Assembly: GCA_027593235.1 (NCBI GenBank) | Contig: JAQCIU010000029.1 | Coordinates: forward strand, 1 to 38,344 | Reading direction: 5' to 3' | Source of the DNA: Chloroflexota bacterium | GTDB lineage: Bacteria > Chloroflexota > Dehalococcoidia > UBA2979 | Length of the DNA: 38,344 nt | Shown here: one piece after another, positions 1-38,344 of the stretch | Position numbering within the stretch: the first letter of the stretch is position 1 | Layout: every line of letters begins with the position of its first letter | Made by a program: the position numbers and the translations under genes | The notes under the pieces: generated by a model | What the model saw: only the letters and a program-made list of their open reading frames with translations | The model's database searches: none | Told to the model about the DNA's origin: nothing

Positions 1-2100
1 GCCACGGTCGCCGTCCACAGCCCCTCCGATCCGGCCGGCGACGCCGTCGGCACCGCCGACTTCGCCGGCCTCCCCGCGACCGCCGTCGCAATCGAGGTCG
101 CCCGCGCCGCCCAGCCCGCCTGGGCCGCGATCCCGGTCGCCGAACGCGCCCGGATCCTCCGCCACGCCTCCGATCTGCTGGAGCAACGCCAGCACGAGTT
201 CGCCGCCTGGGTCGTCCACGAGGGCGGTCGTGACCGCGCCGATGCCGTCGCCGAGGTCGAAGAGGCGATCGACTACCTCCGCTACTACGCCTCCGAGGCG
301 GAGCGTCTGTTCGCGGATCACGGCGACCGGATCGCCCCGCGCGGCGTCGTCGGCGTCATCCCACCTTGGAACTTCCCGCTCGCGATCCCCGCCGGCATGA
401 CCGCCGCCTCGCTCGCCTGCGGCAACACCGCGCTCCTCAAACCCGCCGAACAGACGCCGCTGATCGCATCGCGCTTCGTCGCGCTGCTCCACGAGGCCGG
501 CGTCCCCCGCGACGCCCTGCTCTGCCTCCCCGGACGCGGCGAGGTCGTCGGCGCAGCCCTCGCAGAATCGCCGCACGTCGCGATGATCGCCTTCACCGGC
601 TCACGCGCAGTCGGCACGCTGCTGCACCAAACCGTCGCCCACGTGCGGCTCGCGGATGGCGGGCAGAAGGCGCTCGTCGCCGAGATGGGCGGCAAGAACC
701 CAGTCCTCGTCTTCGCCGACGCCGACCTCGACGAAGCGGTGGAAGCGATCCTCCGCTCCGCGTTCGGCCACGCGAACCAGAAGTGCTCCGCCGCCTCCCG
801 AGTCCTGATCGCCGCCCCGATCTTCGACCGCCTGCGCGATCGGCTGGTCGCAGCCGCGCGCAGCCTCGCCGTCGGCCCCGCCACCGAGGCCGCGACGCAG
901 CTCAATCCGCTGATCGATCGCGAAGCGCACCAACGGCTACTGGGCGCGGCGGCAGTCGCCCGCGAGGAGTGCGACGTACTCCTCGACCGCTTCGATGCCC
1001 CGTCCGGCCCGCTCGAACATGGCCCGCTGATCGTCTCGCTCCCAGCCGCCCGCGCGCTCACCGCGCGCACCGCCACCGAGGAGCTATTCGGCCCGGTCCT
1101 CCTGCTCGTCCCCTTCGCCGACGAAGCCGAGGCGCTCCGTATTGCCAACGCCACCGCCTACGGCCTCACCGCGGGCGTCTTCTCGCGCAGCCCCGCGACC
1201 ATCGATCGCGTCACCGCCGCCCTCGAGGCCGGCAACGTTTACGTGAACCGCCCGACCACCGGCGCCCGCGTCGGCATCGAACCCTTCGGCGGCATGAAGC
1301 TGTCGGGCACCGGCCCCAAGGCCGGCGGCCCTGACTACCTCTGGGCGTTCGTCCGCCGCACCGACGCGCGCAGCACCGCCACCGAGGACAGCGACCACAG
1401 CGAGGACACCCAACCCCCGGCGCCGCTCCCATCCGCTTCCGTCCCGTCGACCATCGCCGATCGCTGGGACGCCCCACTCCACCAGCGCCGCGCCACCCTC
1501 GCGCGCGCCGCAACCGCGATCGGCGGCGACGTCGCCGGCGCCTTCCAACGCAGCCTCGATCTGGTCGCGACGGACCTCGCCGCACCCGCCCGCACCCTCC
1601 CGGTCGCCGGCCAACACACCGCGCTGCGCTACGACCTGCCGAGGGGACTTGCACTCCTGCGGGCGACTGGCCCGGACGCCGCCGGCTGGCTCGCCGCCAC
1701 GCTGCTCGCCGGGAACGCCTGCCTCGTCGCCGACTCGCCAGCGCTCGCCGCCGTCGTCCAGGCGTGCCTCGAGGCCGGCGTCCCTCCCGAGGTCCTCCGC
1801 TACGTCGACGGCGGTGCCTCGGTGTTGCGCGGACTCGCCGCCGATCCGCGCGTCGCCTTCGCCGCCGTGGACGCGATCGGCCCACTCACCGACGCGCTGC
1901 GCCGCTACCTCGCATCCACCGCCGCTGGACAACGCTCGCTCAAGGCGCTCATCTCCCCGCTCGATGGCCCGCAGCCCGGCGAACCCGGCTTCCTCCATCG
2001 CTTCGCGCTGCCGAAAGTGATCGCCATCCGCACGCTCCGCCACGGCGCGGATCTCGCCCTCGAGGGCTACGAGGACGACACCGCGCCGCCCGTCCGCTAG
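1..2100 (+). CDS. putA: PutA-type / 1-pyrroline-5-carboxylate dehydrogenase, 5'-partial (ALDH domain plus C-terminal ALDH-like extension)
   Basis: Frame open from base 1. Motifs GVIPPWNFPLAI, FTGS, EMGGKN, catalytic NQKCSA, EELFGP and EPFGGMKLSGTGPKAGGPDYL, typical of P5CDH/PutA. The PRODH domain would lie upstream of the window. Confidence 0.75.
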   Translation, partial: ATVAVHSPSDPAGDAVGTADFAGLPATAVAIEVARAAQPAWAAIPVAERARILRHASDLLEQRQHEFAAWVVHEGGRDRADAVAEVEEAIDYLRYYASEAERLFADHGDRIAPRGVVGVIPPWNFPLAIPAGMTAASLACGNTALLKPAEQTPLIASRFVALLHEAGVPRDALLCLPGRGEVVGAALAESPHVAMIAFTGSRAVGTLLHQTVAHVRLADGGQKALVAEMGGKNPVLVFADADLDEAVEAILRSAFGHANQKCSAASRVLIAAPIFDRLRDRLVAAARSLAVGPATEAATQLNPLIDREAHQRLLGAAAVAREECDVLLDRFDAPSGPLEHGPLIVSLPAARALTARTATEELFGPVLLLVPFADEAEALRIANATAYGLTAGVFSRSPATIDRVTAALEAGNVYVNRPTTGARVGIEPFGGMKLSGTGPKAGGPDYLWAFVRRTDARSTATEDSDHSEDTQPPAPLPSASVPSTIADRWDAPLHQRRATLARAATAIGGDVAGAFQRSLDLVATDLAAPARTLPVAGQHTALRYDLPRGLALLRATGPDAAGWLAATLLAGNACLVADSPALAAVVQACLEAGVPPEVLRYVDGGASVLRGLAADPRVAFAAVDAIGPLTDALRRYLASTAAGQRSLKALISPLDGPQPGEPGFLHRFALPKVIAIRTLRHGADLALEGYEDDTAPPVR

Positions 2101-2143
2101 CGTCGCGGCGCAACGTGGCGAGCAACTGCGCCGAGGAGGCCCG

Positions 2144-2668
2144 ATGGACGCCCTGGATGTGATGAAGAGCGGCTTGCGCAACATGCACGGCATGCTCGAC
2201 ACCGCCGTCGACGGCATGACCGCCGATCAGCTCAACTTCCGCGCCGCCGAAGGCGGCATCAGCGCCTTCTTCTCGCTCTGGCACTACGTCCGGACCGAGG
2301 ACAACATCGTCAACTTCGTCATCCAGCACCAGAACACCGTCTGGCTCAACGGCGGCTACGACGAACGATTCGGCCTGCCGCGCACCGCGCAGGGCACCGG
2401 GATGACCGATGAGCAGGCCCGCGCCGTTGCCGTCCAGGACGTAGCCGGCTGGCTCGAATACCAGCGCGCCGTCTGGGCCGCCACGGACACTTACCTCGAA
2501 ACGCTCGGCCCGGACTCGATGGAGGGCGTGCAGGTCACCATCAAGCCCGTCGGCGAGATGTCGCTCTGGCAGGGCCTCTGGGGCATGTGCCTCACCCACG
2601 GGTTCCGCCACGTCGGCGAGATCGAATTCGCCCGAGGCGTCCAGGGCCTCGGTGGCCTGACGATCTAG
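2144..2668 (+). CDS. DinB-family protein
   Basis: LWHYVRTED and THGFRHVGEI His motifs; GAGGAGG RBS before the ATG. Confidence 0.8.
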   Translation: MDALDVMKSGLRNMHGMLDTAVDGMTADQLNFRAAEGGISAFFSLWHYVRTEDNIVNFVIQHQNTVWLNGGYDERFGLPRTAQGTGMTDEQARAVAVQDVAGWLEYQRAVWAATDTYLETLGPDSMEGVQVTIKPVGEMSLWQGLWGMCLTHGFRHVGEIEFARGVQGLGGLTI

Positions 2669-2726
2669 CGCCGCCCCGCCAAACCGGCGTACCGGCGCGG
2701 CGTCACGGTCCTCACGGCAGGATCGA

Positions 2727-2750
2727 AACGGGCGGCTCACGCCGCCCGTT
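2727..2750. terminator. Hairpin between convergent genes, possible bidirectional terminator
   Basis: AACGGGCGGC-TCAC-GCCGCCCGTT, a 10-bp perfect stem with only a weak U-tract. Confidence 0.5.
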
Positions 2751-2774
2751 CGTCGTTGCCCTCGTGGGCTGCGC

Positions 2775-3281
2775 CTAGCGCGCAGTGTACTTCTTGTAGT
2801 CGAGCTGGCGAACGGACTTGGCGACACGCGCCTTCACCGTCTGCTGGCGCTTCGTACCGCGTACCCGCATCCGCCGGTTCAGCTCGCGCTGCTGGTCGCC
2901 CGCGCGCGAGTCAACCGGCTCCATCCCCGAGGAGATCACGGCCTCGGTGTGCCGTTCCTTCTGGTACTCGTAGTGCTCCAACTCTTCCACCGTGAGCGCC
3001 TTCTCCGGGCGACTCTTGTTCACCTCGGGGTGCTCCAGCCCGGTGACCGAACCGGTGATCGGCTTCGAGACCTTGTGGCCCAGGTGCCAGTAGCCACCGT
3101 CGTCCGGGAGCTGCCGCGGACGCCCATCCCGGAACACGAACGCGGCCCACTGACGGGACATCACCCGCTTGGAATCCGCGTCGCAGGACGGACAGGGCTG
3201 TTCCAGGGACGACTCGCGCGCCGGCCGCAACAGTTCAAACCGGTTCTCGCACTCAGGACACTGGTACTCGTACATTGGCAT
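2775..3281 (-). CDS. FmdB-family zinc-ribbon protein with long C-terminal extension
   Basis: N-terminus MPMYEYQCPECENRFELL...CPSC; GGAGAGGTGA RBS upstream. Confidence 0.8.
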   Translation of the reverse strand: MPMYEYQCPECENRFELLRPARESSLEQPCPSCDADSKRVMSRQWAAFVFRDGRPRQLPDDGGYWHLGHKVSKPITGSVTGLEHPEVNKSRPEKALTVEELEHYEYQKERHTEAVISSGMEPVDSRAGDQQRELNRRMRVRGTKRQQTVKARVAKSVRQLDYKKYTAR

Positions 3282-3443
3282 GACTGGATCACCTCTCCCG
3301 CTCAAGACACGTTACACCGCGTCGCGCTCACCCGTGACCGCGCCTGCCGGCTAACCCACCCATGATACGCAACTGAAAGATGCAGGGATCCCCACTACCG
3401 GGACGCCTCAAAACATCCGATCTTCCGGCTCACGGAGGCCTCC

Positions 3444-3737
3444 ATGTCGATCACCCCGCAGCACCACGATCTCAGGCTCACCGAGGACGCCGATCTGCCG
3501 TACTTCGTCGTCGGTGGTCGCTACACGGACACCTCGTTCGCCGCGCTCGTCGAGCCGGATCCCGTCGAAGGCCCCTTCGAGGACTACGACGACGCCGTCG
3601 ATGTCTGGCGTGCCAACTCCATGCGCCACATCGATGAGGCCTTCGTCCGCTACCTGATCGTCCACGCCGACTCGCCGGAAGATGCCTCCAGCCACGCCCA
3701 GCAGCCCCCGCACCACCGCACCGCTCTCAGCGCCTGA
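3444..3737 (+). CDS. DUF4170-like small protein
   Basis: YFVVGGRYTDTSF...GPFEDYDDAVDVW...RYLIV pattern; GGAGG RBS. Confidence 0.7.
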   Translation: MSITPQHHDLRLTEDADLPYFVVGGRYTDTSFAALVEPDPVEGPFEDYDDAVDVWRANSMRHIDEAFVRYLIVHADSPEDASSHAQQPPHHRTALSA

Positions 3738-3771
3738 TCTCCTCAAGCGGCACGGCCACCGACGCCCCGGG

Positions 3772-3799
3772 TTGAGCACGACGGCGGGCGCGCTAGAAT
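3772..3799 (+). promoter_or_regulatory. Putative sigma70 promoter
   Basis: TTGAGC-16 nt-TAGAAT upstream of the GGAGGAG RBS and the ATG at 3821. Confidence 0.45.
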
Positions 3800-3820
3800 C
3801 CGACTGCTGAGGAGCACCAC

Positions 3821-4063
3821 ATGCCCGCAATGCCGCACGCGTCCAAGCAGGACTTCGAACTCGCCTTCAAAGGGTTCCACTACCCGATCTCGAAGGCCGC
3901 CATCATCAACATGGGGCGTGACAAGGGCGGCATCGACCGCGAGGTCGCTCGCGTCCTCGCCAGCCTGCCGGATCGCCGCTACAAGAATGTCGATGAGATC
4001 AAAGACGCGGTCCGCGCCGTCTACCGCGGCAAGGGCGTGATGGACGACAACCTGCCCGTCTGA
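3821..4063 (+). CDS. DUF2795-like small protein
   Basis: FKGFHYPISKAAII...LASLPDRRYKNVDEI pattern. Confidence 0.7.
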   Translation: MPAMPHASKQDFELAFKGFHYPISKAAIINMGRDKGGIDREVARVLASLPDRRYKNVDEIKDAVRAVYRGKGVMDDNLPV

Positions 4064-4069
4064 GCCGCC

Positions 4070-4086
4070 GGGCGGAACCTCCGCCC
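4070..4086. terminator. Hairpin between convergent genes
   Basis: GGGCGGA-ACC-TCCGCCC. Confidence 0.35.
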
Positions 4087-4103
4087 ACGTCCGCTCCGGG
4101 TCG

Positions 4104-4673
4104 TTACTGGATCTCGACGAGCTCGATCTCGAACGTCAATGCCTTGCCCGCCAGTTCGTGGTTCGCGTCCACCGTCACCGTCTCCGCCGTGACCGCCGTC
4201 ACAACCGCCGGCGCGCCACCCATCGAGACCCGATCCCCGACCTTGATCCCAGCCGGTACCTGCGCGACCGGGATCTCGAAGATCTGCGTCGAATCCGCCT
4301 CACCGTAGGCGTCTTCCGGCGGGATCCGGACCGTCACCGTCTCGCCGACCGCCATGCCGCGCACCGCGTCATCGAAGCCGGCAATCACACCACCGGACCC
4401 CACGACGAACGGCAGCGGCGTCCGATCGCGCGAGGAGTCGAACACCTCGCCGTCGTCCAGCGTCCCCGTGTAATGGACCGAAACTCGGTCCCCATCCTGC
4501 GCCACGCGCGCACCCCCCTCGTTCGTTGCAACGGCCGTCGCATCAGCCGTCGCCGAGGACTCCACCGTGGGATCAGCAACGGCATCGCTGCCGCCACACC
4601 CAACCAGCATCACGCCAAGCGCGGCAACACCGAGGAGCAACATTCGACGAACAGACCATGCGATGTTTGGCAT
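4104..4673 (-). CDS. FKBP-type (SlyD-like) peptidyl-prolyl isomerase with lipoprotein signal
   Basis: Lipobox LVGC; GDRVSVHYTGTLDDGEVFDSS, IPPEDAYG, DANHELAGKALTFEIEL. Confidence 0.9.
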   Translation of the reverse strand: MPNIAWSVRRMLLLGVAALGVMLVGCGGSDAVADPTVESSATADATAVATNEGGARVAQDGDRVSVHYTGTLDDGEVFDSSRDRTPLPFVVGSGGVIAGFDDAVRGMAVGETVTVRIPPEDAYGEADSTQIFEIPVAQVPAGIKVGDRVSMGGAPAVVTAVTAETVTVDANHELAGKALTFEIELVEIQ

Positions 4674-4760
4674 CGGGCGACCCTATCACGAGCACCGGCT
4701 GAGCTTGCTAACAACCTCCCCACGCATGACGCCCGCAATGCGCGACGGTAGGCTCGATCG

Positions 4761-5390
4761 ATGGCAACTCCCGACGCACGCAACCTGATCTGGATGGACC
4801 TCGAAATGACCGGGCTGATCCCCGGCCGCGACGTCATCATCGAAATCGCCACCCTCGTCACCAACCCGGACCTCGAAATCATCGCCGAAGGGCCCGCGCT
4901 CGCGATCAAGCGCACCGAGGAAGAGATCGCGCTGATGGACGAGTGGAACGTGAACACCCACACCGCCTCCGGCCTCGTCGATCGCATCCGCGCCACCGAC
5001 GTCGACATCGCCGAGGCCCAGCGACAGTCCCTCGAGTTCGTGCAGCAGTGGACCCCCGCCGGCAAATCGCCGCTCTGCGGCAACACCATCCCCCACGATC
5101 GCCGCTTCCTGCGCGTCGAAATGCCAGACCTCGAAGCCCACTTCCATTACCGCAGCATCGATGTCAGCACCGTCAAAGAACTCGTCACCCGCTGGTACTC
5201 CCGCAAGGTCCACGCACCCGCCAAGTCGGGCGCACACCAGGCCCTCGATGACATCCGCGAGAGCATCGAGGAGCTGCGCTGGTACCGCGCTCACGTCTTC
5301 ATGCCGGTCGCGGCCGTCCAGGCTGCCGTCGCGGACACCGCCGAGGACGCGGCCGATGACGCCGAGGAACCCGCCGCCAGCGATTCCTGA
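4761..5390 (+). CDS. orn: Oligoribonuclease
   Basis: [54 protein letters not shown]. Confidence 0.95.
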
Positions 5391-5462
5391 CGAAACTCTC
5401 CCCCACTTCACCCGCGGCGAGATCTGACGAAGATCGAGGCAGGACACAAGGTTCTCGATCGG

Positions 5463-5945
5463 ATGTCAGGGATGACGCAGCTCGATCCGTCCGCGCTTCC
5501 AACCGTCGGCGACATCATGTCGCAGCCCGTCCACACCGTGCGCTCCGACGAAAACCTCGAGGCCGCTCGCAAGGCGCTGGAGCTCTTCCACGTCCACCAC
5601 GTCCTCGTGGAGAACAGCGGTCGCATCGTCGGCATCGTCTCCGACCGCGACATCCTCAGGCACCTCAGCCCCTACGCCGACGGCAAGTCCTCGCAGTCGC
5701 GCGATGAGGCAACCCTCCACCGCCCCGTCTACTCCATCGCCACCTACCAGCTCATCACCGTCGAGACCTCCACCACGCTCGCCGAGGCCACCGCGCTCAT
5801 GCTGGAGCACCGCATCTCCTGCCTCCCGGTCGTCGGTCGCCACGGCAACGTCGTCGGCGTCGTCACCAAAACCAACCTCCTGGAAGCCACGCTCTCCTGC
5901 CTGATCGGCACCCGCTCCGACACCGACCAGCTCCTCGCCGCGTAG
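5463..5945 (+). CDS. CBS-domain pair protein (AcuB-like)
   Basis: VGDIMSQPV, GIVSDRDIL, HRISCLPVV, VGVVTKTNLL; start may be 5472. Confidence 0.85.
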   Translation: MSGMTQLDPSALPTVGDIMSQPVHTVRSDENLEAARKALELFHVHHVLVENSGRIVGIVSDRDILRHLSPYADGKSSQSRDEATLHRPVYSIATYQLITVETSTTLAEATALMLEHRISCLPVVGRHGNVVGVVTKTNLLEATLSCLIGTRSDTDQLLAA

Positions 5946-6191
5946 CGGCATCGCAGCGTCTCGCCGCGTAGCGGCATTCGCCAACACCACGCCGCGTAGC
6001 GGCATCGCAGCGTCTCGCCGCGTAGCGGCATTCGCCAACACCACGCCGCGTAGCGGCATCGCAGCGTCTCGCCGCGTAGCGGCATTCGCCAACACCACGC
6101 CGCGTAGCGGCATCGCAGCGTCTCGCCCCGTAGCGGCATCGCCGGACACCCGCCGCGTAGCGGCATCGCAGCGTCTCGCCGCGTAGCGGCA
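5936..6191. repeat. Tandem array of 10 palindromic CGCCGCGTAGCGGCA cores with two alternating linkers (54-bp higher-order period), REP/BIME-like
   Basis: Cores start at 5936, 5962, 5990, 6016, 6044, 6070, 6098, 6124 (one mismatch), 6151 and 6177. Linkers alternate TCGCAGCGTCT and TTCGCCAACACCA, with one variant. Confidence 0.9.
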
Positions 6192-6336
6192 CCCGCTCAA
6201 CCCGCCGCCCCCACAACCCAGACCACCAACCCCGATAACGAGGTCCGTAACCGTTAACCCCCGAAGGGGGGCGAAGGGGGCGTGTGAGGACGGGCTCCGC
6301 TAGTCTTTCGCAACTGCACTGCGAGGAGACCAGCCC

Positions 6337-7623
6337 GTGCCTGAAGGCCCGCTCGCCGATATCCGTGTCCTTGAGTTCTCGTTGATCGTCGCCATGCCGT
6401 TCAACGGCATCCTCATGTCCGACTTCGGTGCCGACGTCATCAAAGTCGAACCGCTCACCGGCGACCCCTACCGATCCTCCGGCGCCCTCATCCCCGGCGA
6501 GGGCAAACGTTTCCAGTCCCTCAACCGAGGCAAACGCAGCCTTGCCATCGACCTCGCCAACGAGGAGGGCCGCCAGCTCCTGTACCGGATCCTGCCGCGG
6601 TTCGACGTCGTCACCATGAACTACCGGCCTGGCGTCGCAAAACGCCTCGGCATCGACTACGACACGCTCAGCGAGATCCATCCGCCGCTCGTCTACGGCG
6701 ACCTCACCGGCTTTGGCCCGCGCGGTCCGATGGCCGGCTCCGGCGCGACTGACCTCGCTGCCACTGCCTATGCCGGCCTCGTCGCCGGCGACAACAAGGT
6801 CGGCCCCGGAGGCGAGCCCGTCGGGCTCACGCCTGCCATCGCCGACTACGTCACCGGCCTCGCCATCGGCATGGGCGTCGTCGCCGCGCTGCGGCACCGC
6901 GACCAGACCGGCGAGGGCCAACTCGTCGAGGGCTCCCTGCTCCGCTCCGCCCTCGCGATCCAGGACGTCTGGGTCATGCGCCACCCCGTCAACGACGCCA
7001 CGATGCGCGATCCGATGTTCGAGGACATCCAGGCGATGCGCGCCGCCGGCGCCCCCTACGCCGAGCAGCTTGCCCGTCGTCAGGAGTTCCGCGACTCCGG
7101 GGCCGGACCGCCCCGCCTCTACTACCGCTCCTACGTCGCCCACGATGGCGCCATCGTCCTCGGTTGCCTCACCAAGGCCACCCGTGACGGCGCGCGCCGC
7201 GTGCTTGGCATGGAGCATGACCGCAGCGACTCGCCCGACTTCGACGCACGCGACCCCGCCAGCCGCGCCGAGACCAGCGATTGGGTCGCCGAGGTCGAAG
7301 CGAAAGTCCGCCTCGAGCCCGTCGCGCACTGGCTCGCCGCCTTCCGCGATGCCGGTGTCCCCTGCGCGCCAGTCCAGTTCCCCGAGGAGCTGGCCGACGA
7401 CCCGCAGGTCGAAGCGATGGGCCTGATGGCCGACCTCGAGCACGAGCTCACCGGCCCCCAACGCGTCGTCGGCCCGATCGTCGACATGTCGAAGACACCG
7501 ACGGCGGCGCGGCGTGCCTCGCCGATCCTCGGCCGCCACACCACCGAGATCCTCGAGGGCTGCGGGCTCAGCGAAGCGGAGATCGCCGCCTACCGCGCGG
7601 CTGGGGTGATCGGCGGGGAGTAG
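6337..7623 (+). CDS. Family III CoA-transferase (CaiB/BaiF)
   Basis: GPLADIRVLE, DFGADVIKVEP, LNRGKRSLAIDL, IADYVTG (catalytic Asp), PILGRHT; GAGGAG RBS. Confidence 0.9.
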   Translation: MPEGPLADIRVLEFSLIVAMPFNGILMSDFGADVIKVEPLTGDPYRSSGALIPGEGKRFQSLNRGKRSLAIDLANEEGRQLLYRILPRFDVVTMNYRPGVAKRLGIDYDTLSEIHPPLVYGDLTGFGPRGPMAGSGATDLAATAYAGLVAGDNKVGPGGEPVGLTPAIADYVTGLAIGMGVVAALRHRDQTGEGQLVEGSLLRSALAIQDVWVMRHPVNDATMRDPMFEDIQAMRAAGAPYAEQLARRQEFRDSGAGPPRLYYRSYVAHDGAIVLGCLTKATRDGARRVLGMEHDRSDSPDFDARDPASRAETSDWVAEVEAKVRLEPVAHWLAAFRDAGVPCAPVQFPEELADDPQVEAMGLMADLEHELTGPQRVVGPIVDMSKTPTAARRASPILGRHTTEILEGCGLSEAEIAAYRAAGVIGGE

Positions 7624-7647
7624 CCAACCGCGCCTCGGTGATCCACG

Positions 7648-8397
7648 GTGAAGGTCACCGATCGCGCGTCGTCTGAAGTCGAAGGACGTTCAGTGGATCA
7701 GGACCAGCGGCTCTCGCGGAACGGCCGTCGACTCGCCTACGCGCTGGTCGGCGGCACGCTGGTCTACAACGTCTTCGAAGGCGTGATCGCGATCGCCAGC
7801 GGCCTCGCTGCCAGCAGCATCGTCCTGGTGACCTTCGGCATGGACAGCTACCTCGAGGTCATCGCCGCGGCCGCGGTGCTCTGGCGCCTTGCCGCTCCCA
7901 ACGACGAGGTTGGTGAGCGGCGGGAAGAGAAGGCGCTCCGCATCGTCGGCGCCAGTTTCCTGCTACTGGCCGCGGCCGTGGTACTCCAGGCGCTCCTCGC
8001 TCTCGGCGGCGCACGCGGCGCACGCGGCGCGGAGACCTCGACGGTCGGGCTCACGCTGTTGCTGGTCAGTCTGCTGCTGATGCCGGCGATCTCCATCGCC
8101 AAGCTCTGGGCCGCCGCGCGATGGACCGTGCCGTCCCTCGCCGCCGAGGCACGCGAGACCATCGCCTGTTCCTACCTGAGCCTGACGGCTCTCGTCGGCG
8201 TCGTTGCGACCGCCCTGATCGGCTGGTGGTGGCTCGATCCCGCGTTCGCGTTGCTCATGGTCCCCTGGCTCGTCCGCAAGGGACTCGAGGGCATCCGCGG
8301 CGACGCCTGCTTCGACGGCGCGACGCTCTGCTTCTGTCGCGAGTGCTGGTTCGGATCTCGCACCTGCGCCGCGGTCTGCTGCCCGGCTGTCGCCTGA
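7648..8397 (+). CDS. Cation-efflux (CDF-like) membrane protein with Cys-rich tail
   Basis: YNVFEGVIAIASG, FGMDSYLE, AEARETIACSYLS, GWWWLDP; start uncertain (7648 or 7694). Confidence 0.75.
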   Translation: MKVTDRASSEVEGRSVDQDQRLSRNGRRLAYALVGGTLVYNVFEGVIAIASGLAASSIVLVTFGMDSYLEVIAAAAVLWRLAAPNDEVGERREEKALRIVGASFLLLAAAVVLQALLALGGARGARGAETSTVGLTLLLVSLLLMPAISIAKLWAAARWTVPSLAAEARETIACSYLSLTALVGVVATALIGWWWLDPAFALLMVPWLVRKGLEGIRGDACFDGATLCFCRECWFGSRTCAAVCCPAVA

Positions 8398-8425
8398 TCA
8401 AGCGACGAAGCGACACCGCCGAGGG

Positions 8426-9199
8426 CTAGCCCGCCGCGTACCCGCCGTCGACCGGCAGCACCACGCCCGTGACAAAGTCCGCGGCGTGCGATGCCAGGAA
8501 CACACCCGCGCCCGCAAGTTCGTCCGGCTCGCCGAAGCGACCGGCCGGCGTGCGGTAGATGATCCCCTCGTAGAAGCGCTGGTTGTCTTTCACCGGTGCC
8601 GTCATGTCCGTGGTGATCCACCCCGGCACGATCGCGTTCACCTGGATCCCGTCCACCGCCCAGCCCACCGCCAGCGACTTCGTGAGCTGCACCACCCCGC
8701 CCTTCGAGGACGGATAGGCGATCCCGCGCCCGCTGCCGAACAGCGAGTACTCCGAGGCGATGTTGATCACCTTGCCGCGCCCGCCGGACTTCAGCAGCGG
8801 GTACGCCACCTGCGCCGCCCAGAGCAACGACGACAGGTTCGTATCAATCACCAGCTGCCAGTCCGCCTCGCTGATGCTCTGCGCCTGCCCGCCGCGGGCG
8901 ACGCCCGCGTTGTTGACGAGGATGTCCAACCGCCCGTACTCGGACTCGCAGCGGGCGACCGCGGCCTCCAGGTCGGCGCGCACGTTCACGTCGCAGGTGA
9001 TGCCGGTGGCCGCCCCACCGCGCGACTGGATCGCCGCGACCGCCGCCGCGGTCTTCGCCTCGTTGCGTGCGGCGATCACCACCGAGGCGCCGGCTTCCGC
9101 CAGCCCGTCCGCGATCCCCTGGCCAATGCCGCCGTTGCCACCGGTCACCAGCGCGACGGTGCCACTCAGATCGAACAGCGCGCGCGCAGCCTCATTCAT
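8426..9199 (-). CDS. SDR-family oxidoreductase (KduD-like)
   Basis: TGGNGGIG, NNAG, YPSSK, VDGGY. Confidence 0.9.
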   Translation of the reverse strand: MNEAARALFDLSGTVALVTGGNGGIGQGIADGLAEAGASVVIAARNEAKTAAAVAAIQSRGGAATGITCDVNVRADLEAAVARCESEYGRLDILVNNAGVARGGQAQSISEADWQLVIDTNLSSLLWAAQVAYPLLKSGGRGKVINIASEYSLFGSGRGIAYPSSKGGVVQLTKSLAVGWAVDGIQVNAIVPGWITTDMTAPVKDNQRFYEGIIYRTPAGRFGEPDELAGAGVFLASHAADFVTGVVLPVDGGYAAG

Positions 9200-9241
9200 G
9201 GAGCCGGACTCCCTCGGTTCATCGCCTCAGGAGGCGGATGC

Positions 9242-9766
9242 CTAATCGATCAGCGATCCGAGAATCGAGTCGAAGACGGCTTCGGCCTTCATCCGCATCT
9301 CCGCGTCGGTCGCATCCTGGATTGGATGCTGGACGAAGACGCGCTTCACGTCGGGCAGGCCAAGCGCCTCGGCCTGCGCCGTGGCGGCCTCGACGAATTC
9401 GGTCGACGCCAAGAAGACTGACGGGATGCCCTGGATTTCGAAGGAAACGGTGTCGTGCACACTGCACGTTGTACAAGACCCTCAGTCGGCTAAGGCTTCA
9501 ATCACGAAGCCACATTCCTCCGCGATCTTCCGTCGCAGGTCCTCGGGGGCTGGCTTCGTGAACGTCGGCTTCGCGTAACGCCGCACCTCGACATCCGGCA
9601 GCCGCTCGTGGAACAGCTCCTCGAGGCGATCGAGCAGCACGTTCCCGCGCGGCTTCGAGATATCGAGGAACCCGACGGTCCCCGTGATGTGCTCCGGGCG
9701 CGGGGTCAGCTCACGCTTGACCGGCACCCGCTCGTCGGTCGGATCCAGGATCTGCATTGCAGCCAT
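9242..9766 (-). CDS. UGSC-family selenoprotein, 174 aa, Sec at the TGA 9482-9484
   Basis: Minus strand reads GCC GAC TGA GGG TCT TGT ACA ACG TGC AGT GTG CAC GAC = A-D-U-G-S-C-T-T-C-S-V-H-D. The flanking ORFs are in the same frame with no other stop, and a hairpin follows the TGA. Confidence 0.88.
9449..9481 (-). promoter_or_regulatory. Candidate bacterial SECIS element
   Basis: Directly 3' of the UGA: GGGUCU-UGU-ACAA-CGUGCA-GUG-UGCACG-ACA-CC. Perfect 6-bp upper stem (9454-9468) starts 13 nt after the UGA and has a G-containing loop. Confidence 0.6.
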
Positions 9767-11362
9767 CTAGGCCTCCTCGATCTTGCGACTCACGATCTGG
9801 GAGCCGCGTGGTCCGGTCGCCCAGCCCTGGAAGATCGAGGAAAACTTCCCCGCATCCGAGCCGGCAACAACAATATGAATACTACTGGGGTCCGCGAACT
9901 TCGGGATCCGCCGCTCCAACTGCTCCTCGGTCGGGCCGTCCGCGCCGAACATCGAGGGCGGTATCCCGGCCCCCGACTCCCCGTCCTGCAGCAGCTCGCG
10001 CACCGGCCGCGAGGTCACCTCCTGGATACGCGCGCGCAGCTCGTCCTTCGTCCACCCGTTGGTCTGCAACGTGTCGAGGTGCTCCGGGCACAGCACGAGG
10101 AACGTGTCGGACGCCCCGTGCCCCTTCGGGTGCGCGGTGCTCTCCAGCACCATCCCGATCGACCCGCCGATCTGGCGCGCATCCCTCGAGGTCTGGTCGA
10201 CAATCATCGTCGGCCCGCCCGTCGCCGCGAACAGCGTCACCACGGAATCCTCGGCCTTGAAGCCGTGCTCAACGTGGTACGGCTCCCACGGCGCGCGTTC
10301 CTCCCACTCTGCGAAGCAGAGCGTGTACTTCGACGGGCTGCTCAGCGTGGACCGCTCGGTCCCGCCCGGCCGTCCTCCGCCCACGTTCCGCAACACCAAC
10401 CGGATTGCCCGCCCGATCGCCGCGTTCGCGCGATGCCCCGTCCCCAGCGCGCCAAGCTTGTAGTTCAGCCCGATCTTGTCGCGAATTGGCCCGTTGATCA
10501 GCACCATCGGCGTCGCGCCCATCGTGGTCGCCGAAACGCCGTGGATGTTGAACTCGTCGGTACACATCGCCTCGACGGCGGTGAGCACGACCGGCAGGTA
10601 CTCCGGCTTGCAGCCCGCCATCACCGCGTTGATCGCGATCTTCTCGACAGTCGCCGGCGCCATGTTTGGCGGCACCACCGCCACGATCTCCTGCGAATCG
10701 CGCTTCGTGCCGCCCAGCATCCGCAGCACCCGCTCCGGCGTCGGCGGGATCACCGGTAGGCCATCGGTCAGGCCCTGGTCGTACATGAACTCGTGCACGT
10801 CGTCGTGGTCGCCGATCTCCACGCGCCGTGCGCGCAGCGGGCTGCCCTCGGACTCCGCGACCAGCCGCTCGTGGATGCCCGGCTCCACCGAGCGCGATCC
10901 GCAGCCCGGCCGCGACTCCGGGAACGCGTCCCACGCCACCTCCGGCTCCGCGAGCGCGGTCATCGAGGCCAGCTCGCCCACCACGCCGCGCCAGTCCTCG
11001 CGCCCAAATCCGACGAAGCTCCGCAGCTCCCGCCCGTCCCCGTCCGTCAGAAAGATCGAGGGCACCGTATCCAGCCCGTACGCGAACGACACGCCCAGCG
11101 CGTCGTCGTCCAGCATCGGCAGCGTCAGCCCGTGCTGCTCGATCAGCAGCGCGTTCCCGGGCGTGTCCTGTCCGATCGCCCAGACGTCGGCCGCCCCACC
11201 GAACGCCCGGTGCACCTGCTCGATCAGCGGAATCGAAAGCTGACAGGTCGCGCAATCCTCGTGCACGAAGCACAGCAGCGCCGGCCGCCCCGTCGGGAAC
11301 CGTCGCTCGGTGCCATCGCTATCGGTCAACGAAAACGGTCGCAGCGCGGTCTCGGTTGCCAT
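9767..11362 (-). CDS. Thioredoxin-fold (TlpA/AhpC-like, CATC) domain fused to the domain typically encoded beside UGSC proteins
   Basis: N-terminal FVHEDCATC and YGLDTVPSIFL; linker RPGCGSRS; C-terminal GLTDGLPVIPPTPERV, VEKIAINAVMAGC and RANAAIGRA. Its stop abuts the UGSC start. Confidence 0.75.
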   Translation of the reverse strand: MATETALRPFSLTDSDGTERRFPTGRPALLCFVHEDCATCQLSIPLIEQVHRAFGGAADVWAIGQDTPGNALLIEQHGLTLPMLDDDALGVSFAYGLDTVPSIFLTDGDGRELRSFVGFGREDWRGVVGELASMTALAEPEVAWDAFPESRPGCGSRSVEPGIHERLVAESEGSPLRARRVEIGDHDDVHEFMYDQGLTDGLPVIPPTPERVLRMLGGTKRDSQEIVAVVPPNMAPATVEKIAINAVMAGCKPEYLPVVLTAVEAMCTDEFNIHGVSATTMGATPMVLINGPIRDKIGLNYKLGALGTGHRANAAIGRAIRLVLRNVGGGRPGGTERSTLSSPSKYTLCFAEWEERAPWEPYHVEHGFKAEDSVVTLFAATGGPTMIVDQTSRDARQIGGSIGMVLESTAHPKGHGASDTFLVLCPEHLDTLQTNGWTKDELRARIQEVTSRPVRELLQDGESGAGIPPSMFGADGPTEEQLERRIPKFADPSSIHIVVAGSDAGKFSSIFQGWATGPRGSQIVSRKIEEA

Positions 11363-11515
11363 CGGAACCCCCATCGCAATCGACGATCGCGGTAAGCCTA
11401 CCACCCGCACCGCCGCCGACGCGGGTAGGCTAGCCCTCGCGCGATCGCGAGCCCCTCGCGCTCGACACCGCGCGAGCAGCATCCACGACACGCAAATCAC
11501 GAGGTGGGAGAAACG

Positions 11516-11836
11516 ATGTTCTTCGAGCTACGTCAGTACCTGGTCCGGCCCGGCAAGAAAGACGAATGGGTCCGCATGATGGAAGACGAAATCATCCCCT
11601 TCCAGCAGTCCCAGGGCATGGTCATCGTCGGCAGCTTCACCGGCGAAGAAGACGCCTCCACCTACGTCTGGATCCGCCGCTTCGACTCCGAGGCCGAGCG
11701 CGAGCAGCTCTACGCCAAGGTCTACGAGAGCGACCACTGGAAGAACGACATCGCCCCGAAGATCCCGGATCTGATCGACCGCGCCGGCATGAACATCCAG
11801 CGCATCGAGCCCACCAAGATCTCCGCCCTGCGCTAG
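11516..11836 (+). CDS. NIPSNAP-family protein
   Basis: MFFELRQYLVRPGK...YVWIRRF...VYESDHW; GGAG RBS. Confidence 0.85.
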   Translation: MFFELRQYLVRPGKKDEWVRMMEDEIIPFQQSQGMVIVGSFTGEEDASTYVWIRRFDSEAEREQLYAKVYESDHWKNDIAPKIPDLIDRAGMNIQRIEPTKISALR

Positions 11837-12432
11837 CCGTCCTCGATCCAGCGCCCCGCCGCCACCGCGCGGCGGAGCAGCGGCACCACCTCCGCCTCGA
11901 ACCACGGTCGTTCCTTGAACCACCGCTGGTTCCGAGGCGACGGGTGCGGCATCGGCAAATACGCCGGCACGAACGTCCGCCACGCCTCGACGGTGGCCGA
12001 CACGCTGCCGAGGTACCCGTCGCCCAGCACCCGCTGCTGCGCGTACGCACCCACCAGTAGCGTCAGCCGCTCCGTCGGGAGCTGCGCGAACACCTCGTCG
12101 TGCCAGAGCGGCGCGCACTCCGGCCGCGGCGGCAGGTCGCCGGACTTCCCAGTCCCCGGGTAACAGAACTCCGTCGGCACAATCGCCACGCGCGACGCGT
12201 CGTAGAAGGCGTCGCGATCGAGGCCCAGCCACCCGCGCAGCCGTTCGCCGCTCGGATCGTCGAACGGCACCCCGGACTCGTGCACCCGCCGCCCCGGCGC
12301 CTGCCCCACGATCACCACCCGCGATGTCGCGCTGAACTGCACCACCGGGCGCGGCCCGAACGGCAGCTGCTCCGCGCAAAACGTGCACGCCGCGATGCGC
12401 GTCCGCAGCGACTCAACCTCGGTACTTCCCAT
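11833..12432 (-). CDS. Uracil-DNA glycosylase-like family protein
   Basis: GQAPG, FDDPSGERLRGWLG, FCYPGTGKSGDLPPRPEC, PHPSPRN. Confidence 0.88.
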   Translation of the reverse strand: MGSTEVESLRTRIAACTFCAEQLPFGPRPVVQFSATSRVVIVGQAPGRRVHESGVPFDDPSGERLRGWLGLDRDAFYDASRVAIVPTEFCYPGTGKSGDLPPRPECAPLWHDEVFAQLPTERLTLLVGAYAQQRVLGDGYLGSVSATVEAWRTFVPAYLPMPHPSPRNQRWFKERPWFEAEVVPLLRRAVAAGRWIEDG

Positions 12433-12539
12433 TCGTCATTCCTTCAAGACAGGCGACGGCCACGCATCATCCGATATGATGGAGAAGCACACCTACATAC
12501 AGCCTGTATGCCCGTGCGTCCCGGGTGAGGAGATGATCT

Positions 12540-12887
12540 GTGGTTGAGGCCAAAGAACGCGAAGAGTCGAAGAAGTTCCGCGCGATCGGCGATCGCGACT
12601 ACATGCGCGACTTCGTCGGTGGGCGACAGGTCGAGGACTGCGAGTCCTGCGGCTACCCGCTCCGGCGCGAACCCGATCACGGCACCGAGGCCGATGGCTC
12701 TATCTCAGGCCTCTTCTGCACCGTCTGCTACCAGAACGGCGCCTTCGTCCACGAAGCGAAGGGCGTCGCCGAGTTCCTGACCAAGGCCGCCCCCGACATC
12801 GCCAAGTACCGTGGCGGATCCGTCGGAAAAATCAAACTCACCCTCAAGAAGTCCCTCACGAAGCTCCCCCGCTGGAGCGACGCCTAG
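12540..12887 (+). CDS. Zinc-ribbon domain protein
   Basis: CESCGYPL...GTEADGS...FCTVCYQNGAF...LPRW. Confidence 0.75.
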   Translation: MVEAKEREESKKFRAIGDRDYMRDFVGGRQVEDCESCGYPLRREPDHGTEADGSISGLFCTVCYQNGAFVHEAKGVAEFLTKAAPDIAKYRGGSVGKIKLTLKKSLTKLPRWSDA

Positions 12888-12958
12888 GGCGTTCGGGCTC
12901 CGTCACGTCTCCGTCACGTCGTCCGCGCCTCCGCACCGAGACGGCCCGTCTCGGCAGA

Positions 12959-13525
12959 TCACTTGCGGACTGAGAGCCCCCGGAACCATGGGCGCTGAGC
13001 GGTCCGTGCACCCGGCCCCAGGAAACCCGCCACCGCACGTTCGGCCCGCTCGACGGTCATGAAGGCGGAGGGGGCGACCGCGCGGATGTGCTCCGACAGC
13101 CGAGGTAGCGCGCGGCGCTTCACGACGGCGATCACGACCTCCACCGGCCCCGCACGACCGTCGCCGGCCACGCGCGTCACCGCGAAGCCGCCTTCACGGA
13201 TATGCGCCGCGAGATTGAGCAACGGCTCCGGGTTCACCACGGTCACGATCCGATAGCCGATCGCGAGGCGCGCCTCGATCATCGCACCGACAAGCGTGCC
13301 CATCGCAAACCCGCCCGCGTACCCAATCAACACCAGTGGCTGATCAAGGTTGTTAACGGCGCCGCCAATCGCCAGCACCCAGATCACCACCTCGAAAAAC
13401 CCGAGCGCAGCGGGGATCCAGCGCATCCCGTTGATCGTGAAGATCATCCGGACTGTGCCGATCGAAACGTCCGTCAGGCGGCCGGCAAAAACGAGGAGTG
13501 GTATCACGAGGACTTCTGGCGTCAT
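12959..13525 (-). CDS. DUF5698/DUF2179 (YebE/UPF0316-like) membrane protein
   Basis: RLTDVSIGTVR, GFFEVVIW, YAGGFAMGTLVG, IEARLAIG. Confidence 0.8.
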   Translation of the reverse strand: MTPEVLVIPLLVFAGRLTDVSIGTVRMIFTINGMRWIPAALGFFEVVIWVLAIGGAVNNLDQPLVLIGYAGGFAMGTLVGAMIEARLAIGYRIVTVVNPEPLLNLAAHIREGGFAVTRVAGDGRAGPVEVVIAVVKRRALPRLSEHIRAVAPSAFMTVERAERAVAGFLGPGARTAQRPWFRGLSVRK

Positions 13526-13577
13526 GCCTTCGACGCTAGCACCCTCGTTCACCTCGACCGAACCAGCCTCGAGGACC

Positions 13578-13690
13578 GGCGATTCCTCGAAGCCCCCTCG
13601 GGCCACGGATGCCGCGTTCGGCGCGGCTACTCCTTGAAGCCCCCTCGGGCGTCGGATGCCGCGTCCGAGGCCCGGCTATTCCTTGAAGCC
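13578..13690. repeat. Degenerate direct repeat (47-49 bp period) copying the 3' end of the upstream minus-strand gene
   Basis: GGCGATTCCTCGAAGCC (13578), GGCTACTCCTTGAAGCC (13625) and GGCTATTCCTTGAAGCC (13674, contains the real stop). The first two are followed by CCCTCGGGC..CGGATGCCGCGT. Confidence 0.75.
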
Positions 13691-14530
13691 AGCATCCCGC
13701 TGCTTCAAGAAGGCGCCCCACCCCTGCTCACGCAGCGTCTTCAGCCGGTCCGTGCCGACGCTATCTCCCGAGGCGTCATCGGACAGCGCCTGGATCACCG
13801 GGTCGTCGCGGTAATCGAGGGCTTCGCGGAACGCTTGCAGCTCGTAGACGCGGTTCACAAGGAACTTGTTGAGCCGCACGCCTCGCGGCGGCAGCGCCGC
13901 GAACTGCTTCGCGACCTTCGCCGCCTCCGCGAAGACCTCGTTTACCGGCACCACGCGGTTCACCAGGCCCATTCGCAGCGCCTCCTCGGCGCCGACGACG
14001 GAGCCCAGCATCAGCAGCTCCTTCGCGTTCTTGAGGTTCGCGAGGAACGGCGTGATCAAGATCGGCGGGCCGAAGCCGTGGCGGATCTGGATCTCGCCGA
14101 TCTTCGCGTCGTCCGCCGCGATCGTCATGTCGCAGACGCCCGCCCACTCACAGCCCTGACCAACCGCGTGCCCCTTGACCGCCGCGATCACCGGCTTCGG
14201 CGACAACCAGATCCGCATCATCAGATCCATCGCCGAGGGCGTGTCGACCCCGTCGTCCGGCTCGTCCGAGCCCTGCAAGTCGCCACCCGCACAGAACGCG
14301 CGGCCCGCGCCGCGCAGGATGATCGCGCTAACGTCGTCGTCCGCCTCCGCCTGATCGAGCGCGCGGCCCATCCCGCGCCGCAGCGACCAGTCGACCGCGT
14401 TCAGCACCAGCGGCCGGTTCAGCGTGATCCACGCGAACCCGTCGTCTCGCTCATAGAGCACGTCATTGTCCGAGGGCTGCGGGACTTCCTGTCCGTCCGG
14501 AGTGAAGCGTTTCGGGGCGTCCTCGGTCAT
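13676..14530 (-). CDS. Enoyl-CoA hydratase/isomerase-family protein
   Basis: ITLNRP, GAGRAFCAGGDL, KPVIAAVKGHAVGQG, AEEALRMGLVNRVV. Confidence 0.9.
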   Translation of the reverse strand: MTEDAPKRFTPDGQEVPQPSDNDVLYERDDGFAWITLNRPLVLNAVDWSLRRGMGRALDQAEADDDVSAIILRGAGRAFCAGGDLQGSDEPDDGVDTPSAMDLMMRIWLSPKPVIAAVKGHAVGQGCEWAGVCDMTIAADDAKIGEIQIRHGFGPPILITPFLANLKNAKELLMLGSVVGAEEALRMGLVNRVVPVNEVFAEAAKVAKQFAALPPRGVRLNKFLVNRVYELQAFREALDYRDDPVIQALSDDASGDSVGTDRLKTLREQGWGAFLKQRDAGFKE

Positions 14531-14570
14531 CGCGTGCGTCCTCTCGGCCAGTCGGTCCGTTGGAGGGCCG

Positions 14571-14599
14571 ATTCTAGCGCCCGAGGTCGCGAGTGCCAG
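14571..14599 (-). promoter_or_regulatory. Putative sigma70 promoter
   Basis: Minus strand CTGGCA-17 nt-TAGAAT, about 40 nt before the ATG at 14530. Confidence 0.4.
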
Positions 14600-14635
14600 C
14601 GACGCGTTATCGCCAACTCGATCGTCCGCGCCCGC

Positions 14636-15085
14636 CTACTGCCCGATGAACGTCTGCCTTACCTCGCCCGCGATCACCGTGTACTCAACACCCGACTCAA
14701 AGTCAGTACCGAGGTCAACACTGCCGCTCCGCGTCCCGTAGATCTCTGCGCAAGCGATGTCGTCCCCAACCGGGATCGTGTTCCAGACCGTGATCTCGAT
14801 ATCGGTCGCGCCATCCTCACGCTCCACCTCGTATCGCTCGAACAGGTGACAGCCGTTCGGCAACCCCGACACGATCTCCACCCGGAACTGCACCGGGAGC
14901 GACTTCAGCATCAGGATGTCGATCGACTCGACCGGCGCCTCCACCTCACGACGTTCGCCGCCGACCGGTGTCGACGCTGCTTCATCGTCGGACGTGCAGG
15001 AGCCCGCCAGTGCCACGGCGAACAACCCGAGGACCGCGAGGGCAGCGAGCGGGAGGAGCCGCGTCATGCGGCGGCTGTGCGTCAT
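14636..15085 (-). CDS. Hypothetical lipoprotein
   Basis: Hydrophobic signal ending LAGSC; GLPNGC...IACAEIY Cys pair; GGAG RBS before the ATG at 15085. Confidence 0.65.
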   Translation of the reverse strand: MTHSRRMTRLLPLAALAVLGLFAVALAGSCTSDDEAASTPVGGERREVEAPVESIDILMLKSLPVQFRVEIVSGLPNGCHLFERYEVEREDGATDIEITVWNTIPVGDDIACAEIYGTRSGSVDLGTDFESGVEYTVIAGEVRQTFIGQ

Positions 15086-15126
15086 GTTGGTACTCCATCT
15101 GCTGATCAGACGAAGCACCACCCACC

Positions 15127-15165
15127 TCGGTTCCCCAGGTCGGTTCCCCGGGTCGGTTCCCCGGG
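15127..15165. repeat. 13-bp tandem repeat x3
   Basis: TCGGTTCCCCAGG TCGGTTCCCCGGG TCGGTTCCCCGGG. Confidence 0.85.
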
Positions 15166-15189
15166 GCGCGCCCGATCAGCGCGCACCAA

Positions 15190-15969
15190 TCAGCGGGCGG
15201 AGTAGCCCCCGTCGACCGGCAGCGCCACACCCGTGATGAACGACGCGTCGTCACTCACGAGGAACGCCGCCGCCGAAGCGATCTCTTCGTCCTTGCCCAG
15301 CCGCCCCATTGGGTGCAGCGACTGCAGGAACGCTTCGCCCTCCGGAATCTCCGTGATCCCCGCCGTCATCGGCGTGTAGATGTACCCGGGACAGATCGCG
15401 TTCACGCGCACGCCCTGCCGCGCGAAGTTCACCGCGAACTGCCGCGTCAGGCCGATCACCCCGTGCTTCGACGCCACGTACGCCGCCGCGCGGTCCGCCG
15501 CCGGCGCCTCCCCGGTCGGCGAGATGCCGGAGCCCACCAGCGCGTTCAGCCCGGCCACCGAGGCAATGTTCACAATCGCGCCGCCGCCACGCTCCGCCAG
15601 CATCTGCGCCCCGTGCAGCAGCCCGTAGTACACGCCGCTCAGGTTCACCCCGATCGTCGGGTCCCAGCCCATCGCCCCGCCGATGCCGGCGTTGTTGACC
15701 ACGATCCCCAGGCCGCCCAGCTCGGACTCCGCGCGCTCCAACGAGGCCTTCACCGCCTCGCTATCCGTCACATCGAGGCGCATCGCCGCCGAGCGGCCGC
15801 CCCGTTCCGCGATCTGCGCCGCCGTATCCTGCGCGCCCTCCTCGTTGATGTCCGCGCACATCACCGCCGCGCCGTCGGCCGCCATCCGCCGCGCCATCGC
15901 CCGTCCCAGGCCGGAGCCCGCTCCGGTCACCAGCGCCACGCGTCCCTCGAGTCGGTCTGCCATCGTCAT
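15190..15969 (-). CDS. SDR-family oxidoreductase
   Basis: TGAGSGLG, NNAG, YVASK, HPMGRLG, VDGGY. Confidence 0.9.
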   Translation of the reverse strand: MTMADRLEGRVALVTGAGSGLGRAMARRMAADGAAVMCADINEEGAQDTAAQIAERGGRSAAMRLDVTDSEAVKASLERAESELGGLGIVVNNAGIGGAMGWDPTIGVNLSGVYYGLLHGAQMLAERGGGAIVNIASVAGLNALVGSGISPTGEAPAADRAAAYVASKHGVIGLTRQFAVNFARQGVRVNAICPGYIYTPMTAGITEIPEGEAFLQSLHPMGRLGKDEEIASAAAFLVSDDASFITGVALPVDGGYSAR

Positions 15970-16005
15970 GCTCCTTCGTCGGTTCGGTCGGTCTCAGCGA
16001 GTCGG

Positions 16006-16773
16006 TCAGTACGCCGGGATCCGGGCTGTCAGCAGGTAGCGATCCTCGGTGACGACGAAGCCGTCGTCGGTCAGGCAATCGCGTTCAAGCGCGAGTAGCG
16101 CGTCGATGTCCCGCTCCACGTCGAAATCGGGAATCGTCCAGCTCGCGACCGCCAACATGTACACGAACTCACCGAGCGACGGATAGGCGACCCGCTCCTG
16201 GTGCTCACGAACCGTGACGTTGAACCCCAGCGCGCGAAGCTCGGGAGCGTACCTCCCCAGTTCGTCGCCAAAGTCCTCGCGGCGCGGGAAGTGGGCGTTC
16301 AGCTCACCCCAGTCCCCCATTCCCACCTGCTGGCTGACGAAGGCGCCCGAGTGGCGGAGCACCCGTCGAACCTCCGATGGTTCGAACTCCTCGTGCCGGT
16401 CGATCACGAGGTTGAACGACCGATCGGCGAACGGCAGCACGCGGCTCGATGCGTGCACCACGTCCACACCCAGCGGCGCCAGCCGATCGCGGGCCACCGG
16501 CGCGTTCACCGACCATGGTTCCGTCGCGACCACGTTCCGAGGTAGCGCGTCGCGCAGCAAGGCGAGCCGCTCGCCTCCGCCCGTCCCGATATCCAGCACC
16601 GCGTGCACGCCGCGCGCCGCGACGCGCACGATCTCGTCGTAGCTCCACGGCATCGCTGGCCCAAGCCGCCGCTCTCCGAGGCCGAACGACCACCCCTCGA
16701 ACCCGCGCGCCCGCTCCGCGAACGGCCGCAGACGCGCGATCACCGCCTCGCGCGACTCCGAGGTCCCGGCCAT
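16006..16773 (-). CDS. Class I SAM-dependent methyltransferase
   Basis: VLDIGTGGGE, LPFADRSFNLVIDRHE, FVSQQVG. Confidence 0.85.
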   Translation of the reverse strand: MAGTSESREAVIARLRPFAERARGFEGWSFGLGERRLGPAMPWSYDEIVRVAARGVHAVLDIGTGGGERLALLRDALPRNVVATEPWSVNAPVARDRLAPLGVDVVHASSRVLPFADRSFNLVIDRHEEFEPSEVRRVLRHSGAFVSQQVGMGDWGELNAHFPRREDFGDELGRYAPELRALGFNVTVREHQERVAYPSLGEFVYMLAVASWTIPDFDVERDIDALLALERDCLTDDGFVVTEDRYLLTARIPAY

Positions 16774-16801
16774 CGCCGAGCTGCCCGCCACCTCGAGCTG
16801 C

Positions 16802-18094
16802 CTAGATCGCGCCGGCGGCAGCGAGATGCTGCAACTCGTCGGTCGTCCGGCCCAGTTCACCGACATAGACCTCGGTGTTGTGCTCGCCCAGCAACGGCGG
16901 GCGACGGCGCATTCGCACCGGCGACGCGGCGAACTTGTACGGCGCGCCCGGGTACCGCACCGGATCCGGGTGCCCCGGCACCTCGCCGGTCCACCAGAAC
17001 TCGCGCGCCTCCCAGTGCGGATCGTCCAGGTTCTGCTCGGGACGGCGCACCAGTCCCCACGGCAGGTGCAGCGACTGCCCGCGGCGGTACGCCTCCTCCG
17101 CCGTCAGCCCCTGCACGAACTTGCCGATCGTCACCGCGACGTGGTTCCGCACCTCAACGTTGATCGTCGGATCCGTGTAGAGCACCTGCACATACTTCGG
17201 GTCGTGCAGATCGCCGGCGGCGTCGTGCTCGTCCATCCACTCCAGCAACCCCACGAAGATCTTCCCGTCGCGCGGTACCCCGCCGCCCATCAGCAGGATG
17301 TAGTCGCCGTCGGTGCACTTGTACTGCCAGGGCGCGTTCCGCTGCGCCGCCGCGTGGCGGCCCGTCTGCCGGATCACCTGTTGCCCGAGGAACTCCCAGT
17401 TCGGGAACGCCCCCTCGGTCGTCGCGCTCACCGCCTCGTGCATCGAGACATCGATCAGCTGCCCCGGCCCCGAGGAGTCCGGCGTCGCGCCCGCTGCCTC
17501 GTCGCGCAGCCACAGCGCCGCCAGGACCGCCGTCACCGCGTACTCGTTCGACATCGCGATCGAGTGCTCGCCGTCCGATCGGATCGGCGGCAGATCGTGG
17601 TCGTCGTAGCCCGTGCTCATCATTGGCCCGCCGAGGGCGAGCTGAACCAGGTCGCTCGACGCCCAGTCGCGCCACGGCCCGGTGAGGCCGAACGGCGTGA
17701 CCGCGCACCAGATCAGCGACGGCCGCTCCGCCCGAAACCGCGCCGGCCCAAGGCCCGCCTCATCCAGCGCACCCGGCCCCGTGCCGTCCAGCACCACCTC
17801 GCTGCGCGCCACCAGCTCGGCCCACAACGCCGCGCCCTCGGCACTCCCGAGGTCCAACGTCACGCTCCGCTTGGAAGTGTTCACCGCCGCGAATCGCAGG
17901 CTCTGGTTCGTGTCCGGCCGGTCGCCGACGTAGGGCCCGGCGTGTCGGCTACGCGCACCCGCGCGCGGCTCAACGCGGATCACGTCCGCGCCCGCGTCCG
18001 CCAGCAGCTTCCCCGCCAGCTCCGCCTCGTCCCCAACCTCGATGACCAGCAATCCCTCGAGCGGGCCGGCCGCTCCCGTCGTCTGTGTCGCCAT
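16802..18094 (-). CDS. Family III CoA-transferase, probable non-catalytic (BbsE-like) subunit
   Basis: GPLEGLLVIE, LADAGADVIRVEP, NTSKRSVTLDL, PLLGEHN; no Asp seen at the expected catalytic position. Confidence 0.85.
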   Translation of the reverse strand: MATQTTGAAGPLEGLLVIEVGDEAELAGKLLADAGADVIRVEPRAGARSRHAGPYVGDRPDTNQSLRFAAVNTSKRSVTLDLGSAEGAALWAELVARSEVVLDGTGPGALDEAGLGPARFRAERPSLIWCAVTPFGLTGPWRDWASSDLVQLALGGPMMSTGYDDHDLPPIRSDGEHSIAMSNEYAVTAVLAALWLRDEAAGATPDSSGPGQLIDVSMHEAVSATTEGAFPNWEFLGQQVIRQTGRHAAAQRNAPWQYKCTDGDYILLMGGGVPRDGKIFVGLLEWMDEHDAAGDLHDPKYVQVLYTDPTINVEVRNHVAVTIGKFVQGLTAEEAYRRGQSLHLPWGLVRRPEQNLDDPHWEAREFWWTGEVPGHPDPVRYPGAPYKFAASPVRMRRRPPLLGEHNTEVYVGELGRTTDELQHLAAAGAI

Positions 18095-19344
18095 CAGACC
18101 GCCAGCTCCGCCATCATCTGCCCGACCTCTTCGGCCGAGTAGCCCAGCAGCTCCGTCAGCACCTCCATCGTGTCCTCACCCAACATTGGCGAGCCGCGTG
18201 TCATCCGCCAGCGCGCGTCCGAGAATTGCGCCGGGTAGCCCTCGTAGCGGTGCTCGCCGAGGTGGCCGTGCGGCGCCGAGGGATAGAAGCCACGCGCCGC
18301 GTGCTGCTCGTCGCGTTCCATCTTGTCGTCGGCGCGCTGGCACATCCCCGCCGCCACGCCGCGCGCCTGCAGTGCGTACATCAGCTCGCGCGCGTCGCGC
18401 GGCCGCGTCCGCTCCGTGATCGCCGCGTCTAGCTCATCCTCGTGCCGCTTGCGATCCTCGTTCGACGCGAACCGCTCGTCCGACACCAGCTCCGGCACGC
18501 CCAGTACCGAGCACAGCGCCGCCCACTGCTCATGCGTCTCCGCGACGATCGCGATCCAGCGGTCGTCCTCCACCTCGTCCGCCGCGCAACGGTACGTGTT
18601 GTGCGGCGCGATCGCCGGTCGCTCGGAGCGGTTCCCGATCCGCCGGTACTCCCGGCCGTTCACCTGGTAATCCAGCACCGGCACCCCGGTCAGCACCATC
18701 CCCGTCTCGATCTGCGCCATGTCCACGTGCTGCACCTCGCCGGTGCGCCGCCGGTGATGCAGTGCCATCAGCGCCGCGATCGCCCCGTAGTACCCCGCGG
18801 TGTGATCGAGGTAGGAGTAGCCCCATCCCGCCGGATCCTCCCCCGGCAACCCCGACATCTGAGTCGCGCCGCTAACGGCCGCGGCCGTCGGCCCCCACGT
18901 GATGTACGTGCGATCCGGCCCCGTCTGCCCGAACCCGGAAAGCGAGACGTAGATCGCGTTCGGGTTCAGCTCCTGGATCCGATCCCAGCCGAACCCCATC
19001 CGCTCGAACGCCCCGGCACTGAAGTTCTCGATCACGATGTCGGACTTCGCGATCAGCCGCTCTGCCGCCTCGCGACCCGCCGGGTGGTGCAGGTTCGCCG
19101 TGATCCCCCGTTTGTTCCGGTTGAAGTTGCCGTGGAACCCGCTGCCATTGAACGAGGGGTGCGCTGGATCCTGCTGCATTCCCCAGCGCATCGAATCGAT
19201 GTACGACTCGTTCTCCACTTTCACCACGTCGGCGCCCAGGTCCGCCAGGATCCGCGTCGCCTGCGGACCCGCCACGATCCACGTGAAATCGCAGACCCGC
19301 ACCCCCGCCAATGGCAGTGGCCGCGCGTCCCCGGATCGATCCAT
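18094..19344 (-). CDS. Family III CoA-transferase, probable catalytic (BbsF-like) subunit
   Basis: PLAGVRVCDFTWIVAGP, NRNKRGIT, SYLDHTAG; TGATG overlap with the next gene. Confidence 0.88.
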   Translation of the reverse strand: MDRSGDARPLPLAGVRVCDFTWIVAGPQATRILADLGADVVKVENESYIDSMRWGMQQDPAHPSFNGSGFHGNFNRNKRGITANLHHPAGREAAERLIAKSDIVIENFSAGAFERMGFGWDRIQELNPNAIYVSLSGFGQTGPDRTYITWGPTAAAVSGATQMSGLPGEDPAGWGYSYLDHTAGYYGAIAALMALHHRRRTGEVQHVDMAQIETGMVLTGVPVLDYQVNGREYRRIGNRSERPAIAPHNTYRCAADEVEDDRWIAIVAETHEQWAALCSVLGVPELVSDERFASNEDRKRHEDELDAAITERTRPRDARELMYALQARGVAAGMCQRADDKMERDEQHAARGFYPSAPHGHLGEHRYEGYPAQFSDARWRMTRGSPMLGEDTMEVLTELLGYSAEEVGQMMAELAV

Positions 19345-19461
19345 CGCCTCCAGCACACCCATGTCGCAACTCCCGTCGATGCGCACACGTTATCGCTGGC
19401 GGAGGCGGTCGATGGCAAGCGCACCGACATATCCTCGAGGGCCGACACGAGGCTCCGGCCA

Positions 19462-19941
19462 ATGGATCACCGCGAACTCGAGCAGCTCTTCGCCTTCGAT
19501 CGCTGGGCGAACCGCCAGACCCTCGCCGCCCTGCGCACCCTCGAGGCCGCTCCACCCGCCGCGCTCAGCGATCTGCTCTGGCACACCCTCGCGGCCGCCG
19601 ACAACAGGCTCTCGAGGATCGACGGCACCACGCCATTCGAGGCCCTCGGCTGGACCGACACCCACACCCTCGAAACGATCGCCGCCTACAACGCCCGCGT
19701 CGAACCCAAGTCCGTCGCCGTCATCGCCGCGCTACCCGCGGCCCGCCTCGGCGAGACGTTCGAGTACCGCAACTCCTCGGGCGCCCCGTTCACCAACGTC
19801 GTCGCCGACGTGCTCCAGCACGTCATCCTCCACGGCGTCGAACACCGCGCCCAGATCATGTACGAGGTGGGCAAACTCGGTGGCCAACCCGTCGAGCTCG
19901 AGTACGCCTGGTTCCTCCGCGAACCCCCACCCGATGCCTGA
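19462..19941 (+). CDS. DinB-family protein
   Basis: LFAFDRWAN, LWHTLAA, YRNSSG, LQHVILHGVEHRAQ. Confidence 0.85.
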   Translation: MDHRELEQLFAFDRWANRQTLAALRTLEAAPPAALSDLLWHTLAAADNRLSRIDGTTPFEALGWTDTHTLETIAAYNARVEPKSVAVIAALPAARLGETFEYRNSSGAPFTNVVADVLQHVILHGVEHRAQIMYEVGKLGGQPVELEYAWFLREPPPDA

Positions 19942-20013
19942 CCCCGTCCCGACGGCCGGTCGGCTCCTCACGAGCAGCAGTCGGCTCCCCATAAGCAGCG
20001 GGAGGCCCCCACG

Positions 20014-20808
20014 ATGAGGATCGTCTCGGTCAACGCGTGGGGCGGCGCGATGTTCGACGCCCTCGTCGAATGGCTGCCCACCTGCCGGGCTGACGTGCTC
20101 TGCTTCCAGGAAGTGACGCGCACGCCGGGGCTGCGCGGCTGGACCTCGTTCGATGACACGGAGCGCCAACTCCCGCAGCGCGCCAACCTGTTCGACGACC
20201 TGCGAGACGCGCTGCCGGATCACCAGGGGTTCTTCGTCGCCAGCGATGCCGGTCCGGTCATGGACGGCGACGGCCACCAACACCGGCAGGACTTCGGCCT
20301 CGCCATCTTCATCAGCCAACAGATCCCGGTCATCGGCCAGGCGGCGGCCTTCGTCCACGGCGACTTCGTCGATCACGAGGTCTGGGCGACCACCGATCGT
20401 CCCCGCGTCGCCCAGGCGGTACGCCTCGTCGACCGAGCCGCCGATCGACGCATCCTCGTGACACACCTGCACGGCCTCCGAGACGCAGCGGGTAAACACG
20501 ACACCCCGGCCCGACGACGGCAGGCGAAGCGGCTGATCGAGGTCATCGGCACGCTCCGCGAACCGGACGACCTCGTCATCCTCGGCGGCGATTTCAACCT
20601 GCTGCCGAACAGCGAGACGTTCGAGCTGCTCGCGAAAGAGGGGCTGGTCGACCTCGTCGGCGACGCAGACACCAGGACGTCCCGCTACCTCAAGCCCGTC
20701 CGTCACGCGAGCTACCTGCTCGTCTCCGACATCAGCGCCGTGAAGTCCTTCGAGGCGCCCGCCACCCCCGAGGTATCCGACCATCGCCTGCTCGTCCTCG
20801 ACGTCTGA
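20014..20808 (+). CDS. Endonuclease/exonuclease/phosphatase-family protein
   Basis: SVNAWG, DVLCFQEV, GGDFN, SDHR. Confidence 0.85.
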   Translation: MRIVSVNAWGGAMFDALVEWLPTCRADVLCFQEVTRTPGLRGWTSFDDTERQLPQRANLFDDLRDALPDHQGFFVASDAGPVMDGDGHQHRQDFGLAIFISQQIPVIGQAAAFVHGDFVDHEVWATTDRPRVAQAVRLVDRAADRRILVTHLHGLRDAAGKHDTPARRRQAKRLIEVIGTLREPDDLVILGGDFNLLPNSETFELLAKEGLVDLVGDADTRTSRYLKPVRHASYLLVSDISAVKSFEAPATPEVSDHRLLVLDV

Positions 20809-20838
20809 GCCTCGGAGCTTCAGGCGCGCAGTAACGCG

Positions 20839-21642
20839 CTAGCGCTTCCGCACTCGCCACACCTCTTCCGCGGGCCACTGCCGCGCCCACTCCAGCGTCA
20901 CGAACGGATACCGCGTCGTCGCGTCCTCCGAGGGGTACAGCTCGATCAGCTCCTCCACCTCCAGCTCGTTCGCGCGAAACAGGCCGATCCAGTCCCCGTG
21001 GCTCAGGTAGAACTCCACCCCGCTGTCCGGATCCGCCGGCCAATCCAGGCGGTGCAATCCCCGCTGCGGCCGCAGCAGCGTCGTCTCCGCCGCCACCCCA
21101 TCGAACTCCGGCGCCATCAGCATCAGCAGCACCGACCCGCCAAGAAACACCAGCTCCCCGCCCGGCTTCAACAGCCGCGCCGCCTCCGGAATCCACTCGT
21201 AGGGATCGCTCCAGATCGCCGACCCGTACTCCGAAATCACCAGATCCGCGCAGCCATCCGGCAGCGGCACATGCTCGCCTACCCCGCGGATCAGCGTGAA
21301 CTCCAGCCCGTGCTGCCGCTGCATCCGTCGTGCCGTCGCAAGCTGCTCCGGCGTCAGATCGAGGGCGATCGGCCGTGCTCCACGTCGTGCCACCCAGGCC
21401 GAGACGTACCCCGTCCCGCACCCTAGCTCCACCGTCACCTTGCCCTCGAGGTCCAACGGCAGGATGCCCGCCTCGGACTCCGGAATGCCCCAGATCCCCC
21501 AGCGCGGCGCGCCCGCCCAGTTCCGCTCCGCCGCCTCCACGTAGTCGGGCGCGTTGCCCTGCCAGTGCTCGCGGTTGACCTGTAGGTAATCGCTCTCGGC
21601 CACGCCCGCCCCCGTCCGATCCACCTCGGTCGCTGATCGCAT
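20839..21642 (-). CDS. Class I SAM-dependent methyltransferase
   Basis: VELGCGTGYVS, DLVISEYG, ARLLKPGG; start uncertain (21603 GTG or 21642). Confidence 0.85.
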   Translation of the reverse strand: MRSATEVDRTGAGVAESDYLQVNREHWQGNAPDYVEAAERNWAGAPRWGIWGIPESEAGILPLDLEGKVTVELGCGTGYVSAWVARRGARPIALDLTPEQLATARRMQRQHGLEFTLIRGVGEHVPLPDGCADLVISEYGSAIWSDPYEWIPEAARLLKPGGELVFLGGSVLLMLMAPEFDGVAAETTLLRPQRGLHRLDWPADPDSGVEFYLSHGDWIGLFRANELEVEELIELYPSEDATTRYPFVTLEWARQWPAEEVWRVRKR

Positions 21643-21799
21643 CGGGTCCCCCCGGCGCAATTCCCGCCCACCGATCGTAGAGTGCGCGCGACCACCGAGG
21701 CCAGATCACCCGACCACGAACCCCGACCGCGAACCCGACCCACATCCGACGCCTCCCCCGAGCGACCGCGCGGGCCCAGCGCACCCCGGAGCACCGCCC

Positions 21800-22225
21800 A
21801 TGGCCGGCTACTCAGGCACCCCGCTGCCAACGAAGCTCGGCATCAAGCCGGCCCACCGCCTCGCCCTCATCGACGCCCCCGAGGACTTCGCAGCCACCCT
21901 CGGCCCGCTCCCCGACGCCGTCCAACTCCGCACCACCGCCCGAGGCCCCGCCGACGTCCTCGTCTACTTCACGACCAGCCGCGCAGCGTTCCGCAAGCGC
22001 CTCCCAGCCCTCGGCCGCGCCATCTACCCAGACGGCGGCCTCTGGATCGCCTAGCCGAAACGCGCCTCAAAGGTCCCCACCGACATGACCGAAGACGTCG
22101 TCCGCGAAGAAGCACTCCCCCTCGGCCTCGTCGACAACAAGGTCTGCGCCATCGACGACACCTGGTCCGGCCTCCGCATCGTCTGGCGTAAAGAAAACAG
22201 GGGCGGCCGAACCGCCCCCGTCTAG
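21800..22225 (+). pseudogene. DUF3052-family gene interrupted by an in-frame TAG at 22052-22054
   Basis: MAGYSGTPLPTKLGIK...GGLWIA*PKRASKVPTDMTEDVVRE..LPLGLVDNKVCAIDDTWSGLR. The family-like sequence continues after the stop, which occupies the usual Trp position. Confidence 0.75.
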
Positions 22226-22297
22226 CTCATCGTCCTCGCGACCTGAGCACCCCACCTCAAAGACAGGCGCGAAGCGTCATCAAACCCCGAAGGGGCG

Positions 22298-23068
22298 CTA
22301 CTCCTGGCCGGTCCACTCCGGCGTCTTCTTCTCGCGGAACGCCGCAGGCCCGATCTTCGCGTCCGCGGTACCTCGAGCGACCTTGCGCATCGTCTCGCCA
22401 AACCGAATCGCATCCACGAACGGCATATCCTGCCCGCGCCGCGCAACTTCCTTCGTCGCACGCACCGCGAGGGGCGCCGACAGCAACAGCCGCTCCGCGA
22501 GGGCCTTCGCCTCGTCCATCAGCTGATCGTGCGGGACCACCTTCCACGCGAGGCCCATCTCCTTCGCTCGGTGCGCGTCCACGCGCTCGCCGAGCAGCAG
22601 CAGCTCCATCGCGTTCTGCCAGCCGATCCGCGAGGGCATCCGCACCGCACCCTGGATCGTCGGGATCCCGATGCGCACCTCCGGGAACCCGAACTGCGCC
22701 TGCTCGCTCGCGATCACGAAGTCGCACGCGGCGACGAGGGTGAGCGCGAACCCGAGGCAGTAGCCGTTCACCGCCGCGATCACCGGCTTCCACACCTCCA
22801 TGCCGCTTTCCAACGAGTTCATGGAAGCGTTCTCCCAGAACGTCCCCGGCGTCGCCGGGTTCGCGTCGCGCAGATCGGCGCCCGCGCTGAAGGCGCGCCC
22901 CGCGCCCGTCACGATCCCGACCCACGCCTCCTCGTCGTCGCGGAACTTCGCCCAGGCGTCGTTCAGGTCGGAGCGCAGCTGACCATTGATCGCGTTCATC
23001 GCCTCGGGGCGGTTGTAAGTAATCGTCGCGATCCGGCCTTCGCGCTCGTAGAGGACGGTGTCACCCAT
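22298..23068 (-). CDS. Enoyl-CoA hydratase/isomerase-family protein
   Basis: NRPEAMNA, GRAFSAGADL, KPVIAAVNGYCLG, FGFPEVRIG, FREKKTPEW. Confidence 0.9.
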   Translation of the reverse strand: MGDTVLYEREGRIATITYNRPEAMNAINGQLRSDLNDAWAKFRDDEEAWVGIVTGAGRAFSAGADLRDANPATPGTFWENASMNSLESGMEVWKPVIAAVNGYCLGFALTLVAACDFVIASEQAQFGFPEVRIGIPTIQGAVRMPSRIGWQNAMELLLLGERVDAHRAKEMGLAWKVVPHDQLMDEAKALAERLLLSAPLAVRATKEVARRGQDMPFVDAIRFGETMRKVARGTADAKIGPAAFREKKTPEWTGQE

Positions 23069-23208
23069 CACAGGCTCCGTTTCGTTCGGTTCGTCGTGTT
23101 CGCTGGGTCGGTGTCAGTGCTCGAAGTCGGGCGCGCCGAAACTAGCACGCCCACGCGGGCGCGACGATCCAGTCGCGCTTCAATCTGACCGCGGAGAGCG
23201 GCACCGGC

Positions 23209-23476
23209 TCAGGCGAGCAATGAGCCAGCCAGCATCGCGACAATCGCGCCAACGACGCCCACGCCCGCGAGGTAGAGCACCGCCTGGTGCATCCGGTGCG
23301 TGCGCTGGTACTTGGCTTCCAACTCATCGGGAGTGGGCATGGCTGCCTCCTCGGAGATCGGCGCGATCGTGTGTAGGCCCGCCTGCTCACCGCCGCCGAA
23401 GGCGAACGCGGCTGAGCGGAACGCCCACACCATCACCACCGCGGCGAACACGAATGCGATTACCTCAACGACCATC
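23209..23476 (-). CDS. Small hypothetical membrane protein (two hydrophobic segments)
   Basis: MMVVEVIAFVFAAVVMVWAF...AVLYLAGVGVVGAIVAMLAGSLLA; GGAGG RBS. Confidence 0.5.
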
Positions 23477-23687
23477 ATTGCCTCCGCGGTCAGTCTGGAT
23501 TCGTCACGAACAACAAACAACCGGGCCCACCCGCGGCAGCGCCATCAGCGCCCCCACGCACAGCCGCCCTCCAGCGAGCGACCGCTCCGCGCCCCTTCGC
23601 AATCCGCCCCGAGCCTCCAAGGATCACGACCCAAGCCCCGCGACCTCCGCTGCCACCAATCCGGACCCAGCCCGCCAGCCCGCCAAC

Positions 23688-23750
23688 CCTCGGAGACCCG
23701 CAGCCTCGGAGACCCACAGCCTCCGAGGCCCAAAGACCCTCCGAGGCCAC
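23688..23750. repeat. Degenerate 16-18 bp tandem repeat x4
   Basis: CCTCGGAGACCCGCAG CCTCGGAGACCCACAG CCTCCGAGGCCCAAAGAC CCTCCGAGGCCAC. Confidence 0.6.
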
Positions 23751-23812
23751 CCGTCCGGCCCCAGCCCGGCCATCCCGCCGCGCTAGCCCCCGACGCCGCC
23801 AGGCACCGCCCG

Positions 23813-24327
23813 CTACACCGGCGTGCCAACCCCAGCGAACGCCGCCCGCAGCTCCTCCGAGGCCTCCCGAATCGACGTCTCCGCCGCGTCGAAGATGTGC
23901 GGCGTGCTGAAGAAGCCATGCAGGTGCCCGTCGACGCGGTCCAGCCGCGTCGGCACTCCCGCCGCCTTCAGCCGTGCCGCGTACGCTTCGCCCTCGTCGC
24001 ATAGCGGGTCGAACTCCGCCGTGATCACATGCGCCCGAGGAAGCCCCGCCAGCTCCGAGGCGTGCGCCGGAGACACCCGCGCATCGTCGCGGCCGACCGC
24101 GCCACCCTCGGGCACGTACTGATCCCAGAACCACGTCATCGCCTCGCGCCCCAGACCGAAGCCCTCGGACCGCGCCGCGTACGACGCCGAGTCCATCCTC
24201 GAATCCGTCACCGGGTACACCAGCAACTGGTACGCGATCGGCGGCCCGCCGTTGTCCCGCGCGTGCAGCGCAACCGCCGCCGCCAGGTTCCCGCCCGCAC
24301 TCGCCCCCGAGACCGCAATCCTCGAGG
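23813..24327 (-). pseudogene. 3' half of a hormone-sensitive-lipase-type alpha/beta hydrolase, 5'-truncated
   Basis: SRIAVSGASAGGNLAA, QLLVYPVTD, AEFDPLCDEGEAYA, HGFF; the N-terminal half with HGGG is absent. Confidence 0.8.
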
Positions 24328-25076
24328 AAGGCGCAGGCGCGGAGATCCTCGCGCTGCTCCAGCAGCGCGGCGCGCTCTTCTTCGACGAGCTGGTCCGCGG
24401 CACGCGTCGCCTCTCCACCGACGTCGAGCGCGGTCTGCGCGAACTGATCGGCGCCGGCCTCGTCACCTCCGACGGCTTCCAGGGCCTCCGCGAGATCGCC
24501 GGCGGCTCGAAGCGCCATGGCCGCCGCCACGGCCGCCGCGGTTCCAGCTACCTCCGAGGCGGCCTCTTCTCCGGCGGCGGCCCGCCCGGCCGCTGGTCCC
24601 CCGTCGAAGCGCCCACCTCGGAAGACGGCACCCCCCTCGACCGCGCCGACATCGAGGACCTCGCCGAGGCGGTCGCGGACGTCATGCTCCAGCGCTACGG
24701 CGTCGTCTTCCGCGACCTCTACCCGCTCGAGGCCTTCACCGTCCCCTGGCGCGAAGTCCTCCGCGCCCTGCGCCGCCTCGAGGCCCGCGGCATCATCCGC
24801 GGCGGCCGCTTCGTCACCGGCTTCGCCGGCGAGCAATACGCCCTCCCCGAAGCGCTCACGCTGCTCCGCAAGATCCGCCGCGAACCCACCTCGGGACAGC
24901 GCATCACCATCAGCGCCGTCGACCCCGCCAACCTCACCGGCGTGGTGCTGCCGGGCCCGCGCGTCCCGCACCAAGCGGGCCGCTCGATCACCCTCGTGGA
25001 TGGCGTCATCCCCGCCGACTCAGCCGGCCACGTTGTGGCACTTGCGGAGCCTGCGTTGACTGGCATCGAACGGTGA
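24320..25076 (+). pseudogene. C-terminal fragment of an Lhr-like DEAD/H helicase, 5'-truncated
   Basis: LQQRGALFFDEL, GLVTSDGFQGLR, GRWS, LQRYGVVFRD, LEARGIIRGGRFVTGFAGEQYALPEA, SAVDPANLTG; no start codon or helicase core upstream. Confidence 0.8.
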
Positions 25077-25990
25077 GCCCTTTCGAATCATGGGCTGATC
25101 GCGGATGGCGGGACACGAAGCTGTGGTTGGTGGACTGGCGCTTCCTCATGGCGAACGTACTCAGCAGTGCTGCAGTCGTCCTCGCTGCCCATCCGGCGCT
25201 CGGGATTGCCTGGGGCGTCGCACTGCTCCCGATCGTGGCCGGGGCAGCGTTTCTGCATACTCCGATCGTGCAAAGGAATGAAGCACGTCAAGCGCTCCGA
25301 GAACTGCTCCGTGACGAAGCCAGCGTACGGATAGAGGTATATCTGGCTGAGTGGGAGGGCGCCTACCTGCGAATCTGGAACGATGGCCCCTCGGATGAGT
25401 TCGAGATCGTCGTGAATCCGGTAGGTCATGACGAGATGGACTGGTCGCCGTGCCATCCGCGCTGGGGAATCGAAGACGTGGAGATGGAACGTCTCTTCCC
25501 TGACGAGAACGGTTTAGAGGGTTGGTACGAACTCGAACCGCAGGCTCTAAGGCGGACAATCCACAACGGCGGGTATGAGTACGTCAGTATCGCGCTAAGT
25601 GGCGTAGGGCTTCACTCCCGGATCTACGGGCGTCGTCGACACGACGATGACGCTACAAGCGCGAATTGGGACGAGGCTTCGAGGTCGATACCGGCGGATG
25701 GAAGGATCGGAGTGCGATTCTTCGCGAACGAGATGGAGCGTGGCTTCCAGAACACGACGCTCGCCGACGGCGAACAGCTGAGATTCACCGTAAGAGTGCT
25801 GCGCGCACGATCGCAGCCGATCGACGCCGACGTTCAGCTGCGTGCCTTCATTCAAACGCCTCTCGAAGGAAAGCGGTGGCCCGGGATCAGCCTCAAAGTG
25901 ATCCGGCAGGCCCTCGTGGGCCACCGCGTCGCTGGCGAGACCTCAGACGATGCCACGACGGCGAACCAAGTGCCCAGGCCGGCAGACTAG
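25073..25990 (+). CDS. Hypothetical protein with N-terminal hydrophobic segments and atypical (lower GC) codon usage
   Basis: Open frame; possible GTG start overlapping the Lhr stop (GTGA), alternative ATG at 25148; many A/T-ending codons. Confidence 0.55.
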   Translation: MSPFESWADRGWRDTKLWLVDWRFLMANVLSSAAVVLAAHPALGIAWGVALLPIVAGAAFLHTPIVQRNEARQALRELLRDEASVRIEVYLAEWEGAYLRIWNDGPSDEFEIVVNPVGHDEMDWSPCHPRWGIEDVEMERLFPDENGLEGWYELEPQALRRTIHNGGYEYVSIALSGVGLHSRIYGRRRHDDDATSANWDEASRSIPADGRIGVRFFANEMERGFQNTTLADGEQLRFTVRVLRARSQPIDADVQLRAFIQTPLEGKRWPGISLKVIRQALVGHRVAGETSDDATTANQVPRPAD

Positions 25991-26045
25991 AGGCTCGGAC
26001 AAGCGTCGGCCTCGGGGACAGCTTAAGTCGGCCAGTCTCGTCGCC

Positions 26046-26900
26046 TCAGCGCCCCTTGAAGTCGGGCTCCCGCCGCTCGCGCAACGCCGACCGCGCCTCG
26101 TCCGCGTCCTCGGAATCCCCGAGGATCGGCGAGGCGTTCGAGGTCAGCACCGCCGTCGTCTCGAGCGTGCTATCCATCGCCGCGCGAATCACGCGCTTGT
26201 TGATCCAGCTCACCAGCGGCGGGTTCCGCATGATGCGCTTGCAGAGTTCCCGCACCTCGTCCTCGAGCTGCTCCGACGGCACGATGCGGTTGAGCACGCC
26301 CCACTCGGCCGCCGTTGGACCATCGAGGTGCCCCGTGAACGAGAACTCCAGCGCGCGACCCAGCCCCGCGAGCCGCGGCAGGTAATAGGCGCCGCCGTTC
26401 TCGATGATCTGGCCAACCTGCTGGTAGGAAATGAAGCGCGTGTTCTCGGAGCCGTAGCGGATGTCGCACTGCAGCGCCATGCCCATGCCGAACCCGGCGG
26501 CGGGACCGTTCACCATCGCGATCGTCGGCTTCCGGATGAAGGAAATGTCCTTCATCAGCTTGGTGATGCCGTAGTAGAAGCGCTGCCGCGTCGCCTCCGC
26601 GCCACCGATCTCGTACGGCGCATTGCCCAGGAAGTTGTCGCCCGGCTCGAAGTCGGTACCCGCGCCACTGACATCGACGCCCGCGCAGAAGCCGCGCCCC
26701 ATGCCCGTCAGCACAATCACCTTCACCTCGGGATCGTCATCCCCGTGGCGCATGTACTCGCCGACCTTGGCCAGCGTGCCCGTCCGCTCCGTGCCGCCGA
26801 CAGCGGCGTTCAGCTTCTCGGGGCGGTTGAAGCGAATCCAGAGGATGCCATTGTCCTCCTTCTCGTAGAGGAGGTAGGGGACCAGCTCGAGTTGTTGCAT
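26046..26900 (-). CDS. Enoyl-CoA hydratase/isomerase-family protein
   Basis: IRFNRPEKLNA, GRGFCAGVDV, KPTIAMVNGPAAGFG, ERREPDFKGR. Confidence 0.9.
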   Translation of the reverse strand: MQQLELVPYLLYEKEDNGILWIRFNRPEKLNAAVGGTERTGTLAKVGEYMRHGDDDPEVKVIVLTGMGRGFCAGVDVSGAGTDFEPGDNFLGNAPYEIGGAEATRQRFYYGITKLMKDISFIRKPTIAMVNGPAAGFGMGMALQCDIRYGSENTRFISYQQVGQIIENGGAYYLPRLAGLGRALEFSFTGHLDGPTAAEWGVLNRIVPSEQLEDEVRELCKRIMRNPPLVSWINKRVIRAAMDSTLETTAVLTSNASPILGDSEDADEARSALRERREPDFKGR

Positions 26901-27050
26901 GTGGAGGCTCCTCGGAAGTGCGTGCGCCATCGGCGAACCGCCGCGACCAACGCGGCGACGCGCGCATCGTACAAGCGCCCTCGAAACCGCGCCGCCACGC
27001 CCAGCGGCACGACAGCAGCGTAACCTCGTCGCGTACCAGCGGAGGCCCCG

Positions 27051-28082
27051 ATGTCCCAACCCACCTTCGAGGAGTTCACACTCGCTGCAATCCAGGCCGC
27101 GCCCGTCTACTTCGACGCCGAAGCGTCCACCGACAAGGCCGTCGGCCTGATCCACGACGCCGCCGCGAAGGGCGCGACGATCGCCGCCTTCGGCGAAACC
27201 TGGCTCCCCGGCTACTGCTACTGGGCGTACCACACCGGCGGCGCGCAGGTGATGAAAGCGCGCGCGCTCTACCTCGCCAGCTCGATCAACGTCCCCGGCC
27301 CCGAGACCGACCGGCTTTGCGAGGCGGCGCGCGACGCCGGCATCGACGTGGCGATCGGCGTCGTCGAGCGCGATCCGAACACCGCCGGCAGCGTCTATTG
27401 CACGCTCGTCTTCATCGGCCGCGAAGGCAAGATCCTCGGCCGCCACCGCAAGCTGAAGCCCACCGACGTCGAGCGACGCGCCTGGGGCGAAGGCGACGGC
27501 CAGAGCCTCGTCACCTACGACCGCCCATACGGCCGCCTCAGCGGCCTCAACTGCTGGGAGCACCGCATGGTGCTGCCCGGCTACGCGCTGATGGCGCAGG
27601 GCACGCAGATCCACATCGCGAGCTGGCCCACCGGCTCCGACGACGTCCTCGCGAGGGCGTTCGCGAAGCAGGCGGCGGCCTACGTCATCTCCGTCGGCGG
27701 CATGCTCCGCCCCCAGGACGTCCCCGCCGGCTTCGAGGAGGTCTTCGACCTCACCAGCCCGGTCGTCGGCGGCGGCTCCCAGATCATCGACCCCAACGGC
27801 AAGGTGCTCGCCCACGCTCCCGAGGACGAAGAGGTCATCCTCACCGCGACCGGCAGCCTCGACCGCGCACTCGCGATGCGCTCGATGTGCGACGTCGGCG
27901 GCCACTACTCCCGCCCCGACGTACTCCAGCTCCACGTCAACGGCGCCCCGCTCCAACGCCTCGTCCGCCACGACGCGCCCGGGGGCATGCGTGCGCCCTC
28001 GCCAAATGGCCACGCCTCGAACGGCGCTGAGTCCAACGGTCACGAGGTAGAGGTCATCGTCACGGAACAGGTCACGCAGTGA
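27051..28082 (+). CDS. Nitrilase (carbon-nitrogen hydrolase family)
   Basis: Catalytic triad contexts FGETWLPGY, HRKLKPT and LNCWEH; DVGGHYSRPDV. Confidence 0.9.
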   Translation: MSQPTFEEFTLAAIQAAPVYFDAEASTDKAVGLIHDAAAKGATIAAFGETWLPGYCYWAYHTGGAQVMKARALYLASSINVPGPETDRLCEAARDAGIDVAIGVVERDPNTAGSVYCTLVFIGREGKILGRHRKLKPTDVERRAWGEGDGQSLVTYDRPYGRLSGLNCWEHRMVLPGYALMAQGTQIHIASWPTGSDDVLARAFAKQAAAYVISVGGMLRPQDVPAGFEEVFDLTSPVVGGGSQIIDPNGKVLAHAPEDEEVILTATGSLDRALAMRSMCDVGGHYSRPDVLQLHVNGAPLQRLVRHDAPGGMRAPSPNGHASNGAESNGHEVEVIVTEQVTQ

Positions 28083-28543
28083 CCGAGAGCTACCACCTCG
28101 CCAAGCTCAACGTCGCGAAGATGCTCGGTCCCGCCGACGGCGAAGTGATGGCCAGCTTCATGGCCCAGCTCGACGAGGTGAACGCTGTCGCCGATGCCGC
28201 ACCCGGCTTCGTCTGGCGCCTCCAGACCGAGGACGGCGACGCCACGGCGATCCAGGCGTTCGACGACGACCGCATCCTCGTGAACATGTCCGTCTGGCAG
28301 TCGCTCCAGGCACTGCGCGACTACGCCTACGCCGGCCGCCACCTCGACGTCCTGCGCGACCGCCGCGAGTGGTTCGCCGGCTACCAGGGCCCCTACTCCG
28401 CCCTCTGGTGGATCCCCGCCGGCCACCTCCCAACCGTCGACGAAGCAAAGCAAAAGCTCGCCCACCTCTAGCAGCACGGCCCGACCGCCGAGGCCTTCAC
28501 CTTCCAGCACCTCTTCGAGGCACCGGCCCCGGTATCAGGCTAG
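28079..28543 (+). pseudogene. DUF3291-family gene with an in-frame TAG at 28469-28471
   Basis: HLAKLNVA, PGFVWRLQ, VNMSVW, LWWIPAGHLPT...LAHL*QHGPTAEAFTF; the family C-terminal HGPT..AFTF motif lies after the stop. Confidence 0.7.
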
Positions 28544-28547
28544 CGGG

Positions 28548-29006
28548 ATGCCCCACGCCTCTCTCAGGAGAAGGTCAGTCTCGGGCGGCATCGATCTCTT
28601 CGTCACGATCCTCATCGTCGTGGCGCTCGGCCTGATTACCGGGAGCACCGATCCGATCTTCGACCCCTCGCCCGGCACCACCGCCGCCGAGACCAACGAG
28701 GCGTACTTCGATTTCTTCTGGATGGCGGTCTTCTTCTTCGCGGTCTACGGCGCGGTTGCCGAGACGACGGTTCGACTCACGATCGGCAAAGCCATGACAG
28801 GAACCCGAACCGTGAGCAGGACCGGCGATCAGGTAGCGAGGGACCGCGCGTTGATGCGGAACGTCGCGAAACTCGCCTCGATCTACCCGTTCGCACTGGG
28901 GCTTGTCTGGGCCGTTGTCGACAAGCGAAACCGCGCCTGGCACGACCTCATGACGGGGACGTACGTCGCCGACGCGCGCCAGCCGACCTCCTCGAAGCGC
29001 CCTTAG
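28548..29006 (+). CDS. RDD-family membrane protein
   Basis: ASLRRR..GGID, TIGKAMTG, RALMRN, RAWHDLMTGTYV. Confidence 0.8.
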   Translation: MPHASLRRRSVSGGIDLFVTILIVVALGLITGSTDPIFDPSPGTTAAETNEAYFDFFWMAVFFFAVYGAVAETTVRLTIGKAMTGTRTVSRTGDQVARDRALMRNVAKLASIYPFALGLVWAVVDKRNRAWHDLMTGTYVADARQPTSSKRP

Positions 29007-29743
29007 TCCTCGTACGCGTCGTGCCGGCGCAGCCACGCCATCGACCACTGCAGCCCGTCCTCGTCCCGCCCCTTCGAGGTCAGGTCGAGCCAGTGGTACG
29101 CCCCGTTCACCAGATCGAGTCCGCGCGAAAACGTCTGGTACGTCAGGAAAATCCGGCCATCGTCCGTGCGACGGAACGCGCTAATGCCCGGCGCCTCGTC
29201 CATGCCCGTCTCCTGGGTGCCCAGGTTGTAGCGAGCCTCGCCACCCGCAAGCTCCTCCGGCCGGAAACTCACCCGCATATCGAAGTTGAAGTCGCTGCGT
29301 GCGGACGAATACCAGTCGAAGCCCCAGCCAATCCGCCGCCGGTACCCCGCGATCTGCTCCACCGACGCCCGCGACACCGCCACCAACGAGGTGTCCCGAT
29401 GCGCCAGGTGCACCTGGATCCCGTCGAAGTTGTCCGCCCAGAACGAACAGCTCGGGCAGCCCTCGACGCCCCAGTCCGGCCCGTACATGAAGTGATAGAC
29501 CAGCAACTGGCTGCGCCCGTCGAACAGATCCGCCAGCGTCCGCGTAGCCGCGGCCTCCGCACCCGCCGGCCCATCGAACGCGTACGGCGCGGTCACCTCC
29601 AGCCACGGCAGCGCGCGTCGCTCCGCGCTCACCGCGTCGCGCAGCCGCGTCAGCTCCTTCTCGCGCACCAGGTGCGCGCGCTGCGCCGCCAGCCACCCGT
29701 CGCCGTCGAGCACCGCGTGCCCGGCGTTACTCGTCGAGGTCAT
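29003..29743 (-). CDS. DUF899-family thioredoxin-like protein
   Basis: REKELTR, DLFDGRSQLLVYHFM, GCPSCSFWAD, LDLTSKGRDE. Confidence 0.9.
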   Translation of the reverse strand: MTSTSNAGHAVLDGDGWLAAQRAHLVREKELTRLRDAVSAERRALPWLEVTAPYAFDGPAGAEAAATRTLADLFDGRSQLLVYHFMYGPDWGVEGCPSCSFWADNFDGIQVHLAHRDTSLVAVSRASVEQIAGYRRRIGWGFDWYSSARSDFNFDMRVSFRPEELAGGEARYNLGTQETGMDEAPGISAFRRTDDGRIFLTYQTFSRGLDLVNGAYHWLDLTSKGRDEDGLQWSMAWLRRHDAYED

Positions 29744-29771
29744 CGTCGCTCCTCCGCTCGCGCCGGCGCGG

Positions 29772-30245
29772 CTACTCCGCGCCGGGCCCCGGATCCGGAC
29801 CGGGGTCGCCGCCGACCGCGGCGACCGCCAGCCGCTCGAGGTAGAACGCCCAGCCCTCGCCGTGCTGCGTCGCCGCCTCGTCCGTCGGCAGTTGGCTGTG
29901 CTCCAGCCGTACCACCGTCTCGTCGCCATCGGGCGTCAGCGTGATCTCCACCAGCGTCGACCCCGGCGGCAGCCCGTCGTTTCTGTCCCAGCCCCACGTG
30001 AAAGCCAGTCGTTCGAACGGCTCCACCACCCGGTACTCGCCGATCGCGATGTCGCGGTCTCCGTGGATATTGACCCGCATCCGCCCACCCGGACGCGGGT
30101 CCAGGTCAACCGACACCGCCTGCCACTTCGTCAGCTTCTCCGGCTCGATCAGGAACGACCAGACGATCTCCGGTGACGCGCCAATCCGCACCTCGCGCAC
30201 CACCGAGCGCAGCGTGCTCGTCGGTGAACTCGAATCGCTCGTCAT
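29772..30245 (-). CDS. SRPBCC/AHSA1-family protein
   Basis: ASPEIVWSFL, DPRPGG, LAFTWGW, HGEGWAFYLERL. Confidence 0.88.
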   Translation of the reverse strand: MTSDSSSPTSTLRSVVREVRIGASPEIVWSFLIEPEKLTKWQAVSVDLDPRPGGRMRVNIHGDRDIAIGEYRVVEPFERLAFTWGWDRNDGLPPGSTLVEITLTPDGDETVVRLEHSQLPTDEAATQHGEGWAFYLERLAVAAVGGDPGPDPGPGAE

Positions 30246-30574
30246 CGCTTCGTCCCCCGTCGTCGTCCCTGCTGCGTCGCCGCTTCATCCTCAGCCGCGT
30301 GCTTCAGCGCCTCCAGCCGCACGTCCCAGAACCCCTCCAGGAACGCGCGCAACTCGTTCAGCCCCTCCGGCAGCGCCCGGTAATACCGCCGCGTCCCCTC
30401 GCGGCGATCGGCCACCAGCCCCGCCTCACGCAACACCTTCAAGTGCTGCGAAATCGCCGGCCGCGTCACCTCGAACTGCGACGCAATCTCCCCAACCGTC
30501 AGCTCGCGATCCCGCACCATCGCGAGAATCTCGCGCCGCCGTGGCTCCGCCAGTGCCTGAAGTGCTGCTTCCAT
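30242..30574 (-). CDS. ArsR/SmtB-family transcriptional regulator
   Basis: ALAEPRRREIL, TRPAISQHLKVLREAGLV, GTRRYY. Confidence 0.92.
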   Translation of the reverse strand: MEAALQALAEPRRREILAMVRDRELTVGEIASQFEVTRPAISQHLKVLREAGLVADRREGTRRYYRALPEGLNELRAFLEGFWDVRLEALKHAAEDEAATQQGRRRGTKR

Positions 30575-30580
30575 GCCAGG

Positions 30581-30616
30581 AGACTAAGCCGTGCTATCGG
30601 TAAGCGTCAACTTACC
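30581..30616 (-). promoter_or_regulatory. Leaderless promoter with palindromic operator for the ArsR operon
   Basis: TTGACG (30605-30610)-18 nt-TAGTCT (30581-30586), 6 nt before the ATG; inverted repeat GGTAAG-N6-CTTACC (30599-30616) straddles the -35. Confidence 0.6.
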
Positions 30617-30828
30617 TTATCGGGTGATCAACTGCCCGCCCGGTCGCCGGTCGAATTTCCGAAACGCGGGCACGGGGGCGCAGCCCCGAGGCGTATCGGG
30701 TCGCCTCGCCCGCAGCCCCCCGAGGCATGTAGCCCGCTACGAAAGAACACGGTCGCTGGCGAAGCCAGTGACGATCCCCAGCCACAGGCGAGTCCCGCGA
30801 GATGCCACGAGGTGGCGCGAGCTGCCGG

Positions 30829-31698
30829 CTAAGCCGACTCCTCGCCCTTCGGCGGCATCGCCGCCACCAACTCGAACGCCCGCCGCAACAGCGCCGCCGG
30901 CATCCCCACGAGGTCGGCAATCTGCGAGGCGCGATCACCCGCCGGCAGCAGCTCCTCGGACCAGCGCTCCCCGTCGAAGCGCAGCAGCGTGTCCGGCGGT
31001 GAGAACCGCACCGTCGTCCCGTCCCCAAACGTGCGCGTCACCCGCACGGCATCGAGGAACAACCCGCCCGGCCCGTAGTCGCGAACCACCTGCGCGTCGT
31101 AGTCATCGAGATCCCACCGACGATCGATGAACTCGTACACGAGCCCCGCGTCCAGACGCAGCCGTTCCCGCGACCCGTGCAGTTCGAGCCGCCAGCGGTT
31201 CGAGGCCGTCCGTCGCAACTCATTCTTGAACGACGGCGCGCCCGCGCTCGCCATCCCGGATGCCAGCAACGGGATCGGCGCCGCCAGCTCCAGCCCCATT
31301 CCGACATCGGACAGGTACCGCCCGCCGTCGATCACCACGCTCAGCGCCGCGTGGTGGTGCACGCCGCCGTGCTGCGGCATGTCGTTCACGTGCAGGCCCG
31401 CCTCGAAGCCCAGCGCCGTCAGCAGCGACCAGTAGGCGTAGTCGCTCTCGAAGCAGGTCCCGCCGCTCCCCTGCGCGATCGCCAGCGCCCAGAACTCCGC
31501 CGGCCGCCGCGGCCGGTCCCCCAGCGCCTCAACCTCCGAGGCACGCACCACCCTCGACGCCGTCTCCCACGGCACATGCCGCTTATACGCCCGCTGCAAC
31601 CGCCCCAGGTACCCCCGCGACGGCGCCTCGCGCCCGACCTCGAGGAAGTCGAGCACGGCAGCGAGTTCGTCACGTTCGAGCTGCCGGCGATGCTCCAT
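30829..31698 (-). CDS. Arylamine N-acetyltransferase-like protein
   Basis: HVPWET, GGTCFE (Cys), HHAAL (His), YLSDVG (Asp). Confidence 0.75.
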   Translation of the reverse strand: MEHRRQLERDELAAVLDFLEVGREAPSRGYLGRLQRAYKRHVPWETASRVVRASEVEALGDRPRRPAEFWALAIAQGSGGTCFESDYAYWSLLTALGFEAGLHVNDMPQHGGVHHHAALSVVIDGGRYLSDVGMGLELAAPIPLLASGMASAGAPSFKNELRRTASNRWRLELHGSRERLRLDAGLVYEFIDRRWDLDDYDAQVVRDYGPGGLFLDAVRVTRTFGDGTTVRFSPPDTLLRFDGERWSEELLPAGDRASQIADLVGMPAALLRRAFELVAAMPPKGEESA

Positions 31699-31799
31699 CC
31701 GCGGAGCGTACTGCCGGACGGCGTCTGTCGTGACGTCCGTATACTTCCCCGATGCCCGAGCACTGAAACCAGACCCCCCGCCCCGCCTCCGAGGCAGGA

Positions 31800-32768
31800 A
31801 TGCGCCGCAACCTGCGCATCCTCCCCTGGTGGTGGGTCCTCCGCTGGCCCGCCTTTGGCGAGGCCCTCTGGGTCATCTACCTCGTCGAAGAACGCGGCTT
31901 TTCGCTCGGGGACGTCTTCGTCCTACATGCGATCTTCGTCGCCGTCGCGCTCACCGCCGAGGTGCCCTCGGGCGTCTTTGCCGATCGCTTCGGACGGCGC
32001 CCGTCGCTCGTGCTGGCCACCGCGCTGATCGCGTTTGGCTTCCTCTCGTTCGGGCTCGCCGATCGGACGCTGGTGTTGGCGGCGGCCTGGCTCTCGCTGG
32101 CACTGGCGGACGCGTTCATGTCCGGCGCCGACACCGCGCTCCTCTACGAGACCGTGGAATCGCTCGACCGCCGCGACGACTTCACCTCGAAGTTGGGGCG
32201 GTATGGAGCGGTCCAGAACGCCGCGCTCGCGGCGACGATCCTCGTCTTCGCGCTGCTGACACTGACGCCGGAGCTGATGGGCCTGACCATCCAGCCGCTG
32301 GTGCGCTCGTACAACCTGCCGCTCTGGGCGCTGGGCGTGTCGGGCGCCGGCGTGATGCTGTCCAGCTCCGTGGGCGCCTGGTTGTCCGGACCGCTCGGAA
32401 CGCGCTGGGGCGTCGGCCGCTTGATGTGGACCGTCGCGCCGCTCGCGGCGTTGATGCTGCTGGCCGGCGCCTCGGGTTCCGCGATCCTGCTCCCGCTGTT
32501 CGTCCTGCCGACGTTCTGCTGGAGCCTGCTCAACCCCCACGTCGCCGACTACCTGTCGAGGCGGACGCGCGCCTCGGAGCGTGCGACGATCCTGTCGCTG
32601 ATGAACTTCGCGCCGGGCGTCCTCTCGATCGGCGTCACCGCCTCGCTTGCCCCGCTGATCGACTCCGCCGGCCTGCGGACGACGCTCGGGACCAGCGCGA
32701 TCGTCCTCGTCGCCCTGATCGTCGCCGCGCTCGCGTTCTGGACACGCGCGGATCGTCGCGCCGCGTAG
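31800..32768 (+). CDS. MFS transporter, short (possible internal deletion)
   Basis: AEVPSGVFADRFGRRPSL, FMSGADTALLYE, RATILSL; only 322 aa. Confidence 0.75.
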   Translation: MRRNLRILPWWWVLRWPAFGEALWVIYLVEERGFSLGDVFVLHAIFVAVALTAEVPSGVFADRFGRRPSLVLATALIAFGFLSFGLADRTLVLAAAWLSLALADAFMSGADTALLYETVESLDRRDDFTSKLGRYGAVQNAALAATILVFALLTLTPELMGLTIQPLVRSYNLPLWALGVSGAGVMLSSSVGAWLSGPLGTRWGVGRLMWTVAPLAALMLLAGASGSAILLPLFVLPTFCWSLLNPHVADYLSRRTRASERATILSLMNFAPGVLSIGVTASLAPLIDSAGLRTTLGTSAIVLVALIVAALAFWTRADRRAA

Positions 32769-32833
32769 AGCGACCACCGAGGCGGGCGCTGATACGCTCG
32801 CCCGCGACGTTCCGCCGTTTGAGATGAGTCAGC

Positions 32834-34030
32834 ATGTTCCCCAAAACCGAAGCCCAGGCCCGCCTCCTCGAGGTCGCCGAACGCCTCGCCGTCCAGTTCG
32901 CGACCACCGCCGCCGCGCACGACCGCGACGGCTCGTTCCCGTTCGAAAACTTCGAGGCGATGCGTGACGCCGGCTACCTCGCCGCCGCGATCCCCGCCGA
33001 GTACGGCGGTCCCGGCCACGGCCTGACCGATCTCGTCCTCGCCCAGCTCGCGCTCGCCAAGGGTGACGGCAGCACCGCGCTCAGCGTCGGCATGCACCTG
33101 ATGACCACCGGCACCGAGGCCAGCTCGCACGGCTGGCCGGACGCGATCCGCGAGCGCATCTTCCGCGACGTCGTCGAGAACGGCGCGCTGGTCAACAACA
33201 TCGCCGCCGAGCCGGAGATGGGCTCCCCCCGCAGTGGCGGCCGCCCCGCCACCATCCTCGAACCCGACGGCCCCGGACGCTGGAAGCTCACCGGCCGCAA
33301 AACCTTCTCCACCCTCAGCCCCGTGCTCACCTACTTCGTCAGCTACTGCGCCATCGAGGACGGCAGCGGCGACGTCGGCCGAGTCGCCGTCCATCGCGAT
33401 CGCCCCGGCATCTCGATCGACGAAACCTGGGACGCCCTCGGCATGCGCGCCACCGGCTCCCACGACGTCGTCTACGACCACGTCCCAATCGAAGACGCCG
33501 ACATCGTCAGCCGCCGCTCCATCGAGGCCAATCGCGACGCCATGACTGGCGGCGGCGCCTGGTTCCCCATGCTCGTCGGCGCCGCGAACCTCGGAGTCTC
33601 CGAGGCCGCACGCGACTACGCCGTCCGCTTCGCGCGCGATCGCAATCCCGGCGGCCGCGGCGCCCTCGCCACCATCCCCTACGTCCGCGAACAGATCGCC
33701 CGCGCCGACACCAAGCTGATCGCCGCCCGCCAGCTCCTCCTCACCACCTCCGAGGACTGGGAACAACACCCCGGCGCGCGCGCCCAGCTCGAACCGCAGG
33801 TCTTCACCGCGAAGCTCCTCGCCACCAACACCGCCATCGAGGTCGTCGAAATCGCCATGCGCCTCGTCGGCGGCGTCGCCCTCCAGCGCGACCAACCCCT
33901 CGAGCGCTACTTCCGCGACGTCCGCGGCGGCCTCGTCAACCCGCCAATCGAAGCCCGCGCGCTCGAGAACATCGCCAAACTCGCCCTCGACGGCGACGAG
34001 CCCGGCAGCATCGCCCCCCGGCTGGACTAG
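32834..34030 (+). CDS. Acyl-CoA dehydrogenase-family protein
   Basis: HDRDGSFP, TGRKTFST, WDALGMRATGSHDV, LERYFRDVR. Confidence 0.9.
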   Translation: MFPKTEAQARLLEVAERLAVQFATTAAAHDRDGSFPFENFEAMRDAGYLAAAIPAEYGGPGHGLTDLVLAQLALAKGDGSTALSVGMHLMTTGTEASSHGWPDAIRERIFRDVVENGALVNNIAAEPEMGSPRSGGRPATILEPDGPGRWKLTGRKTFSTLSPVLTYFVSYCAIEDGSGDVGRVAVHRDRPGISIDETWDALGMRATGSHDVVYDHVPIEDADIVSRRSIEANRDAMTGGGAWFPMLVGAANLGVSEAARDYAVRFARDRNPGGRGALATIPYVREQIARADTKLIAARQLLLTTSEDWEQHPGARAQLEPQVFTAKLLATNTAIEVVEIAMRLVGGVALQRDQPLERYFRDVRGGLVNPPIEARALENIAKLALDGDEPGSIAPRLD

Positions 34031-34034
34031 CGCC

Positions 34035-34562
34035 GTGCCCCTCCCGATCGCGACTGACCGCCTCACGCTCCGCCGTTTCGAGGAAGGCGACGTCGCAGCC
34101 ATCCTCCGCCTCTCCGCCGACCCCTCCGTCCACGAAGAAGCCGACGAGCTCGGCTCGAACGAGGACGAGGCGCTGACCTACATCCGCGCCCAACTCGCCC
34201 TCACCCCATTCCAGCAAGACGCCCTCTTCGACCTCGCGATCGTGCCGCACGAGGTCGGCGAACTGGTCGGCATGGCGACCGTCGTCCGCGGCGCAACAAC
34301 CGCCGAGGTCGGCTTCGCCCTCCATTCCGACTACCGAGGTCGCGGCTACGCGACGGAGACCGCTTCCGCCCTCGTCGACACCGCCTTCCGCGAACTCGCC
34401 GTCGACGAGGTGCAGGCGCAGGTCGCCCCGGACAACGCCGCGTCGCGCGCCGTCCTCGCACGAATCGGCCTCCGCGAAGTCGGCGACCGGTTCGAGGTCC
34501 GCGAGGCCGGGGACCTCGCCTACGCGATCACGCGTCCGGAGTGGGCCGGCCGCTCCTCGTAG
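34035..34562 (+). CDS. RimJ/RimL-type GNAT acetyltransferase
   Basis: TDRLTLRRF, EVGFAL, YRGRGYATE, NAASRAVLARIG. Confidence 0.85.
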   Translation: MPLPIATDRLTLRRFEEGDVAAILRLSADPSVHEEADELGSNEDEALTYIRAQLALTPFQQDALFDLAIVPHEVGELVGMATVVRGATTAEVGFALHSDYRGRGYATETASALVDTAFRELAVDEVQAQVAPDNAASRAVLARIGLREVGDRFEVREAGDLAYAITRPEWAGRSS

Positions 34563-34644
34563 CTCCGTCCCCAACGCGGCGCGACGCGCCCTCTACAATG
34601 ACGCCGCCTCGGCAGGTGGTCGTGGTGGCAGGAGCGGTGGACCG

Positions 34645-36285
34645 ATGAACGGCAACGAACTGATCGCGAAGATCCTCAAGCGCGAAGGCGTCGAGTGGAT
34701 CGCCTGCTTCCCCAGCAACCCGCTCATCGAAGCTGTGGCGAAGGAGGGCATCCGTCCGATCGCCTTCCGCCACGAACGCGGAGCCGTCATGGCCGCTGAC
34801 GGCTTCAGCCGCACCAGCGACCGCCAGCGCTTCGGCGTCGTCGCCGTCCAGAATCAGGCTGGTGCGGAAAACTCCCTCGGCGGCATCGCCCAGGCAGCGG
34901 CCGACAACATTCCGATCCTCTTTCTGCCCGGCGGCGTCCCGCTCAACTCGCTCGATGTTCGCCCCAACTACAGCATCAAGGAGAACTACCGAGGTCTCGT
35001 GAAGCACGTGGAGACCATCTACCGACCGGACCAGGTCGCCACCGTCATGCGCCGCGCTTTCGCCGGCCTCCGCAACGGCGCCCCCGGCCCGATGGTCGTC
35101 GAACTCTCCGCCGATGTCTGCGCCGCTGACACCCCCAACACCCTCGATGACTACAACTCCCCCACCGTCGCCACCCACGTCCCCGCGGCCAGTGACATCA
35201 AGGCCGCTGCCCAGAAGCTCGTCGACGCGAAGCGCCCGCTCCTCTGGGCCGGCGGCGGCGTCCTCTTCTCGCGCGCCACCGAGGAACTGCGCGAACTCGC
35301 CGAACTCCTCGCCGCCCCCGTCTTCACCACCATGCAGGGCAAGTCCGCCATCGATGAGCGCCACCCGCTCGCCCTCGGCGCCGGCAGCGGCGCCACCACC
35401 GGCCCCGCCCACAAGTGGCTCAGCACCTGCGACGTGATGATCGCGCTCGGCTCCAGCCTCACCCGCACCGGCTACGCGCAGGCGATCCCCGCGCAGGCAT
35501 CGCTCATCCAGAACACGAACAACCCGGACGAGATCGGCAAGGACGAAGCCATCGACATCGGCCTCGTCGGCGACACGAAGCTCACCCTCCAGGCCCTCAT
35601 CGACGAAGTGAAGTCGCTGATCGGCGGCCCTCGCGACTCCTCAGCCGTCGCTGCCGAGATCGCCACCATCCGCGCCGCCTGGCTCGAAGAGTGGGCGCCC
35701 CTGCTCCACTCGGACGAGCAGCCGCTCAACACCTACCGCGTGATCCACGAGATCAACGAGAACCTCGACCTCGAGAACAGCATGGTCACCCACGACGCCG
35801 GCGCGCCGCGTGACTCGATCATCCCGTTCTTCCAGGCGACAACGCCGCACAGCTACATCGGATGGGGCAAGACCACCCACCTCGGCTTCGGCATCCCGCT
35901 GATGATCGGCGCCAAGATGGCCAGCCCCGACAAGTTCTGCCTCAACCTGATGGGCGACGGCGCCTTCGGCATGTCCGGCACCGACCTCGAAACCGCCTCA
36001 CGCTCCGGCGCCGCGATCACCACCGTGCTGCTCAACAACGGCGGCATGGCCACCTACCCCGGCGGCTTCCCCACCGCCCGCGAGACCTACGGCGTCTCCC
36101 ACATGCAGGGCAACTACGCCAAGATCGCTGAGGGCATGGGCGCCATCGGCATCGAGGTCGAGACCGGCGCAGAGATGGCGCAAGCACTCCAGGCCGCGCG
36201 CAAGCACAACGCCAACGGCGAGACGGTGCTGATCGACGTCCACTCCGACATGGAGGGCCGCCGCTCCCGCTTCGAGCGCTCGTGA
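34645..36285 (+). CDS. Thiamine-diphosphate-dependent enzyme (acetolactate-synthase-like family)
   Basis: RHERGAVMAADGFSR; ThDP motif GDGAFGM...LLNN; TACAAT -10 at 34594. Confidence 0.88.
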   Translation: MNGNELIAKILKREGVEWIACFPSNPLIEAVAKEGIRPIAFRHERGAVMAADGFSRTSDRQRFGVVAVQNQAGAENSLGGIAQAAADNIPILFLPGGVPLNSLDVRPNYSIKENYRGLVKHVETIYRPDQVATVMRRAFAGLRNGAPGPMVVELSADVCAADTPNTLDDYNSPTVATHVPAASDIKAAAQKLVDAKRPLLWAGGGVLFSRATEELRELAELLAAPVFTTMQGKSAIDERHPLALGAGSGATTGPAHKWLSTCDVMIALGSSLTRTGYAQAIPAQASLIQNTNNPDEIGKDEAIDIGLVGDTKLTLQALIDEVKSLIGGPRDSSAVAAEIATIRAAWLEEWAPLLHSDEQPLNTYRVIHEINENLDLENSMVTHDAGAPRDSIIPFFQATTPHSYIGWGKTTHLGFGIPLMIGAKMASPDKFCLNLMGDGAFGMSGTDLETASRSGAAITTVLLNNGGMATYPGGFPTARETYGVSHMQGNYAKIAEGMGAIGIEVETGAEMAQALQAARKHNANGETVLIDVHSDMEGRRSRFERS

Positions 36286-36518
36286 CGCGACCGCGTTGAC
36301 CTTCTGGTGACGTCTCGGCGCTCCGCGGACATGCGCGATCCGGTGCCTCTGCGGCGGTGATGGGGACGAGCCGGGCAACAGCCCCTGGCACGCGCAGCGA
36401 ACGCGCCGATTCCAACAGTCGAAGATCCGGTCTCTCGCCCCGAAGACGGAAGACTAACCGCACCGATTTGGGCGATCAGGGATCCGGACACCACCCAGCA
36501 GACCCCCAACGACACCGC

Positions 36519-36584
36519 GCAGCGATTCCGGAGGCGAGGCGTAGCGATTCCGGAGGCAAGGTGCAGTAACTCCGGAGGCGAGGC
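36519..36584. repeat. 22-bp degenerate tandem repeat x3
   Basis: GCAGCGATTCCGGAGGCGAGGC GTAGCGATTCCGGAGGCAAGGT GCAGTAACTCCGGAGGCGAGGC. Confidence 0.8.
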
Positions 36585-36746
36585 GAAGCCCTCGCCGGTC
36601 CGAAAGTGGGGGTCAAGGGGGCGACGCCCACTGAGGTCCCGGGTGGCCTCGCCCGTAAGGCGATCAACGGAGGTCGGCAGGTCCCCTTACGGAACCACAG
36701 TCGCGGGCAAAGCCCGTGACCGCCTCTCGCCGCAGGCGAGTCCCCC
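36573..36746. ncRNA. Candidate structured RNA or MITE-like element, unidentified
   Basis: At least six helices found by eye within 175 nt of a 690-nt intergenic gap; strand undetermined. Confidence 0.35.
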
Positions 36747-36974
36747 TCTGCCCGCACAACCCCCGAGGCCACTCAACCCTCGAGGTCCGCACACGGACGC
36801 CCCCACGACCTCCCGAGGCCAATCGCCCCGCCGAGGTCCCGCGCCCGAACGCGCGCCGCGCGCCCTACGGCAACCCACGCTCCGAGCGCCGCACCACATA
36901 CCGAGGCGGCCCGCCGGCCCTCGAGGACCGGCGTCCCCACCTCGGTGTGCGTGCCAATCGATCGCTGCTGGCGC

Positions 36975-38174
36975 CTAGCCCCAGCGCGGCTGCGCGTCGA
37001 GGTCGATGCCGAGGTTGATTTTCGCCACGATCTCGTGCGTGAGCGCGAAGTTCGCGGGGTGCAGCGGGCCCATCCGCGCGTCGCGGAACAGCCGCTCCAG
37101 TTCACCACCACGGGTCACACCGAAGCCACCGGAAACGTCCACCGCCCCGTCGACGGCGCGGAATGCCGCCTTCACCGACTGGTGCTTCATGCTCACCGAC
37201 CGCCAGGCGAACTTGCCAGCGGTCTCCGGCGCCCAGTTCGCCGCGTCCGGCACCTCGCGCGCCCACTCCTCGGCGAACCGCTCGACCAGCGCCTCGACAA
37301 TATCCAGGTCCATCACGGCCTCCGCGAACCGGTGCTGGAACTCCGGGTGGTAGCGGTACTCACCACGGCCCAGCGCCATCGAGGTCTTGCTCTGCAGTTG
37401 CCCTGCAGCAAGCTCCTTCGCCCGCTCACCAAGCCCCAGGTAAATGCTGGAGAACGTCGTGAACGCCCACGCGAACACGCCCAGCACGAAGAGGTTCATG
37501 CCCCCGGCTCCGGCCGGCACCACGTAGGGAATGCGCTCGTCCGGCACGAACACGCCGTTCAGCACCGTGTCGTCGCTGCGCGTGGCGCGCATACCCAGTG
37601 CGTCCCAGGTCTCGTTGATCTGGTAACCCTCGTCGTCGCGCCGCATGAACGCGTGCACGATCTTCGGGGCCGCGGGGTCCGAGGTGTCCATCCCATGCAT
37701 ACCCAGGCGTGTCCACACCGGCGTCAGGCTGCCAAACGACTTGTGCCCCGTGAACTTGTACCCGCCGTCGACACGCTCCGCCGTTGTCGAGGACAGCAGC
37801 AGCGGAATGTCGTTCCCGCGCTCGCCGTGCCCGGCTGCAAACACCTCGCCGGCGGCGGCGTCTTCCAGGATCCACTTGCAGGTGTCATCACCCGCCCGCA
37901 GCAGGTCGGTCGCAAGGCCGGTCCAGTAGAAGTGCATGTTCGTCGCCAACGCGGTCGCCGGCGCGTACGAGGCCAGCCGACGCTGCTCGCGGGAGACCTG
38001 CACCAGGTCAGCGCCCATGCCACCGAGATCCTCGGGCACGCACAGCTTCAGATAACCGGACTCCCGCAGCTCCTCGAAATCTTCGTGGAAAAAGCTGTTT
38101 TCCTTGTCATACTGCGCGGCTCGTCCTCGAAATCGTTCGAGCATCTCTTCAGTCAGCACGGATGAACCGGCCAT
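36975..38174 (-). CDS. Acyl-CoA dehydrogenase-family protein
   Basis: ALATNMH, TGHKSFGSL, WDALGMRATRSDDT, LERLFRDARMG. Confidence 0.9.
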   Translation of the reverse strand: MAGSSVLTEEMLERFRGRAAQYDKENSFFHEDFEELRESGYLKLCVPEDLGGMGADLVQVSREQRRLASYAPATALATNMHFYWTGLATDLLRAGDDTCKWILEDAAAGEVFAAGHGERGNDIPLLLSSTTAERVDGGYKFTGHKSFGSLTPVWTRLGMHGMDTSDPAAPKIVHAFMRRDDEGYQINETWDALGMRATRSDDTVLNGVFVPDERIPYVVPAGAGGMNLFVLGVFAWAFTTFSSIYLGLGERAKELAAGQLQSKTSMALGRGEYRYHPEFQHRFAEAVMDLDIVEALVERFAEEWAREVPDAANWAPETAGKFAWRSVSMKHQSVKAAFRAVDGAVDVSGGFGVTRGGELERLFRDARMGPLHPANFALTHEIVAKINLGIDLDAQPRWG

Positions 38175-38183
38175 CAATCGCAT

Positions 38184-38344
38184 GGCGGATTCAAGCGGTC
38201 AGCGCAAGCAGCTCGGTGAGCTTCTCTGATGGTGTCATGGCGCCGAGCGTCTTGCGCGGGCGGTTGTTGAGACTGCGCGCAATCCTGGCGAGGTCCTTGG
38301 CGGTCTGCACCGATAGGTCGGTGCCTTTGGGGAGGTACTGGCGC
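38184..38344 (-). mobile_element. Right end of an IS30-family insertion sequence, truncated by the window end
   Basis: Transposase tail plus terminal sequence TTGCGCTGACCGCTTGAATCCGCC (minus strand, 38184-38207) overlapping the stop. Confidence 0.85.
38191..38343 (-). CDS. IS30-family transposase, C-terminal fragment
   Basis: Manual translation [11 protein letters not shown]...[29 protein letters not shown], matching the IS30 C-terminal RQY.PKGTD and LN.RPRK.L motifs. Confidence 0.9.

Follow-up and report, generated by a model that had tools for sequence, protein, structure and literature searches.

A conserved gene pair encoding a predicted UGSC selenoprotein and a redoxin-Unknown_1 fusion in Chloroflexota, and the kinship of UGSC with glycine and proline reductases

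Introduction

Among the closest described systems are protein B of the glycine-reductase type (GrdB/F/H with GrdE/G/I), PrdAB and FarBE, and the chemical detail of selenocysteine (Sec) catalysis by GrdB-type proteins and PrdAB forms the background of the present analysis. With the gene pair described below, these systems share a homologous Sec-bearing segment with a UxxC(xxC) motif, a two-subunit design and paralogue expansion. In passages of PMC13188914 and PMC10838667, the Sec of GrdB-type proteins attacks a polarised carbon, and PrdAB releases its product without substrate-level phosphorylation; FarBE is described in a passage of the latter as a proposed fluoroacetate reductase.

The UGSC family is listed in a passage of PMC1976440 with the function not known. 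Passages of Zhang and Gladyshev (2008; PMC2398784) report a fusion of UGSC to a domain termed Unknown_1, point out the AGC cysteine of the latter and give UGSC a "likely Trx-like fold," whereas the present UGSC model is flavodoxin-like; these passages and Fig. S1 of that paper mention no near-obligate operon, complex, electron donor or link to GrdB. A sequence-only reading of the locus analyzed here had called it a candidate for an undescribed system. This is too strong for the UGSC/Unknown_1 link, which has been in print since 2008; our literature search found nothing on the operon, complex or function of the pair.

Organization of the Locus

The analyzed stretch of DNA (38,344 nt), hereafter the window, is contig C33 of a Chloroflexota genome of 3.39 Mb that is 89.7% complete. 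Its relevant features are collected in Table 1. The gene layout of the sequence-only reading was confirmed by direct inspection: the TAG of the large gene (protein P0002) abuts the ATG of the UGSC gene (P0001) at 9766, and the ATG of the gene for a classical SDR at 9199 follows the UGSC stop by 42 nt. The CATC (C37/C40), PGCGSRS (C154), TDGLPVIPPT and AINAVMAGC blocks were all found in the large protein. The UGSC frame is read through a TGA and ends at the TAG 9242-9244, and the divergent NIPSNAP gene more likely starts at ATG 11516.

Table 1. Features of the locus and of related stand-alone redoxins (window positions unless a locus is named).
Feature	Coordinates	Strand	Evidence
Fusion protein P0002, 531 aa: TlpA/ResA-fold redoxin, PGC tail and Unknown_1 domain	9767..11362	-	
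Redoxin domain, residues 1-137; C37xxC40 at 11243-11254	10952..11362	-	
RPGCGSRS tail (C154), Cys form of a putatively Sec-bearing tail	10889..10912	-	C154 in 111/111; TGA in 7 stand-alone redoxins
Unknown_1 domain, residues 176-531	9770..10837	-	identity to a row of Fig. S1A, PMC2398784
Unknown_1 loop, residues 272-281 (NIHGVSATTM), modeled as facing the Sec site	10520..10549	-	complex model
UGSC selenoprotein P0001 (predicted), 174 aa, U95-G-S-C98-T-T-C101	9242..9766	-	NF041046, PF24696
In-frame TGA, predicted selenocysteine	9482..9484	-	TGA kept in relatives; Sec machinery in genome
SECIS-like 6-bp hairpin, G-containing loop, starting 20 nt after UGA	9454..9468	-	covariation
Classical SDR, co-directional, optional neighbor	8426..9199	-	
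TG-extended -10-like box upstream of the pair	11395..11404	-	
Second GGTAGGCT box, facing NIPSNAP	11424..11431	+	
NIPSNAP gene, divergent	11516..11836	+	PF07978
Stand-alone TlpA-fold redoxins with [KR]PG-TGA-xS[RL] and SECIS-like hairpin	L097:1474-1983, L152-L154, L156-L158		

The conserved unit consists of two genes, UGSC and the large fusion, and not of four; the SDR and NIPSNAP genes are likely bystanders. In 75 of 80 loci, a UGSC gene shares the strand of Unknown_1 and lies within 400 bp of it, four of the five misses being at or near a contig edge and the fifth (L036) having little upstream sequence. The predicted co-occurrence of the two redox genes was borne out in the redoxin-fused loci, where UGSC lies directly downstream in 34 of 35 cases (the exception being a contig edge), as well as in 13/13 other such loci in 12 of 40 related genomes. 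Because the loci are related to one another and both sets have members in common, these counts are not independent. Both domains are joined in one chain in 30 of 150 representatives (UGSC first in 20 and last in 10), some of which may be gene-calling artefacts, and P0401 combines all three modules in a single chain. Three UGSC-Unknown_1 fusions with Cys in place of Sec (CGLC/CGIC; P0396, P0398 and P0400, of which P0398 is named Bacteroidaceae) have signal-peptide-like N-termini and are possibly exported forms.

The UGSC Selenoprotein and Its Relatives

P0001 scores 163.2 against NF041046 (cut-off 125) and 161.7 against PF24696 (cut-off 25; E = 2.4e-47), and it combines an in-frame TGA within U-G-S-C, a SECIS-like hairpin and a genome encoding selA, selB, selD and tRNA-Sec, as expected of a UGSC member. 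TGA occupies the Sec site in 77/77 UGSC genes across loci L001-L080. In the hairpin, 96% of cells are paired and 14 are compensatory (0/500 shuffles; above all slid controls) in a set of 39 distinct sequences from L001-L057 plus the window, whose relatedness and coding constraint inflate the result; folding energy alone was not significant. The TGA is thus predicted to encode selenocysteine 95. C98 is present in 70/70 aligned UGSC proteins, and C101, the third Cys of UxxCxxC, in just 35/70. Three database UGSC proteins (P0273, P0274 and P0275) have G, W or R in place of Sec, which are likely a TGA under the wrong code or sequence errors.

The structural model of UGSC (pLDDT 93) is flavodoxin-like and has no standout structural match. 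In hhalign comparisons, the UGSC profile aligned with 13 GrdB-type proteins at a probability of 96.2 (E = 2.3e-9), U on U, and with three PrdB-like proteins at 83.4; P0393 matches TIGR04483 (1.6e-5). Judging from these alignments, UGSC and the Sec-bearing end of GrdB/PrdB are homologous; with GrdB, the homology spans approximately 70 columns of a common flavodoxin-like fold. The differences from Grd/Prd protein B are that UGSC is without the PF07355 GRDB region (no match in P0001 or P0002 at E ≤ 0.1, nor in the whole genome at 1e-10), its partner does not belong to PF09338, no GrdA was found and the putative donor is fused. GrdA was sought without success in 8/8 pair-carrying genomes, including the present one, and was found in 2/2 controls; a self-contained, Prd-like cycle is therefore favored. 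By sequence, the two genes belong to UGSC and Unknown_1 (the small gene and the large domain, respectively, of the fusion in PMC2398784), and the pair would act like Grd/Prd protein B without being a member of it.

The Unknown_1 Domain and the Predicted Complex

No Pfam or NCBIfam family covers residues 176-531 of P0002. Counted by eye, the AINAVMAGC...NGP block is identical at 45/59 positions to the Sulfitobacter sequence in Fig. S1A of PMC2398784, by which the region is assigned to Unknown_1 of Zhang and Gladyshev. Relatives number at least 7998 and 5342 in two libraries, the latter at E ≤ 0.001, and C251 is present in 93% of 135 Unknown_1 sequences. The full-length model of P0002 has a pLDDT of 95.6, and fold searches with it were filled by matches to the redoxin domain. 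Profile comparison revealed no likeness of Unknown_1 to GrdB (probability 0.3), and a Pfam search of P0002 gave no match to PF09338, the GrdE/PrdA proprotein. A sister clade (L020-L035) has the redoxin-Unknown_1 and UGSC genes followed by one or two more stand-alone Unknown_1 genes, and tandem Unknown_1 fusions occur too, hinting at oligomers.

The complex was modeled from P0002 and P0277, a natural Cys-form homologue 54% identical to P0001 and used in its place. It scored 0.84, the best of three controls scoring 0.00; the score mark was reached by 116/157 solved versus 2/215 mismatched pairs, counts that apply roughly, as our own alignments were used. At least 93% of contacts agree between runs, and the partner pLDDT is at least 90. 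The N-terminal arm of UGSC anchors on Unknown_1 residues 176-185 and 206-212, and the Sec-site residues of the partner (95-97 and 99-101) share the interface with loops 272-281 and 326-337 (T/S279, T280, N326, G328 and G329). Position 279 is T or S in 98% of sequences and T280 is retained in 90%; the interface as a whole shows no excess of conservation (0.50 vs. 0.47 elsewhere). UGSC and Unknown_1 are thus predicted to bind as a heterodimer with Sec facing these two loops. As regards the proposed electron relay from the CxxC domain to the UxxC protein, binding is predicted, but the model names no residue of P0002 1-175 (including C37, C40 and C154) at the UGSC interface, and likewise not C251.

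The Redoxin Domain and Its Tail Cysteine

Domain and structure searches identified residues 1-137 of P0002 as a TlpA/ResA-fold redoxin with a CxxC motif. TlpA, ResA and DsbE (CcmG) share with it the thioredoxin-like fold and the CxxC. P0002 differs from them in that no signal peptide or membrane anchor is evident at its N-terminus (hydropathy maximum 1.25), in its score against the ResA family (22.4, below the cut-off of 170), and in having a further, invariant Cys/Sec in the tail, which is retained even where the second CxxC cysteine is lost. The cysteines proved conserved, as expected by the sequence-only reading: of 111 full-length homologues, all have C37 and C154 and 105 have C40, and five distant fusions have lost C40 and retained the tail Cys. 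In the P0002 model, short bridges occur at residues 99-100 (before P101, the usual cis-proline position) and at 154-155, which would fit a tail seated in the substrate groove of the thioredoxin fold.

The suggested echo of the U/C-G-S motif in the linker gained substance from stand-alone homologues, in which the C154 position can be TGA. Among 18 loci with stand-alone redoxins, seven proteins end in [KR]PG-TGA-xS[RL] followed by a hairpin (z = -3.3 for L097), seven have Cys and four have no match. The place between grdA and grdB in grd operons normally holds thioredoxin. In two genomes (G213 and G303) a PG-TGA redoxin lies between grdA and grdB of a grdB-grdE-grdC-grdA operon, the two cases representing one family and not being independent; a homologue of the pair's redoxin is thus found inside grd operons. 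Because C154 is invariant and TGA takes its place in seven stand-alone redoxins, including the two from grd operons, the C154 tail is likely an electron-carrying arm.

The stand-alone PG-TGA redoxins constitute a candidate selenoprotein family. None of them passes an NCBIfam cut-off, and the [KR]PG-TGA-xS[RL] motif has no entry among the motifs of Table 1 (section 7) of PMC13188914, the comparison being by motif. The two Chloroflexota operons, L164 (G213:C216) and L167 (G303:C1), comprise three GrdB/GrdE paralogue sets together with GrdA and GrdC-beta, with the PG-TGA redoxin gene coupled to grdA.

Proposed Function

The large partner is predicted to bind UGSC and likely feeds it electrons; therefore, the two proteins likely form a widespread reductase. 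Specifically, UGSC and Unknown_1 may constitute a two-subunit, PrdAB-like Sec reductase that cleaves small organic substrates at a polar bond and is recharged by the redoxin via C154. We consider the chances of this reading evenly balanced, because we infer both the substrate and the chemistry. In such a cycle, Unknown_1 would bind and orient the substrate in place of the pyruvoyl subunit GrdE/PrdA, the Sec95 selenolate would attack it, and Cys98 would resolve the adduct and free the product, leaving an Se-S bond without involvement of GrdA. C154 would then reduce this bond after being loaded by C37 (C40 being dispensable in some homologues), which itself would be supplied from cellular thioredoxin reductase or thiols. 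Neither SDR nor NIPSNAP would be needed.

A betaproteobacterial genome (G339) has 31 UGSC matches. Within 20 of its regions (L183-L202), 22 of the 25 examined UGSC genes adjoin Unknown_1, one of which is redoxin-fused. The 119 neighboring genes include 38 for TctC, 5 for MmgE/PrpD and 4 for amidohydrolases; the density of TctC genes near the pairs is only about 1.8 times a rough genome rate (estimated from 824 candidate sites, 150 of them scored), the background in this genome being high. This arrangement fits substrate-specific paralogues with a common donor. So many paralogues amid catabolic and uptake genes argue against the same complex and relay serving an antioxidant or repair reductase of a peroxide, sulfoxide, N-oxide or disulfide, as do the flavodoxin-like rather than thioredoxin fold of UGSC and the almost constant adjacency of a 350-residue partner. 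We nonetheless give this role an appreciable, if minor, chance, considering the UxxC motif with invariant C98, the AhpC/TSA-type donor, the apparently largely aerobic hosts and the predominance of thiol-type oxidoreductases among prokaryotic selenoproteins stated in a passage of PMC13188914.

The redoxin is joined to Unknown_1 in 24 of 150 representatives. In keeping with the proposed recharging, Unknown_1 is also fused to an FTR-beta domain in P0153, and a TrxB-like gene adjoins it in 5 of 80 loci. That most Unknown_1 copies have no redoxin, together with the MmgE/PrpD and amidohydrolase genes in the betaproteobacterium, would be compatible with Sec as a covalent nucleophile without net redox change (in an isomerase, a lyase or a ring opening), the redoxin just reactivating oxidized enzyme. 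We regard this as rather improbable in view of the resolving C98 in all aligned proteins, the fact that electron donors of two kinds have been fused independently, and the known relatives, which are reductases.

If the reductase reading is followed further, UGSC and Unknown_1 could represent a third, large branch of the glycine/proline-reductase-type selenium enzymes, in which an unrelated substrate-binding subunit replaces the pyruvoyl proprotein and by which aerobic soil, freshwater and marine bacteria would reductively break C-N, C-S or C-halogen bonds in many organic compounds. Its power would come from an unlisted redoxin family whose swinging PG-Sec/Cys tail serves grd operons as well. 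We offer this wider view tentatively, as a conjecture somewhat less likely than not. With the partner and the electron-entry residue defined and the active-site interface predicted, the function of UGSC becomes a matter for a two-protein assay; and if the enzyme is Prd-like, the reductive cleavage of bonds with the help of selenium, which is known from anaerobes, would count among the common catabolic tools of aerobic heterotrophs.

Neighboring Genes and Promoter-Like Elements

The suggestion that the SDR is a core member or electron source of the system found no support in the comparison. An orthologue (≥55% identity) was found near Unknown_1 in 4 of 80 loci, all within the 35 fusion loci. 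Among related genomes, G003 and G016 have it as an adjacent gene and G014 has a split copy; G020, G021 and G034 carry it but lack the fusion. No intact copy was found in 10 of 12 related fusion genomes, one of which carries the adjacent split copy. In G021, the NIPSNAP and SDR genes face apart with no pair between them, and after them come the same genes for a CoA-transferase, an oligoribonuclease-like protein and an FKBP. SDRs pass hydride to carbonyls, not to disulfides. An NAD(P)H coupling step or a next pathway enzyme contributed by the SDR therefore strikes us as very unlikely, despite its co-directional position after a short gap, its orthologue occurring both upstream (L005, L010) and downstream (L001, L011) of the pair, and a non-orthologous SDR after UGSC in L015-L017. 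Some room for a same-pathway role is left because an SDR of any kind lies within ~5 kb in 13/35 fusion loci versus 11% of random windows of this genome.

NIPSNAP, for which membership likewise found no support, occurs in 6 of 80 loci, all from Dehalococcoidia, and 7 of 12 fusion genomes have it no more than 2.6 kb away; this linkage looks like family-level synteny. The linkage of both genes is attributed to an inherited neighborhood.

Both mirror-image boxes reported between the divergent genes exist, the plus-strand GGTAGGCT being located 1 nt from the earlier placement (11423-11430). The 3.39-Mb genome has 23 copies of this octamer, for an expectation of 0.001 per 142 bp, so that the pair exceeds chance. 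TAGGCT lies no more than 120 nt upstream of an ATG at 45/130 genome sites versus 72/1680 for the reversed control, suggesting -10-like behavior of this hexamer in the genome. The TG-n-TAGGCT/TAATCT box upstream of the large gene is kept in three relatives (L001-L003), and no conservation is visible for the plus-strand box facing NIPSNAP. Since a sigma-70 scanner gave 0 sites, the boxes remain candidate -10 elements.

Positions 7648-8397 of the window encode a short membrane protein that resembles cation-efflux proteins; its C-terminus is rich in Cys (CFCREC...CAAVCC), and its match to PF01545 is weak. The adjacency of this gene, and two stand-alone PGU redoxins beside NifU, rhodanese, ThiS or ThiF genes, could be taken to mean that the pair handles metals, sulfur or selenium and not an organic substrate; we deem this highly improbable, given that 1 of 80 loci has the efflux gene again and that no UGSC match was obtained in the genomes encoding those two redoxins. 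Elsewhere in the window, tandem repeats of ~51 nt at 5950-6170, between a CBS-domain-like gene and the CoA-transferase gene, are visible in spurious ORF translations.

Follow-up and report, generated by a model that had tools for sequence, protein, structure and literature searches.

The locus studied here raises the question of whether two short open reading frames on the minus strand are separate genes or the two halves of one selenoprotein gene. The window, that is, the whole stretch of 38,344 nucleotides from a Chloroflexota bacterium, has a G+C content of 68.8%. Under translation table 11, its ORF list contains a frame of 94 aa at 9482..9766 and a frame of 72 aa with a GTG start at 9242..9460, both on the minus strand. 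An earlier note on this DNA had proposed that the two are one reading frame, broken only by the TGA at 9482–9484. Translation of the minus strand from 9766 to 9242 confirmed this view. The frame begins with an ATG at 9766 (alternative ATG at 9757), ends with a TAG at 9244–9242, and contains a single in-frame TGA, which is codon 95 (9484–9482). The joined protein has the sequence IEALAD-U-GSCTTCSVHD that the earlier note had given. Around the selenocysteine (Sec) position it reads ...ECGFVIEALAD-U-GSCTTCSVHDTVSFEIQGIPSV..., the same site also being given as ...FVIEALAD-U-GSCTTCSVHDTVS.... For the reasons developed below, we consider it very probable that positions 9766–9242 of the minus strand form a single gene encoding a 174-residue UGSC selenoprotein, in which UGA is read as Sec under the direction of a SECIS element. 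The features of this gene are as follows.

9242..9766, minus strand: UGSC-family selenoprotein gene, 174 codons plus TAG stop
9482..9484, minus strand: predicted Sec codon 95, an in-frame UGA that opens the U-G-S-C motif
9454..9468, minus strand: SECIS hairpin with a 6-bp stem (CGUGCA/UGCACG) and the loop GUG, supported by comparison of relatives

The joined protein was recognized by two curated family models. NCBIfam NF041046, "UGSC family (seleno)protein", matched with 163.2 bits (cut-off 125) over profile positions 4–145 of 147, and Pfam PF24696, "UGSC", matched with 161.7 bits (cut-off 25) over positions 1–170 of 172. The latter was the only Pfam family matched by the protein. Since both models match the two halves in one frame, the two short ORFs are to be regarded as one gene, and its membership in the UGSC family, likewise claimed in the earlier note, is almost certain as judged from these profile matches. 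The closest UGSC sequence in an alignment of 27 sequences is 91% identical over the whole length. The gene is a plain, routine member of a described family, from which it differs in nothing essential. It had been announced as a "hidden" selenoprotein, a label that does not apply, because the family already has NCBIfam and Pfam models and the gene is thus known in kind.

UGSC-containing proteins have been in print since 2007/2008 (Zhang and Gladyshev; PMC1976440, PMC2398784). The 2007 paper names Hyphomonas neptunium as a carrier (PMC1976440). Table 2 of the 2008 GOS survey counts 255 sequences with Sec and 21 with Cys for the motif UxxC, and the survey ranks the family among the most abundant selenoprotein families of the GOS samples and notes a fusion of UGSC to a domain named "Unknown_1" (PMC2398784). 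The family is still included in a 2022 review (PMC9312934), and a 2026 review names it among the selenoproteins whose functions are largely uncharacterized (PMC13188914). A full-text literature search under the names UGSC family, PF24696, and NF041046 returned nothing beyond the 2026 review.

The first alternative to be weighed takes the TGA as an ordinary stop codon, so that the locus would encode a 94-aa protein and a separate 72-aa protein starting at GTG 9460. Table 11 indeed gives exactly two ORFs, and the protein databases appear to agree. Among 757 candidates, the protein database search yielded 443 matches with E ≤ 0.001. Only six of the 120 matches listed cover more than 90% of the query, and the remainder are mostly N-terminal pieces of 95–110 aa. 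These pieces indicate that gene callers stop at the TGA, which is in line with the claim of the earlier note that annotation splits this gene. The six full-length matches carry Cys (P0007, P0008), Trp (P0004), Gly (P0003), or Arg (P0005) at the Sec column, the sixth (P0050) having a garbled row at this position. The Trp and Gly residues probably stem from gene calling with other genetic codes.

The genomes themselves argue against an ordinary stop. We searched 61 genomes, comprising this genome and 60 relatives, with the NF041046 profile, which matched in 28 and exceeded its cut-off in 25 of them, with up to 12 match rows per genome among the relatives. Exactly one TGA was found in 76 of the 78 match rows, the other two being weak matches with 55.9 and 22.5 bits. 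All 57 UGSC genes extracted from 70 loci have TGA at the Sec column; the filter used for this extraction allowed U or C at the motif, and 14 loci that failed the strict filter were left out. A further set of 80 loci was picked via the protein encoded directly upstream, referred to as the partner, and hence independently of the TGA. A UGSC HMM match was present on the same strand in 70 of them, and the Sec column of these 70 best matches is TGA in 69 cases and TGC in one (L161). TGA or Cys at the column in question, which the earlier note had suggested looking for, was thus found in the three sets of genomic matches and, as Cys, in P0007 and P0008; the Cys replacements in these two proteins speak against termination at this codon. 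The sequence following the TGA is, moreover, the most conserved part of the protein, with G96, S97, and C98 invariant. The family HMMs run through both halves in one frame, the joined chain was modelled by AlphaFold2 as one domain with a pLDDT of 93.9, and the genome encodes the machinery for Sec insertion described below. Taken together, these observations make an ordinary stop very improbable, and we retain the single selenoprotein gene.

The genome to which the window belongs is a 3.39 Mb draft in 78 contigs with a completeness of 89.7%. Its search with the respective profiles revealed selA (544.2 bits, cut-off 268), selB (299.7 bits, cut-off 242), selD (359.3 bits, cut-off 125), and tRNA-Sec (72.7 bits, cut-off 47), the last of which was identified by ARAGORN as tRNA-SeC with the anticodon TCA. 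The presence of SelA/B/C/D, which the earlier note had only postulated, is therefore borne out by matches that all lie above the cut-offs. Within the selD gene (locus L011, G000:C16:112734-113672) there is exactly one in-frame TGA, which gives the translation ...LASCAG-U-AGKMG..., and SelD of this organism thus appears, from its sequence, to be a selenoprotein itself. As such, the TGA within selD would be independent evidence of active Sec decoding. The selA and selB matches contain no in-frame stop. We infer that codon 95 is decoded as Sec by this SelA/SelB/SelD/tRNA-Sec system.

A second alternative would have one of the standard amino acids, namely Trp, Gly, or Cys, inserted at the TGA, by a reassigned code or by near-cognate read-through. 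The Trp in P0004 and the Gly in P0003 at the Sec column would fit this reading, and presumably reflect calls under other codes. Against it stand the reading frames of the same genome: selA, selB, and the partner gene are free of in-frame stops, and selD has just the one in SCAG-U-AGK. Furthermore, 9 of 24 UGSC genes of relatives terminate at TGA, so this codon is still a terminator in this class. The conserved hairpin with its invariant G-U loop, described in the next paragraph, is a requirement of SelB-dependent decoding. A standard amino acid at codon 95 is accordingly hardly credible, and Sec remains the preferred assignment. That the gene is a decaying pseudogene, or its TGA an assembly or sequencing error, has a practically negligible probability despite the draft state of the genome (78 contigs, 89.7% complete), since dozens of genomes and paralogues independently have this TGA and conservation is strong on both sides of it, the nearest relative being 91% identical over the whole length.

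The earlier note had also pointed to the hairpin CGUGCA-GUG-UGCACG as a SECIS-like element. On the minus strand, CGUGCA occupies positions 9468–9463, the loop GUG 9462–9460, and UGCACG 9459–9454, and the hairpin is separated from the UGA by a spacer of 13 nt (9481–9469). It lies within the codons T100-C101-S102-V103-H104. We compared 53 distinct 60-nt stretches from relatives in a gapless alignment. Of the 318 cells that the 6-bp helix has in this alignment, 99.1% are paired, and in 28 cells, which belong to three of the six pairs, both bases have changed. These compensatory changes convert U-A to G-C or G-U, G-C to C-G, and, in 19 sequences, C-G to G-C. The covariation score of 0.260 compares with 0.047 in shuffles and was reached in none of 500 shuffles; when the partner columns were slid, it did not exceed 0.055. 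RNAalifold predicted the same hairpin without guidance. Where C-G is swapped to G-C, a non-synonymous change from Cys (UGC) to Trp (UGG) goes together with a synonymous change of Val from GUG to GUC, a combination that cannot be explained by selection at the protein level. In the loop, neither the G of column 29 nor the U of column 30 varies among the 53 sequences. We conclude from the pairing across the 53 relatives and the compensatory changes in three of six pairs that the hairpin is, on this comparative evidence, a real SECIS element. When the 71 nt following the UGA were folded alone, their energy was no better than that of shuffles (z = −0.14); the support for the hairpin is thus comparative and not energetic. 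An Rfam scan of positions 9200–9800 at E ≤ 10 gave miRNA and sRNA matches at chance level only and no matching family.

Two further claims about this RNA region held only in part. The stem had been regarded as extendable by UGU/ACA, and UGU (9475–9473) and ACA (9453–9451) are indeed present on either side of it on the minus strand. As a conserved stem, however, the extension had to be rejected: it is paired in just 68.6% of the cells without any compensatory change, and the extension pair 18–38 is formed in 11 of the 53 sequences. The codons with A or T in the third position, unusual for a gene with a GC3 of 0.82, had been taken as a sign of an RNA-level constraint. They make up 8 of 14 codons in the stretch 89–102, compared with 32 of 174 across the gene, and a scan-window permutation gave only a marginal p value of 0.045 for this cluster. 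The rare Ser codon AGU is retained in 52 of the 53 sequences. TCT, TGT, and ACA are not retained across the relatives, in which TCC, TGC, and ACG are common. Judged from these sequences, AGU is the only constrained codon among the A/T-ending ones near the UGA.

The proposed redox motif U-G-S-C-T-T-C likewise needs to be shortened. In the 27 aligned sequences, G96, S97, C98, S102, E110, F124, G136, H147, and P148 are invariant, and U95 is almost invariant. At the position of C101, the third cysteine of the motif, which is encoded within the hairpin, these sequences have C, W, or A, and further paralogues have G. The U-G-S-C part of the claim therefore stands, and because C101 is replaced in relatives, the redox motif is, as far as the alignment goes, U-x-x-C rather than U-G-S-C-T-T-C.

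AlphaFold2, run on the 27-sequence alignment, returned a model with a pLDDT of 93.9 and a pTM of 0.87. It consists of five strand-helix repeats, and U95 opens the helix 96–111 right after the strand 87–93. A Foldseek search against the PDB gave SsuE, AzoR, and flavodoxin as the best matches (TM 0.45–0.53, E ~1e-5 to 1e-4), which are generic fold matches. The fold of UGSC is thus predicted to be a flavodoxin-like α/β domain. In the model, Sec95 and Cys98 would be located at the N-terminal end of helix 96–111, the usual place of a redox-active pair. The 2008 GOS survey proposed a thioredoxin-like fold for UGSC (PMC2398784); we rejected this assignment, as the AlphaFold2 model is flavodoxin-like and no thioredoxin occurs among the Foldseek matches listed. 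Searches of the PDB sequences with the UGSC protein, as a single sequence or as a profile, gave nothing significant, and the ESM Atlas contributed only unnamed clusters and UGSC-carrying fusions.

Directly upstream of the UGSC gene lies the partner gene, which comprises the following features.

9767..11362, minus strand: partner gene, 531 aa, with the start fixed by database homologues of ~531 aa
11003..11335, minus strand: thioredoxin-like domain of the partner (AhpC/TSA, ResA/TlpA-like), PF00578 with 27.3 bits
9770..10813, minus strand: C-terminal domain of the partner, ~350 aa, with no Pfam or NCBIfam match

The TAG of the partner gene abuts the ATG of the UGSC gene, and a GAGGAGG sequence is situated 7 nt upstream of that ATG. 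This arrangement suggests that the two genes are translationally coupled. The 531-aa frame of the partner contains no in-frame TGA. On the other side, a gene for an SDR-family oxidoreductase (KduD/FabG-like; 8426–9199, minus strand) begins 42 nt downstream of the UGSC stop. It has a tblastn match in 7 of 29 loci of relatives, with clear similarity in only four, and because of this restricted occurrence we treat it as what is probably a local neighbor outside the UGSC module. No Pfam family was found for the ORFs 11528–12388, 7648–8397, and 5863–7539 of the window.

The N-terminal domain of the partner carries a C-A-T-C motif (11243–11254, minus strand). It matches ResA in the PDB (4nmu; E 5.2e-5), and Foldseek also returned ResA and TlpA. 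In the partner alignment (A5), C38 does not vary and C41 hardly varies. The database names of the family, such as "redoxin domain-containing" and "TlpA family", reflect this N-terminal domain only. The linker between the thioredoxin-like and the C-terminal domain (residues 150–160 of P0002) contains a P-G-C-G-S motif that is invariant in the 25 full-length homologues and provides a further conserved cysteine, C155. For the remainder of the protein, residues 185–532, searches of Pfam, NCBIfam, and the PDB sequences gave no match, even with the threshold relaxed to E 1–10, and Foldseek with the full partner model gave thioredoxin-domain matches only, among the matches listed. The C-terminal domain was modelled by AlphaFold2 with a pLDDT of ~90, and it harbors a nearly invariant cysteine (C252 of P0002) in the motif AVMAGC. 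The partner family comprises at least 7975 database clusters. The best database match of the partner is 93% identical, its nearest relatives belong to Dehalococcoidia/Chloroflexota MAGs, and more distant ones to MAGs of Pseudomonadales, Henriciella, Acidimicrobiia, and Burkholderiales.

The association of the two genes is nearly constant. Of 29 loci, 28 have the partner domain next to UGSC, as do 37 of 40 paralogue loci, the three exceptions among the latter being L052, L073 (at a contig end), and L088; the converse count is the 70 of 80 partner-selected loci given above. In L081, L082, and L085, the partner domain follows UGSC on the same strand within an open frame of 580–730 codons. Judging by the length and continuity of such frames, UGSC and the partner domain are likely fused in these three loci and in beta-proteobacterial ones. 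The latter (L164–L181, from Burkholderiales and other beta-proteobacterial MAGs) have long frames with 455–468 codons after the Sec codon. Their Sec motif is G-G-U-G-T-C-T-P, and the sequence following their UGA, CCGGCCUC-GGUG-AGGCCGG, resembles, as judged by eye, another GC-rich hairpin, located about as far from the UGA as the one described here but different from it. In L041 (G058:C9), L059, L061, L063, L068, L069, and L072, a single UGSC gene is accompanied by two copies of the partner domain, which in L041 are located on both sides of UGSC. From gene linkage and the apparent fusions, the two proteins are candidates for a physical association. We further infer that the "Unknown_1" domain of the fusion noted in the 2008 survey (PMC2398784) corresponds to the partner domain. 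An hhalign comparison of UGSC with the partner gave 0.2%.

A possible relative of UGSC is the selenoprotein B found in D-proline reductase (PrdB) and in the glycine, sarcosine, and betaine reductases (GrdB). The UGSC protein has no match to Pfam PF07355 (GRDB), and this genome contains none at all; the model matched in 23 of the 61 genomes searched, this genome not among them. In all nine loci examined, the GRDB match ends exactly at a TGA. As the model stops just before Sec, it cannot detect the segment that GrdB would share with UGSC. Five full-length GrdB-like genes contain, past the GRDB match, the pattern ...VILTST-U-GT.TR.GA...E..G(I/L)P...PHP(L/V)G. The PF07355 model thus seems to stop at the Sec residue and to miss a conserved C-terminal segment. 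In L092–L096 (G060, G057, G056, G055, and G041), which are relatives from the same class, full-length genes of the GRDB family were observed to run ~80–90 codons past the TGA at the model end. An hhalign comparison of UGSC with the GrdB-like C-terminal segments gave a probability of 88.8% with E 2.5e-6 over 86 columns, based on thin alignments (Neff ~2–3, five GrdB-like rows). It places Sec on Sec, brings the E..GIP and HP motifs into register, and spans UGSC residues 83–174 only. On these alignments, a distant relationship between the Sec half of UGSC and the Sec segment of GrdB/PrdB is plausible.

The GRDB matches also include a candidate third family in L098–L101 (G039, G053, G018, and G002). 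Its members cover about GRDB positions 184–345 only, in read-through frames of ~230 aa, and have a TGA at the model end followed by x-x-C (USGC, UPLC, UWLC, and UPAC). L098–L100 share the further motifs RSVG...IE..G and FP.G.P(L/I)G, and L101 is more diverged. As a relative of UGSC, this small U-x-x-C family was discarded, the hhalign value of 4.1% giving no clear relation. The partner was likewise discarded as a relative of GrdB (hhalign of partner versus GRDB, 0.45%).

Selenoprotein B of the D-proline and glycine reductases provides the chemistry on which we modelled a mechanism for UGSC and its partner, an analogy drawn from the distant relation of the C-terminal half of UGSC. Codon 95 would be decoded as Sec in a SelB-dependent manner, directed by the coding-region hairpin 13 nt downstream. 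UGSC would then provide the selenol/thiol subunit of a reductase with two components, and the protein encoded upstream would be its counterpart. The ~350-aa domain of the partner would bind the substrate, and the U95/C98 pair would cycle between the selenol/thiol and the selenenylsulfide form during substrate turnover. The thioredoxin-like CxxC of the partner N-terminus could re-reduce the U95–C98 selenenylsulfide. Being built by analogy, this two-component mechanism could, in our estimation, equally well hold or fail. In a wider and more tentative reading, to which we lean somewhat less than we lean away from it, UGSC and the partner domain would represent a widespread, thioredoxin-recycled, selenium-dependent reductase that is an offshoot of GrdB/PrdB, with the partner domain as a new family of substrate-binding enzymes. 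The hosts of such a reductase may be Dehalococcoidia-like and other mostly uncultured bacteria represented by MAGs.

For the window, the analysis mainly corrects an annotation, in that a single selenoprotein gene takes the place of two short hypothetical ORFs. The family as a whole is of greater importance than this gene: UGSC, its near-constant partner, and the possible link to GrdB/PrdB together make up a concrete two-protein system that can be expressed and assayed, and the function of the UGSC–partner pair is a worthwhile experimental target.

Compared with known systems, the gene resembles the other members of the UGSC family in its length (~175 aa), its U-G-S-C motif, and its passing of both curated cut-offs. 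The family occurs mostly in the Sec form, and Cys forms are rare in the 2008 survey counts (PMC2398784). Its hairpin shares several traits with coding-region SECIS elements of the fdhF type: it lies within the reading frame, close to the UGA on its 3′ side and at a constant spacing, G and U are conserved in the apical loop, and the encoded amino acids are constrained. The E. coli fdhF element has a bulged U in addition to the conserved G and U of its apical loop. The hairpin described here differs from that type by its 13-nt spacer, six conserved base pairs, and 3-nt loop, with no bulged U evident, and it is not a copy of the E. coli element.

UGSC also differs from GrdB/PrdB. The N-terminal part of GrdB, ~200 residues, is absent from UGSC. 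The partner of UGSC is unrelated to GrdB, with no Pfam family at E ≤ 10 for its C-terminal domain, and PrdA/GrdE employ pyruvoyl chemistry. The hosts differ as well, UGSC being found here in Dehalococcoidia-like MAGs and GrdB/PrdB in amino-acid-fermenting clostridia. In each of the two systems, a second protein takes part or is proposed to take part. UGSC and GrdB/PrdB also have in common a Sec residue that directly follows a β-strand and has the sequence context U-G-(S/T)-x-T, with the further motifs E..G(I/L)P.V and (I/V)PHP(I/L)(G/Q) in a similar register.
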